Origin: a gamma proteobacterium endosymbiont of Trioza apicalis
Lineage (GTDB): Bacteria > Pseudomonadota > Gammaproteobacteria > Enterobacterales > G022558485
Assembly: GCA_022558485.1 (NCBI GenBank)
Contig: CP066222.1
Span: forward strand, 89,930 to 153,929
DNA: 64,000 nt
Direction of reading: 5' to 3'
The notes under the pieces are model-generated. The model saw nothing but the letters and a program-made list of their open reading frames with translations, was not told the origin of the DNA and did no database searches. Positions 1 to 64,000 of this stretch are shown piece by piece. The position numbers and the translations under genes are program-made. Within the stretch, counting starts at the first letter, position 1. Each line of letters begins with the position of its first letter.

Positions 1-26
1 AACATAAATTATATATTATAAGATAT

Positions 27-419
27 TTATCTTTTAGAAAACTGTGGGCAGCATCTTGATTTACGTAATCCAACTTTTTTTCTCTCAACTTTTCTTGAAT
101 CACGTGTAATAAAACCTGATTTTTTCAAAATATCTCTAAATTTTAAATTAAATTTTATTAAAGCTCTTGTTATACCATGACGAACAGCACCAACTTGACT
201 TGAAATACCTCCACCTTTCACAGTAATGTATAAATCTATTTTGTTAATCATATCTACTTTTTCTATTGGTTTACAAATAATATTTCTTGAAGTTTTTTTA
301 TAAAAATATTTTTTAAAATTATTTTTATTTACAATTATGTTTCCTGTCCCTTTTTTCATAAAAACACGAGCAGATGAATTTTTTCTTCTACCTGTGCCAT
401 AATATTGATTATTTATCAT
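27..419 (-). CDS. rpsI: 30S ribosomal protein S9
   Basis: 130-aa ORF colinear with E. coli S9 ([22 protein letters not shown]-terminal PQFSKR). It lies directly downstream of rplM, as in the rplM-rpsI operon. Confidence 0.97.
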
Positions 420-441
420 ATTTTTTTTTATTTTTAATAAA

Positions 442-870
442 TTAAATTTTTAAAATTTTAGGTTTTTGTGATTCATGTTTATGTGTTTTATTTACATAGA
501 TTTTTAATTTATTTAACATTTTATATCCTAATGGTCCTTTAGGTAACATACCTTTTACTGCTTTTTTTAATATATTTTCAGGTTTATATTTTAACATATT
601 TTTAAAATATATTTTTTTAATGCCTCCTGGATAACCAGTGTGATGATAATAAATTTTCTTATTTTTTTTTTTTCCAGTTAGTATAATTTTATTAACATTT
701 AAAACAATAATATAATCTCCCATATTTATATTTGGTGTGTATTGTGTTTTATTTTTTCCTCTTAAACATTGTGCTAATTTTGTTGCTAGGCGACCTAAAA
801 TTTTATTTTTTGCATCAATTATATACCAATTATTTTTAATTTCATTAATTTTTAACATATAAGTTTTCAT
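442..870 (-). CDS. rplM: 50S ribosomal protein L13
   Basis: 142-aa ORF colinear with E. coli L13 ([34 protein letters not shown]). Confidence 0.97.
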
Positions 871-921
871 TGAAATTTACTCAGTTTAAATTATATAATT
901 AATTTCTTAAATTTATTTAAT

Positions 922-971
922 AAAAAAAAATTACTACAAAGTCTTTTTTTTTTATATATTTCAGACTTTGT
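922..971 (-). terminator. Putative rho-independent terminator downstream of cspE
   Basis: Perfect 9-bp inverted repeat ACAAAGTCT / AGACTTTGT (936-944 and 963-971) with an 18-nt loop, about 60 nt past the cspE stop. On the minus strand a T9 run (922-930) follows 5 nt after the stem. The large loop makes it atypical. Confidence 0.35.
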
Positions 972-1030
972 TTAGCTTAATTACTTCTTTTAATATTTTT
1001 TATATTTAGTAATGGATAGCAATATAATAA

Positions 1031-1240
1031 TTATATTGTAGTTACATTAATCGCTGAGGGACCTTTTTGACCATCTTGAACTTCAAATTCAACATGTTGT
1101 CCTTCTGCAAGAGTTTTAAAACCGTTACCTTGAATTGCAGAAAAATGAACAAAAACATCTTTACTACCATCAGCAGGAGTAATAAAACCAAAACCTTTGG
1201 ATTCATTAAACCACTTTACTTGACCTTTATTTTTTACCAT
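1031..1240 (-). CDS. cspE: Cold-shock protein, CspE/CspC type
   Basis: 69-aa ORF nearly identical in pattern to E. coli CspE ([45 protein letters not shown]). It is visibly more GC-rich than its surroundings. Confidence 0.93.
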
Positions 1241-1467
1241 TTTAGAGAATCCTTTAAATATAACTTTAATAATAAATTAAATATTTTTTATTTTTTTTTA
1301 TTTTTATAAATTAGTTTAATTTATAATTTTTAAAATATTAATTAATCAGTAAATAATATATATTATAAGATAATAATACATTTATGTCTAATTTAAATTT
1401 TTTTTTTATAAATTTTAAATTTAAATAATATTAAAATATGTTATTATTTTAAATAAAATATTTTTTT

Positions 1468-1926
1468 TTAAAATTTAATTTTATTTATAATATTTATAAA
1501 CATATCTATTTTAATTTTATTTTGTATATAAATTTTAATTTTATGTATACCTATTTTACGTAAAATACCATTTGGTAAATGAATTTCTTTTTTACTTATA
1601 TTAATATTATTTTCTTTTATTTTATTAAAAATATCACGTATTCCAATTGAACCAAATAATTTTCCTTTATGGTTACTTTGAGCTTCTATATTAATTTTAT
1701 TTAAATTTTTTATTTTTTTAACTCGTGTTTTAACTAATTTTTGCATATTTTTAAATTTTATATAAATTATATTTTTTTTAATTTTAAAATATTTAATATT
1801 TTCTTTAGTAGCAACTATCGCTTCACCTTTTGGTATTAAAAAATTTTGAGCATATCCAGGTTTTATATTAATTAATTCACCTAATTTACCTAATTTGTAA
1901 TTGTTTTTTAATAAAATTATTTTCAT
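1468..1926 (-). CDS. rplI: 50S ribosomal protein L9
   Basis: 152-aa ORF with the L9 N-terminus (MKIILLKN..LGKLGELINIKPGYAQNFLIPKGEA). It lies downstream of rpsR, as in the rpsF-priB-rpsR-rplI operon. Confidence 0.95.
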   Translation of the reverse strand: MKIILLKNNYKLGKLGELINIKPGYAQNFLIPKGEAIVATKENIKYFKIKKNIIYIKFKNMQKLVKTRVKKIKNLNKINIEAQSNHKGKLFGSIGIRDIFNKIKENNINISKKEIHLPNGILRKIGIHKIKIYIQNKIKIDMFINIINKIKF

Positions 1927-1963
1927 TTTATTTTCTTAAATTGTTATTATAAATAATAAATTT

Positions 1964-2191
1964 TTATTTATGGTAATCAGTATATGGTAATAAAGAAATG
2001 TATCTTGCGCGTTTTATTGCTTTATTTAATTGTCTTTGATATTTTGCTTTAGTACCAGTAATTCTACTCGGTATAATTTTACCACTTTCAGATATATAAT
2101 TCTTAAGTATAGATATATCTTTATAATCTATTTTCTTAATACCTTCTATTGTAAATCGACAAAATTTACGTCTTCTAAAATAATGATTCAT
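1964..2191 (-). CDS. rpsR: 30S ribosomal protein S18
   Basis: 75-aa ORF colinear with E. coli S18 ([13 protein letters not shown]...[44 protein letters not shown]). Confidence 0.97.
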
Positions 2192-2267
2192 TATTTTTTT
2201 TTCCTTTAAAATTTATTAAATTAATTAATTTTAAAAAAAAAATATTTTATATTATAATTTTATTATT

Positions 2268-2600
2268 TTAATTTTTATTATCTTTAATTAAAAGTATAGA
2301 AGATGTGTTAGTTATTTTTTGTTTAACTTTAATTATTAAATTACGAACAATAGCATTATTAATTTTAAATGAATTTATTAATTTATTTATTAATTTTTTT
2401 GTTACTTCAATATTTAATAAAATATAATATGCTTTGTTTAAGTTTTTTATAGGATATGATAATTGTCTTTTCCCCCAATTTTCTAAACGATGTATTTTAC
2501 CTTGTTGATTATTAATTAGTTTTTTATAATAATTAATTATATCAATAATTTTTACATCAGGGTTTGAATTAATTAAAATAATTATTTCATAATGAAACAT
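2268..2600 (-). CDS. rpsF: 30S ribosomal protein S6
   Basis: 110-aa ORF matching E. coli S6 (M.HYEI, GKIHRLE.WG.RQL.YPI.KL.KA.Y.L.N.E). Confidence 0.93.
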   Translation of the reverse strand: MFHYEIIILINSNPDVKIIDIINYYKKLINNQQGKIHRLENWGKRQLSYPIKNLNKAYYILLNIEVTKKLINKLINSFKINNAIVRNLIIKVKQKITNTSSILLIKDNKN

Positions 2601-2877
2601 ATAATTATACCTTTTTATAAATTTTTATATTTTAATATATATATTAAAATATAATTTACATTATATCAATATAATATTATGATTACAAGTAATATATATT
2701 TAATTTTTTTTTATGTTTAAATTTTAATTGATTTAAATATATTTTATTTATTTATTTTTTTTATCTAAGTGAATTATTTCTTGAATTTTATTATTAAATA
2801 ATATATAGTAAAAATATTATTTAAATAAAGAAATTTCTGTTTTTATATAAATATATTTTTTGAAAATGGAGTTTTCT

Positions 2878-3189
2878 ATGTATTCAATTTTACAACATGG
2901 TGGTAAACAATATAAAGTAAATAAAGGTCAAATTGTTTGTTTAGAAAAAATAAATATTAAAGTTGGTAATGTAATATTATTTAATAATATTATTATGTTC
3001 TCTAATAGCTCTAAGTTTTTAATTGGAACCCCATTTATTAATAGTATTAAAATACTAGGTAAAATTATTTCTCATTTTCGTGGTGATAAATTAATAATTT
3101 TAAAATTTCGTCGTCGTAAACATTTTCAAAAATATCAAGGACATCGTCAATATTTTACTAATGTTAAAATTTTAGATATTAAAAATTAA
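2878..3189 (+). CDS. rplU: 50S ribosomal protein L21
   Basis: From the ATG at 2878 the protein ([14 protein letters not shown]...) is 103 aa, colinear with E. coli L21 (MYAVFQSGGKQHRV..KFRRRKH..QGHRQ). A GGAG lies 7 nt upstream. The track's TTG start at 2860 adds 6 unsupported residues. Confidence 0.93.
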
Positions 3190-3202
3190 AGAGTATATAA
3201 TT

Positions 3203-3457
3203 ATGGCACATAAAAAAGCTGGTGGTTCTACACGTAATGGTAGAGATTCAAAAGGTAGGCGTTTAGGTATTAAATTTTTTGGTGGTGAAATTATTAAAGC
3301 TGGAAGTATTATTGTACGTCAGCGTGGTACTAAATTTCATCCTGGTAATTTAGTAGGATGTGGAAAAGATCATACATTATTTGCATTAAAAACAGGTAGA
3401 GTTAAGTTTTTTAAAAAAGGTTTTAAAAAACGTCAATATATTAATATATTAATATAA
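3203..3457 (+). CDS. rpmA: 50S ribosomal protein L27
   Basis: 84-aa ORF ([16 protein letters not shown]...[23 protein letters not shown]), directly downstream of rplU. Confidence 0.97.
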
Positions 3458-3553
3458 ATATTATTTTTTTATATAAAATATTTATAAAAAATAATATTAA
3501 ATTTTAATTATTAATTAAAAATAAATATTTAAAATTTTTATGAATATATTTTT

Positions 3554-4006
3554 TTAAAATAATGGTAAATAATCAATAAATAATCTTCCTAATAAATGAT
3601 CAATTTCATGCTGAATACAAACAGCTAGTAAATTTTTAGCTTTAAATATGTAAATTTTGTTATTAATATTTATAGCTTTTACTATAATTTTTTTTGCTCT
3701 TTTTATATAAGCATAATATTTAGGTATAGAAAGACAACCTTCATTTATACTATAATCTCCGTATTTATTTATAATTATAGGATTTATTAAAACTATATTT
3801 TTATTTTTATTTTTAGATATGTCTATAACTATTATTTGTTTATTTATATTAATTTGTGTTGCAGCTAAACCAATTCCCTTTTTTTTATACATTGTTTTAA
3901 ACATATTTTTAATATTTTGTTTTATAACATAATTAATTTTTTTTACAGGTTTTGCAATTTTTCTTAATTTTTTATCAGGATAAATTAATAATTTTAATAT
4001 TGACAT
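3554..4006 (-). CDS. def: Peptide deformylase
   Basis: 150-aa ORF with all three PDF motifs: GIGLAATQ, EGCLSIP and HEIDHL. Confidence 0.93.
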   Translation of the reverse strand: MSILKLLIYPDKKLRKIAKPVKKINYVIKQNIKNMFKTMYKKKGIGLAATQININKQIIVIDISKNKNKNIVLINPIIINKYGDYSINEGCLSIPKYYAYIKRAKKIIVKAININNKIYIFKAKNLLAVCIQHEIDHLLGRLFIDYLPLF

Positions 4007-4081
4007 GATAATCTTAATAATAGTTATATTAATAATTTTTAAAAATTTTAAAATTTTTTAATAATTTTATTTAATTTTAAT

Positions 4082-5482
4082 TTAAAAATTAGCACTACCA
4101 GTTGTTCTAGGAAAAGGTATTATATCTCTAATATTTTTTACTCCTGTAATATAAAGAATTAATCTTTCAAAACCCAAACCAAAACCTGAATGAGGAACTG
4201 TTCCATAATTTCTTAAATCTCTATACCACCAATAGGGTTTTTTATTTAAACCTGTTTCTTTAAAGCGTTTATCTAATTTTATTAATCTTTCTTCTCGTTG
4301 AGATCCTCCGATGATTTCCCCTATATTAGGTACTAATATATCCATTGAAGCTACAGTTTTATTATCTTTATTTATACGCATATAAAAAGGTTTAATATCT
4401 TTGGGATAATTTTTTATAATTACAGGTTTTTTAAATTCTATTTCTGTTAAATAATGTTCATGTTCTGAAAATAAATCATTACCCCATAATATTTTATTTT
4501 TAAAGTTTTTTTTACATTTTTTTAAAATATTAATAGCTTCTGTATAATCTATTTGAACAAAATTTGAATCAATAATATTTTTAAGTCTTTTTATAGCCAT
4601 GTTATCTATATATTTATTAAAAAATAACATATCATCATATCTTTTTTCTAATATTTTTTTAAAAATATATTTTAGTAATATTTCAGCTAAATTAATAATA
4701 TCTTGTAATTTGGCAAATGCTATTTCTGGTTCAACCATCCAAAACTCAGCAAGATGTTTACTTGTATTTGATTTTTCTGCTCTAAATGTTGGTCCAAATG
4801 TATAAACTTTTGATAAAGCGCAAGCATAACTTTCACAGTTTAATTGACCAGATACTGTTAAAAATGTTTCTTTCTTAAAAAAATCTTTACTAAAATTTAT
4901 TTTTCCATTTGGAGTATAAGGTATATTATTAAAATCTAATGTTGATACTTTAAACATTTTTCCGGAACCTTCAGTATCATATGTTGTAATTAATGGTGTT
5001 GAAATCCAAAAAAACCCATTTTTATTCATAAATTTATGAATAGCATATGCTGATGTATGTCTTATTCTAGTTATTGCAGAAATTAAATTTGTACGTGGTC
5101 TTAAATGCGCGAATTCACGTAAATATTCAACACTATGTTTTTTTTGTGAAATAGGATAAGTATCTGGGTTTTTAACCCAACCTATAATATTTATTTTTTT
5201 AACTTTAATTTCATAATATTGACCTGGTCCTAATGATTTAATAATTATACCTTTTATTTTAACTGAACAACCACTTGTTAGTTTTAATATATCTCTTTTA
5301 TAATTAGGTATATTATTCTTAACAACAGCTTGTAAGTTATTAAAACAAGATCCATCTTGTAAAATAAGAAATGATAGTCCATTTTTCGAATCTCTTCTTG
5401 TTCGTACCCAACTTTTTATAATTACTTTATTATTAATTGGTATTTTACCTTTTATTATATCATTTATTGATACTATATTCAT
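4082..5482 (-). CDS. asnS: Asparagine--tRNA ligase
   Basis: 466-aa ORF, the same length as E. coli AsnRS. It has class IIb features (GWVRTRR OB-fold N-terminus, [32 protein letters not shown]). Confidence 0.96.
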
Positions 5483-5526
5483 ATAATTCTCTTTTATTTT
5501 ATTAATATTGTATAACTTAATATAAA

Positions 5527-6621
5527 TTATATATTTTTTTTTATTATTTCTGATAAATTATTTATTTGATTACTTTTGTGTTCTTTAATTATATGTTTAA
5601 TTATTATATCTAATTTTCCTTTCATAACTTCTTCTAATTTATATATTGATAAATTAATTCGATGATCAGTTATACGTCCTTGGGGAAAATTATATGTACG
5701 TATACGATCAGATCTCTCTCCACTACCTAACAAATTTTTTTTAATATTTGATTCTTTTTCTTTTTTTTTTTTTAATTCAAACAAATATAATCTTTTTTTT
5801 AAAACTGATAATGCTTTTTTTTTATTTTTATGTTGTGATCTTTCATCTTGACATTCTACTATAATACCAGTAGGTAAATGTGTTACTCTAATAGCTGAAT
5901 CTGTAGTATTTACATGTTGACCACCTGATCCAGAGGAGCGAAAAGTATCAATACGTAAATCTTTTTTATTTATTTCTTTTAATTTAATACTTGGAGCCTC
6001 TGGTATAACTGCTACTGTACAAGTGGATGTATGTATTCTTCCTTGATTTTCTGTTTTTGGAATTCTTTGTACTCTATGACCGCCTGATTCAAATTTAAGT
6101 TTTCCATAAGCTCCTTTATGACAAAATTTAACCATTATTTCTTTATATCCACCTTTTTCATTATTTATAATATTTATTATTTTTATTTTCCAATTTTTTA
6201 TTTCTGCAAAATTATAATACATATTAAATAAATTACTAACAAATAATGATGCTTCATTACCACCAGTTCCAGCTTTTATTTCTAAAAAACAATTATTTTT
6301 ATCTTCAGGTATATTTGGTAATAATAATAATTTAATTTTAATATTTAATTTTTTTTTTTTTTTATATAATATTTTTAATTCTTCTTTTGCTATGTTGTGC
6401 ATTTCTTTATCTTTTAATAATTCTTTTGTTATTTTTATAGTTTGTTTTATACATAACCAATTTTTAAAATAATTATTAATTTTATTTAATTTTGTATAAT
6501 TTTTAAATAATTTATGATAATTTTTATTATTGAAATTTAAATTAGGTTCGTTAATTATATTTTTAATTTTTATATATTTTTTTTGTAATTCTAATAATTT
6601 ATTATATATTATAGATTCCAC
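5527..6621 (-). CDS. prfA: Peptide chain release factor 1
   Basis: 364-aa ORF with the GGQ motif ([16 protein letters not shown]) and an RF1-type PxT tripeptide ([14 protein letters not shown]). It has a GTG start at 6621. Confidence 0.95.
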
Positions 6622-7535
6622 ATGATTACCTTATTATTAATTATAATAAAATTATTTTAAATTATTTAAATTTAATCTATTAACTTAGATATAATCATTA
6701 TATTTAATTTCATTAATTTATTAGATAAATTATTTTTATAATTATCTCTTATTTTAGCAAAATAAATACGCCACCTCTTATATTAATATTTATCTTTTTT
6801 GTTATATATTTTATTATTTTTTTTTTTTTGTTATATTGTTAGTAACATTAACTATTATATTTATTTTTTTTATTATAAAAATTAATGCAATAATTGCATT
6901 ATTTAATTTATTTTTTTTAAATTATTTATTATTAATCTTAATATTTTAATTTTTATATTTTTTTAAATAATTATTATAATAACTCCATTTATTATTTGTT
7001 TTTTTTTAAATAAATACAATATTTTTTTTTGTATAGTATATTGATATTGTAAGTTTAAAAATTGGTTTTTTATATATTTTTTTTATAAATTCTATTTTAT
7101 TTATTAAATTTTAATTTTTAGATTTAATTAATTTATTAATATTATTTAATAATATATTTTGTTTTTATATTAAATTTGTAAATTTATTTTTAGTTATTAA
7201 TATAATCCTATAAATATTAGAATATATTTTATATTTAAATAAAATATGTAATAAATAAATATCACCGGTTCTTTAGGCATGAGTACAGATACAAATTTTA
7301 AAATAGAAATTTTAAATTTTTAATATTATAATTTTTTATTAAATTTCTTGTTAAATAAATTTAATTTTATTAAATTATTTATAATATTTTTAAATTTATA
7401 AATATTTTTTAATTTTATTATATTTTTATAAAAAAAATAGAAAATTAAATAATTTTCATTAATTTTAAATTTTTTTTGTTTAAAAAATTTACAAAATATT
7501 TTATATAAAGAAATTTAAATAAAGTGTTTATTGTA
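6622..7535 (-). pseudogene. alaS: Decayed 3' portion of alaS (editing and C-Ala domains)
   Basis: This 914-bp stretch has no ORF of 60 aa or more on either strand and lies directly downstream of the premature alaS stop. About 315 codons of AlaRS are missing, which fits the length. The minus strand from 7311 to 7201 reads NFYFKICICTHA*RTGDIYLLHILFKYKIYSNIYRII. That is gap-free colinear with the E. coli AlaRS segment [37 protein letters not shown], but it is out of frame with the ORF and contains stop codons. Confidence 0.7.
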
Positions 7536-9218
7536 TTATTTATACTTGGTTTTTTTATTTATAATAGAAATTATTTGCATATTAATTTTTAATTTACCAT
7601 TATTTATTATACCTATATGACATATAGTTTTATTATATTTTTTGGTTTTATTAACTTTAAATGTTGCTGATTTTGATTTAATTTCACCTTTATCACTAAT
7701 TTTACTATTAATTTCAGGAGAAAAAGGTGTTTTATCTAAAATTATTATTGCTTTATCTCCTTTATTAATAATTTTTTTTTTTTCTCCTTTTTTGTTAAAT
7801 AATGCAATTATATATCCTATATGTTTATAATTTTTATAACCTATAAATAAAGGTTTTTTATTTAAATAAAATGAAATATTTTGATTTATTTCTTTTTTTT
7901 TATATATATTAATTTTTTTATTTTTTATATTTAAAAATTTTTTTAAATTTTTAATATCAACATAAATATTTTTTTTTTTACATATTTTTAATGTTAATTT
8001 TAATGGTAAACCATAAGTATCATAAAGAATAAATATAGTTTTTATATCAAGTTTTTTATTATTTAATTTTTTTAATTTATAATTTAATATTGATATACCT
8101 CTTTTTATTGTATAATTAAATTGTTTTTCTTCTTTATATATTACTTGTTTTATAAATTTTTTTTTTAAATTAATTTTATTTTCATCATTATTCATTATAT
8201 TTATTAATGGAGATACTAATTTATAAAAGAAATTGTTTTTAATACCTAAAATATTACCGTATTGAATAGCTCTTCTTATAATTTTTCTTAATACAAAACC
8301 CCGTCCATTATTTGATGGTATAATATCTTCATTAATTAAAAAAGAAGATGCACGAATATGATCAGCTATAACACGTAATGATTTATTATTAATATTATTA
8401 GTTTTTATTATTTCTGCTATCTTAATTATAAGATTTTTAAATATATCAATATCATAATTTGAAGTTACTTTTTGTAAAACAGTAGTTATTCTTTCTAAAC
8501 CCATTCCAGTATCAACTGATGGATTTGGTAATGGTAATAATTTACCATCAATTTGACGATTAAATTGCATAAAAACTAAGTTCCATATTTCAATATATCT
8601 ATTACCGTTATGTTTTATATCTCCAGGTAATGAATCTAAAATATGATCACCATAATCATAAAAAATTTCTGAAGATGGTCCACATGGTCCAGTATTTCCC
8701 ATTTGCCAAAAATTATCTGATGAATTAATATTGTTGTTTTTATCTCCTATACGAATAATTTTTTTTTTAGGTATACCAATTTTATTAGCCCATATATCAT
8801 ATGTTACACTATCTTTATAATATACTGTTACCCATAATTTTTCTGTTGGTATATTAAACCAATTTCTACTAGTGAGTAATTCCCATGCAAATTTTATTGC
8901 ATCATATTTGAAGTAATCACCAAAACTAAAATTTCCTAACATTTCAAAAAAAGTATGATGTCTTGTGGTATAACCAATATTTTTAAAATCATTATGTTTC
9001 CCTCCAGCTCTTATACAATATTGTGACGTTGCAACTCTTTTATATGAATATTTATTGATACCTAAAAATATATTTTTAAATTGATTCATGCCTGAATTTG
9101 TAAATAATAAAGTTTGATCATTTTTAGGTATAAGTGAGCTACCTTTTATTATTTTATGTCCTTTATTATAAAAAAAAGTTAAAAATTTATTTTTAATTTC
9201 ATTAATACTAATTTTCAT
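7536..9218 (-). CDS. alaS: Alanine--tRNA ligase, C-terminally truncated (aminoacylation and tRNA-recognition part only)
   Basis: 560-aa ORF colinear with the E. coli AlaRS N-terminal region (LLFTNSGMNQFK, RAGGKHND, HHTFFEMLGNFSFGDYFK, WNLVFMQFNR, VDTGMGLERI, LRVIADHIR, then the beta-barrel segment DKTPF..SDKGEI..HIG). It ends at a TAA a few codons before where the editing-site HxxxH motif would lie. Confidence 0.9.
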   Translation of the reverse strand: MKISINEIKNKFLTFFYNKGHKIIKGSSLIPKNDQTLLFTNSGMNQFKNIFLGINKYSYKRVATSQYCIRAGGKHNDFKNIGYTTRHHTFFEMLGNFSFGDYFKYDAIKFAWELLTSRNWFNIPTEKLWVTVYYKDSVTYDIWANKIGIPKKKIIRIGDKNNNINSSDNFWQMGNTGPCGPSSEIFYDYGDHILDSLPGDIKHNGNRYIEIWNLVFMQFNRQIDGKLLPLPNPSVDTGMGLERITTVLQKVTSNYDIDIFKNLIIKIAEIIKTNNINNKSLRVIADHIRASSFLINEDIIPSNNGRGFVLRKIIRRAIQYGNILGIKNNFFYKLVSPLINIMNNDENKINLKKKFIKQVIYKEEKQFNYTIKRGISILNYKLKKLNNKKLDIKTIFILYDTYGLPLKLTLKICKKKNIYVDIKNLKKFLNIKNKKINIYKKKEINQNISFYLNKKPLFIGYKNYKHIGYIIALFNKKGEKKKIINKGDKAIIILDKTPFSPEINSKISDKGEIKSKSATFKVNKTKKYNKTICHIGIINNGKLKINMQIISIINKKTKYK

Positions 9219-9390
9219 AAATATCCTTTTACAATAATTTTAATATATATATTTTTTTTATTATAAATATATATTATTATTTTTAATAAAAATCTAAATA
9301 TTAATTATATAATATTTAGAGTTCTATTTATTTATAAATAATTTATATATGTATTATTATAATTTGATTAATAATTTTATTATTAATATT

Positions 9391-9861
9391 TTATTTTTTT
9401 AATATTTTTAATAAATTAATCATTTCTAATGCAGCAAGTGCTGCTTCTGATCCTTTATTCCCTAATTTTGTTCCAGCTCTTTCAATAGCTTGTTCTATAT
9501 TTTTAGTAATTAATATACCTAATGTTATTGGAATTAATGTTTCTATTGAAATTAAAGATAAACCATAACTACATTCTTTTGCTACAAATTTAAAATGAGA
9601 ACTATTACCTTTAATTATAGTTGCTAAAGTTATAATAGCATTATATTTTTTACTTATAGCTAATTTTTTTGCTATTAAAGGTATTTCATAAGCTCCTGGG
9701 ACCCAAATAATTGTAATGTTTTCATCTTTTATTTTACCAATGCGTTTTAATGTATTAATACTTCCATTAAGTAAATTATTATTAATAAAATTGTTAAAAC
9801 GAGATATAATAATAACAATATTAGAATCTGATGTATCTAATGATACTTCAATATTTTTCAT
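9391..9861 (-). CDS. ribH: 6,7-dimethyl-8-ribityllumazine synthase
   Basis: 156-aa ORF with lumazine synthase features (IVISRFN, WVPGAYEIPL, G.TSHF..V, NKG.EAALAALEM). It lies downstream of ribD, as in the E. coli ribD-ribE(ribH) arrangement. Confidence 0.93.
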   Translation of the reverse strand: MKNIEVSLDTSDSNIVIIISRFNNFINNNLLNGSINTLKRIGKIKDENITIIWVPGAYEIPLIAKKLAISKKYNAIITLATIIKGNSSHFKFVAKECSYGLSLISIETLIPITLGILITKNIEQAIERAGTKLGNKGSEAALAALEMINLLKILKK

Positions 9862-9942
9862 TAAAATCCTGAATATTATTTATTATTATTTAATTATTTT
9901 ATTTAAAATTTTATCATATTATTTAATTTAATTTATATATTA

Positions 9943-11064
9943 TTAATATTTAATATTTGGTTTTAAACGAATTCTTATATCTTTTTCTATTTTTTTTATA
10001 TTTTTTATTTTAAAATAAATTGCTTCATTTATTTTTTTTAAATTAGATATTTTAAATAATGGTAGTGTTTTATTTCCTAATAATTTAGGTGCTATATATA
10101 AAATAAATTCATCAATTAATCCATTTGTTAATAATGAGCCTGATAAATTATAACCTGTTTCTATCCAAACATTATTTATTTGTTTTTCTCCTAATTGAAT
10201 CATAAGTAATACTAAATCTAAATTTTTTTTATTTTTTTGTGTAGGTAATATTATTTGTTTTGTTTTTTTGGGCCAAATTAATTTATCTTTTTTTGTTCTT
10301 ATTAACCAAATATTAGTTTTATTTTGTATAATTTTATAGAAAGGTTTTATAAGATTATAATTATCTATGATAATTTTAATAGGTTGACGTAATTTTTTTT
10401 TATAATATATATCTTTAATATTTTTAGTAAGATTTGATCTTTTAATATTTATAGTTGAATTATCTGAAATAATAGTGGTTGAACTTGATAAAATAGCATC
10501 ATTTTCTGCTCTAAAACATTGAACATCTTTACGTGATTTTTTAGAAGTTATCCATTTACTTTCTTTATTTTTCATACCAGTGCAACCATCGATAGATGAA
10601 GCAAGTTTTAATGTTATTTTAGGAAAACCAATACGCATACGTTTTAAAAAACCTATATTTATTTTTTCATTTTTATTTATTATTATATTATTATTTACTA
10701 TAATTTTTTTTTTTTTTAAAAAACTAAATCCATTACCTGATATTTTAGGATTTGGATCTAATATTGATATCACTATTCTTTTTATTCCAAATGATATTAA
10801 CTTATTAATACATGGTGGTGTTTCACCATAATGACTACATGGTTCGAATGTTACATATATTGTTGCATTTTTTGCTTTTTTACCAGCCATATTTAATGCG
10901 TTTATTTCAGCATGAAAATTACCTTTGTTTTGATGATAACCTTCTCCTATAATATAATTATTAATAACTACAATACATCCTACATTAGGATTTGGTGTTG
11001 TTGTAAATTTACCTAAATTTGCAATATTAAATGCATATTTTAAAAAAAATTTATCATATTTCAT
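9943..11064 (-). CDS. ribD: Bifunctional riboflavin biosynthesis protein RibD (deaminase/reductase)
   Basis: 373-aa ORF with a CMP/dCMP-type deaminase zinc motif (HAEINAL...PCSHYG.TPPC) followed by a reductase domain (KLA.S.DG). Confidence 0.93.
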   Translation of the reverse strand: MKYDKFFLKYAFNIANLGKFTTTPNPNVGCIVVINNYIIGEGYHQNKGNFHAEINALNMAGKKAKNATIYVTFEPCSHYGETPPCINKLISFGIKRIVISILDPNPKISGNGFSFLKKKKIIVNNNIIINKNEKINIGFLKRMRIGFPKITLKLASSIDGCTGMKNKESKWITSKKSRKDVQCFRAENDAILSSSTTIISDNSTINIKRSNLTKNIKDIYYKKKLRQPIKIIIDNYNLIKPFYKIIQNKTNIWLIRTKKDKLIWPKKTKQIILPTQKNKKNLDLVLLMIQLGEKQINNVWIETGYNLSGSLLTNGLIDEFILYIAPKLLGNKTLPLFKISNLKKINEAIYFKIKNIKKIEKDIRIRLKPNIKY

Positions 11065-11088
11065 AAAATATACCTTATATTAAAATTA

Positions 11089-12210
<1,122 letters not shown>

Positions 12211-12361
12211 TTATATATAAAAATTTTAATTTATTAAATTTATAGTAAATATTAATATTATTATTTATTAATAATAAATTAATATATTAATTTAATTTAA
12301 ATAAAAATAAATTATAAATTAATATTTATATATTAAATTTAATTTATTTAAAGGATATTAA

Positions 12362-15300
12362 ATGTTTATAGTTTATCATTCTAATAAATCGTATATTCTT
12401 AAAGATATAATGATTAATTTAATTAAAAATTTTCCATTACAAAACCCGTTTAAATCTGAAATAATTTTAGTACAAAATAATTATATAAGTCAATGGATAC
12501 AATTAGAAATAACAAATAAATTAGGTATATCAGCTAATATTAATTTCTTATTTCCTCATAATTTTATTTGGAAGATTTTTTTTCAAATATATAATAAAAA
12601 ACATATTAAAAATCCATTTTCAGGATCATTAATAAAATGGAAATTAATGGATATATTAATTTCTTTAAAAGATAAAAAAGAATTTACATTTATTAATGAA
12701 TATTTAAATAATGATTTTAATAAAGAGAAGTGTTTTTATTTTGCATCTATGGTTGTAAATTTGTATAAATGTTATTTGGTTTTTAGGCCTGAGTTGTTGA
12801 TTGATTGGTTATATAATAAAAATTATAAAAATATTAAAAAATCACAATATTGGCAAATTTTATTATGGAAAGAATTAATAAATGAAAATTCAGAAATTAG
12901 TAAATCATTAATTTTTTATTTAAATATTTATAAAAAAATTATAAAAAAAAAAAATAAAAATAATAATTTTTTTTCAAAATTGCCTAAAAGAATTTTTATT
13001 TTTGGAATTTTTGATTTACCTCCTATGTTTTTACAAATATTATATATTTTAAGTTCGTATATTGACATATATTATTTATTTAATAATCCTTGTAAATATT
13101 TTTGGGGAAATTTTTTAAATAATAATTTGAGCCATCATCTATTAAAACATAATAATTATAATTTTTATAAAACAACACGTTTATTTTTTTTTTATAACAA
13201 AAAAAATAAAAATATTAATAATTTATTATTAAATTTTTTAGGTAAACAAATAGAAAATAATTTATATTTATTATCTCAATTTAAAAATATTATAGAAATA
13301 GAAGTTTTTATTAAACCTACTAGTAATTGTTTATTAAATTTATTACAAAAAGATATTTTATTATTAACAAATTCTTCATTAATTAATAAAAAATATTGTT
13401 TAAATATTAAAGATAATTCATTTAGTATAAATATATGTAATGATGAATATCATGAAATTGAAATTTTACATGATAATTTATTATCTATGATAAAAGAAGA
13501 TTCAACATTGAATCTTAATGACATTATTGTAATAATTTCAGATATTAATCGTTATTTACCTAGTATAAAAGCAATATTTGGTGATTATAATAAAAAATAT
13601 TATTTACCTTATACTATTTATAATAGAAATATTTATTATTTTAATGATATAATATCTACTGTTATAAATTTAATTAAATTACCACATATTAAATTTACTG
13701 TTGATGAAATAATTTCATTTTTAGAAATACCATCTTTAGGTTTACGGTTTTTTATTTATGAAAAAGAATTGAATTTATTACGTAAATGTATAATTAATAA
13801 TGGTATATATTGGGGTTTGGATTATGATACGTATTATAAATTTATGTTATCAGATATTGATTTTTGTAATTGGCAGCATGGTTTAAATAATATATTAATG
13901 AAATATATTTTAATTGATGATAATAATGATGATGATCATATATCTTATATAGAATCTGATGAATTTATAAATAATTTAGTTAGTAATTTAATGAATTTTT
14001 TTATAAAATTGCGTTATTGGAGAGATTGGTTATCAAAACCTCGTTATTTAAATTCATGGAAAATGACTATTAATAATATCATTAATAATTTTTTTGTTAT
14101 AAATGATAAAGAAAAAAATATATTTAATTTATTAAATAATGAATGGATAAAAATAATTAAATATGGTTTGCAAATAAAATATAATAAATTAATTTTAATA
14201 ACTTTAATTAAAAAAGAGTTTTTTAAAAAAATAAAAAAAATTAAAAAACATAAAAAATATTCAATTAATAATATTGTTTTTTGTAATTTTTTAGATTTAA
14301 ATCCAATACCTTTTCGCATTGTTTGTTTAATAGGTATGAATACTAAAGATGAATCAATTGATTTATTTAATCAAAATTACAATTTAATGATTAATAACCC
14401 ACGTTTTGGTGATCCTAATAAAAATAATAAAGATAAATATTTATTTTTAAATTCTTTATTATCTGCTCAGCAAAAAATTTATATTAGCTATATTAATGAA
14501 TCTATTAATAATAATATAGTTTATTATCCTTCTGTATTAATAAAAAATTTAATTGATTATATTTTAAATAATTTTATTATTATTAATAATAAAATAAATT
14601 TTTTTTCTGATAAAAAAAATGTTTATAATTTTTTATGCAAAAAACATAATAAAATTCAAAATTTTTTAGATAAATTTTATTTTAAAAAATATTATTTTAT
14701 TTCTAATAATATATTAATTAATAATTTTAATAAAAATGAAAAAATAGATAGTTTTGTAAAAAAACTACCTAAGATTAATTATAAAAAAATATTTTTTAAA
14801 GATCTTTTAAATTTTTATAAGCATCCTGTTAAATTTTGGTTTCAAAAAAGATTAGGTATTTATTTTAAAGATAATATTAATACATCAATTAATGATGAAT
14901 TATTTATTATTAATAATCTTAAAAATTATCAAATAAGTAAAAAATTACTTAATATTGTTATTAATAATAAAAATCCTGAATTATTATATAATTATATGTA
15001 TAAATATGGTCAATTACTTCATAAATCATTTAGTAAAATATATTGGAATAAATTATATAAAATAATTTATAACCTTTCAATTAAAATAAATAAATATAAA
15101 CTTTCTAGTTCTAAAAATTTTGAATTTATATTAAAATTTAATAATATTAAATTAATAGTTGATCTTTTGTTTGTTCAAAATAATGGTTTATTACGTTGGC
15201 AACCTAGATCTTTATCTACAAAAGATGGATTATTATTATGGTTAGAACATTTAGTTTATTGTATTGCTGGTGGTAATGGAAAAAGTAGGATATTCGGAAC

Positions 15301-15670
15301 ATTTGGAGAATGGTGTTTTCCTAATTTATCAATGGATATTGCTAAAGAAAATTTGTTTTTATTTATTTTAGGTTTTCAGAATGGAATTAACAAACCTTTA
15401 TTATTATTAAATCGTTCTGGTGGTTCATGGTTAAATTATTGTTATAATCCTTTAACAAAAAATATTAATTTTAATAAAAATAAACAAATAAAAGCTAAAA
15501 ATAAATTAATTCAATCTTGGCAAGGTAATAATTTTATTTTAGGAGATAAAAATGATCCTTATTTACAAAAAGTAATAAATAAAATTAATAAAAAATATAT
15601 AATTAAAATAATAAACGCAGCTAAATGTTTTTTTTTACCTTTTTATAAATTTAATAAATCTTTTAATTAA
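12362..15670 (+). CDS. recC: Exodeoxyribonuclease V, gamma subunit RecC
   Basis: 1102-aa ORF colinear end-to-end with E. coli RecC (VYHSN, ILVQ....QW.Q, FNNPC.YFWG, DIIV...DI..Y.P.I.A.FG, KYLFL..L.SAQQK.YISYI, GLLRW.P, LWLEHLVYC..GGNG, final LP.Y.FN.S). Confidence 0.93.
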   Translation: MFIVYHSNKSYILKDIMINLIKNFPLQNPFKSEIILVQNNYISQWIQLEITNKLGISANINFLFPHNFIWKIFFQIYNKKHIKNPFSGSLIKWKLMDILISLKDKKEFTFINEYLNNDFNKEKCFYFASMVVNLYKCYLVFRPELLIDWLYNKNYKNIKKSQYWQILLWKELINENSEISKSLIFYLNIYKKIIKKKNKNNNFFSKLPKRIFIFGIFDLPPMFLQILYILSSYIDIYYLFNNPCKYFWGNFLNNNLSHHLLKHNNYNFYKTTRLFFFYNKKNKNINNLLLNFLGKQIENNLYLLSQFKNIIEIEVFIKPTSNCLLNLLQKDILLLTNSSLINKKYCLNIKDNSFSINICNDEYHEIEILHDNLLSMIKEDSTLNLNDIIVIISDINRYLPSIKAIFGDYNKKYYLPYTIYNRNIYYFNDIISTVINLIKLPHIKFTVDEIISFLEIPSLGLRFFIYEKELNLLRKCIINNGIYWGLDYDTYYKFMLSDIDFCNWQHGLNNILMKYILIDDNNDDDHISYIESDEFINNLVSNLMNFFIKLRYWRDWLSKPRYLNSWKMTINNIINNFFVINDKEKNIFNLLNNEWIKIIKYGLQIKYNKLILITLIKKEFFKKIKKIKKHKKYSINNIVFCNFLDLNPIPFRIVCLIGMNTKDESIDLFNQNYNLMINNPRFGDPNKNNKDKYLFLNSLLSAQQKIYISYINESINNNIVYYPSVLIKNLIDYILNNFIIINNKINFFSDKKNVYNFLCKKHNKIQNFLDKFYFKKYYFISNNILINNFNKNEKIDSFVKKLPKINYKKIFFKDLLNFYKHPVKFWFQKRLGIYFKDNINTSINDELFIINNLKNYQISKKLLNIVINNKNPELLYNYMYKYGQLLHKSFSKIYWNKLYKIIYNLSIKINKYKLSSSKNFEFILKFNNIKLIVDLLFVQNNGLLRWQPRSLSTKDGLLLWLEHLVYCIAGGNGKSRIFGTFGEWCFPNLSMDIAKENLFLFILGFQNGINKPLLLLNRSGGSWLNYCYNPLTKNINFNKNKQIKAKNKLIQSWQGNNFILGDKNDPYLQKVINKINKKYIIKIINAAKCFFLPFYKFNKSFN

Positions 15671-15832
15671 TTATAAAAAACATATTTCATAAAAAATTTA
15701 GTTTTATTTATTTTTTTTAATATTTAAAGTATAAATATTTAATTTAATTCTTTTAAATAAATTATAATTAATTTTTATTTATTCTTATAAATATTTAATT
15801 TATTTTTTAATAAAATATATTTGAGGTTTTAA

Positions 15833-16696
15833 ATGATATTTAAAAAATTTGATAAAATTTTAAAATTTTGTTCATTATTGATAATACCTATATTATTAAG
15901 TGGTTATAGTGAAATTATTTTAATGAACCCTAAGGGTCAAATTGGATTACAACAACGTTCACTAATATTAACATCTTTAGGATTAATGTTAATTATAGTC
16001 ATACCTGTTATTATTATGGTTATTTTATTTACTATAAAATATAATGAATCTAATATAAAATCAAAATATAAACCAAATTGGTCTCATTCTAATAAATTAG
16101 AATTTATTATATGGTTTATACCAATTTTAATTATATCTATTTTAGCTTTTATAACTTTTAAATCTACTTATGAGTTGGATCCAAATAAATCTATAATTTC
16201 AAATAATAAGCCCATTATTATTGAAGTTATTGCTTTAAATTGGAAATGGTTATTTATTTATCCAAAAGAAAATATTGCTACTATTAATGAAGTTGTTTTT
16301 CCAGTTAATATTCCAATAGAATTCAGAATTACTTCTGATTCAGTTATGAATTCTTTTTTTATACCTCAATTAGGAAGTCAAATATATGCAATGAACGGTA
16401 TGCAATCAAAATTAAATCTTATAGCTAATACACCTGGTTTATATAAAGGTATATCATCAAATTTTAGTGGACAAGGTTTTTCTGATATGAAATTTAATGT
16501 TATAGTTACAATAAATAAATTTAAATATAATGAATGGATTGATAAAGTAAAAAATTCTCCAAATAAAATTATTACTAATGATGATTATCAAAAAATATAT
16601 AAATCAAGTATAAATAATAAAATTAATTATTTTTCTAAAATTAAATTAAATTTATTTAATGATATTATTGATAAATTTATTTGTAAAAAAAAATAA
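15833..16696 (+). CDS. cyoA: Cytochrome bo3 ubiquinol oxidase subunit II
   Basis: 287-aa ORF colinear with E. coli CyoA (PKGQIGL.QRSLILT, KY.PNWSHSNK.E, TS.SVMNSFFIPQLGSQIYAM.GMQ). GAGG lies upstream of the ATG. The lipobox Cys is replaced by Tyr (LLSGY). Confidence 0.95.
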   Translation: MIFKKFDKILKFCSLLIIPILLSGYSEIILMNPKGQIGLQQRSLILTSLGLMLIIVIPVIIMVILFTIKYNESNIKSKYKPNWSHSNKLEFIIWFIPILIISILAFITFKSTYELDPNKSIISNNKPIIIEVIALNWKWLFIYPKENIATINEVVFPVNIPIEFRITSDSVMNSFFIPQLGSQIYAMNGMQSKLNLIANTPGLYKGISSNFSGQGFSDMKFNVIVTINKFKYNEWIDKVKNSPNKIITNDDYQKIYKSSINNKINYFSKIKLNLFNDIIDKFICKKK

Positions 16697-16735
16697 AAAT
16701 ATTAATATATAATAAAAATATATTAAGGAATTAAA

Positions 16736-18697
16736 ATGTTAGGAAGATTATCATTTAATTCAATTCCATACCATGATCCCATAATTATGATAACATTAAT
16801 TATTATTATTTTAATTAGTTTAGGGTTAATTATGTTTGTTACTTATTTGGGTAAATGGAAATATTTTTGGTTAGAATGGTTAACTTCTGTTGATCACAAA
16901 AAAATTGGTATTATGTATATAATATTAGCTATAATTATGTTAATAAGAGGGTTTGTTGATGCGATAATGATGAGGATTCAACAATTTATTGCTTCATCTG
17001 GGCATTTAGGTTTTTTACCCCCTCATCATTATGATCAAATAGTAACAGCTCATGGTGTTATTATGATTATTTTTATGGCAACTCCACTTATAGTTGGTTT
17101 GATGAATTTAATAGTACCATTGCAAATTGGTGCTCGTGATGTTGCATTTCCCTTTTTAAATTCTGTTAGTTTTTGGTTATTTGCTGTTGGTGTTATTCTT
17201 ATTAATCTTTCATTAGGTTTAGGTGAATTTGCTCAAGTAGGTTGGGTTGCATATCCACCATTATCAGGTATTAAATATAGTCCTGGTGTTGGTATGGATT
17301 ATTGGATTTGGAGTATTCAAATAGCTGGTATAGGTACTACTTTAACAGGTATTAACCTTTTTGTTACAATTTTACGAATGAGATCTAAAGGGATGTCTTT
17401 AATGAAAATGCCAGTTTTTACATGGGCATCTTTATGTACTAATATTTTAATTATTATTGCTTTTCCAATTTTAACTGTAACAATTGCTTTATTAACTTTA
17501 GATCGTTATTTAGGAACTCATTTTTTTACTAGTGAAATGGGTGGAAATATGATGATGTATGTAAATTTATTTTGGGCTTGGGGGCATCCAGAAGTATATA
17601 TTTTAATTTTACCTGTTTTTGGTATATTTTCTGAAATTGTTGCAACTTTTTCTAAAAAAAAATTATTTGGTTATACATCTTTAGTTTGGGCAACTATTGC
17701 TATTACTATTTTATCATTTTGTGTATGGCTTCATCATTTTTTTACTATGGGGTCAGGTGCTAATGTTAATTCATTTTTTGGAATTATGACAATGATTATA
17801 GCTGTTCCTACTGGAGTTAAAATTTTTAATTGGTTATTTACTATTTACCAAGGTCGTTTAACCTTAAATTCGTCTATGTTATGGACAATAGGTTTTATTA
17901 TAACTTTTTCTATTGGTGGGATGGCTGGTGTTTTACTTGCTGTTCCTGGTGCAGATTTTGTATTACATAATAGTTTATTTTTAATTGCTCATTTTCATAA
18001 TGTTATTATTGGTGGTGTTGTGTTTGGTTGTTTTGCTGGTATAACTTATTGGTTTCCTAAAGCATTTGGTATTATATTAAATGAAACTTGGGGTAAACGT
18101 GCGTTTTATTTTTGGATTGTTGGTTTTTATGTTGCTTTTATGCCTTTATATATTCTTGGTTTTATGGGTATGACTAGACGATTAAGTCAAAATATAGATC
18201 CTATGTTTCATTCATTATTAACAGTGGCTGCTTTTGGTGTATTTATAATAACTATTGGTATTTTATGTCAAATTATTCAAATAATAATTAGTATACGTAA
18301 TTATAATTTAAATATTGATATTACAGGTGATCCATGGAATGGTAGAACTTTAGAATGGTCAACCACTTCCCCTCCTCCTTTTTATAACTTTGCTATTATT
18401 CCAAAAATAAATAATAAACATGATATATTTTGGCAAATAAAAAAAACAGGTATTATTTATAATGAATCAGATATTTATAAATCTATTCATATGCCTAGAA
18501 ATACAAGTTCAGGTATTATTATAGGATTTTTTAGTTTATTATTTGGGTTTTCTATGATATGGTATATTTGGTGGTTATCTATTATAGGATTTATTGGTAT
18601 AATAATAACTTGTATATTCCATAGTTTTAATAAACATAGAAGTTATAATATTTTATTAGAAAAAATTAAATATATTGAAAATAAAATAATAAATTAA
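16736..18697 (+). CDS. cyoB: Cytochrome bo3 ubiquinol oxidase subunit I
   Basis: 653-aa ORF, a highly conserved haem-copper oxidase subunit I ([40 protein letters not shown]). Confidence 0.97.
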
Positions 18698-18714
18698 TAA
18701 AAAATAGGTGAAAA

Positions 18715-19329
18715 ATGTTAATTAACAACTTAACAAATAATTTTATTAATTTTTTTAAATTTAAAGATTATAATACAAAAAATAATACTTTATTTGGTTT
18801 TTGGATTTATTTAATGAGTGACTGTATTTTATTTGCTACATTATTTTCTGTATATGTTGTTTTAAAAGATGGAGTAGCATATGGACCAAATATTAAAGAT
18901 ATTTTTAATTTATCATATGTATTAATTGAAACTTTATTGTTATTTTTTAGTAGTATTACATATACATTAGTAATTTTATATTTATATAATAATAATAAAA
19001 AATTAGTTAATATTTGGTTAATTTTAACTTTTTTATTTGGTTTATTATTTTTATTTATGGAAATATATGAATTTATACATTTAATTAATGATGGCTATGG
19101 TCCTAATCGTAGTGGTTTTTTATCAAGTTTTTTTGCTTTATTAGGAACACATGGTTTACATGTTATTTTTGGTCTTATTTGGATCTTAGTGATGATAATG
19201 CATATTAAATTTTATGGAATAAATAAAATTAATAAAATTAGTTTAAAATGTTTAGGTTTATTTTGGCATTTTTTAGATATAATATGGATTTGTTTATTTA
19301 CTATAGTTTATTTAATGGGGGTAGTTTGA
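18715..19329 (+). CDS. cyoC: Cytochrome bo3 ubiquinol oxidase subunit III
   Basis: 204-aa multi-pass membrane ORF following cyoB (FGFWIYLMSDCILFATLF, LLGTHGLHV, LFWHFLDIIWI). Confidence 0.93.
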   Translation: MLINNLTNNFINFFKFKDYNTKNNTLFGFWIYLMSDCILFATLFSVYVVLKDGVAYGPNIKDIFNLSYVLIETLLLFFSSITYTLVILYLYNNNKKLVNIWLILTFLFGLLFLFMEIYEFIHLINDGYGPNRSGFLSSFFALLGTHGLHVIFGLIWILVMIMHIKFYGINKINKISLKCLGLFWHFLDIIWICLFTIVYLMGVV

Positions 19330-19664
19330 TGTTTAATATTATTAAAAAAAAATTTTTTATATTAAATAATATTAAAAAAAAATATTTAATTGGTTTTATT
19401 TTTTCATTTTTTTTAACAATTATACCTTTTTATTTTATTTTTCAAAAAAATTTTTTTAAACCTTGGTTGATAATTGCTATATTATTATTATGCGCTATAA
19501 TACAAATATTTACACATTTAATTTGTTTTTTGCATATTAATAATTCATCAGAACAGAGATGGAATTTAATATCTTTAATATTTTCAACATTAATAATATT
19601 AATTTTAGTTAATGGTACTATATGGATTATGATTCATCTTAATCAAAATTTAATGAAATATTAA
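19329..19664 (+). CDS. cyoD: Cytochrome bo3 ubiquinol oxidase subunit IV
   Basis: 111-aa hydrophobic ORF starting at the ATG that overlaps the cyoC stop (TGATG, 19327-19331). Its size and position match E. coli CyoD (109 aa). The track's start at 19248 lies inside cyoC and is rejected. Confidence 0.85.
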   Translation: MFNIIKKKFFILNNIKKKYLIGFIFSFFLTIIPFYFIFQKNFFKPWLIIAILLLCAIIQIFTHLICFLHINNSSEQRWNLISLIFSTLIILILVNGTIWIMIHLNQNLMKY

Positions 19665-19746
19665 AAATATATTATTAATTTTTTTTTAAATTTATTAATA
19701 ATTTTATTATTTTAAAAATAATTTTTTTTAACCTAAGAGATAAATA

Positions 19747-20367
19747 ATGTTTAATAAAATTAAAAGAGATAATATTAATTATATGTCTTTAATTCCTATG
19801 GTAGTAGAGCAAACATCTAGAGGTGAGCGTTCATATGATATTTTTTCACGTCTCTTAAAAGAGAGATTAATTTTTTTGATTGGTGAAATAGAAGATTATA
19901 TGGCAAATATTATCGTTGCTCAAATGATGTTTTTAGAGGCAGAAGATCCTGATAAGGATATATATCTTTATATAAATTCTCCTGGGGGTATTATTACTGC
20001 GGGTATGTCTATATATGATACAATGCAATTTATTAAACCAAATGTTGGTACATTTTGTATAGGACAAGCTTCGTCTATGGGTGCTTTTATTTTATCAGCA
20101 GGCGCTAAAGGTAAACGTTTTTGTTTACCTAATTCTCGTATGATGATTCATCAACCATTAGGAAGTTTTAGGGGTCAAGCTACAGATATAGAAATTCATG
20201 CAAAAGAAATAATTAAAGTTAAATCTTGTATGAATAAATTGATGTCTAAACACACTGGTCAACCTATTGAAATAATACAAAAAGATACAGAACGTGATTG
20301 TTTTTTATCAGCAACTGAAGCATTAAATTATGGTTTAATAGATTCAATTTTACATAAACGTAAATAA
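19747..20367 (+). CDS. clpP: ATP-dependent Clp protease proteolytic subunit
   Basis: 206-aa ORF about 75% identical by eye to E. coli ClpP ([56 protein letters not shown]). Confidence 0.98.
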
Positions 20368-20464
20368 GTTTTTTAAAAATTATTTTAATATTATTAAAAT
20401 TATTAGTTATATATAATAAATAAAATTTATATTAAACTTTATTTAAATTAAGAGGTATTTATAA

Positions 20465-21736
20465 ATGTCAAATAAATTAAAGAAATATTTCAATAAAAAT
20501 ATTTATTGTTCTTTTTGTAATAAAAATCAATATGAAATATTAAGATTGATAGCTGGGCCAAATGTATATATATGTAATGAATGTATTGAATTATGTACAG
20601 AAATAATTCAATATGAATTTGAAAATGTTATTTCACCTAATTTTAATCATGATAAGTTACCAACGCCTCACAAAATTTTAAGATATTTAAATACTTATGT
20701 TATTGGTCAAAAAAAAGCAAAAAAAGTATTATCAGTTGCAGTATATAATCATTATAAACGTTTATGTAATGATACTATTTATAATGGTATAGAACTAAAT
20801 AAAAGTAATATATTATTAATAGGTACTACCGGTAGTGGTAAAACTTTATTAGCCGAAACTCTTGCTAAATTTTTAGATGTTCCTTTTGCTATGTCTGATG
20901 CAACTACTTTAACTGAAGCTGGTTATGTAGGTGAAGATGTTGAAAGTATTATTCATAAATTATTACAAAATTGTAATTATGATATAGAACGAGCACAATG
21001 TGGTATTGTTTATATTGATGAAATAGATAAAATATCACGCAAATCTGACAATCCTTCTATTACTAGAGATGTTTCTGGTGAAGGTGTTCAACAAGCTTTG
21101 TTAAAATTAATAGAAGGTACATTGGCTTCAATTCCTCCTCAAGGTGGTCGTAAACATCCTCATCAAGAATTTATACAAATAGATACTTCTAAAATTTTAT
21201 TTATATGTGCTGGTGCTTTTACTGGTTTAAATAAAATTATTGAAAAAAGAACTGTTAATTCTGGTATTGGTTTTAACGCTAATATTAAAACAAAACAACA
21301 AAAACTTACTGAAAGTGAATTATTAACAAAAGTTGAATCAGAGGATTTAATAAAATTTGGTTTAATTCCTGAATTAATTGGACGTTTGCCAATTATATCA
21401 ACACTTAATGAATTAACAGAAAAAATGTTATTAAAAATTTTAAAAGAACCTAAAAATGCTATTATAAAACAATATCAAGCATTATTTGCTATTGAAGGCG
21501 TTATTTTAGAATTTAAAAATAACGCATTAATTGCTATAGCAAAAAAAGCAATAAAAAGAAAAACTGGAGCTAGAGGTTTACGATCTATTATAGAAAAATT
21601 TCTTTTAGATACTATGTTTGATTTACCATCTATTAATAATAATGTGTTTAAAATAATTATTGATAAAAATGTTGTTAACAATGGTACTAAACCATTGTTT
21701 TTTTATAAAAATGATGAAAATAATAATTTTATTTAA
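20465..21736 (+). CDS. clpX: ATP-dependent Clp protease ATP-binding subunit ClpX
   Basis: 423-aa ORF with an N-terminal zinc-binding CxxC...CxxC domain, Walker A (GTTGSGKT), YIDEIDKI and sensor motifs. It follows clpP as in E. coli. Confidence 0.98.
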
Positions 21737-21979
21737 AAATAAATTTTATAATTTTTTAAATATATATTAATAAAATTATTTTTTAATTTTTTAATAAATA
21801 ATAATATGAATATTAAGAGTTTAATATATATGCATTTTTTCTTTTTTAAAAAAAATTTTTATTATTTATATTATTTTATTTAAAATAAATAATCATTAAA
21901 AAAATTAATTTTATTAAATAAAATATTTTAATTTAATATATATAAGATATAATAATTAAATAAATTATTAAAAATTTAT

Positions 21980-22315
21980 TTAATTACATTTTTTAATTAA
22001 ATTTGCTATTTTAATACAATTATTAAATGATTTATTATAAATAAATAATAATTTAGGTATATTAAATAAATATATTTTTTTACTAAGTAAATTGCGTATA
22101 AATCCTGATGCATTTTGTAAAATAGTTAAATTTTTTTTTTTATTATTCAAAAAAGTTACGAAAATTTTTGCATAAATTAAATCACGTGATATTTCTACAT
22201 TAGAAATGTTAGTATATTTAATACGTAAATCATTTATTTTATAATGCATTATTATAGAAATTTCTTGATGTATTTTTTTAGTAATACGCAAAAAACGATT
22301 TGAATTTTTTTTCAT
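21980..22315 (-). CDS. rbfA: Ribosome-binding factor A
   Basis: 111-aa ORF matching E. coli RbfA (R....I.KEI..I, VE.SRDL.YAK..VTFLN, LQ.ASGFIR.LL.K). Confidence 0.85.
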   Translation of the reverse strand: MKKNSNRFLRITKKIHQEISIIMHYKINDLRIKYTNISNVEISRDLIYAKIFVTFLNNKKKNLTILQNASGFIRNLLSKKIYLFNIPKLLFIYNKSFNNCIKIANLIKKCN

Positions 22316-22325
22316 AAATAATCCT

Positions 22326-23396
22326 TTAATTAGATTTTAAATTATTAGGTATAACGGTCCATTTAATTTTTTTTTTATAAAGTAATGGTATTATTTCATT
22401 ATTTTCATTAATTACTTTAATTTTATCTTTTTGTAAATAACTTATTTTATGTAATTCTATATAATCTTTATTTATTGGTAAATTATAGAATGCTGGTCCA
22501 TTTAACGAACAAAAAGATTCAAAATTTTTTAATGCATTCATTTCTTCAAATACTGAAGCATAAATTGATAATGCTGTAGGAGCACTAAATACTCCAGCCT
22601 TCACTGAACTTGATTCTTTATTTGATCTAATATGCGGTGCTGTATCAGTACCTAAAAAAAATCTATTACAATTACTACATATAGCTTTTCGTAAAGCATT
22701 TTGATGTTTAATACTTTTATAAATTGGTAAACAATATAAATGTGATTTTAAACTATTTATAAATATATCATTACGATTAAAAATTAAATGTTGAGGTGTA
22801 ATTGTAGCTGCTAAATATTTATCACCATTAATTATATAATTTACAGCTTCTTTAGTTGTAATATGTTCAATTATAATTTTTAAAAAAGGAAAATTATTAC
22901 GAATTAATTTCATTATTTTTTTTATAAAAACTGCTTCACGATCAAATATATCAATTTTATTATTATTGATTTCAGCATGAATTAATAATGGCATTTTAAT
23001 ATTTTGCATTATCTCTAAAATAGGATAAATATTATTAATATTATTAATTCCATATTTTGAATTTGTAGTAGAATTATATGGATAAAGTTTAGCTGCAGTA
23101 AAAACACCTGAATTATATCCATTTATTATTGTTTCTTTTTTTGTATTATTTGTTAAATAACAAGTCATTAATGGTTTAAAATTATGGTTGGATGGTATAA
23201 TACTTAATATTTTTTTACGATACTTTATTGCTTGTTTTATTGTTGTAATAGGAATCTCTAAATTAGGCATGATTATAGCTCTTCCAAAGTATTTACTAGT
23301 ATAAGGTAGTACTGTATTTAATATATTATTATCCCTTAAATGAACATGCCAATCATCAGGTCTACGAATTTTTAATATTTTTATTTTTTTAATCAT
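22326..23396 (-). CDS. pyrC: Dihydroorotase
   Basis: 356-aa ORF with the class II DHOase signature (RRPDDWHVHLRD, IMPNL, FLGTDTAPH). Confidence 0.94.
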   Translation of the reverse strand: MIKKIKILKIRRPDDWHVHLRDNNILNTVLPYTSKYFGRAIIMPNLEIPITTIKQAIKYRKKILSIIPSNHNFKPLMTCYLTNNTKKETIINGYNSGVFTAAKLYPYNSTTNSKYGINNINNIYPILEIMQNIKMPLLIHAEINNNKIDIFDREAVFIKKIMKLIRNNFPFLKIIIEHITTKEAVNYIINGDKYLAATITPQHLIFNRNDIFINSLKSHLYCLPIYKSIKHQNALRKAICSNCNRFFLGTDTAPHIRSNKESSSVKAGVFSAPTALSIYASVFEEMNALKNFESFCSLNGPAFYNLPINKDYIELHKISYLQKDKIKVINENNEIIPLLYKKKIKWTVIPNNLKSN

Positions 23397-23452
23397 TTAT
23401 TTAACTCATTAAAATAATAATTTTTTTAAAAAAACTTAAAGTAATAAAATTT

Positions 23453-24412
23453 ATGTTAAAAAAAAATAAAAAACAAAATACAATTATATTGTATGATAAA
23501 AAAAACGATCAACGTATTGATAATTTTTTATTTAATAAATATAAAAAAATGTCTAAAAATATGATTTATTCTTTTATCAGAAAAGGTGTTATACTTATTA
23601 ATAAAAAAAAAATAAAACCTAAATATAAATTAAAATATTTAGATAAAATTAGCATTAATTTTATAAATATTAATAAATATTTATTAATACCTAAATTAAT
23701 TAAATTAAATAAAAAATTATTATCAAATATTTCAATATTATATGAAGATAAATATTTATTAGTATTAAATAAACCTGCAGGTATAGCTGTACATGGTGGA
23801 AGTAATTTAAATTATGGTATAATTGAACTATTAAGGACAACACGACCAAATTCTAAATTTTTAGAATTAATTCATAGATTGGATAAAGACACTTCCGGTG
23901 TTCTTTTAATAGCAAAAAATCATTTTACTTTATGTTTTTTACATAATCAATTTCGTTTAAATAAAATAAAAAAAATTTATTTAGCTTTAATCAAAGGTAA
24001 ATTTTTATTTAAAAAAAAAGTAATTATTGCTCCCATAGGAAAAAGTAAATTAATTAATAACACACGTATAGTTAAAATAGATGCAAATGGTAAATTATCT
24101 GAAACCCATTTTATGATAAAAAAATGTTTTTCATTAGCAACATTAGTTTATGTTAAACCAATAACTGGTAGAACTCATCAAATTAGAATACATGCTAAAT
24201 ATATGGGTCATCCAATTGTACTAGATAATAAATACGGTGATTATAAATTTAATTTTAAATTTGAGAAATTAGGTATAAAAAGATTATTTTTACATGCGAA
24301 AATAATATGTTTTAAACACCCTTATTATAATAAATATATAAATATTAGAGCACCATTAGATATTTTTTTAGATAAATGCTTAAATTATTTAAAAAAAAAT
24401 TATATATTATAA
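23453..24412 (+). CDS. rluC: 23S rRNA pseudouridine synthase RluC
   Basis: 319-aa ORF with an S4-like N-terminal domain and RluA-family motifs (HRLDKDTSGVLL, TGRTHQIRIH). Confidence 0.85.
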   Translation: MLKKNKKQNTIILYDKKNDQRIDNFLFNKYKKMSKNMIYSFIRKGVILINKKKIKPKYKLKYLDKISINFININKYLLIPKLIKLNKKLLSNISILYEDKYLLVLNKPAGIAVHGGSNLNYGIIELLRTTRPNSKFLELIHRLDKDTSGVLLIAKNHFTLCFLHNQFRLNKIKKIYLALIKGKFLFKKKVIIAPIGKSKLINNTRIVKIDANGKLSETHFMIKKCFSLATLVYVKPITGRTHQIRIHAKYMGHPIVLDNKYGDYKFNFKFEKLGIKRLFLHAKIICFKHPYYNKYINIRAPLDIFLDKCLNYLKKNYIL

Positions 24413-24899
24413 TTTTTTTTATAATAATATTTTGTATTAAATTTATAATAAATATTTTTTATTTTTTTATATATTTATTTTTTTTTTTATTTATATATAT
24501 TTATTTTTAAATATTATGTTTATAAAATATTTTATTTAATATATTTTTTATTAATAAATAATAATATTTTTTATTTTTCATTTAAATTTTATAAAATATT
24601 TTAAGATTTTATTAATATTTAATGTAATAATTAAATTATTATTTTTTTTAAATCTTTATTTATAAATATACATTTAATTGTTTTTACATTATAATAATAA
24701 ATATGATATTTGTTTTTATGAAAAAATATAATCAATATACTAATTTTATTAATTTAATTAAAATATAATTTTATTTAAATACAAAAATTAATATAAAATA
24801 TTTTTTATATATTATAAATTTATAAAAATTTATTCTTAAGTTATATTAATGATAAATAATTTATTATTTTAATTTTAAAAATATTAAATAGGATTTTAT

Positions 24900-25913
24900 A
24901 TGATATATTCATTAATTAAATATATTTTATTTAAATTTGATCCTGAAAAATCACATGATTTTTTAATTAAAACACTTAAAGTTATTTATAAAACTCCACT
25001 TAAATATTTAATATGTCAATCAATACCTGATAAACCAATCAAATGTATGAATATTAATTTTAAAAATTTACTTGGTTTAGCGGCGGGATTTGATAAAAAT
25101 GGAGATTGCATTGATATTATTAATTCTATGGGATTTGGTTTTATTGAAGTAGGTACTGTAACTCCAAAAGCTCAACAAGGTAATAATAAACCAAGATTAT
25201 TTAGATTAGTAAATAAAGGTGCTTTTTTAAATCATATGGGATTCCCTAATTTAGGAATAGATAATTTAATTAATAATATAAAACAATCTAAATTTAATGG
25301 TGTTTTAGGAGTAAATATAGGTAAAAATTTTAATACTTCTATAGAAAATGCAATAGAAGATTATTTAGTATGTATTAAAAAAATTTATAACTATGCAAGT
25401 TATATTGTAATAAATATTTCTTCACCTAATACTCCGAATCTACGTAGTCTTCAATTTGGTATAATTTTTGATAATTTATTAAAAGAAATAAAATATAATC
25501 AATTAATCTTAAAAAAAATATATAATAATAAATATGTACCTATAGTTTTAAAAATATCTCCAGATTTAACATTTTTTGAATTAATAAAAATTGCTGATAG
25601 TTTATTAAGATATAATATTGATGGTATTATTGCGACTAACACAACAACAAATTATAAATTAATAAAAAATATAAATAAAAATATAAAAATTGGTGGTTTA
25701 AGTGGTTGTCCTTTACAACACCATAGTAATAGAGTTATTAAAATATTATCTTCAGAATTAAAAAATAAAATACCTATTATTGGTGTTGGAGGTATTAATT
25801 CAATTACTGAAGCTAAAAATAAACTATTTGCTGGTGCTAAATTAATACAAATTTATACAGGTTTAATTTTTAAAGGTCCATCTTTGATAAAAGAAATAGT
25901 TAATAATATTTAA
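24900..25913 (+). CDS. pyrD: Dihydroorotate dehydrogenase (quinone), class 2
   Basis: 337-aa ORF (GLAAGFDKNG, GFGFIEVGTVTP, NISSPNTP.LR, TNTT, GGLSG, IGVGGI). AGGA lies upstream of the ATG. Confidence 0.95.
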   Translation: MIYSLIKYILFKFDPEKSHDFLIKTLKVIYKTPLKYLICQSIPDKPIKCMNINFKNLLGLAAGFDKNGDCIDIINSMGFGFIEVGTVTPKAQQGNNKPRLFRLVNKGAFLNHMGFPNLGIDNLINNIKQSKFNGVLGVNIGKNFNTSIENAIEDYLVCIKKIYNYASYIVINISSPNTPNLRSLQFGIIFDNLLKEIKYNQLILKKIYNNKYVPIVLKISPDLTFFELIKIADSLLRYNIDGIIATNTTTNYKLIKNINKNIKIGGLSGCPLQHHSNRVIKILSSELKNKIPIIGVGGINSITEAKNKLFAGAKLIQIYTGLIFKGPSLIKEIVNNI

Positions 25914-25920
25914 TTTGTTT

Positions 25921-26853
25921 TTAATTTTCATTATTTAATTTTAAATTATTTAATAATATTTTCATATCATTTGGTAATTCAGTATATAAGTTTAAATTAA
26001 TTCCATTAATAGGATGTTTAAATTTAATTAACGTAGCGTGTAAAGCTTGGCGTTTAAAATTTTTTAATAATATATTTTTATTTTTAAATTTATTATTATA
26101 TTTTTTATCTCCTACTAATGGGTGATTAATAGATTCCATATGTACACGAATTTGATGAGTCCTACCAGTTTTTAAACGTAATTTTAATAAAGTATGAGCG
26201 CGAAAATATGCTATACTTCTATAATAAGTTATTGCTGATTTACCTTTTGAATTTATTTGCATGCATGTTTTTTTTTTTTTATTTTTACTTATTGGTTTAT
26301 TTATAATGCCCCAGTTAGTAATTAAACCATTTACAATAGCTTTATATTCACGAATAATTTTACGTATTTTTAATAATTTTTTTAAATAATATTGCATTTG
26401 TAACGTTTTTGCTATCATTATTAAACCAGTAGTATCTTTATCTAAACGATGTATTATTCCCGCTCTTGGTATGTTAATAATTGGTGGATAATAAGATATT
26501 AATAAATCCAACAAAGTACCATCTAAATTTCCTATACCAGGATGTACCACTAAGTTTTTAGGTTTATCTATAACCAAAATATAACTATCTTCATATATAA
26601 TATTTAAATTTATAGGTTTTTTTATTGATTTTTTTTTTTTTTTTAATATATTTATTTCAATTTTTTCATTACCTAATAATTTTTGTTTTGGTAATGTTTT
26701 TATTTTATTATTTATTTTAATAAATTTATTAATAATTTTTTTTTTAAAAAATGAACGTGAATAATTAGGAAATAATTTACATAAAGTTAAATCTAAACGT
26801 TTTCCTGAATATTTTTTATCTATTTTTATAATATTATTTGGATATTTTATCAT
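25921..26853 (-). CDS. rluD: 23S rRNA pseudouridine synthase RluD
   Basis: 310-aa ORF with an S4 domain and RluA-family motifs (VVHPG, HRLDKDTTGL, TGRTHQIRVH). It is assigned RluD rather than RluC by overall colinearity. Confidence 0.82.
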   Translation of the reverse strand: MIKYPNNIIKIDKKYSGKRLDLTLCKLFPNYSRSFFKKKIINKFIKINNKIKTLPKQKLLGNEKIEINILKKKKKSIKKPINLNIIYEDSYILVIDKPKNLVVHPGIGNLDGTLLDLLISYYPPIINIPRAGIIHRLDKDTTGLIMIAKTLQMQYYLKKLLKIRKIIREYKAIVNGLITNWGIINKPISKNKKKKTCMQINSKGKSAITYYRSIAYFRAHTLLKLRLKTGRTHQIRVHMESINHPLVGDKKYNNKFKNKNILLKNFKRQALHATLIKFKHPINGINLNLYTELPNDMKILLNNLKLNNEN

Positions 26854-26914
26854 ATTTTATTTTAAATTATAATTATTTAGTTAAATTTTATTAAAAAAAT
26901 AGATTTAATTAAAT

Positions 26915-28630
26915 TTAATTGATTTTTTTTATTATAAAATTAATTATTTCATTTAATGAAATCAAAATTTTTTTACCATTTTTTCTATTTTTATATTCTA
27001 CTGATTTTTGATTTAAACTACGTTTACTTATTATTATAATGTTTGGGATACCAATCAGTTCAATATCAGATAACATAAGTCCAAATTGTTCTTTTCTATC
27101 ATCAAATAACACATCTAATTTTTTTTCTTTTAATTTATTATAAATATCATTAGATGTTTCGTATATTTTATTAGATTTATACATATTTATAGGCAAAATC
27201 GCAATATTAAATGGAGCTAATGCTTCTGGCCAAATAATTCCATTTTTATCATTATTCTGTTCTATAACAGAAGCTATTGTTCTTAGCAAACCTATTCCAT
27301 AACAACCCATTGTTAATGTTATATTTTTACTGTTTTTATTTTTAAAAGAAGTTTTAAATATTCTTGAATATTTTTTACCAAGTTGAAAAATATGTGCAAT
27401 TTCTATACTTTTTTTTATTTTTAAATAACCTTGATTATCTGGGCTAATATCACCTTTTACTATTTTTCTTAAATCAGCTAATTTAGGCATTGGAATATCT
27501 CTTAACCAATTTATATTTAAAAAAAACTTACCATTTATATTAGCTCCTGATATAAAATTACTCATATTAAAAACATTATAATCAATTATCATGGGAATAG
27601 TTAAATGTATAGGTCCTAAAAAAAAAGATTTAACACCTAAGTATAAATTAATGTTTTTTTCATTAACAAATAAAAGCGGTGAAGATAATTTTAGTAATTT
27701 TTCTACTTTTGATTTATTTAATTTATGATCACCTCTTATTATTAATGCTATAAATTTATATTTAATATTAGGATTAACATATACTATATATATTTTTAAT
27801 GTTTGTTTTATTGGTATTGAGTATTTTAAAATTACATCTTTAAATTTTTCAATATTTTTAATATTTATTAATTTTAATTTTTTATATGACATAGGATTAG
27901 AAAATTTTGGTATTGATGTTTTTGCTAATTCAATATTAGAAATATATTTTGATTTTGTAGAAAAAACAAGGCTTGATTCACCATTATTTGATAATACATG
28001 AAATTCATGAGATTTTACACCACCTATGGAACCAGTATTTGCTTCTACCATATAATATTTTAAATCTATACGTTTAAATATATTTTTATAAATTTTTTGA
28101 ATTATAATATATGTTTTTTGTAATGAAATTTTATCACTATGAAAAGAGTAAGCATCTTTCATTATAAATTCACGAGAACGTATTACACCAAAACGTGGCC
28201 TTATTTCATCACGAAATTTAGTTTGTATTTGATATAAAATTAAAGGCAATTGTTTATAAGAATTAAGTTCATTTTTAATTAAATCAGTTATCATTTCTTC
28301 ATTTGTTGGACTAATTATATAAGATCTAGATTTACGATCTTTAAATTTTATTAATTCAGAACCATATTTAAATAATCTTCCGCTATTTTTCCATAAAGAT
28401 ATAGGTTGTATAACTGGCATTAATATTTCTATTGAATTAATTTTATTCATTTCTTCACGTATAATATTTTTCATTTTTTGTAATATACGTAATCCTGTTG
28501 GCAATAATACATATAATCCTACAGAAACTTGACGAATTATACCAGCTCTTAACATTAATTTATGACTAATAATCTCAGTATCTTTAGGATTTTCTTTAAT
28601 AGTTGAAAGTAAATAATAACTAGTACGCAT
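26915..28630 (-). CDS. proS: Proline--tRNA ligase
   Basis: From the ATG at 28630 the protein is 571 aa, beginning MRTSYYLLSTIKENP, against E. coli MRTSQYLLSTLKETP (572 aa). The track's start at 28702 adds 24 residues that overlap recD and is rejected. Confidence 0.95.
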   Translation of the reverse strand: MRTSYYLLSTIKENPKDTEIISHKLMLRAGIIRQVSVGLYVLLPTGLRILQKMKNIIREEMNKINSIEILMPVIQPISLWKNSGRLFKYGSELIKFKDRKSRSYIISPTNEEMITDLIKNELNSYKQLPLILYQIQTKFRDEIRPRFGVIRSREFIMKDAYSFHSDKISLQKTYIIIQKIYKNIFKRIDLKYYMVEANTGSIGGVKSHEFHVLSNNGESSLVFSTKSKYISNIELAKTSIPKFSNPMSYKKLKLINIKNIEKFKDVILKYSIPIKQTLKIYIVYVNPNIKYKFIALIIRGDHKLNKSKVEKLLKLSSPLLFVNEKNINLYLGVKSFFLGPIHLTIPMIIDYNVFNMSNFISGANINGKFFLNINWLRDIPMPKLADLRKIVKGDISPDNQGYLKIKKSIEIAHIFQLGKKYSRIFKTSFKNKNSKNITLTMGCYGIGLLRTIASVIEQNNDKNGIIWPEALAPFNIAILPINMYKSNKIYETSNDIYNKLKEKKLDVLFDDRKEQFGLMLSDIELIGIPNIIIISKRSLNQKSVEYKNRKNGKKILISLNEIINFIIKKIN

Positions 28631-28652
28631 ATTATTTTTTTCCATATAATAT

Positions 28653-30545
28653 TTAAATAGATAACATTTCAATGCGTTTAATAAGACCACTATATTTTTC
28701 AATATTGTTATTAATTAAATATTTTATAATTTTTTCATTTGCACATATAGATAATAGTGTTTTACTTCTTGTTACAGCAGTATATAAAAGTTCTTTATTT
28801 AATATTGGTAAAATTTTATTTGGTAAAATTAGTGCTATATGATTAAATTCTGAACCTTGTGATTTATGTATGGTTATTGCAAATGATGTTTCATGTTTTG
28901 GTAGTTTACTATATGGAATTGAAATAATATTATTATTAAAAGAATTAAAATATGCAAATAATTCGTTTTTGTTGTTTTTTAATAAAATTCCAATATCTCC
29001 GTTGTATAAATTTAAATGAGGTGAATTACGAATTATCATAATAGGACGACCAATATAATTGTTTTTATTTTCAATTATTTTAATTAAACCTTTATTTTTA
29101 AGAATATTTTCTATATATTGATTTAAACCAATTACACCGAAAGGACCCTTACGTAACGCACATAATAATTGAAATTTTTTAAACATTTTTAATATCATAA
29201 ATGGTTTGGATTTATTAATTATTAATTTAATATATTTTTTATATTCATGTATACATATATTAATAAATTTATTATAATCTAATTCACTTTTAAATGAAAT
29301 ATAATTTATTTCTGATTTTTTATTTTTTTTTAAAAATTTAATTATATTATTGGCACAACCAATATTTATTATTTTAGATAAATAACTAATTTTAGATTTT
29401 AAATTAAAACGATAATTTTTATTTAAAATACATAAATTATCCATAATATTAAATATATTATTTTTAATATATATATTATTTTTTATTTCTTTTTTTTTAA
29501 TTTTATTTAAATGTTTATATCCACTTATTGTTTTTAATAATTTTTTTTGTTTATTACTATAATTAAATTTGTAAAATTTATAAATATCTTTTATAATTAA
29601 TCCAGGACCTATAGGTGGTAATTGATAAAAATCACCTAAAAATATAATTTTAATTTTTTTTGGTAATATTTTTATTAAATCAACCATTATTTTTAAATTT
29701 ATCATAGAAGATTCATCAATAATTAATATATCAAATTTTAATAAATTAATTCTATTATTATACATATTTTCATTATAATTTATTTTTAATAAACTATGTA
29801 ATGTTACAGCTTTAGTTGGTAAGCAATTTTGTTGTTTTTTATTTAATTTTAATTTTTTTACACCCAACCATAAAGATTCAATTAATTTTACAGCAGCTTT
29901 TCCTGTAAGTGCTACCATTTTAATTTTTAATCTATTATTATTTAATTTTATAAGTATTATTAATAATTTTGTTATTATAAAAGTTTTACCTGTTCCCGGT
30001 TCACCAGATATAAATGTTATGGGATTTAATATAGCAATTATAATAGCACATTTCTGCCAATTTATATTTTTATATTTTTCTATAGGAAAATAATAATTTA
30101 CTAATTTTTTTATTTTTTTTATATAATTTTTATTTAAAATATTTTTATATTTTGAAAAATATAAAATATAGTTCGCAACTATACATTCATATTTCCAAAT
30201 TTTTTGTAAATATAAATTATTATATTCTAATATTAATGGTGTTTTTTTTTTACCATTACTAACTATTGAAGAATTAATTAACAAATTTATCCAATCTTTA
30301 ATATTAGGATTACCTAAACGTTTCCAAATTTTTTTAGCAAATAAATATAAATAACCATTAAAAATATTTATATATGTTAATGATTTTAAAGGTAAACAAG
30401 TACTTCCTCTCCTAATATTTATATTTAAAAAAACTATAATAATCATTAACATAGGTTGATTTGGTGAAATTAACATACGTGCCATTATTATATCAATTTT
30501 TTTACATAAATAAAATTTATATATTTTATTAAAAATATCTTCCAT
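28653..30545 (-). CDS. recD: Exodeoxyribonuclease V, alpha subunit RecD
   Basis: 630-aa ORF colinear with E. coli RecD: Walker A GEPGTGKT, IIDESSM, FLGD..QLP, QLLCALR.GPFGV.GLN, TIHKSQGSEF, LLYTAVTR. Confidence 0.9.
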   Translation of the reverse strand: MEDIFNKIYKFYLCKKIDIIMARMLISPNQPMLMIIIVFLNINIRRGSTCLPLKSLTYINIFNGYLYLFAKKIWKRLGNPNIKDWINLLINSSIVSNGKKKTPLILEYNNLYLQKIWKYECIVANYILYFSKYKNILNKNYIKKIKKLVNYYFPIEKYKNINWQKCAIIIAILNPITFISGEPGTGKTFIITKLLIILIKLNNNRLKIKMVALTGKAAVKLIESLWLGVKKLKLNKKQQNCLPTKAVTLHSLLKINYNENMYNNRINLLKFDILIIDESSMINLKIMVDLIKILPKKIKIIFLGDFYQLPPIGPGLIIKDIYKFYKFNYSNKQKKLLKTISGYKHLNKIKKKEIKNNIYIKNNIFNIMDNLCILNKNYRFNLKSKISYLSKIINIGCANNIIKFLKKNKKSEINYISFKSELDYNKFINICIHEYKKYIKLIINKSKPFMILKMFKKFQLLCALRKGPFGVIGLNQYIENILKNKGLIKIIENKNNYIGRPIMIIRNSPHLNLYNGDIGILLKNNKNELFAYFNSFNNNIISIPYSKLPKHETSFAITIHKSQGSEFNHIALILPNKILPILNKELLYTAVTRSKTLLSICANEKIIKYLINNNIEKYSGLIKRIEMLSI

Positions 30546-30830
30546 GTATTATCTCATAAAGTATTAATTATTTATTTATAAAATATTTTTATTTAAATTT
30601 TAAATTTATTAAATTTTAATTGTATTAATTAGTTAATATTGTTATAATTGATAATATCTATTATAAATAAAAATATTTTTTTTATAATTTAAATATCATT
30701 ATTAAATACTTATAAAATATATTTAAATTCTAATTGATAAACAAATATTATTAATATTTGTTTAAATTATTTAAATAAAAAAAATTTAAATAATAACTAA
30801 TTACTAATTAATAATTTAAGATTATATAAT

Positions 30831-32396
30831 ATGAAAGAATCTTTTGCAAAAATTTTTGAGAAATCATTAAAAACAATAAAAATTAAAATAGGTTCTATAA
30901 TTTATGGAACTGTTATATCTATAAATAAAGATATGGTTTTAGTAGATGCTGATTTAAAATCTGAATCTTTGATTCCTGTTAATCAGTTTTATGATATTAA
31001 TGGTGAATTAGAAATTAAAATAGGAGATAAAGTTGAAGTCGTATTAGATACTATTGAAAATGGTTTTGGTGAAACATTATTATCACGTGATAAAGCTAAA
31101 CGTTATAAATCATGGTTACTTTTAGATAAAGCATATCAAAAAAATAATATTGTTATAGGTATGATTACAAATAAAGTAAAGGGAGGTTTTACAGTAGAAT
31201 TAAATGGTATACGTGCTTTTTTACCTGGATCTTTAATAGATACAAAACCAATATGTGACACATCTTCTTTAGAAAATAAAAATCTTGAATTTAAAATAAT
31301 TAAATTAGATAAAAAATCTAATAATATTGTTGTTTCTAGAAGAGCTATAATTGAAATAGAAAATAATAATGAACGAAATCAATTATTAAGTTATTTAAAA
31401 GAAAATAGTGAAATATTTGGTATTGTTAAAAATTTAACTGATTATGGTGCTTTTATAGATTTAGGTGGAATTGATGGTTTATTACATATTACTGATATGT
31501 CATGGAGAAGAATTAAACATCCTAATGAAATAGTTAATATAGGCGATGAAATTAAAGTTAAAGTTTTAAGATTTGATTACGAGCGAATTAGAGTGTCATT
31601 AGGTCTTAAACAACTCATTGAAGATCCATGGATTGATATTATAAAACGTTATCCTGAAGGTTTTCGTTTAAATGGTAAAGTAACAAATATTACTGATTAT
31701 GGATGTTTTGTAGAAATTGAAAATGGAATTGAAGGTTTGGTTCATACTTCTGAAATGGATTGGATAAATAAAAACATAAATCCTAATAAATTAGTAAAAG
31801 TTGGTGATATAGTTAAAGTTATAATATTGAATGTTGATAAAGATAAACATCGTATTTCTTTAGGTATTAAACAATGTAAACCTAATCCATGGAAATATTT
31901 TTACAAAATTTATAAAAAGGGTAATTATATAGAAGGTAAAATAAAATCAATTACTGATTTAGGTATTTTTGTAAGTTTAAAAAATGGTATTGATGGTTTA
32001 ATACATCAATCAGATATGTCATGGAATATTAATTTAAATAAATTTAATAATAAATATAAGAAAGGTAATAAAATTACGGTATCAATTTTACAAATAGACT
32101 CTAATCGTGAAAGAATATCTCTTGGTATAAAAAAATTATATGAAGATCCATTTAATAATTTTATTTCGTTAAATAAAAGAGGAAAAATTATTTTTGGTGA
32201 AATTATTGAAATTAATGCAAAAGGTCTTACTGTAAAATTAAAAAATCATGTAAAAGGTTTTATTCATATTTCTGAAATATATAATATTAAATGTAAAAAA
32301 TTAATTTTAATTTTTAAAATAGGTGATATTATAAAATCTAAATTTACTAGTATTAATCGTAAAAATTGTATTATAAATTTATCAACTTTTTTTTAA
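30831..32396 (+). CDS. rpsA: 30S ribosomal protein S1
   Basis: 521-aa ORF colinear with E. coli S1 across the repeated S1 domains ([52 protein letters not shown]). It lacks the acidic C-terminal tail. Confidence 0.96.
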
Positions 32397-32441
32397 AAAA
32401 AAATGAATAAAATTTAATAATTAAAAATTTATTTAAATATA

Positions 32442-32516
32442 TGCATCTGAGAGGATTTGAACCTCCGACCTTTCGGTTCGTAGCCGAATGCTCTATCCAA
32501 ACTAAGCTACAGATGC
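32442..32516 (-). tRNA. argV: tRNA-Arg (anticodon ACG)
   Basis: Manual cloverleaf, 75 nt: acceptor GCATCTG/CAGATGC, anticodon arm TTCGG-CTACGAA-CCGAA, T-loop TTCAAAT, discriminator A. No CCA is encoded. Confidence 0.9.
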
Positions 32517-32529
32517 ATTATTAAAATAA

Positions 32530-32617
32530 AGGTGAGAGAGGGATTCGAACCCTCGATATAGTATAACTATATACTCCCTTAGCAGAGGAGAGCCTTAAAC
32601 CACTCGACCATCTCACC
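32530..32617 (-). tRNA. serV: tRNA-Ser (anticodon GCU)
   Basis: Manual fold, 88 nt: acceptor GGTGAGA/TCTCACC, anticodon loop CTGCTAA, long variable arm, T-arm GAGGG-TTCGAAT-CCCTC. No CCA is encoded. The Ser(GCU)-Arg(ACG) order matches E. coli serV-argV. Confidence 0.9.
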
Positions 32618-32726
32618 TTTAATAAAAAAAAAATAAAATTAATTAAATATTAACAAAAATTATATTTTTAATATTTTTAATATTTTATTTTAAAATTTAT
32701 ATTTATATATTTAAATATAAATTAAA

Positions 32727-32809
32727 TACCGAGAACGGGAATTGAACCCGTAAACCTATTAGGTACTACCACCTCAAGGTAGCGTGTATACCAATTTCAC
32801 CATCTCGGT
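32727..32809 (-). tRNA. leuU: tRNA-Leu (anticodon GAG)
   Basis: 83 nt, near-identical in architecture to E. coli leuU (..GGTAGACACGCTACCTTGAGGTGGTAG..ACGGGTTCAA.TCCCGT). It has an A1-U72 pair and no encoded CCA. It lies directly downstream of secG, as in E. coli secG-leuU. Confidence 0.92.
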
Positions 32810-32861
32810 ATATTTATATTTAAATTTCTATATATATTTATAAAAGTAATTTTAATAAATT

Positions 32862-33089
32862 TTATTTACGAAAATTATTTAATAAAATATTAAATATAAA
32901 AAAAATTATCGCTAATATATATATAATTTTATTATGAATATGATTTAAATCATTACAACTCAACAAATTATTAGAATTTTTTTTATAAATTGTATTTATA
33001 ATATTGTTATTTATTCCTCTATATAATAAAATTAATAATATTAACATTAATGAAACTATTATAAATACACTTAATATTAAATTATACAT
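32862..33089 (-). CDS. secG: Protein-export membrane protein SecG (shortened)
   Basis: 75-aa ORF between ftsH and leuU. Its N-terminal TM (MYNLILSVFIIVSLMLILLILLYRG) and C-terminal TM (LAIIFFIFNILLNNF) align with E. coli SecG (MYEALLVVFLIVAIGLVGLIMLQQG and LATLFFIISLVLGNI). The Gly-rich loop is replaced by an Asn-rich one. Confidence 0.75.
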   Translation of the reverse strand: MYNLILSVFIIVSLMLILLILLYRGINNNIINTIYKKNSNNLLSCNDLNHIHNKIIYILAIIFFIFNILLNNFRK

Positions 33090-33109
33090 TTTTAAAAAAA
33101 ACCTTTATG

Positions 33110-34912
33110 TTAAAATAAATTACGATTAATTAAATTATTTATTTGTACAATATTAATAGTTTCATATTTTATAAGTGCTTCTTTCATACTATGTAATATA
33201 TCAATATTATTTGTTAATAAATCAAAACTCCTTTTGTAATTACGTTCAATTATTGATTTGATTTCTAAATCAATAAAATATATAGTTTTATCAGATATAT
33301 TTTTATCTGTATTTATAGGACGATTTAAAAATAATTCTTCGTTATTATTATGATATAATAATGGTCCTAATTTTGTTGAAAAACCCCATTTTGTGACCAT
33401 ATTTCTAGCGATTGATGTGGCTATTTTAATATCATTATATGATCCAGTGGATATTTTATTTTTTCCATAAATAATTTCTTCAGCCAAACGACCCCCATAT
33501 AAAGTCGAAATTTGACTTTCTAATTTTTGTTTACTAATATTTAATATATCTATTTCCGGTAAGAAAAATGTTGCTCCAAGAGTGTGTCCACGAGGTATGA
33601 TAGTTATTTTATGTATAGGATCATGCTCTGGTACCAATAAACCTACAATTGCATGACCAGCTTCATGATATGCAGTACATTCTTTTTGTTCTTCACTTAT
33701 TAATATAGATCTACGTTCAGAACCCATTATAATTTTATCTTTTGCTTTTTCAAATTCAATCATAGATATAGATGTTTTATTAATTCTCGCTGCGAATAAT
33801 GCAGCTTCATTTACTAAATTTGCTAAATCTGCTCCTGAAAATCCTGGAGTACTTCTAGCTATTATTAAAGCATTTACGTTTTTATCTATTATTGTTTTTT
33901 TCATATGTATTTTCAATATTTGTTCTCTACCTTTTATATCAGGTAAATCAACTAATACTTTTCTATCAAAGCGTCCAGGTCTTAATAAAGCAGGATCAAG
34001 TACATCAGGCCTATTTGTTGCCGCAATAATTATTATACCTTCCTTACCTTCAAAGCCATCCATTTCTACTAACATTTGATTTAATGTTTGTTCCCTTTCG
34101 TCGTTCCCCCCACCAAAACCTAAGCCACGATGCCTACCAACAGCATCGATTTCATCAATAAAAATTATACATGGTGATGATTTTTTTGCTTTTTCAAACA
34201 TATTACGAACACGCGACGCGCCAACTCCTACAAACATTTCAACAAAATCAGAACCTGAAATAGTAAAAAATGGAACCTTAGCCTCACCTGCAATAGCTTT
34301 AGCCAACATAGTTTTACCGGTACCAGGAGGTCCAATCATTAAAATTCCTGTAGGAATTTTACCACCTAATTTTTGAAAACGTTTAGGTTCTTGTAAAAAA
34401 TTTACTATTTCACTAACTTCTTCTTTTGCTTCATCACAACCAGCTATATCAATAAATTTAGTTTTTATTTGATTTTTTTTTAAAATACGTGCTTTATTTT
34501 TACCAAAATTTATAGCACCTTTACCAACACCATGAACTTGATATATAAAAAAAAACCAAACACCTACTAATAACAACATCGGAAACCAAGAAATAAATAC
34601 AGAAGTTAATAAACTAGGTTCATCGGAAGGGCTTCCTAATATTTTAATATTTTTATCTAAAACAATATCAAGTAATTTATTATCATTAATTGGCATATAT
34701 GTAATATTATGTTTGTTGTTTTTATTTGTAATAATAATTTCACGACCATTAATATGTATTTCTTTTATTTGATTTTTATTTAATTTAGACATAAATGTAG
34801 AGTAATCTACTTTATTATAATCATTTTCATTTATGACATAATTTTGAAAAAATGAAATTAACATAATTACAATTATTATCCAAAGCATTAAATTTTTAAT
34901 TATATTATTCAA
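33110..34912 (-). CDS. ftsH: ATP-dependent zinc metalloprotease FtsH
   Basis: 600-aa ORF highly similar to E. coli FtsH ([20 protein letters not shown], the SRH region, Zn motif HEAGHA). The start is a TTG at 34912. An in-frame ATG at 34888 is the alternative. Confidence 0.97.
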
Positions 34913-34962
34913 GAAATTAACCTCATATTAATTTTATTTATAATTATTATAAAATTAAAAAT

Positions 34963-35592
34963 TTATTTTTTATATCCTTTTGCAATAATGTAAAATTCTT
35001 TAGAATTTACTCTTGATGCTTTTGGTTTTCGTATTTTTATTTTTTTAAACATAAATTTAATTTTTTTAATATAAAAATTTAAACCTTCTCCTTGAAAAAT
35101 TTTTATTACAAAATTACCGTTTTTTTTTAAAAAAATCTTACAAATATTTAAAATATTTTTAATAATATATATAAATTTAGGTATATCAATTTCAGATATA
35201 CCACTGATATTAGGTGATATATCAGATAAAACTACATCAACTTTATTTTTTTCAACATATTTTAATATTTTTTTTAAAATTATATTATTGCAAACATCTT
35301 CCTTAATAAAAAAAACATTTTTAATTGAATTAATGGGTAAAATATCACAAGCTATAATTAATCCATTTTCACCTATTGTTTTTTTTATATATTGCAACCA
35401 ACCTCCAGGAGATGATCCTAAATCTATTATAGACATACCTAAATTTAATATTTTATCACGTTTTTGTATTTCTGAAAGTTTAAACCAAGCTCTGGAATAT
35501 AATTTGTTTTTTTTTGCTTTTTTTACATATTTATCTTTAAAATGATTTTTCATCCATTTATTTGAATTTAAATAGGTTTTTTTAAAAAACAT
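34963..35592 (-). CDS. rlmE: 23S rRNA (uridine2552-2'-O)-methyltransferase
   Basis: 209-aa ORF with FtsJ/RrmJ motifs (YRSRAWFKL-like SRAWFKL, DLG.SPGGW, V.SD..PN.SG). It lies upstream of ftsH as in E. coli. Confidence 0.93.
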   Translation of the reverse strand: MFFKKTYLNSNKWMKNHFKDKYVKKAKKNKLYSRAWFKLSEIQKRDKILNLGMSIIDLGSSPGGWLQYIKKTIGENGLIIACDILPINSIKNVFFIKEDVCNNIILKKILKYVEKNKVDVVLSDISPNISGISEIDIPKFIYIIKNILNICKIFLKKNGNFVIKIFQGEGLNFYIKKIKFMFKKIKIRKPKASRVNSKEFYIIAKGYKK

Positions 35593-35615
35593 ATAATTCC
35601 TAATTGATTCATATA

Positions 35616-36092
35616 TTAAATATATAATATATTAATAATTTTATATTTTTTTTCCCCACTTGGTGTTTTAATAATAACATAATCACCAAGATTTTTTCCT
35701 ATTAAACCTCTAGAAATAGGTGAATTTACAGATATTAGATTTTTTTTTATATCAGATTCATCATCACCAACAATACGATAAGTTTTAATTTTTTTATTAT
35801 TACAATTTTTAATACTAATTGTTGAACCAAATATAATACGATTGTTAAATTTAAATTTTGTTACATCTATTATTTGAGAATTTAATAATTTTATTTCAAT
35901 TTCATTAATTCGATGTTCACAAAATTTTTGTTGTTCTTTTGAAGCTCTATATTCTGCATTTTCTTTTAAATCACCGTGTTTACGAGCATTTTTTATATCT
36001 TTTATAATTTCTGAACGACGTATTTTTTTTAAATATTTAAGTTCTTTTGATAATTGTTTATAACCGTAAACAGTCATTGGAATTTTATTCAT
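35616..36092 (-). CDS. greA: Transcription elongation factor GreA
   Basis: 158-aa ORF (IPMT..G...L..EL..LK...R.EI...I..AR.HGDLKENAEY.A.KE.Q, C-terminal SP..R.LIGK..GD). Confidence 0.95.
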   Translation of the reverse strand: MNKIPMTVYGYKQLSKELKYLKKIRRSEIIKDIKNARKHGDLKENAEYRASKEQQKFCEHRINEIEIKLLNSQIIDVTKFKFNNRIIFGSTISIKNCNNKKIKTYRIVGDDESDIKKNLISVNSPISRGLIGKNLGDYVIIKTPSGEKKYKIINILYI

Positions 36093-36175
36093 AATTAAAT
36101 ACCTTTAATAAATTATATTATAACATTAAATTTAATATTTATTAATATAATTTTAAAAAAATTATATAATTTAAA

Positions 36176-37273
36176 TTAAAAAAAATTATTTAAAAATATT
36201 TTTTTTATAATACCCCCACCAATACAACGTTCTAATATATAAAAAACCGCAGATTGTCCTGGCGCTATAGCAAATATAGGTTTAGTTAATTTAACTATTA
36301 ATTGATTATTAAATGTTAATTTTAAATTACAATTGATATCTAATTGACGATATTTAGTTTTAACTGTGCAATTTAAATTTTTTTTTATCAAATTTGGTTC
36401 GATCCAATTAATATCAGAAACAATAAATTTTTTAAAAATTAATTTCTTATTTTGAGATACAATTAATTGGTTTTTTGTAATATTTTTATTTATTATATAC
36501 CAAGGACTCGCATAAGTATTACTTATACCACCTATATTTAAACCTTTACGTTGACCGATTGTATAATACGCAACGCCTTTATGTTTACCTATTTTTTTCC
36601 CTTTAATTGTAATTATTATTCCTGGTTTTTGATATAAATAAGAAGTAATAAATTTTATAAATTTTCTTTTACCAATAAAACATATACCTATTGAATCTTT
36701 TTTATTAAAATTAAATAAATTAAGTTTCATAGCTATATATCTTACTTCTGATTTAGTTAAATTCCCTATTGGAAACAAACATCTTAATAATTTTTTATAA
36801 TTTAAAATATAAAGAAAATAACTTTGATCTTTATTTTTATCTAAACCACGTAATAAAAAAAATTTGTTATTATAATTGCCTAAACGAATATAATGACCAG
36901 TGGCAATATAATCTGCATTCAATTCTTTTATTGCAAATTTTAAAAATAATTTAAATTTTATTTCTTTATTACATAATATATCTGGATTAGGCGTGCATCC
37001 TATTTTATATCCTTTAATAAAAAATTTAAAAACATTATTCCAGTATTCATCCGAAAAATTAATAATATGTAAAATTATATTTAATTTATTACATATAGAT
37101 TTAACATCATTTAAATCATTAATATAAGTACAATATTTTTCATTATTATTTTCTTCCCAATTTTTCATAAATAAACCTTCTATATAATAACCTTGTTTTT
37201 TTAAACACCAAGCAGAAACAGAAGAATCTATACCACCAGACATACCAACTATTACTTTAATTTTTTTATTAAT
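36176..37273 (-). CDS. mnmA: tRNA-specific 2-thiouridylase MnmA
   Basis: Colinear with E. coli MnmA (SGG.DSSVSAW.L..QGY..EGLFMKNWEE, TPNPDILCN.EIKF, NKDQSYFLY, PGQSAVFY). The first ATG is at 37243, but the in-frame codons upstream read INKKIKVIVG, matching E. coli KKVIVG before MSGG. AAAGGAG (37284-37290) lies upstream and a TAA closes the frame at about 37291-37293. I therefore place the start at the ATT at 37273. The start assignment is uncertain. The gene call is firm. Confidence 0.9.
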   Translation of the reverse strand: MNKKIKVIVGMSGGIDSSVSAWCLKKQGYYIEGLFMKNWEENNNEKYCTYINDLNDVKSICNKLNIILHIINFSDEYWNNVFKFFIKGYKIGCTPNPDILCNKEIKFKLFLKFAIKELNADYIATGHYIRLGNYNNKFFLLRGLDKNKDQSYFLYILNYKKLLRCLFPIGNLTKSEVRYIAMKLNLFNFNKKDSIGICFIGKRKFIKFITSYLYQKPGIIITIKGKKIGKHKGVAYYTIGQRKGLNIGGISNTYASPWYIINKNITKNQLIVSQNKKLIFKKFIVSDINWIEPNLIKKNLNCTVKTKYRQLDINCNLKLTFNNQLIVKLTKPIFAIAPGQSAVFYILERCIGGGIIKKIFLNNFF

Positions 37274-37338
37274 AAAAAAATAACTCCTTTAATATTAAAA
37301 TATTTATATAATCAAAAATATTTAATAAAATATTTATT

Positions 37339-39258
37339 TTAATTCCATAATAAATCTTTTTGAGGTAATTCTAATAAAAATCGACTTGGTTTTAATTTAA
37401 TTAATTTACCATATTGATATTTTTTATTACACAAAGTAAGGGTTAATTCTTTTTTAGCTCTTGTTATTCCTACATAAACTAAACGACGTTCTTCTTCAAT
37501 ATTATTAATGTCTATGCTATTTTTATGAGGTAAATTACCCTCTTCCATACCTACTAAAAATACATAAGAAAATTCTAATCCTTTAGAAGCATGTAATGTC
37601 ATTAATTGTACTTGATTTATTTTATTTTTTTTTACATATAATGTTTCATGTAATACAAAACAATCAATAATTTCTTCTAGTTTCATAGAATTATTTAAAT
37701 TAGATCCATTAATCATTTTATTAATCCAATTAATTAAATTATTAACATTATTAATTTTTATTTTAGCTTTTTTAAAACAAGATGAAGTTTTGATCAACCA
37801 ATTTTTATAATCTATATCTATAAGAATATTGTCTATAATTTTAATAAAATTTGTTTTATATTTTAAAATAATTTTATTAAACCAAAAATTAAAATTTCTT
37901 AACAATTTTAAAGTATGTTTATTAAATATTTCTTCTAAACCTTTATCTAAAATAGAATTAAATAAACTTGTGTTTTTATTTTTCGCCCAAATAATTAATT
38001 TTTTTAATGTAATTAAACCAATTTTACGTTTGGGTACATTTATTATATTTAAAAAAGCATTATCGTCATTTAAATTAACAAATAAACGTAAATAAAAAAT
38101 TATGTTTTTAATTTCTAATTTAGAAAAAAAAGAACCATTGCCTGAAACGCAATAAGGAATACAATTATATAATAAATTTTTTTCAAACAATTTAGATTGA
38201 TTATTTTCACGATATAAAATAGCATAATCAGAATAACGAGTTTTATTTAAAATATTATGTTTTAATAAATTTATAATTACTTTAGATGCTTCCTCTTCTT
38301 TGTTTTTATTTTTAATAACTTTTATTTTTTTTCCATAATTTAAATTTGAATAAAGTTTTTTTTTATAAAAATGTAAATTATTAGAAATAATAATATTTGC
38401 AGCGTTAATAATTCTTTTTGTAGAACGATAATTTTGCTCAAGTTTTATCAATTTAAGTTTAGGAAAATCTTTTTTTAATAATAATAAATTTTTAGGTTGA
38501 GCTCCTCGCCAAGAATATATTGATTGATCATCATCACCAACTACCGTAAATTTTTTAGAAGAACCTGTTAATAATTTAATTAACTGATACTGAATAAAAT
38601 TAGTATCTTGATATTCATCAATTAAAATATATTTTAATTTATTTTGCCAATATTTACGTATTAAAAAATTATTTTTTAATATTTTTACGGATTTGTATAT
38701 TAAATCGTCAAAATCTAATATATTACATTTTATTAAATGACTTTCATATATTTTATATAAATAATTAAATAATATTATGTCTTTATAAAAAAAATTTTTA
38801 TTATTTTTTTTAAATAAAGTTAAATAATTTTTATAATTAGAAATATAAAAAATAAATTTTTTAAGAAATTTTTTATTATTTAAAAAATAATATGGAATTA
38901 ATTTTTTTAATAAAATTATTTGATCTTTTCTATTTAATAAAATTAATTTATTTTTTATATTTAAATTTTTATAATTATATTTTATAATTTTTAAACCAAG
39001 AGAATGAAAAGTAGTTATAATAATTTTTGAATTTTCTTTATAATTTAATATTTGAAATACTCTATTTTTCATTTCATTAGCAGCTTTATTAGTAAAAGTT
39101 ATAGCTGCAATATTTTTAGCTTTATAATTACAATATTTAATTAAATAAATAATTTTATTAACAATCACTTTTGTTTTACCTGAACCGGCACCTGCTAATA
39201 TAAAACATGGTTTATTAATTAAATAAATAGCTTTTTTTTGATTATAATTTAAACACAT
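37339..39258 (-). CDS. rep: ATP-dependent DNA helicase Rep
   Basis: From the ATG at 39258 the protein is 639 aa (MCLNYNQKKAI..), colinear with E. coli Rep (MRLNPGQQQAV..). Shared motifs are AGAGSGKT, TFTNKAA.EMK.R, DEYQDTN, VGDDDQSIYSWRGA, LEQNYRS, QLMTLHASKGLEF, EERRL.YVGITRA and PSRFLLELPQ.DL.W. The track's TTG at 39270 adds 4 residues. Confidence 0.94.
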   Translation of the reverse strand: MCLNYNQKKAIYLINKPCFILAGAGSGKTKVIVNKIIYLIKYCNYKAKNIAAITFTNKAANEMKNRVFQILNYKENSKIIITTFHSLGLKIIKYNYKNLNIKNKLILLNRKDQIILLKKLIPYYFLNNKKFLKKFIFYISNYKNYLTLFKKNNKNFFYKDIILFNYLYKIYESHLIKCNILDFDDLIYKSVKILKNNFLIRKYWQNKLKYILIDEYQDTNFIQYQLIKLLTGSSKKFTVVGDDDQSIYSWRGAQPKNLLLLKKDFPKLKLIKLEQNYRSTKRIINAANIIISNNLHFYKKKLYSNLNYGKKIKVIKNKNKEEEASKVIINLLKHNILNKTRYSDYAILYRENNQSKLFEKNLLYNCIPYCVSGNGSFFSKLEIKNIIFYLRLFVNLNDDNAFLNIINVPKRKIGLITLKKLIIWAKNKNTSLFNSILDKGLEEIFNKHTLKLLRNFNFWFNKIILKYKTNFIKIIDNILIDIDYKNWLIKTSSCFKKAKIKINNVNNLINWINKMINGSNLNNSMKLEEIIDCFVLHETLYVKKNKINQVQLMTLHASKGLEFSYVFLVGMEEGNLPHKNSIDINNIEEERRLVYVGITRAKKELTLTLCNKKYQYGKLIKLKPSRFLLELPQKDLLWN

Positions 39259-39376
39259 AAAATATTCCAAATTTATTAATAATACTAATAAATAATTATT
39301 ATCATTATATATAATATAATATATAATGTTATATTTTTAAATATGATAATTTTAATATTATAGGAATTTTTTAAAA

Positions 39377-40645
39377 ATGTTAAATATTAATTTAATAAAA
39401 GAATTAAAAAATCGTGGATTAATTTTAAATATTACAAATGAAAAAAAATTAATTAAAAAATTAAAAAATAAATATATTTTTTTATATTGTGGTTTTGATC
39501 CTACAGCAGAAAGTTTACACTTAGGACATTTAATTCCATTAATTTTTTTAAAAAGATTTAAATTAGCTGGTCATAATCCATTAATTTTGATTGGTGGAGC
39601 AACTGGTTTAATTGGAGATCCTAGTTTTAAAAAAAAAGAGCGAGAATTAAATAATTATAATAAAATTAATATATGTATCAAAAAAATTAAAAAACAAATT
39701 TTATTTATTATGAATTCAAATAATAATATTATTGTAAATAACTACGAATGGTTTAATAAAATTAATATAATTTACTTACTACGTAATATTGGTAAATATT
39801 TTTCAGTTAATAAAATGATTAAAAAAGAGATTATAAAAAATCGTTTAAATAAAAATAATAATATATCTTTTACTGAATTTACATATACTTTATTACAAAG
39901 TTATGATTTTGTTATACTTAATAAAATATATAAAGTAATACTCCAAATTGGAGGTAGTGATCAATGGAGTAATATAATATCTGGAGTTGATTTAACAAAA
40001 AAATTAAATAAAAATATTGTTTTTGGTTTAACTTTACCTATTATTATTAATGATAATGGTATTAAATTTGGTAAAACTGAAAAAAATACAATATGGTTAG
40101 ATTCTAATAAAACAAGTTCTTATAAATTCTATCAATTTTGGTTAAATATTAAAGATAATAATATCTATTATTTTTTAAAAATTTTTACATTACTTGATTT
40201 AAAATATATTAATATTTTAAAAAAAAATAATTTTAAAAATAAACAAATACCATATGCAAAATATATTTTAGCAGAAGAATTAACACTTATGGTCCATGGT
40301 ATTAAAAAATTAAATTCAGCAAAAAATATTACTAATAGTTTGTTTAATGGTGAAGTTAATAACTTAAATAAATATGATTTAGAACAATTATTTAAAAATG
40401 GAATACCCAAAATTTTAATTAATAAAGAAATTCTAATAATTGATTTACAACAAATTCTTATTATGGCTAAATTAGCTAAATCAAGAAAACAAGCAACTAA
40501 TATGATTATAGCTAATGCTATTCAAATAAATGAAAAAAAATGCACAAAACTAAATTATTTTTTTAAAGATATTGATAAATTATACGGATGTTATACTTTA
40601 ATTAAAAAAGGTAAAAAAAATTATTGTTTAATATATTGGGAATAA
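39377..40645 (+). CDS. tyrS: Tyrosine--tRNA ligase
   Basis: 422-aa ORF with class I motifs HLGH and KFGKT (the KMSKS equivalent), GGSDQW, and a C-terminal S4-like domain. Confidence 0.95.
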   Translation: MLNINLIKELKNRGLILNITNEKKLIKKLKNKYIFLYCGFDPTAESLHLGHLIPLIFLKRFKLAGHNPLILIGGATGLIGDPSFKKKERELNNYNKINICIKKIKKQILFIMNSNNNIIVNNYEWFNKINIIYLLRNIGKYFSVNKMIKKEIIKNRLNKNNNISFTEFTYTLLQSYDFVILNKIYKVILQIGGSDQWSNIISGVDLTKKLNKNIVFGLTLPIIINDNGIKFGKTEKNTIWLDSNKTSSYKFYQFWLNIKDNNIYYFLKIFTLLDLKYINILKKNNFKNKQIPYAKYILAEELTLMVHGIKKLNSAKNITNSLFNGEVNNLNKYDLEQLFKNGIPKILINKEILIIDLQQILIMAKLAKSRKQATNMIIANAIQINEKKCTKLNYFFKDIDKLYGCYTLIKKGKKNYCLIYWE

Positions 40646-40670
40646 TATTAATAATAAATTTATAAATTAA

Positions 40671-41018
40671 TTAATTTAACCTTTCTTTAATACGAAATGA
40701 TTTGCCAATACGTTTACGCAAATAATATAATTTAGCTTGACGTGTTATACCTTTTCTTTTAACAAATATTGAATAAATATTTGGAGAATGTTTTTGAAAA
40801 ACACGCTCAATCCCTTCATTATTAGAAATTTTTCTTACAGTAAAAGAAGATCGCAAACCTCTGTTACGAATAGCAATAACCACACCATCAAATATTTGTA
40901 ATCTTTTTTTTTTATTTTCTATAATCCATATTTTAACTTCTATTAAATCTCCTGGGCGAAAATATGTTATATTATTTTTTATTTGATTTGCTTCTAATTT
41001 TTTTATTATATTTTTCAT
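40671..41018 (-). CDS. rplS: 50S ribosomal protein L19
   Basis: 115-aa ORF (F.PGD...[25 protein letters not shown]...G.ERVF..HSP). Confidence 0.96.
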
Positions 41019-41053
41019 AATTTTAAAACCTTGTTTAAATTAAAATTTTATAA

Positions 41054-41569
41054 TTAAAAATCAATATTCCAATCAACTTTAATAATATTATTTATTAAAT
41101 CTATATTTTTGATAATTTTATTATAAATAAATGGAATAAAATATTTTTTTTTTAAATTAATAACAACAAGAACATTATTACAAACTGTTTCAATAATTTC
41201 AATAATTTTACCTATTTTATAATTATTAATATTAATTATTTTACATCCAATAATATCTTTCCAGTAATAATTACCATCATTAAGTTTAGGTAATTGTGAA
41301 TAATTAATAATTATTTTACAATTAGTAAATAATTTTGCAATATTTCTATTATTTATATTTTTTAATTTAATAATTAAATTTTTATTAAAATACTTCCATC
41401 TTTCTAATTTTAAAATTTTATATTTTAATTTTTTTTTTATATACCAAGGTTGATATTTAAATAAATTTTCAATTTTTTGTGTAAATGAAATAACTTTTTG
41501 CCAACCTAATATACCATGAGGAGAACAAATTTTACCTATAATTAACGGCTTTTTTATTAAAAATAACAT
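41054..41569 (-). CDS. rimM: Ribosome maturation factor RimM
   Basis: From the ATG at 41569 (one nt past the rpsP stop) the protein is 171 aa, colinear with E. coli RimM (G.I.S.HGI.GW..V.SFT......F.YQPW.I.K, SQLP.L..G.YYWKD..GC, VDW). The track's start at 41650 overlaps rpsP and is rejected. Confidence 0.88.
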   Translation of the reverse strand: MLFLIKKPLIIGKICSPHGILGWQKVISFTQKIENLFKYQPWYIKKKLKYKILKLERWKYFNKNLIIKLKNINNRNIAKLFTNCKIIINYSQLPKLNDGNYYWKDIIGCKIININNYKIGKIIEIIETVCNNVLVVINLKKKYFIPFIYNKIIKNIDLINNIIKVDWNIDF

Positions 41570-41570
41570 T

Positions 41571-41819
41571 TTATTTTTTTTGTTTAAATTTATTGATAAG
41601 CATAGAGACACGTTTCGAAATTTCAGCGCCTTGTTTAACCCAATAATCAATACGATTAATATTTATATTTAAATTTAAAATATTATTTTTTATTACAGGA
41701 TTATAAAAACCAATACGTTCAATAAATTCACCATCTCTTTTTTTACGTTTATCAGTTACAATTATTTGATAAAAAGGTAGTTTTTTTCTACCACAACGGG
41801 TTAAACGAATAATAACCAT
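41571..41819 (-). CDS. rpsP: 30S ribosomal protein S16
   Basis: 82-aa ORF (MV.IRL.R.G.KK.PFYQI.V.D.R..RDG.FIERIGFYNP). Confidence 0.96.
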   Translation of the reverse strand: MVIIRLTRCGRKKLPFYQIIVTDKRKKRDGEFIERIGFYNPVIKNNILNLNININRIDYWVKQGAEISKRVSMLINKFKQKK

Positions 41820-41880
41820 AAATTATCTCCTTATTAACAATTAATTAAATAATGAAATATTTAAAAAATTTTAATTATTA

Positions 41881-43218
41881 TTAAAATTTAAATATATCTT
41901 TAATATTTTTAAATATTTTTTGCATTTTCATATTTTTCATTTTTTCTGTTATATCATACATAAAATTAAATTGCTTTAATAAACAATTAACATCATATAT
42001 TTTCATGCCACAACCTGAAGCAATACGACGCTTCCTTGATTCTTCTATAATTTTAGGATTTAAACGTTCTTTTTTTGTCATAGAATTAATAATATTTTTA
42101 ATACAAATTAAATTTGTATCATCAATTGTTGAATTTATATATTTTGAAAAAAAATTAATATTAGGTAATTTTTTCAATATACTATTTACACCACCTATAT
42201 TTTGTATTTGTTTTAATTGTTCTAAAAAATCGTTTAAATTAAAATTTCCACCTTTTTCAAATTTATTAAACATTTTTTTAGTATATTTAATATCAACTTT
42301 ATTTGTAATATTTTCAATTAAAGATTTTATATCACCTCTGCCTAATATTTGATTTGCAATACGATCAGGATAAAATTTTTCAAATGCATTATTTTTTTCA
42401 CCAATTGTTATAAATTTTATTGGTTTTCCTGTAATATATTTAATTGATAATGCAGCCCCACCTTTTGTATCACTATCTACTTTAGTAAGAATTATACCAG
42501 TAATAGATAAAATATCATTAAAAGTTTTAATAATATAAGCTGAATTCTGGCCAAACATAGAATCCATTACAAATAATGTTTCTATTGGACATAAAAAAGA
42601 ATGAATAATTTTTATTTCTTTCATCATTATTTTATCAATATGTAAACGCCCAGCTGTATCCACTAATAGTATATCATAAAATTTATTTTTAGCATTATTT
42701 AAAGCTAAAGATACAATATCAATAGGTTTCTGTAAAATATTTGATGAAAAAAAATCAATATTAATATCTTTAGATAATATTCTAAGTTGATCAATAGCTG
42801 CTGGTCTATATATATCAGTAGATACAATTAATATTTTTTTTTTATTTTTTTCGTTTAAAAATTTACCGAGTTTAATAATAGTAGAAGTCTTACCAGAACC
42901 TTGAAGACCAACCAATAAAATTATTGATGGATACTGAGATATTAAATTCAAATCATTATTTTTATCACCCATAATATAAACAAGTTCATTATAAATTATA
43001 TTAATAAATTTTTGAATAGAAATAAAATCTATATCTATATATTTTTTAAAAAATGCCTTTTCTATTTGATTTATTATTTTTTTTATAACAGGCAACGCAA
43101 CATCGGATTCTATTAATATTATATTTATTTTATATAAAACATCTTTAATATTTTTTTTAGAAATATGATTAATATTATATAAGATATTTAATAATTTATT
43201 TGATAAATTTGTAAACAT
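41881..43218 (-). CDS. ffh: Signal recognition particle protein Ffh
   Basis: 445-aa ORF with SRP54-type GTPase motifs (GLQGSGKT, DTAGRL, TK.D.D.KGGAALS) and a Met-rich M domain at the C-terminus. Confidence 0.95.
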   Translation of the reverse strand: MFTNLSNKLLNILYNINHISKKNIKDVLYKINIILIESDVALPVIKKIINQIEKAFFKKYIDIDFISIQKFINIIYNELVYIMGDKNNDLNLISQYPSIILLVGLQGSGKTSTIIKLGKFLNEKNKKKILIVSTDIYRPAAIDQLRILSKDINIDFFSSNILQKPIDIVSLALNNAKNKFYDILLVDTAGRLHIDKIMMKEIKIIHSFLCPIETLFVMDSMFGQNSAYIIKTFNDILSITGIILTKVDSDTKGGAALSIKYITGKPIKFITIGEKNNAFEKFYPDRIANQILGRGDIKSLIENITNKVDIKYTKKMFNKFEKGGNFNLNDFLEQLKQIQNIGGVNSILKKLPNINFFSKYINSTIDDTNLICIKNIINSMTKKERLNPKIIEESRKRRIASGCGMKIYDVNCLLKQFNFMYDITEKMKNMKMQKIFKNIKDIFKF

Positions 43219-43332
43219 AATAATTACTCAATATAAAATTTAATAATTTATTTAAAATAATTTATTTTAAATATAATTATAATAAATTATTAATTTAATA
43301 ATATTTATTTTAAATACATCAAAATTAATTAA

Positions 43333-45197
<1,865 letters not shown>

Positions 45198-45216
45198 ATT
45201 TAAATCCTTGATTTAA

Positions 45217-45447
45217 TTATTTATTTTTATTATAATAATTATACAATATTTTTTTAATACCTTTTTTATTAATTATTCGCATACCTTTAACTGATAGTTT
45301 TAATTTAATAAATTTATTTTTTTTTGCAAACCAAAATCGATGTATATGAAGATTTAACATAAATTTACGTTTAGTAGCATTCATTGCATGAGATCGATTG
45401 TTACCACACAAGAACTGTTTTTTAGTAATCTGACATAATTGTGACAT
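45217..45447 (-). CDS. rpmB: 50S ribosomal protein L28
   Basis: 76-aa ORF (MS..CQ.T.K....GNNRSHA.NATKR.F..NLH.HRFW......F..L..S.KGMR.I.KKGI). Confidence 0.96.
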   Translation of the reverse strand: MSQLCQITKKQFLCGNNRSHAMNATKRKFMLNLHIHRFWFAKKNKFIKLKLSVKGMRIINKKGIKKILYNYYNKNK

Positions 45448-45556
45448 ATTTACCCTTAAATAATATAATTAATATTAATTTATTTTTTATATTTTAAATT
45501 AATAAAATATTATTCATTAAAATAATAATTAGTTAGTAATATATAAATTATTTATA

Positions 45557-46294
45557 TTAAATATTATCAAATGATTTCCATATACATATACCATTTTTTT
45601 TTTTTATTAAATTTAATTGTTTTTTATGAGAAATAATTTCTTTTTTATTAGCATAAATAATTTTATGACATAAATTTAAATTTTTTTTAATATTTTTTTT
45701 TTTTATTTTATTTTTTTGTGGAATTTCCTTTATTTGATTTATTAAAGGTAAGGAAATTTGACCCCCAGTCATAAGTAAAAAAATTTTTGCAAGAATTTCA
45801 GCATCTAATAAAGCTCCATGTAAGGTACGTTTAGTATTCTTAATAAAATAACGATTACATAAAGCATCTAAAGTATTACGTTTACCTGGAAACATTTTAC
45901 GTGCTAATTTTAAAGTATCTATTATATTACATAAATCTTCAATTTTATTAATATTAATATTAATCATACTTAATTCATAATTAATAAATTCAATATCAAA
46001 GCGAGCATTATGTATTATTAATTCAGAACCATTAATAAAATTAATAAATTTATCAGCAATATCAGCAAAAATAGGTTTATTAAATAAAAATTTATTACTA
46101 ATACCGTGAATATGAAACGCTCCAGGATCTATATTTCTATTTGGTTTTAAATATACATGAAAACGTTTTCCTGTTATGCGTCTATTAATTATTTCCACAG
46201 CTCCTATTTCAATAATTTTATGCCCCTTATAATATGGAATAAATTTATTCATTCCAGTTGTTTCAGTATCTAATACAATTTGTCTATTATACAA
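45557..46294 (-). CDS. dnaQ: DNA polymerase III epsilon subunit (3'-5' proofreading exonuclease)
   Basis: 245-aa ORF with Exo motifs (RQIVLDTETTGM, IHNA.FD..F, HGALLDA.ILA..FL.MTGGQ). It has a TTG start at 46294 and there is no upstream ATG. Confidence 0.93.
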   Translation of the reverse strand: MYNRQIVLDTETTGMNKFIPYYKGHKIIEIGAVEIINRRITGKRFHVYLKPNRNIDPGAFHIHGISNKFLFNKPIFADIADKFINFINGSELIIHNARFDIEFINYELSMINININKIEDLCNIIDTLKLARKMFPGKRNTLDALCNRYFIKNTKRTLHGALLDAEILAKIFLLMTGGQISLPLINQIKEIPQKNKIKKKNIKKNLNLCHKIIYANKKEIISHKKQLNLIKKKNGICIWKSFDNI

Positions 46295-46385
46295 TAGATA
46301 CCTCTTAATTATATTAATATAATAGATTATTTAAGTATTTATAATAGTTTGTATATTTTATTAAATAATTTAAATTTTAATTATA

Positions 46386-46458
46386 TAGGTGATGATGGTA
46401 TCGAACCATCGACCCTCTCCTTGTAAAGGAGATGCTCTACCATCTGAGCTAATCACCT
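46386..46458 (-). tRNA. valU: tRNA-Val (anticodon UAC)
   Basis: 73 nt, colinear with E. coli tRNA-Val(UAC): AGGTGAT-TA-GCTC..GAGC, anticodon arm TCTCC-TTTACAA-GGAGA, T-arm GATGG-TTCGATA-CCATC, acceptor 3' strand ATCACCT plus A73. It has an A1-U72 pair and no encoded CCA. It is divergent from gltX, as valU is in E. coli. Confidence 0.9.
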
Positions 46459-46474
46459 ATTATATATAAATTAT

Positions 46475-46504
46475 ATTATACAAAAATTTATTACATTTAG
46501 TCAA
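46475..46504 (-). promoter_or_regulatory. Putative sigma-70 promoter for tRNA-Val
   Basis: The minus strand reads TTGACT (46504-46499), an 18-nt spacer, then TATAAT (46480-46475). The -10 element ends 16 nt before the mature tRNA 5' end. TATAAT-like strings are common in this composition, so the -35 element carries most of the weight. Confidence 0.4.
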
Positions 46505-46586
46505 CTATTTTTTTTAAATAAAATAAAAAAACAAAAAAAAAAAAAAAAATAATAAATTTAAATAATTATAAAAGGTATTAATAATA

Positions 46587-47993
46587 ATGAAAATTAAAAC
46601 TAGATTTGCACCAAGTCCTACTGGTTATTTACATATCGGTGGCATACGTACAGCTCTTTACTCTTGGTTATTTGCTAATCAAAACAACGGTAAATTTGTG
46701 TTACGTATAGAAGACAGTGATGTAAAAAGGTTATATAAACCAGCTATTAAATCTATTATAGATAGTTTAAAATGGTTAGGATTAAATTGGAACGAAGGAC
46801 CTTATTTTCAAACAAATCGTTTTAATTATTATAACAAGATTATAAATAAAATGTTATCAAAAAAATTAGCTTACAAATGTTTTTGTACAAAAAAAAGATT
46901 ATCTATAATACGCGAAAAACAGATCAAAAAAGGTTACAAACCATGTTATGATGGCAAATGTTTTAATATTGTTAATGATAATAAAAATATAAATAAAAAA
47001 TATGTAATACGTTTTCGTAATCCAAAATTAGGTCAAATAATTTTTAATGATATCATTCGTGGAACAATAAAATTTAATAATAATGAGTTAGATGATTTAA
47101 TAATAAAAAGATCTGATGGCTCACCTACTTATAATTTTTGTTCAGTAATTGATGATTATTATATGTCTATTACACATGTAATAAGAGGAGAAGAACATAT
47201 AAATAATACACCACGTCAAATAAATATTTTAAAAGCATTAGGCGCTCCAATACCTAAATATGCTCATGTCTCTATGATTTTAGGAAATAATAGAAAAAAA
47301 ATGTCTAAGAGACATGATGCAGTAAATATAATGAAATATCGTGATGATGGTTTTATTCCAGAAACTATACTTAATTATGTTGTTAAATTAGGTTGGTCTT
47401 ATAAAAATAAAGAACTATTTAATATTAATGAAATGAAAAAATTTTTTAATCTTAGTTCTATTAATAATTCACCTAGTATATTTGATAAAAAAAAACTTTT
47501 ATGGCTAAATCATTATTATATAAATAATTTACCAGTAGAATATATAGCTAAACATTTAAATTGGCATATAAAAAAAAAAGGAATAAATATTAAAAATGGA
47601 CCTAAATTAGAAATATTAATTAAAATTTTAGGTAAAAAATATAAAACTTTAAAAGAAATAGTTGATAACTGTCACTATTTTTATTATAATTTTGAAAAAT
47701 TAAATGAAAAATTAGCTAAAAAATATTTAAAATCATATATATACCAACCTATTAAATTAATATATTTAAAATTAAAAGAACTTAAATTATGGACATATAC
47801 TTTAATAAATAAAATTATAAAAAAAATAACAAAAATTTTTAAATTAAAAATAAATCAAATATGCATGCCTTTACGTGTAGCAATAACTAATTCTAATGAG
47901 TCACCATCTATTAATCATATAATTTACGCAATAGGAAAAAAAACCTGTTTATATCGTATAAATATAGCATTAAAATTTATTAATCTAAACTAA
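46587..47993 (+). CDS. gltX: Glutamate--tRNA ligase
   Basis: 468-aa ORF (TRFAPSPTGYLHIGG.RTALY.WLFA, the HIGH-type motif, KMSKR, and Zn-site-like C.C...C..C). Confidence 0.96.
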   Translation: MKIKTRFAPSPTGYLHIGGIRTALYSWLFANQNNGKFVLRIEDSDVKRLYKPAIKSIIDSLKWLGLNWNEGPYFQTNRFNYYNKIINKMLSKKLAYKCFCTKKRLSIIREKQIKKGYKPCYDGKCFNIVNDNKNINKKYVIRFRNPKLGQIIFNDIIRGTIKFNNNELDDLIIKRSDGSPTYNFCSVIDDYYMSITHVIRGEEHINNTPRQINILKALGAPIPKYAHVSMILGNNRKKMSKRHDAVNIMKYRDDGFIPETILNYVVKLGWSYKNKELFNINEMKKFFNLSSINNSPSIFDKKKLLWLNHYYINNLPVEYIAKHLNWHIKKKGINIKNGPKLEILIKILGKKYKTLKEIVDNCHYFYYNFEKLNEKLAKKYLKSYIYQPIKLIYLKLKELKLWTYTLINKIIKKITKIFKLKINQICMPLRVAITNSNESPSINHIIYAIGKKTCLYRINIALKFINLN

Positions 47994-48013
47994 TAAAAAT
48001 ATTAATTTAAAAT

Positions 48014-48589
48014 TTAATAATAAGAATATTTATTATGTTTGTGTTTAGTTATATCACATATTTCTTTTATTTCTGGAAAACTTTTTAATAATTTTTTTTC
48101 AATATGTTCCTTAAAAGTTGATTTAATCATAAAACAACCATTACATCTACCAACAAATTTAATAATAACTTGCATACATTTAGTTATTTTTACAAAAATT
48201 ATTTTACCACCATGAATTAATAAAACTGGATTAATGTTATTTTTAATAAAATTTTTAATATTTTTAACAAGTAAATTACTTTTAATATTTTTATTTAAAA
48301 TAATATTAGGTATTTTGATTATTATTTTAGAATTTAATTCATTATCAATAAAATCTATTTTTGCTCCTTGTAAATAAGAAATGCTTGCATTATCAATATA
48401 TATTAAAATTTTTCCAAATTTTAATTCAATATCTGTTAATTTAATTTTATTAATGTGGCAATAAGAAATACTACATTTTTTATTAAAAGATCTAGAATTT
48501 GTAATAAATAAACGAATTTGAGTACCTGGTTTTTGTTTAGATAATAATCTAAAAAAATATTCTTGAGCAGCATTAGTAATAGTTATCAT
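48014..48589 (-). CDS. nfuA: Fe/S biogenesis protein NfuA
   Basis: 191-aa ORF colinear with E. coli NfuA (I.I...AQ..F..LL..Q..GTQIR.F, HGG, the CxxC motif GRCNGCFM against GGCNGCSM, final EHSYY-like KYSYY). Confidence 0.9.
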   Translation of the reverse strand: MITITNAAQEYFFRLLSKQKPGTQIRLFITNSRSFNKKCSISYCHINKIKLTDIELKFGKILIYIDNASISYLQGAKIDFIDNELNSKIIIKIPNIILNKNIKSNLLVKNIKNFIKNNINPVLLIHGGKIIFVKITKCMQVIIKFVGRCNGCFMIKSTFKEHIEKKLLKSFPEIKEICDITKHKHNKYSYY

Positions 48590-48747
48590 AATTTTATTTT
48601 TTAAATTTATTAAAATTAAATTATTAAAATAACAACAAATTTAAATATTTTTAAAAACTTTATTAAAAATATAAAAATTATCAACAATATAATTTATTTT
48701 TGTAAAATTTTTAATAAAAATAAATTTAATTAATAACAATTAAATAT

Positions 48748-49179
48748 ATGATTACTAATCACAACATAATAGCTTTTGATTATGGAATTAAGTATATTGG
48801 CGTGGCTATAAGTCAATGGGTTACATGCATACCAAAACCATTAACAATATTTGTTAATTACAATTACAATACCAATTGGAGAATAATTAAATATTTATTA
48901 AATAAATGGAGACCAAAAATAGTAATTATAGGATTACCTTTAAATATAAAAGGTAAAAATCAAAAAATAACAAATAAAACTAAACAATTTGCAAATCAAA
49001 TTAAAAATAATTATAATATATGTGTAATATTACATGATGAAAGGTTTAGCACAAAAGAAGCAAGATGTCGTTTATTTAAAATAAAAGGTTATAAATTTTT
49101 AAAAAAAAAATATATTGATAAAGAATCTGCAACAATTATTTTAGAAAATTGGTTTAATATTTTTTTTAAAAATAAATAA
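48748..49179 (+). CDS. ruvX: Putative pre-16S rRNA nuclease / Holliday-junction resolvase-like YqgF
   Basis: 143-aa ORF with the YqgF/RuvX pattern (I.AFDYG.K.IGVA.S, IGLPLN..G, DER.ST.EA). Confidence 0.85.
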   Translation: MITNHNIIAFDYGIKYIGVAISQWVTCIPKPLTIFVNYNYNTNWRIIKYLLNKWRPKIVIIGLPLNIKGKNQKITNKTKQFANQIKNNYNICVILHDERFSTKEARCRLFKIKGYKFLKKKYIDKESATIILENWFNIFFKNK

Positions 49180-49309
49180 AAAAAACTATTCAATAATTAA
49201 CTAAAATTAAAATATTTACTTAATTTAAATATAAAATAAAATTTATACATTTTTATAAATTTTTTTTTATTAAAAAAATTAAATTTTAATAAATAAATAA
49301 TAATAACTA

Positions 49310-49337
49310 TTGACTTTTAAAAATTCAAATGTATAAT
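49310..49337 (+). promoter_or_regulatory. Putative near-consensus sigma-70 promoter for the tRNA Glu-Asp-Trp cluster
   Basis: TTGACT (49310-49315), a 16-nt spacer, then TATAAT (49332-49337). The -10 element ends 22 nt upstream of the tRNA-Glu 5' end, and the flank upstream is A/T-rich. Confidence 0.5.
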
Positions 49338-49359
49338 TTAAAATTAATAAATTTAAAAT

Positions 49360-49431
49360 GTCCTCTTCGTCTAAAGGTTAGGACACTGCCCTTTCAAGGC
49401 AGCAACAGGGGTTCAAGTCCCCTAGAGGACA
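49360..49431 (+). tRNA. gltU: tRNA-Glu (anticodon UUC)
   Basis: 72 nt: GTCCTCT-TC-GTCT..GGAC, anticodon arm CTGCC-CTTTCAA-GGCAG, T-arm AGGGG-TTCAAGT-CCCCT, AGAGGAC plus A. It is colinear with E. coli tRNA-Glu. No CCA is encoded. Confidence 0.92.
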
Positions 49432-49470
49432 TTTAAAAATAAAAAATAAAATTATTTAATATTTTATAAT

Positions 49471-49543
49471 GGTGCGGTAGTTTAGTGGTTAAAATACCGG
49501 CCTGTCACGCCGGGTGACACGGGTTCAAATCCCGTCCGCACCG
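49471..49543 (+). tRNA. aspT: tRNA-Asp (anticodon GUC)
   Basis: 73 nt: GGTGCGG.., anticodon arm CCGGC-CTGTCAC-GCCGG, T-arm ACGGG-TTCAAAT-CCCGT, CCGCACC plus G73. It is colinear with E. coli tRNA-Asp. No CCA is encoded. Confidence 0.92.
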
Positions 49544-49552
49544 TACCTTTAT

Positions 49553-49625
49553 AGGGGTGTAGTTCAATTGGTAGATCATCGGTCTCCAAAACCGAATGTT
49601 GAGAGTTCAAATCTTTCCACCCCTG
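49553..49625 (+). tRNA. trpT: tRNA-Trp (anticodon CCA)
   Basis: 73 nt: AGGGGTG-TA-GTTC AATTGGTA GA.C, anticodon arm TCGGT-CTCCAAA-ACCGA, CACCCCT plus G73. It is colinear with E. coli trpT. No CCA is encoded. Confidence 0.92.
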
Positions 49626-49666
49626 AATTTTATTTTTTTAATAAAATATAAAATATAAAATTATAT

Positions 49667-51067
49667 TTACCATTTTGTATGAAATATACCTTTTTTATCA
49701 ATTCGTTTATAAAAATGAGAACCAAAATAATCACGTTGAGCTTGAATTAAATTAGCTGGTAATACAGCAGAACGATAACTATCATAATAAGAAATTGCAG
49801 ATGAAAAAACTGGCATTGGTATTCCATTTTTTATACCATAAGAAATAATATAACGTAAATATTTTTGATAACAATTTATTTTTTTTTTAAAAAAGGGTGA
49901 TAACAAAATATTATCAATTAATGGATAATCATAAAAAGTATTAATTATATTTTTTAAAAATTTAGTTCTTATAATACAACCTGCTCTAAAAATTTTAGCA
50001 ATATTACAATAATTTATATTCCAATTATATTTTTCTGATGCTATTTTTAATTGTGAAAAACCTTGAGCATATGATATAATTTTACTTAAATATAATGCAC
50101 ATCTAACTTTTTCAATAAAAAATAATTTATTTTTAGTAAATATTTTTAACTTAGGACCTATTAAAATTTTAGAAGCTAATATACGTTGATTTTTTAATAA
50201 AGATATATAACGAGCAAAAACTGATTCAGTAATAAGAGTTAATGGCTCACCTAAATCTAATGAACTTTTACTAATCCATTTACCTGTACCTTTATTATCA
50301 GCTTCATCTAAAATAAAATCTATTAAAAATTTACCATAATTATCCTTTTTAATTAAAATATTTTTAGTAATTTCTATTAAATAACTATTTAATTCACCTT
50401 TATTCCAATCATTAAATATTTCTGATAACTCATTATTATTTATATCTAATACAATTTTTAATAATGAATAAACTTCTGCTATTAATTGCATATCACTATA
50501 TTCTATACCATTATGTATCATTTTCACATAATGCCCGGATCCATTAGAACCAACATATGTTACACATGGCTCACTATTAATAAATGCAGAAATATTTTTT
50601 AAAATTGGTAATATAAAATTATATATATTTTTATCACCACCGACCATAATAGAAAGACCATTCAAAGCTCCTTTTTCACCACCAGATAAACCAGCACCAA
50701 TAAAATTATAACCTTCTTTTTTTAATTCATTATAACGACGAATAGTATCCTTATAAAATGAGTTACCTCCATCAATAATTATATCTCCTTTATTTAAAAA
50801 AAATTTAATAGAATTAATAACTAAATCAATACTTTTACCTGATTTTACCATTAAAAAAATACAACGAGGTTTTTTTAAAGAATATACAAATTCTTTTATA
50901 GAATAAAAAGGAAAAATATTTTTTTTAGGATATTTAAGAATTAATTTATCAGTTTTATTATGTGATCTGTTAAAAACAGATACATAATAACCATGATTCG
51001 AAATATTAAGTGCTAAATTACTTCCCATGATTGACATACCTATAATACCTATATGATTTATAGACAC
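49667..51067 (-). CDS. gnd: 6-phosphogluconate dehydrogenase, decarboxylating
   Basis: 466-aa ORF colinear with E. coli Gnd ([68 protein letters not shown]). It has a GTG start. Confidence 0.96.
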
Positions 51068-51159
51068 TAACTATCTCCTGTATAATATATATTTCTTAAT
51101 AAGAAATATTAATTTAATTAATATCAAAATATATTTTAAAATTATAAAAATTTTATTAA

Positions 51160-51612
51160 ATGAATAATTTATATTTAAATGATGAATATTGGATGAAATA
51201 TGCTATATTTTTAGCTAAATATAGTGAATATAAAGGTGAGATACCAGTAGGCGCTATATTAGTATTAAATAATAATATAATTGGAAAAGGTTATAATTGT
51301 TCTATAAATAACAATGATCCAACTGCTCATGCTGAAATTATTGCCTTACGTCAAGGTGCTAAAAAAATATGTAATTATCGTTTATTAAATACAATAATGT
51401 ATGTTACATTAGAACCCTGTATTATGTGTATTGGAGCCATAATGATAGCTCGTATTAAACGTTTAGTTTTTGGAACAGAATATAATAAAAAAAATATAAA
51501 TAATAAAATTATTATTAATAAAAATATTTTAAAAAAAAATTGTTCAAGTCAATTAAGCAAATTTTTTTATAAAAAACGTAAAAAAAAAAAAATTAATTTA
51601 TTAAAATTATAA
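51160..51612 (+). CDS. tadA: tRNA-specific adenosine-34 deaminase
   Basis: 150-aa ORF with the deaminase Zn motifs HAEI.ALR and TLEPC.MC. This is consistent with the tRNA-Arg(ACG) substrate encoded in the same window. Confidence 0.9.
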
Positions 51613-51653
51613 ATAAAGATTTAAATATTGTAATTACAGATTAAAATAATATA

Positions 51654-52352
51654 ATGAATAATTTAAAATTAATATATAAAAAATTACATATTCGTAGTTT
51701 TGTAAAAAGAAGAAGATGTTTAACTATAAAACAAAAACAAATATTAAAAAAATTATGGATTAAAATAGGTATTAATTATAAAAATCACTATATTAATTTA
51801 AATAAATTTTTTATAAAAACAACATCAATAATATTAGAAATTGGTTTTGGTATAGGCAAAACATTAATAAATACAGCATTAAAATATCCAAAAAAAAATT
51901 TTTTAGGTATTGAAACATATTTACCTGGTATAAGTTCATGTTTAAATAATATTTATAAATTAAATATTAAGAATATTAGAATAATATATTATGATGCATT
52001 AGAAGTAATAAAATATATGATAAAAGATAATTCTATAAAATTAATACAAATATTTTTTCCTGATCCATGGTATAAAAAATGTCATAATAAAAGACGTATT
52101 ATTAAACAAAATTTTATAATATTAATTACAAAAAAACTTATTAAAAATGGAATTTTACATATTTCAACAGATTGTAAATTATATGCTATACATATATTAA
52201 AAGTTATGTCTTTAAATAAAAATTTTTATAATATTTCAATAAAAAAAAAATATATAAATTTTATTAAAAATAGGCCGGTAACTAAATTTGAAAAAAAGGG
52301 TATAAAATTAAAAAATAAAATAATAGACTTAGTTTTTAAAAAAATATTTTAA
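51654..52352 (+). CDS. trmB: tRNA (guanine46-N7)-methyltransferase
   Basis: 232-aa ORF (LEIGFG.G, GIE, FFPDPW.KK.H.KRR, HI.TD). Confidence 0.88.
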   Translation: MNNLKLIYKKLHIRSFVKRRRCLTIKQKQILKKLWIKIGINYKNHYINLNKFFIKTTSIILEIGFGIGKTLINTALKYPKKNFLGIETYLPGISSCLNNIYKLNIKNIRIIYYDALEVIKYMIKDNSIKLIQIFFPDPWYKKCHNKRRIIKQNFIILITKKLIKNGILHISTDCKLYAIHILKVMSLNKNFYNISIKKKYINFIKNRPVTKFEKKGIKLKNKIIDLVFKKIF

Positions 52353-52423
52353 ATTATAAATAAAAAATTATTATTTATATATATATTTAAATCAATTAAT
52401 TTAAATATTTTAAAATAATTAAT

Positions 52424-52984
52424 TTATATTAAATACCAAATACCAGGAAAAAATAATAAACAAATAAAATTAAAAAAATAAATTATTAACATTGTTATAA
52501 TAATAGAAAAATCAAAATTAATTAAAGTAAATGAAATATATTTGATAAAATTTAATAATTTATCACTCAATGTATAAATTAATATACCAATATTATTATA
52601 AGTATAGTTACTCCAACTAAACCATGATCTTATAATTAAAATTAAGAAAAGTAATTTGCCATAATTTTTTAAAAATATAAATAAAGCTATTATTAAATAA
52701 ATTGGTTTAAAAATAACAAATTTAATTTCAATGTGCATTATTAATATTAATTTAATTAATGATAATATATATATTAATATAATAGGACCAATATAAATAT
52801 TATTTAACATAAAAATAGATGTAATATATCTTGATAATTTAATAAAAGGTTGTGTGATTTTATAAACTACTTTAGACAATGGATGATAAAAATCACAATA
52901 TAAATATTCCATCCAAATACGTAATAATAATTGTATTATATAAAAATCAATAATTATTTTAAATAAAAATATAAATATAAACAC
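52424..52984 (-). CDS. yggT: YggT-family integral membrane protein
   Basis: 186-aa multi-pass ORF. Its N-terminal region (..IIQLLLRIWMEYLYCDFYHPLSKVVYKITQP) matches E. coli YggT (MVLLLRIWMQWAHCDFYNPFSQFVVKVTQP). It has a GTG start. Confidence 0.8.
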   Translation of the reverse strand: MFIFIFLFKIIIDFYIIQLLLRIWMEYLYCDFYHPLSKVVYKITQPFIKLSRYITSIFMLNNIYIGPIILIYILSLIKLILIMHIEIKFVIFKPIYLIIALFIFLKNYGKLLFLILIIRSWFSWSNYTYNNIGILIYTLSDKLLNFIKYISFTLINFDFSIIITMLIIYFFNFICLLFFPGIWYLI

Positions 52985-53089
52985 AATAATAAATCTTCTT
53001 GATATATTTTATAATTAATTATAGTAATTTACTTCTTTAAAATTCAAATTATTATTTAATTAAACAATTTTTAAAAAAAGGATATATTC

Positions 53090-54805
53090 ATGCGTAATGA
53101 ATATTGTGGTAAGATAAATAAATTACATATTGGTAAAGAAATAAAATTATGTGGTTGGGTTGATTGTTTTAGAAATTTAGGTAAATTAATTTTTATTAAT
53201 ATTCGTGATAGGGAAGGTATAATACAAGTATTTTTTAAATCTAATAATATTAAAATTTTTAAAATTGCAAGTAAATTACGTAATGAATTTTGTGTACAAA
53301 TAAAAGGAATAGTATATTCAAGGCCTAGTAAACAAATAAATAAAAATATAATTACTGGAGAAATTGAAGTATTAGCAACATCATTAAATATTATTAATAA
53401 ATCAAATATTTTACCTATAGATATAAATATTAAAAATAAAGAGGAACAAAGTCTTAAATTTAGATATTTAAATTTAAGAAAAGATATAATGATTAAAAGA
53501 TTTAAAATTCGTAATAAAATTTTAAATTTTGTAAATTATTTTATGAAAAAAGAAAATTTCATAAATATAGAAACACCAATATTAAGTAAATTAACTTCAG
53601 AGGGCGCTAGAAGTTATTTAATACCAAGTAGATTATATAAAAATAAATTTTATGCATTACCTCAATCACCTCAATTATTTAAACAATTATTAATGATATC
53701 AGGTTTTGATCGTTATTATCAAATTGTTAAATGTTTTAGAGATGAGGATTTGCGATCTGATAGACAGCCAGAATTTACACAAATTGATAGTGAAATATCT
53801 TTTGCGGATGAAAAAAAAGTAAAAAATATCATAGAAAGATTAATAAGATCTTTGTGGTATGAAATTAAAAATATTAACTTAGGACATTTTAAACAAATAA
53901 CTTATAAAGAGGCTATACGTAGGTTTGGATCTGATAAGCCAGATTTACGTAATAAATTGGAATTAATAGACATAGATAATTTAATTAAAAAAACAAAATT
54001 TAGAGTATTTAATAATATAAATAATTATAAAGACTATCGTATTATAGTTTTACATGTACCAGGAGGGATTAAAATTAAGAAAAAACAAATTAATAAATAT
54101 CTTGAATATATTAAAACTTATGGCATTAAAATACTACCATGGATAAAAATAAATAAATGTTCTTTAAAAAATATAAATATAGAAAGATCAACTCCAAAAT
54201 TTTTGGAAAAAAAAATAATAAAAAAAATAATATTAAAAATTGGAGCATTAAACAAAGATATATTATTTTTTGGGGCTGATAAAAATGAGATAATATCAAA
54301 TGCATTTGGAGCATTACGTATTAAAATAGGTTTAGATCTTAAAATTACAAATACAAAAATATATATTCCTATTTGGATTAATGATTTTCCGATGTTTAAA
54401 AAAAACAAAAATGGAAAACTAATATCAATGCATCATCCTTTTACAGCTCCTAAAAATATCAATATTAAGATTTTAAAAAATAAGCCTAAATCAGTTATGG
54501 CTAATTCTTATGATATGGTAATTAATGGATATGAAATAGGTAGTGGATCTGTTCGAATTAATAATAGTAAAATACAAAAATTAATTCTAGATATTTTAAA
54601 AATAGATAAAAATAAAAAAAATAATAAATTTAAATTTTTCTTAAATGCATTAAAATATGGAACCCCACCTCATGCTGGTATGGCACTAGGATTAGATAGA
54701 ATAGTAATGCTTTTAACTAATACAAAAAATATAAAAAATGTTATTGCATTTCCTAAAAATAGCACAGCAATAGATTTAATGACTAATTCACCTGATAAAA
54801 TATAA
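53090..54805 (+). CDS. aspS: Aspartate--tRNA ligase
   Basis: 571-aa ORF (CGWV...R..G.L.F...RD..G..Q, QSPQ.FKQLLM..GFDRYYQI.KCFRDEDLR.DRQPEFTQID, GSGS.R, GTPPH.G.ALGLDR..MLL). Confidence 0.96.
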   Translation: MRNEYCGKINKLHIGKEIKLCGWVDCFRNLGKLIFINIRDREGIIQVFFKSNNIKIFKIASKLRNEFCVQIKGIVYSRPSKQINKNIITGEIEVLATSLNIINKSNILPIDINIKNKEEQSLKFRYLNLRKDIMIKRFKIRNKILNFVNYFMKKENFINIETPILSKLTSEGARSYLIPSRLYKNKFYALPQSPQLFKQLLMISGFDRYYQIVKCFRDEDLRSDRQPEFTQIDSEISFADEKKVKNIIERLIRSLWYEIKNINLGHFKQITYKEAIRRFGSDKPDLRNKLELIDIDNLIKKTKFRVFNNINNYKDYRIIVLHVPGGIKIKKKQINKYLEYIKTYGIKILPWIKINKCSLKNINIERSTPKFLEKKIIKKIILKIGALNKDILFFGADKNEIISNAFGALRIKIGLDLKITNTKIYIPIWINDFPMFKKNKNGKLISMHHPFTAPKNINIKILKNKPKSVMANSYDMVINGYEIGSGSVRINNSKIQKLILDILKIDKNKKNNKFKFFLNALKYGTPPHAGMALGLDRIVMLLTNTKNIKNVIAFPKNSTAIDLMTNSPDKI

Positions 54806-54862
54806 CTAATAAAATATTTTTTATATAAAGAATAAATTATATATAATATATAATATATAAAA

Positions 54863-57800
54863 TTAAATATTAAATTTTTTAAATAATTTATTATGTATTT
54901 CTTGTATAGAAATAACATTAGAATCAAAATTAGCTTTTAATGATTTTAATGTAGCAAAACTACCATTTAATGTAGTATCATAATAAACATTATATTGTAA
55001 TGCATTTTTACGAATTAATTTAGAATCTTCAATGGATTTCCTACCAGAAGCAGTATTAACAATATAAGTATATTCTCCATTTTTTATTCTATCTTGTATA
55101 TTAGGTCTACTTTCATTTAATTTATTAATTAAACGAGAATAAATACCTATTTTTTTTAAAACTAAATAAGTACCATAAGTTGCATCAATATTAAAATCAT
55201 TATTAATTAAGTTAATAACTAAATTAATTAATCTTTTTTTATCATTTTTATTAACTGATAATAATACACGACCACCTTTATTCAAATACGATTTATTACC
55301 ACATATTGCTTTAGCAAAAGCTTCAGCAAAAGTGTTTCCAATACCCATAACTTCACCAGTGGAACGCATTTCTGGACCAAGAATAGGATCTACACCTGGA
55401 AATTTATTAAAAGGTAAAACTGCTTCTTTAACTGAAAAATAAATTGGAATAACTTCTTTAGTCACACCTTGTTCTAACAAAGATTTTCCAATCATAACTC
55501 TAGCAGCAATTTTAGCCAAAGCTAAACCTGTAGCTTTAGAAACAAAAGGAACTGTTCTTGAAGCTCTAGGATTTACTTCAATAATATATATATCTTTATT
55601 TTTAATAGCAAATTGTGCATTCATTAAACCATTAATATTTAATGCTAAAGCTATCTTTTTAACTTGATTTCTTATATTATTTTTTATTTCTTCACTTAAA
55701 GTATAAGCTGGTAAAGAACAAGAGGAATCACCAGAATGCACACCAGCTTGCTCAACATGTTCCATGATACCACCTATTAATACATTAACACCATCACAAA
55801 CTGCATCAACATCAACTTCAATTGCGTTATTTAAAAATTTATCTAATAACACTGGAGCATTATTTGAAACATCAATGGCATTTTGAAAATAATATAATAA
55901 ATCATTATCATCATATACAATTTCCATAGCTCTACCACCTAAAACATATGAAGGACGAACTACTAAAGGATATCCAATAATATTTGCTTTTTCTAAAACC
56001 ATATCAGATTTTGTAACAGTTATATTTTTAGGTTGTTTAAATCCAAGGTTATTTATTATTTTTTGAAATTTTTTTCTATTTTCTGTTTTATCTATAACAT
56101 CAGAACCACTACCTATAATTAACACACCATTTAATTCTAAATCACGAGCTAATTTAAGTGGTGTTTGACCACCATATTGGACTATAACTCCCTTGGGTTT
56201 TTCAATACGTATAATTTCAAGTATATCTTCTAATGTTATAGGTTCAAAATAAAGTCTATCAGAAATATCATAATCAGTAGAAACTGTTTCAGGATTACAA
56301 TTAACCATAATAGTTTCATAACCGTCATTGCGCAATGCTAATGCGGCATGTACACAACAATAATCAAACTCAATACCCTGACCTATTCTATTTGGACCGC
56401 TACCAATAATCATAATTTTATTAGAATTATTATTTGGATTAGATTCACATTCATCATAATAAGTTGAATACATATAAGCAACATCAGTAGTAAATTCAGC
56501 AGCGCAAGTATCAATACGTTTATAAACTGGATGTAAATTATAAGATTTGCGTAATTTAAATATTTCAATTTCTTTAACATTAACTAAATAAGCAATTCTA
56601 GAATCTGCAAAACCTTTTTGTTTTAATAAACGTAAATAATTAATATTTAAGCAACTTAAACCTCTTTTTTTAATATTTTTTTCCAATTTTATTAATTCTT
56701 CAATTTGAATTAAAAACCATTTATCAATATTAGTTAATTTATATATTTCACTAAGAGACAAACCCAATCTAAAAGCATCAGCAATATACCAAATACGATC
56801 TCCGCCAGCATTTTTTAATTCATAATTTATAGTATTTAGTGATTTTAAATCATTAAGATTAATTTTAGAATTAAAACCATCTACACCAATTTCTAAACTA
56901 CGCAAAGCTTTTTGTAAAGACTCTTGTTGATTAGAGCCAATAGCCATAACCTCACCAACTGATTTCATTTGTGTACTTAAACGATCATTAATACCAACAA
57001 ATTTTTCGAAATTAAATCTTGGAATTTTAGTTACAACATAATCAATTGTTGGTTCAAATGAAGCTGGCATAAAACCATTAGTTATATCATTTTTTAATTC
57101 ATCCAAAGTATAACCTATTGCTAATTTTGCAGCAATTTTTGCTATAGGAAAACCAGTTGCTTTAGAAGCTAAAGCAGAAGAACGAGACACACGAGGATTC
57201 ATTTCTATAACAACTAATCTACCATTTTTTGGATTAACAGCAAATTGAACATTAGAACCTCCGGTTTCAACACCTATTTCTCTTAAAACGTTAATAGAAG
57301 CATTACGCATTATTTGATATTCTTTATCTGTTAAAGTTTGAGCAGGAGCAACAGTAATTGAATCTCCAGTATGAATACCCATAGGATCAATATTTTCAAT
57401 TGAACATACAATGATACAATTATCTTTACTATCTCTAATTACTTCCATTTCATATTCTTTCCAACCTATAAGAGACTCATCGATTAATAATTCATTTGTT
57501 GGAGATAAATTTAATCCACGTTCACAAATTTCTTCAAATTCTTCATTATTATAAGCAATACCACCACCGGTACCACCCATTGTAAAAGATGGACGTATAA
57601 TACATGGATAACCAATATAAGATACAATTTCTATAGCTTCTTTTAATGAATGAGCTATACCAGAACGAGGTGTTTGTAAACCAATTTTTTTCATTGCTTT
57701 ATCAAAAAAATACCTATCTTCTGCTTTTAAAATAGCATCAGAGGTAGCACCAATCATTTCTAAATTAAATTTTTTTAAAATACCCTTACGATTTAATTCT

Positions 57801-58099
57801 AACGCACAATTTAATGCAGTTTGTCCACCCATAGTAGGTAATAATGCATCAGGTTTTTCTTTTTCAATAATTTTACTAACTATTTTCCAATGAATTGGTT
57901 CAATATAAGTTACATCAGCCATATCAGGATCAGTCATTATAGTAGCAGGATTTGAATTTACTAAAATAATTTTATAACCTTCTTCACGCAAAGCCTTGCA
58001 TGCTTGTACACCAGAATAATCAAACTCACAAGCTTGTCCGATAACAATAGGTCCCGCACCTAATATTAAAATACTTTTAATATCTTTACGCTTTGACAT
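54863..58099 (-). CDS. carB: Carbamoyl-phosphate synthase large subunit
   Basis: 1078-aa ORF, highly conserved, with duplicated ATP-grasp halves ([43 protein letters not shown]). Confidence 0.98.
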
Positions 58100-58100
58100 G

Positions 58101-59255
58101 TCAAACCTCCGACATGTTAAATTTTAAATGATATATTTTAATTAATTTAATAAAATAATTGAAAAATAAAGAAGCATCATGAGGCCCTGGACTACCTTCT
58201 GGATGACCTTGAAAACCAAATATCGGTTTATTAAAATAATGCAAACCTTGTAATGTTCCATCAAATAAAGAAGTATGAGTTATTTTAAATATATTAGGTA
58301 ATGTTTTCATATCAACTACAAATCCATGATTTTGACTAGTGATTATAACTTTACCTGTTATATGATCTTTTACTGGATGATTAGCACCATGATGTCCAAG
58401 TTTCATTTTAACTGTTTTTGCACCACCAGCTAAAGCTAAAAGTTGATAACCTAAACAAATACCAAATATAGGAATTTTTGTATTTAATAAAATTTTAATA
58501 TTTTTAATAGCATAATCACAAATAACAGGATCACCGGGACCATTAGATAAAAAAACACCATCAGGTTTAATTTTTAATATATCTTCAGCAGGAGTTTCAG
58601 CAGGAACAACTATTAATTCGCAACCCCGATCAACCAACATACGTAAAATATTTTGTTTTACACCATAATCATAAACAATAATTTTATAATATAATTCTTT
58701 TTTTTTTAATTTTGTATTTGTATTTAAAATATGTGAGCAATCATTCCAAATATATTGTTTAGATGTACTTACTTTTTTAACTAAATCAATATTATTTAAA
58801 TTTTTAAAATTTGAAATTTTATATTCAATACCTTTATTTTTTAAAATATCACCGCTAACAATATAACCTAATTGTGAACCTTTTTCACGAAGTAAATGAG
58901 TTAATTTACGAGTATCAATATTAGAAATTCCAATAATATTTTGTTTTTTTAAATAATCAGATAAAGATAATGAATTACGAAAATTACTAGATATTAAAGA
59001 TAAATTACGAATAATTATTCCTTTTACTTGAATTTTATTAGACTCATTATCAATTTTATTAGTTCCTGTATTACCAATATGAGGATAAGTAAATATAACA
59101 ATTTGACCATAATAAGACGGATCCGTTATAATTTCTTGATAACCTGTTATAGATGTATTAAAAACTAATTCACCAAATATTATTCCTGAAGCACCTATAG
59201 AACAACCTGTAAATTTTGTTCCATCTTTTAAAATTAATAATGCTAAATTTTTCAA
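58101..59255 (-). CDS. carA: Carbamoyl-phosphate synthase small (glutaminase) subunit
   Basis: 384-aa ORF colinear with E. coli CarA (ALL.L.DGT.F.G, TDPSY, GICLG.QLLALA.GAKT.KMK.GHHG.NHPV, FQGHPE.SPGPHD). It has a TTG start at 59255, as E. coli carA does, with a GGGGG Shine-Dalgarno 5-6 nt upstream. Its stop lies 1 nt before the carB ATG. Confidence 0.96.
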
Positions 59256-59379
59256 AAAACCCCCATAAAATAAACCAACATAATATAAATTAAATACAAA
59301 TAAAAATTTTTATTTTAAAGATACTCATTCTTGTTGTCCAATTGAACACAATGAATTTTTTTTTAAATTTTATAAAAAA

Positions 59380-59838
59380 TTAATTAAAAATTAATAAAAA
59401 AAACCCACTTAAATAAATAATTAAATCTGAAAAATTAAATATTGGTGAATGCCAATTAATTATATGAAAATCAATAAAATCAATTATATAACCATAAAAT
59501 ATTCTATCTAAAAAATTATCTAACATACCAATAATAAATATAATTTGAATTATATCAAATAATTTATTATTTTTATTTAAAATAAAAATATTTTTTATTA
59601 ATTTAATAAAAATAATAATTGAAATAAATAATAAAAAATAATATTGACAATATGTATTTCCTATTAAAAAATTAAAACCACAACCTTTATTTAAAATATA
59701 TTTAAAATTAATAAAATTATTAATAAAATATAAGTTACCATATATATAATAATTTATTATATATTGTTTTATAATAAAATTAAATATTATTAAAATTAAT
59801 ATAAAAAAAAACAAAAAAGCATTTATTAAAATAATCAT
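59380..59838 (-). CDS. lspA: Lipoprotein signal peptidase (signal peptidase II)
   Basis: 152-aa membrane ORF 6 bp downstream of ileS, as in E. coli ileS-lspA. It has LspA-like motifs (NKGCGFNFL against NTGAAFSFL; DR..YGYIIDFIDF). Confidence 0.85.
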   Translation of the reverse strand: MIILINAFLFFFILILIIFNFIIKQYIINYYIYGNLYFINNFINFKYILNKGCGFNFLIGNTYCQYYFLLFISIIIFIKLIKNIFILNKNNKLFDIIQIIFIIGMLDNFLDRIFYGYIIDFIDFHIINWHSPIFNFSDLIIYLSGFFLLIFN

Positions 59839-59844
59839 TTTATA

Positions 59845-62661
59845 TTAAATAAATTTACGATTCTCACCAATACCAATAATATTAATAATACAACGTCCAC
59901 AAATTTCTTTATAAACATTATTTAAACCTATATCATTTTCATAATGCCAACAACGAGAACATTTTTTACCTTTTGCATTTAATAATTTTATCTTAAGCCC
60001 ATTAATAGTTTTACATGTTAAAGCATCATCTTCAGCATCAATAAAATTAAATATTTCAACTTTAGATGTTAAAAATATAAAATGTAATTCTTTTTCAAGT
60101 TTTTTTAATTTATTAGCTAATACAGGTTCAGCATATAATTTAATATGAGCTTCTAATGAACTAAATATTTTTTTATCTAAACGAGCTTTTTCTATAATTT
60201 TATTAGATTCATTGCGAATTTTAAATAATATTTTAAAATAATTATCATTTAAAAATTTTGAATTATCTATTTTAAATAAGCCATCATACCAGGTTTCAGT
60301 AAAAACAAATTTAGATCTATTACCTGGAATATATCTCCATATTTCATCAGCAGTAAATGGTATAATAGGAGCTAACCAACGAACTAATGCTTCAATATTA
60401 TGATACAATGCAGTTTGACAACTGCGTCTTGCAATACTATTTTTTTTTGTAGTATATTGACGATCTTTAATAATATCTAAATAAACAGAACCCATTTCTA
60501 AAGAACAAAAATTCATTATTATTTTGATAATTTTATTAAAATTATAATTATTATATTCATTAATAATTTCTATTTGGGATAAATAAGCCCTATTTACAGC
60601 CCAACGATCTAATAATAACATATTATCTGAATGAACAATATGTTTATCGGGATTAAAATCATTTAAATTAGCTAATAAAAACCGAGCAGTATTACGAATG
60701 CGACGATAATATTCTATAGAATGATTAAGAATTTTATTACATATTGACATATCATTAGTATAATTAGAAGAAGCAATACATAATCTTAAAATATCTGAGC
60801 CTAATTTATTAATTATTTCTTTAGGTTTTATTATATTACCTAATGATTTAGACATTTTAAACCCATGACCATCAACAACAAAACCATGAGTTAATACTTC
60901 ATTATAAGGTGAATTATTATTTATAATAGTAGAAATTATTAAAGAAGATAAAAACCAACCTCTATATTGATCATGACCTTCTAAATAAATATTAGATTTA
61001 AATTTTTTCAATTTTAAATCTTTTGTTATTATAGAGAAAAAAGTAGAACCAGAATCAAACCAAACATCTAATGTATCATTTACTTTTTTATAATATTTAG
61101 CATCATCACCTAAAATATCAGTTAAATTTAAATCCCACCAAGCTTGAATACCATAAATTTCAACACGTTGAGCTATTAATTCCATTAACTCAACAGTATT
61201 TGGATGTAATTTTTTTGTTTTTTTATGAACAAAAAAAGCCATAGGAACACCCCAAATGCGTTGTCTAGATACACACCAATCTAAGCGATTATTTATCATA
61301 ATTTTAATACGATCCTTACCCCACTTAGGAATCCAATTTACATTTTCAATTTCTAATAACAATTTTTTGCGTAAATTATACTTATCCATACTAATAAACC
61401 ATTGAGATGTTGAACGAAATATAATAGGTGTTTTATGACGCCAACAATATGGATAACTATGTTTTATTTTTAAAGTATGTAATAATGAATTAGAATTAAC
61501 TAATAAATTAATTATAATTTTATCAACATTAAATATATGTAAACCATCTAAAGAATTTAATGTATTAATGTGATATTTTCCATTGGGACCAATTGGATCA
61601 AAAAATTTTAAACCATATTTTTTACTAATAACGTAATCATCAATACCATGACAGGGAGATATATGAACAACACCTGTACCTATATCTAATGTAACATATT
61701 TACCAAGAATAACAGGTACATCATAATTCATAAATGGATGATTAAGTTTTATAAATTCTAAAAATTTACCTTTTACAATACCAAGATTTATCCATTTAGA
61801 AATCGATAACAAAGACATTATTTTTTTTACTAAATTACTAGCTAATATATAACATTGATTATCAATTTTAATTAATTGATAATCAAAATCAGGATGAATA
61901 ACAACAGCACGATTAGAAGGTAAAGTCCAAAGAGTAGTAGTCCAAATAATAAACGATATTTTACCTTCAAATTTATTTATTTTAAATATTTTTTCAATTT
62001 TATTATTATCAATTACATTAAATATAAAATATAAAGATAGTGAAATATGATCATTATATTCAACTTCAGTTTCAGCTAAAGCTGAACAACAATCTAAACA
62101 CCAATGAACTGGTTTAATACCTTTGTATAAATAACCATTTGAAATAACTTTACTAAATGAACGAATAATATTTGCTTCGGTTTTGTAATTCATTGTTAAA
62201 TAAGAATTTTTCCAATCACCCAAAACACCTAAACGTATAAAATCTCTTTTTTGTTTTAAAATCTGTTTTTTAGCATAATAACGACAAATATATCTAAATA
62301 TTTTATTATTTATTTTCTTTTTAAATTTATAAATTAATTTTTCCACATTAAGTTCAATTGGTAAACCATGACAATCCCAACCAGGTACATAAGATACATC
62401 ATAATTCATTAAATTTTTTGATTTAATAATAATATCTTTCAAAATTTTATTTACTGCATGCCCAATATGAATATCACCATTTGCGTAAGGCGGACCATCA
62501 TGTAAAATAAATTTTGTTTTATTTTTTTTTTTGAGTTTAATTTTTTCGTATAAATTATTTTTATACCAACGTTGCAATATTTTGGGCTCACTAATAGTCA
62601 AATTACCGCGCATAGGAAATTTTGTATAAGGTAAATTTAAAGTATTTTTATAATTAATCAT
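59845..62661 (-). CDS. ileS: Isoleucine--tRNA ligase
   Basis: 938-aa ORF, the same length as E. coli IleRS. It has HIGH (PYANGDIHIGHA), the CP1 editing signature WTTTLWTLPSN, KMSKS, and a C-terminal Zn finger (C.RCW...C.RC). Confidence 0.97.
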   Translation of the reverse strand: MINYKNTLNLPYTKFPMRGNLTISEPKILQRWYKNNLYEKIKLKKKNKTKFILHDGPPYANGDIHIGHAVNKILKDIIIKSKNLMNYDVSYVPGWDCHGLPIELNVEKLIYKFKKKINNKIFRYICRYYAKKQILKQKRDFIRLGVLGDWKNSYLTMNYKTEANIIRSFSKVISNGYLYKGIKPVHWCLDCCSALAETEVEYNDHISLSLYFIFNVIDNNKIEKIFKINKFEGKISFIIWTTTLWTLPSNRAVVIHPDFDYQLIKIDNQCYILASNLVKKIMSLLSISKWINLGIVKGKFLEFIKLNHPFMNYDVPVILGKYVTLDIGTGVVHISPCHGIDDYVISKKYGLKFFDPIGPNGKYHINTLNSLDGLHIFNVDKIIINLLVNSNSLLHTLKIKHSYPYCWRHKTPIIFRSTSQWFISMDKYNLRKKLLLEIENVNWIPKWGKDRIKIMINNRLDWCVSRQRIWGVPMAFFVHKKTKKLHPNTVELMELIAQRVEIYGIQAWWDLNLTDILGDDAKYYKKVNDTLDVWFDSGSTFFSIITKDLKLKKFKSNIYLEGHDQYRGWFLSSLIISTIINNNSPYNEVLTHGFVVDGHGFKMSKSLGNIIKPKEIINKLGSDILRLCIASSNYTNDMSICNKILNHSIEYYRRIRNTARFLLANLNDFNPDKHIVHSDNMLLLDRWAVNRAYLSQIEIINEYNNYNFNKIIKIIMNFCSLEMGSVYLDIIKDRQYTTKKNSIARRSCQTALYHNIEALVRWLAPIIPFTADEIWRYIPGNRSKFVFTETWYDGLFKIDNSKFLNDNYFKILFKIRNESNKIIEKARLDKKIFSSLEAHIKLYAEPVLANKLKKLEKELHFIFLTSKVEIFNFIDAEDDALTCKTINGLKIKLLNAKGKKCSRCWHYENDIGLNNVYKEICGRCIINIIGIGENRKFI

Positions 62662-62798
62662 AAAAATTATAAATCCATGTTATTTAAATTAATTTAAAAT
62701 TATAAAATAATACTTTTTAATATAAAAATATTTAAAAAAAAATTATGTTAATAATAATATATATTATTATTATATATCACAAATAATTTTTATTAATA

Positions 62799-63602
62799 TT
62801 AATGATATTTAAATAATAATTTAGCTAAATAACAATATTGTTCTATACTTAAATTTTCTGCTCTTAAATTAGGATTTATACCATAATTTATTAATTCTTT
62901 AATATTAAAAAATTTATTTAAACTATTTTTTAAAATTTTTCTTCTTTGATTAAAAACATATTTTAACAATTTATTTAATTTATAAGCTTCTTTATTTAAA
63001 AAATAAGGAAAATTAGGGATTAATTTAACCATTACTGATTCTACTTTAGGCATAGGTATAAAAGAAGTATTAGGTACTTCTAATAATTTAATTATTTTAA
63101 AGTAACATTGAGACATTATACTTAATCGATTATAATATTTAACATTAGGTTTAGCTGTTAAACGAAGAAAAACTTCTTTTTGTAATAAAAAATGCATATC
63201 TTTAATAATATTAACATAATTAAACATATGAAATATAAATGATATAGAAATATTATAGGGTAAATTACCAAATATACGAAGTGGTTTACCTATTTCAGAA
63301 GATAATTTTAAAAAATCAACTAACATAGCATTTTGATGTAGAATATTTAACTTAGAAGATAAAATTAATTGTTTTTTTAATTTAACTATTAAATTATAAT
63401 CTATTTCAATAACTGTAATATATTTTAAATTTGTAACTATTTTTTTTGTTAATGATCCAAGACCAGGTCCAATTTCTACCATTATATGATCTAATTTAGG
63501 ATTAATAATATCAACCATATTACTAATAATTTTTTTATCATGTAAAAAATGTTGACCTAAACATTTACGTATAAAATGTCCTTTATATGAATTAAAATTC
63601 AT
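62799..63602 (-). CDS. rsmA: 16S rRNA (adenine1518/1519-N6)-dimethyltransferase
   Basis: 267-aa ORF colinear with E. coli KsgA (LGQHFL.D, VEIGPGLG.LT, FGNLPYNIS, MLQKEV..RL, FNQRRK...NSL, RAENLS..QY). Confidence 0.93.
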   Translation of the reverse strand: MNFNSYKGHFIRKCLGQHFLHDKKIISNMVDIINPKLDHIMVEIGPGLGSLTKKIVTNLKYITVIEIDYNLIVKLKKQLILSSKLNILHQNAMLVDFLKLSSEIGKPLRIFGNLPYNISISFIFHMFNYVNIIKDMHFLLQKEVFLRLTAKPNVKYYNRLSIMSQCYFKIIKLLEVPNTSFIPMPKVESVMVKLIPNFPYFLNKEAYKLNKLLKYVFNQRRKILKNSLNKFFNIKELINYGINPNLRAENLSIEQYCYLAKLLFKYH

Positions 63603-63651
63603 TATTACCTTTAAAATAATTAATAATAAAATTAAAATATATCAATAAAAT

Positions 63652-64000
63652 TTATTACGTTGTCTAATAGTTTCAAATAAACATATAGCTGTAGCAACTG
63701 ATACATTAAGAGAAGAAACAGTTCCTAACATAGGAATTTTAATAAATTCATCACAATATTTACTAGTTAAATAACGAATGCCTTTATTTTCTGAACCCAT
63801 TACAAATGCTATAGGTCTATTTAATTTACTTTGATATAAAAATTTTTTAGTTTTTACAGTTGTGCCAATAATTCTGATATTAAATTTTCTTAAGATACAA
63901 AGAGTGCGAGATATATTAGTAACATAAATTAATGGTATAGCTTCCGAAGCACCACTAGATACTTTTTTTACTGTAGAATTTAATTTAACAGATTTATTAC
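63652..64000 (-). CDS. rlmB: 23S rRNA (guanosine2251-2'-O)-methyltransferase RlmB, C-terminal part (runs off the window)
   Basis: The minus-strand translation ends ..[57 protein letters not shown], against E. coli RlmB ..[53 protein letters not shown]. The 5' end lies beyond position 64000. Confidence 0.85.

Follow-up and report, generated by a model that had tools for sequence, protein, structure and literature searches.

The alaS reading frame and its stop codon

The DNA analyzed here (the window) is a 64-kb stretch of the 253-kb genome of 'Ca. Triozidicola socius' (CP066222), a gammaproteobacterial co-symbiont of the carrot psyllid Trioza apicalis that is host-restricted and strongly reduced in genome size. 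The window encodes proteins identical to those of this endosymbiont. The gene order at the locus is ribH-alaS-prfA, and the alaS open reading frame (ORF) is separated from prfA by a 914 bp spacer (6622-7535) with a GC content of 8.5%. The positions of the individual features are collected in Table 1.

Table 1. Features of the alaS locus, numbered by position in the window.
Feature	Position	Strand	Description
alaS ORF	7536..9218	minus	560 codons plus TAA; catalytic domain, tRNA-recognition domain and beta-barrel
Terminating TAA	7536-7538	minus	Corresponds to E. coli position 560-564
Relic segment A	7356..7535	minus	Frame of the ORF; start of the editing core, E. coli AlaRS 560-624 (tblastn)
A/B junction	7336..7355	minus	20 nt; frame shifts
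Relic segment B	6817..7335	minus	Shifted frame; corresponds to E. coli AlaRS 652 to ~826
CxxxH zinc/catalytic motif relic	7279..7293	minus	CICTH versus E. coli C666-GGT-H670
Relic segment C (tentative)	6788..6820	minus	Third frame; KIIKYITKKIN versus KIIKNITKQIN of Westeberhardia AlaRS 823-833
Long poly-A/T run, length-polymorphic part	6827..6829		B/C frame change; assemblies differ by 1-3 bases
Rest of spacer to the prfA start	6622..6787		Last former alaS codons or old intergenic region

A previous, sequence-only reading of this DNA had described an ORF of 560 codons ending in TAA and colinear with E. coli AlaRS through the catalytic core and the beta-barrel. The ORF was reproduced, and its product aligns with residues 1-559 of the E. 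coli enzyme at 51% identity with one gap (BLASTP). A Pfam search assigns to it a single domain, tRNA-synt_2c. With E = 9e-185, the match extends over model positions 1-551 of 552 and scores 615.8 bits against a cut-off of 30.3, as expected of the aminoacylation part of a class II AlaRS. Neither tRNA_SAD, the editing core that a truncation implies should be missing from the ORF, nor DHHA1 was found in the 560-aa product by this search.

The alignment with E. coli AlaRS shows that all motifs of the catalytic site and the amino acid pocket are retained (RAGGKHND, HHTFFEMLGNFSFGDYF, WN-x-VFMQFNR and SVDTGMGLER), including the Asp of SVDTGMG. Of the columns with a conservation of 90% or more in a set of 100 AlaRS sequences, 92 fall in the N-terminal part, and the ORF has 87 of them; the corresponding counts are 87 for Psyllophila and 91 for Westeberhardia. 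The GC content is 19.1% for the ORF and 20.2% for codons 1-440. The Asn and Asp residues that read the G3:U70 identity pair of tRNA-Ala in E. coli, N303 and D400 (PMC10036535), are both present (PSN at 301-303 and LYDTYG; E. coli numbering). No tRNA-Ala is encoded among the seven tRNAs of the 64-kb window.

The whole length of the E. coli AlaRS441 construct used for crystallization (PDB 3HXU) is also matched by the ORF (E = 2.6e-178), and the Schimmel-lab E. coli fragment 461N is reportedly active in aminoacylation. Alignment to such active fragments supports the view that the N-terminal part alone may be able to aminoacylate.

The stop codon aligns with E. coli I560 when MAFFT is used, or with H564 itself in tblastn alignments anchored downstream, because the placement of a 4-codon gap varies. 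It is therefore located at, or at most 4 codons before, the first His of the HxxxH editing motif, and the earlier statement that the ORF ends a few codons short of this motif agrees with the MAFFT placement but not with the tblastn placement. TAA terminates 49 of the 51 ORFs of the window, indicating that it is a genuine stop here. The HxxxH and CxxxH motifs, the tRNA_SAD domain and the C-Ala domain of a canonical full-length AlaRS are all missing from the ORF, which by its predicted domain content is a natural 'mini-AlaRS' devoid of both the editing core and C-Ala.

The downstream relic and the alaS genes of related symbionts

Consistent with the prior observation that the spacer contains no ORF of 60 aa or more, no ORF longer than 37 aa is present on either strand, and the longest lies on the strand opposite to alaS. 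When the C-terminal halves of AlaRS from six full-length relatives were used as tblastn queries against the spacer, five yielded matches (63.5, 62.0, 52.4, 43.5 and 40.0 bits) and the sixth (P0007) gave none. With composition-based statistics over the whole 64-kb window, E. coli residues 660-735 match 7311-7084 (E = 1.5e-7) and Westeberhardia residues 652-732 match 7311-7069 (E = 5.4e-9). The minus-strand translation previously given for 7311-7201, which reads NFYFKICICTHA and, after a stop, RTGDIYLLHILFKYKIYSNIYRII, was recovered exactly. The match to E. coli bears out its identification as a remnant of the Cys/His segment, but its extent had been underestimated, since the relic reaches far beyond those 37 codons, almost fills the spacer and includes C-Ala.

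The tblastn matches pass through the stop codon of the ORF as far as 7356. In segment A, where the GC content falls to 4.4% and one further in-frame TAA occurs at 7517, only H568 of the HxxxH motif is recognizable. The junction that follows is 61 nt shorter than the equivalent part of the E. coli gene but only 7 nt shorter than that of Psyllophila, in which an 18-residue deletion occupies the same place. Segment B (GC content of 8.9%) has seven in-frame TAA codons. It takes in what remains of the editing core and then, from E. coli residue 700 to ~826, the helical subdomain of C-Ala and the first part of its globular subdomain. Two codons after its CICTH sequence, which aligns with the columns of C666 and H670 that are invariant in our AlaRS alignment (A1), a TAA follows. 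The segment C match is weak (82% identity over 11 aa, E = 0.16 by tblastn), short and of low complexity, and its counterpart in Westeberhardia sits just before the GGKGGG motif of C-Ala. No significant match to AlaRS was found by tblastn in 6622-6787, and the tail from 6622 to 6816 has a GC content of 11.3%.

Together, these alignments show that ~720 bp (6817-7535, including the 20-nt junction) are the colinear remains of the editing core together with most of C-Ala. The lesions comprise nine TAA codons, including the terminator of the ORF, and a clear frameshift, with a second one possible. Of 22 conserved columns in the editing core, 11 are retained, and among 24,736 Pfam models only tRNA_SAD is matched by the conceptual translation, weakly and below the gathering cut-off (E = 0.049, 14.1 bits). 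The GC content of the relic (8.5%) compares with 11.5% for the intact 3′ part of the Psyllophila gene and 5.9% for intergenic DNA, and its base composition is drifting toward the neutral value of the genome. Colinearity, length, lesions and neutral-type evolution all identify this DNA as a unitary pseudogene relic that has decayed in situ.

The orthologous genes of related symbionts, whose comparison had been proposed with the sequence-only reading, are full length, but those of the psyllid symbionts have eroded editing cores. The alaS products of the Psyllophila strains have 850, 857, 835 and 835 aa, that of the Anomoneura mori symbiont has 866 aa and that of Westeberhardia has 869 aa. All psyllid symbionts compared have lost both the GGQ motif in the beta-barrel and the DHHA1 signal of Pfam, and their editing cores carry deletions of 4, 18 or 30 residues at a site where the relic shares a gap. 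The HxxxH and CxxxH motifs are still intact in these relatives, and editing by their AlaRSs could still work. Arranged by degree of erosion, Westeberhardia is intact, the A. mori symbiont, Psyllophila melanoneura/picta and Psyllophila pyri/pyricola are progressively eroded, and Triozidicola is truncated.

Triozidicola resembles Psyllophila symbiotica and the A. mori co-symbiont in host type, in the lost GGQ motif, in the deletion site, in the absence of detectable DHHA1 and in the size class of the genome (221-237 kb for the relatives). In contrast, alaS of these relatives is open (835-866 aa) with HxxxH and CxxxH kept, and the Psyllophila gene order is bioA-alaS-rplM, unlike that of Triozidicola. 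From the shared erosion we infer that selection on proofreading and C-Ala was probably already relaxed in the common ancestor of the symbiont clade, and the eroded cores of the relatives suggest that the stop ended a gradual decay and did not mark an abrupt loss. Sequence similarity cannot date the truncation, because the relic is as similar to its intact homologues (33-37%) as these are to each other, and such values among AT-rich symbiont sequences are inflated by shared K/N/I-rich composition.

Accounts of the truncation and of proofreading

The features of the locus are best explained if a nonsense mutation located where the editing core begins cut alaS to its first 560 codons, leaving a working charging half and a decayed remainder, and we consider this course of events highly probable. 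To judge from its conservation, the 560-aa product would be a working and probably monomeric AlaRS. By analogy with the E. coli N-terminal fragments and the Tupanvirus mini-AlaRS, it may charge tRNA-Ala via the acceptor stem alone. The stop would have been the final step after selection on AlaRS proofreading and C-Ala had been relaxed in the ancestor of the clade and slow decay had set in.

Searches with the C-terminal halves of AlaRS revealed neither a further alaS nor any other editing-domain sequence in the 64-kb window, and none of the window ORFs carries an AlaX, YbaK or Dtd domain. Nor does the spacer encode a free-standing AlaX-type protein, given that its longest ORF has 37 aa and nine TAA codons mark the relic. 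The published whole-genome inventory (223 genes, from the summary table of that paper) contains a single alaS, and AlaX, Dtd and YbaK do not appear in it. Thus, the second alaS, AlaX or Dtd gene for which a search had been suggested appears in neither place. A known active-site change that could compensate for missing proofreading was likewise not found: altering the Leu/Val residues of Methylomonas AlaRS (L219M, V204) abolishes Ser misactivation, and both residues are unchanged in the ORF (LPNPS and WNLVF). It is possible, and we propose it only tentatively, that 'Ca. Triozidicola socius' makes its whole proteome without AlaRS proofreading in cis or in trans and with no compensating change in the active site.

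A variant of the favored explanation accepts the truncation and a working charging half, but assigns the removal of Ser- and Gly-tRNA-Ala to a trans-acting factor whose gene lies outside the window. This factor would be encoded in another part of the symbiont genome or would be a delivered host deacylase of the AlaX/AARSD1 or Dtd type. The published inventory lacks argS, cysS, glnS and thrS, which implies that the symbiont already relies on outside help for tRNA charging, by factor import or otherwise. This makes imported editing factors conceivable and at the same time weakens the case that its own alaS must work. Moreover, Portiera of whiteflies keeps the editing half (alaXp) even where the charging half has been lost, demonstrating that trans arrangements of the two AlaRS activities arise in insect symbioses. 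However, neither the window nor the published inventory holds a gene of this kind, and Enterobacterales of the E. coli type are not known to carry AlaX as a rule. We regard clearance in trans as unlikely.

The four missing synthetase genes, and the Portiera strains without the charging half of alaS, also fit a more radical proposal, in which the loss of a fifth synthetase is under way: the whole alaS would be dead or dying, the ORF would be a part of the pseudogene that has not yet been disrupted, and an imported AlaRS would charge tRNA-Ala. The ORF and the relic have had equal time to decay, yet the ORF runs for 560 codons without a stop, retains 87 of 92 conserved columns versus 11 of 22 in the relic, and has a GC content of 19% versus 8.5%. 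Variants occur at 6.6 per kb in the relic, 0.9 per kb in coding DNA and 3.6 per kb in other intergenic DNA (relic excess by length, P = 0.0016). The density in the ORF is one tenth of that in the relic. In an alignment of the window with two Logan assemblies over 16.6 kb, the ORF has a sole variant in 1683 bp, which must be synonymous, given that the protein encoded by the Logan genes is identical. A dead locus is thus very improbable, and the earlier contention that the editing domain and C-Ala are eroding while the synthetic half stays intact is upheld by conserved columns, base composition, polymorphism, stop codons and shuffle controls alike.

A sequencing or assembly artefact, with a gene that is really full length, might be suspected in a region of 8.5% GC with long A/T runs, where homopolymers at 7007 and 6827-6829 vary in length between assemblies. 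In addition, two other short AlaRSs of the database turned out to come from low-coverage assemblies in which a frameshift had split the gene. This reading is effectively refuted by the spread of the lesions (nine TAA codons over 600 bp plus a frameshift), by the replacement of half of the conserved editing-core residues, by the 6000x coverage of the GenBank assembly, and by the agreement of four independent assemblies from different read sets on all TAA codons and the frameshift. The same stop, the subject of an assembly-error check recommended earlier, is present in the window and in three further, independent SRA assemblies from Logan (SRR31451001, SRR31450995 and SRR31451005). With 99.9% identity, these contain the 560-aa gene and the relic as well. 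The truncated state of alaS is real and fixed in the species.

Chance resemblance caused by extreme AT-rich composition, with the C-terminal half simply deleted, is suggested by the ease with which K/N/I-rich translations match AT-rich symbiont proteins, by spurious low-scoring matches in other frames and by the subthreshold tRNA_SAD match. This possibility is effectively refuted by 500 dinucleotide-preserving shuffles of the spacer, whose maxima (19-25 bits) stay far below the best real score of 63.5 bits, as well as by the significant match of the E. coli protein, which is not AT-rich, by matches that are colinear, in gene order, begin exactly at the stop and include C-x3-H-x2-RTGDI, and by a spacer length (914 bp) that fits the ~880 bp by which the ORF falls short of a Psyllophila-type gene.

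Related systems and significance

The earlier remark that AlaRS editing is almost universally retained proved overstated, since loss of aminoacyl-tRNA synthetase (aaRS) editing is documented in host-restricted bacteria and a mini-AlaRS is known from Tupanvirus. Melnikov et al. 2018 (PNAS) reportedly described aaRS editing domains that are lost or degenerate in host-restricted bacteria and parasites, and Li et al. 2011 are said to have described the loss of editing by LeuRS, PheRS and ThrRS of Mycoplasma. Reviews of editing loss in host-restricted bacteria cite as tested examples point mutations and deletions in these three enzymes, presume that the cause lies in weaker selection and in the erosion of genomes during intracellular life, and predict a 'statistical proteome' as the outcome. 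Unlike these cases, Triozidicola AlaRS has lost its whole editing core and C-Ala, and the decaying DNA is still in place.

The E. coli N-terminal fragments (461N and AlaRS441/3HXU) are engineered, whereas the Triozidicola ORF is natural and ~100 residues longer, extending through the beta-barrel. The mini-AlaRS of Tupanvirus (TuAlaRS, 461 aa) charges tRNA-Ala and an acceptor-stem microhelix and can replace yeast AlaRS (Antika et al., 2023; PMC10036535). It is viral, of eukaryote-like origin, 100 residues shorter than the Triozidicola ORF and without a beta-barrel; it has lost the Asn/Asp readers of G3:U70, both of which are kept in Triozidicola. No relic of the lost domains has been described for TuAlaRS, and its host supplies a full AlaRS.

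In 'Ca. Portiera aleyrodidarum', which likewise has a tiny insect-endosymbiont genome, alaS is broken between its charging and editing parts (Santos-Garcia et al., 2015; PMC5322561). Portiera from A. dispersus has both halves as separate genes, and Portiera from Bemisia and Trialeurodes has the editing half (alaXp) only (PMC5322561). Triozidicola is the mirror image, in that it retains the charging half and has a pseudogene in place of the editing half. The truncation is not mentioned in the paper that published the Triozidicola genome. The general picture is unchanged by its description, as aaRS editing loss, a natural mini-AlaRS and symbiont alaS fission had already been described; this is a clear but not unprecedented loss of translation quality control in a symbiont.

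AlaRS proofreading is usually treated as indispensable. Free-standing AlaX proteins back it up in all domains of life, and organisms from E. coli to mice suffer when it is mildly impaired: mutation of the AlaRS editing site slows E. coli at high temperature, and mild editing defects cause neurodegeneration in mice. Here, a bacterium has dispensed with the entire editing core of AlaRS and with its main tRNA-binding domain, while its catalytic half is well conserved and no substitute is visible. This organism provides a test case for how far translation quality control can erode near the ~200 kb 'tipping point' of endosymbiont genomes, and for the need for C-Ala in charging in vivo. The order of events, which is rarely preserved, can be read from the relic together with the graded erosion seen in sister symbionts. 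If proofreading is indeed absent altogether, Triozidicola would be a natural bacterial model of constitutive Ser/Gly-for-Ala mistranslation and, with its relatives, would form a graded natural series on how much AlaRS editing and C-Ala cells need.

An alaS gene that stops ahead of its editing half

The alaS ORF of this symbiont terminates at a TAA after 560 codons, as the sequence-only reading had described (see table). Because TAA ends 49 of the 51 ORFs in the window, it is the ordinary stop here. The sole Pfam domain of the ORF is tRNA-synt_2c, matched over model positions 1-551 of 552 (E=9e-185); neither tRNA_SAD nor DHHA1 was found in the Pfam search, leaving no complete tRNA_SAD core in the ORF. 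The proposed colinearity with the Escherichia coli enzyme also holds, in that the ORF aligns with residues 1-559 of K-12 AlaRS (sequence from NC_000913) at 51% identity with a single one-residue gap. A scan of GTDB genomes with the ORF gave, among the matches listed, only distant AlaRS loci of at most 53% identity.

The architecture expected of a catalytic AlaRS half is well preserved. Specifically, the ORF retains 87 of the 92 N-terminal columns whose conservation reaches 90% or more in a set of 100 full-length AlaRS; of the same columns, Psyllophila retains 87, Westeberhardia 91 and Annandia 90. Both named readers of G3:U70 (N303 and D400, E. coli numbering) are present, the pocket Asp of SVDTGMG and the motif sequences are kept as well, and the crystallized, active E. 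coli fragment AlaRS441 aligns with the ORF from end to end. GC content is 20.2% in codons 1-440 and 15.6% in codons 441-560 (19.1% for the whole ORF, 6.4% at third codon positions). The beta-barrel has lost its ESGGQ motif (E. coli 503-505), as it has in all psyllid-symbiont AlaRS; in structures of AlaX-M and AlaRS this glycine-rich motif adjoins the editing site. On the basis of the conserved columns, the G3:U70 readers, the motifs, the AlaRS441 alignment and the base composition, we infer a working AlaRS as the product of the ORF, one that would charge tRNA-Ala through its acceptor stem. Acceptor-stem charging of tRNA-Ala is an experimental result for the 461-aa AlaRS of Tupanvirus, whereas for the present ORF it is predicted.

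Features of the alaS region and of other loci discussed in the text (window coordinates except for the last row)
Feature	Coordinates	Strand	Description
alaS ORF	7536..9218	(-)	560 codons, TAA at 7536-7538
relic block A	7535-7356	(-)	same frame as the ORF, running on past the stop; corresponds to E. coli 560-624; 4.4% GC
relic block B	7335-6817	(-)	frame other than that of A; corresponds to E. coli 652 to about 826; 8.9% GC
possible third block	6820-6788	(-)	third frame; KIIKYITKKIN vs Westeberhardia KIIKNITKQIN; too short for trust
spacer tail	6816-6622		11.3% GC
recC	12362-15670	(+)	RecC, 1102 aa
cytochrome oxidase subunits III and IV ORFs	18715-19329 and 19248-19664	(+)	listed overlap 82 nt
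proS	26915-28702	(-)	listed ORF starts at TTG, overlaps end of recD by 50 nt
recD	28653-30545	(-)	RecD, 630 aa
Psyllophila AlaRS locus (CP092142)	L087 6001-8553		

The chromosome of this symbiont, named 'Candidatus Triozidicola socius' in a later paper (PMC12592730), carries 223 protein genes at 20.4% GC and was covered 6000x (CP066222; Thompson et al., 2025; PMC11842425). That paper mentions neither alaS nor its truncation, and its main text does not mention aminoacyl-tRNA synthetases. In GenBank the genome is 253,271 bp, and the window genes include asnS (UNB92361), prfA (UNB92362) and ribH (UNB92364). In window 4082-11064 the genes run tgt-ribD-ribH-alaS-prfA-asnS-def, and rplM-rpsI lie about 7 kb from there; in Psyllophila (CP092142) it is bioD-bioB-bioA-alaS-rplM-rpsI, and the alaS neighborhood is thus not conserved between the two symbionts. 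This 253-kb genome, which is without cell-wall genes, retains RecC, RecD and a Rep helicase (643 aa) for recombination and repair, and also a cytochrome o oxidase operon. The listed overlap of oxidase subunits III and IV is probably a matter of start-codon assignment and not real.

The downstream relic and its decay

The 914 bp between the alaS stop and the prfA start (6622-7535) are 8.5% GC, compared with 5.9% for other intergenic DNA. No ORF exceeds 37 aa on either strand of this spacer, which agrees with the earlier statement that it holds none of 60 aa or more, and an Rfam scan of the window returned only tRNAs, none of them in the spacer. An editing remnant had been reported here on the strength of a 37-codon translation of 7311-7201. 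That translation is exact, but its extent was understated: the relic is genuine and far larger. Searching the spacer by tblastn with full-length relatives yielded two colinear blocks, the second of which covers the remaining editing core, the helical part of the C-terminal domain (C-Ala) and the start of that domain's globular part. Block B holds CICTH where E. coli has C666-GGT-H670, and also RTGDI. Five of the six queries gave best scores of 63.5, 62.0, 52.4, 43.5 and 40.0 bits, and the sixth (P0007, another full-length relative) had no match in the spacer; the maximum over 500 dinucleotide-preserving shuffles of the spacer was 19-25 bits. Furthermore, composition-corrected BLAST against the whole 64-kb window recovered E. 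coli 660-735 (E=1.5e-7) and Westeberhardia 652-732 (E=5.4e-9).

The relic contains nine TAA codons over two reading frames, including the terminator of the ORF, and of the 22 conserved columns in the editing core no more than 11 remain. Its conceptual translation matched a single model of 24,736 in Pfam, tRNA_SAD, at a sub-threshold 14.1 bits. Depending on where a four-codon gap is placed, the alaS stop aligns with E. coli I560 or H564. The earlier claim that the ORF ends a few codons before the HxxxH motif is therefore right for the first placement, whereas the second puts the stop at H564 itself; under either, the ORF lacks a codon for the leading His of HxxxH, and past the stop H568 alone is recognizable. 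Relic identity is uninformative for dating the truncation, since the relic resembles its homologues as closely as intact AT-rich homologues resemble one another.

The truncation is not a sequencing or assembly artefact, a possibility that the sequence-only reading had raised. Assemblies of three separate SRA runs from Logan (SRR31451001, SRR31450995 and SRR31451005) contain contigs that match the window at 99.88-99.91% identity over 9.5-19 kb, and all three share with it the 560-aa gene, the stop and the relic. When the window was compared with two of these assemblies over 16.6 aligned kb, 24 variant events were counted: coding DNA had 13 in about 14.3 kb (0.9/kb), other intergenic DNA five in 1.4 kb (3.6/kb) and the spacer six in its 914 bp (6.6/kb), an excess for the spacer's length (P=0.0016). 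Only one variant, at 7720, falls within the alaS ORF, and it is synonymous because the Logan genes give an identical protein. These densities indicate that the relic changes as DNA free of constraint does, and the ORF as a gene under constraint. Between the GenBank and Logan sequences, A/T homopolymers of the relic differ in length at 6827-6829 and 7007, and at 6752 three assemblies carry three different bases.

Graded erosion in relatives and other synthetases in the window

Relatives were recovered by a homologue search with the full-length Psyllophila protein; its C-terminal 294 aa alone gave no scoring homologue, as this K/N/I-rich query drew 8000 low-complexity candidates. All of these have a full-length AlaRS, of 850 aa in Psyllophila of Cacopsylla melanoneura, 857 aa in strain PSpicST2, 835 aa in both PC38 and PSpyr, 866 aa in the co-symbiont of Anomoneura mori and 869 aa in Westeberhardia, which makes the stop a feature of the Trioza apicalis lineage alone. 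Even so, DHHA1 was not detected in any of the psyllid-symbiont proteins (P0149 and P0299 to P0302), the tRNA_SAD signal is also missing from the two of 835 aa, and editing-core deletions of 4, 18 or 30 residues occur around E. coli 640-657. Among 136 full-length AlaRS with both motifs found, HxxxH and CxxxH are 92-113 residues apart (mode 103), the only exceptions being the set's three Psyllophila proteins, at 85, and a single outlier, at 283. The gap in the relic sits at the same place as the Psyllophila deletion and is accompanied by a frame shift, since the relic is only 7 nt shorter there than Psyllophila. Psyllophila keeps 17 of the 22 conserved editing-core columns (Q584 is lost) and Westeberhardia 21, and the 3′ part of the intact Psyllophila alaS is 11.5% GC compared with 19.3% for the 5′ part. 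Both HxxxH and CxxxH are intact in all full-length members, so their editing may still function.

This comparison of sequences suggests that the truncation marks the end of a trend of relaxed selection on both the editing domain and C-Ala. Relaxation would date back to the ancestor that these co-symbionts share, and the nonsense mutation of the Triozidicola alaS would be its final step.

A blanket loss of editing domains in this genome is not supported. The IleRS (938 aa) keeps all CP1 editing residues checked (T241-243, T246, N250, H333 and D342), and in ProRS both K279 and the INS editing domain (Pfam tRNA_edit, 50 bits) have been retained; what AlaRS has lost does not, then, belong to a general removal. 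ProRS has Phe at E. coli H369, and its stretch aligned to E. coli 331-335, which we take to lie in or adjoin the GxxxP loop, has diverged; its proofreading may be weakened too. The profile match begins only at residue 25 of the listed proS ORF, so the true start is probably an internal ATG that avoids the overlap with recD.

Compensation and precedents

In Methylomonas AlaRS, the single substitution L219M affects Val204 and thereby puts an end to misactivation of Ser (PMC12143591). Compensation by this fidelity switch was rejected, as the equivalent Leu (LPNPS) and Val (WNLVF) are in the ancestral state here. Composition-corrected BLAST found no other resemblance to the C-terminal AlaRS half within the 64-kb window. 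Proofreading, or even AlaRS itself, might be supplied by the host. The supplementary inventory of the genome paper (PMC11842425) contains 18 aminoacyl-tRNA synthetase genes, omitting argS, cysS, glnS and thrS, and does not list gatCAB for this symbiont; outside help must therefore already be relied on for part of tRNA charging, and the symbiont's own enzymes cannot charge all of its tRNAs. On the other side, that inventory lists one alaS and no AlaX, YbaK or Dtd, and domain searches found none of these three among the window ORFs. The second alaS or AlaX that would have contradicted the sequence-only reading is accordingly missing from both, and what that reading found is right and has good support.

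From Tupanvirus, a natural AlaRS that lacks both the editing domain and C-Ala has been characterized already. In Portiera of whiteflies alaS is split, and some strains keep the editing half (alaXp) alone, the reverse of what is seen here. In a search of 1.84 billion proteins, the 150 best-scoring cluster representatives for the ORF included no further genuine short AlaRS; the short candidates were contig-end fragments, chimeric calls or frameshift-split genes, the last followed by an ORF with tRNA_SAD and DHHA1. Loss or degeneration of synthetase editing in host-restricted bacteria is an established generalization (Melnikov et al., 2018, as relayed in reviews), and the AlaRS truncation fits a known kind of event. 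What it contributes is a clean example from a bacterium in which the decay is seen under way and whose relatives form a graded series.
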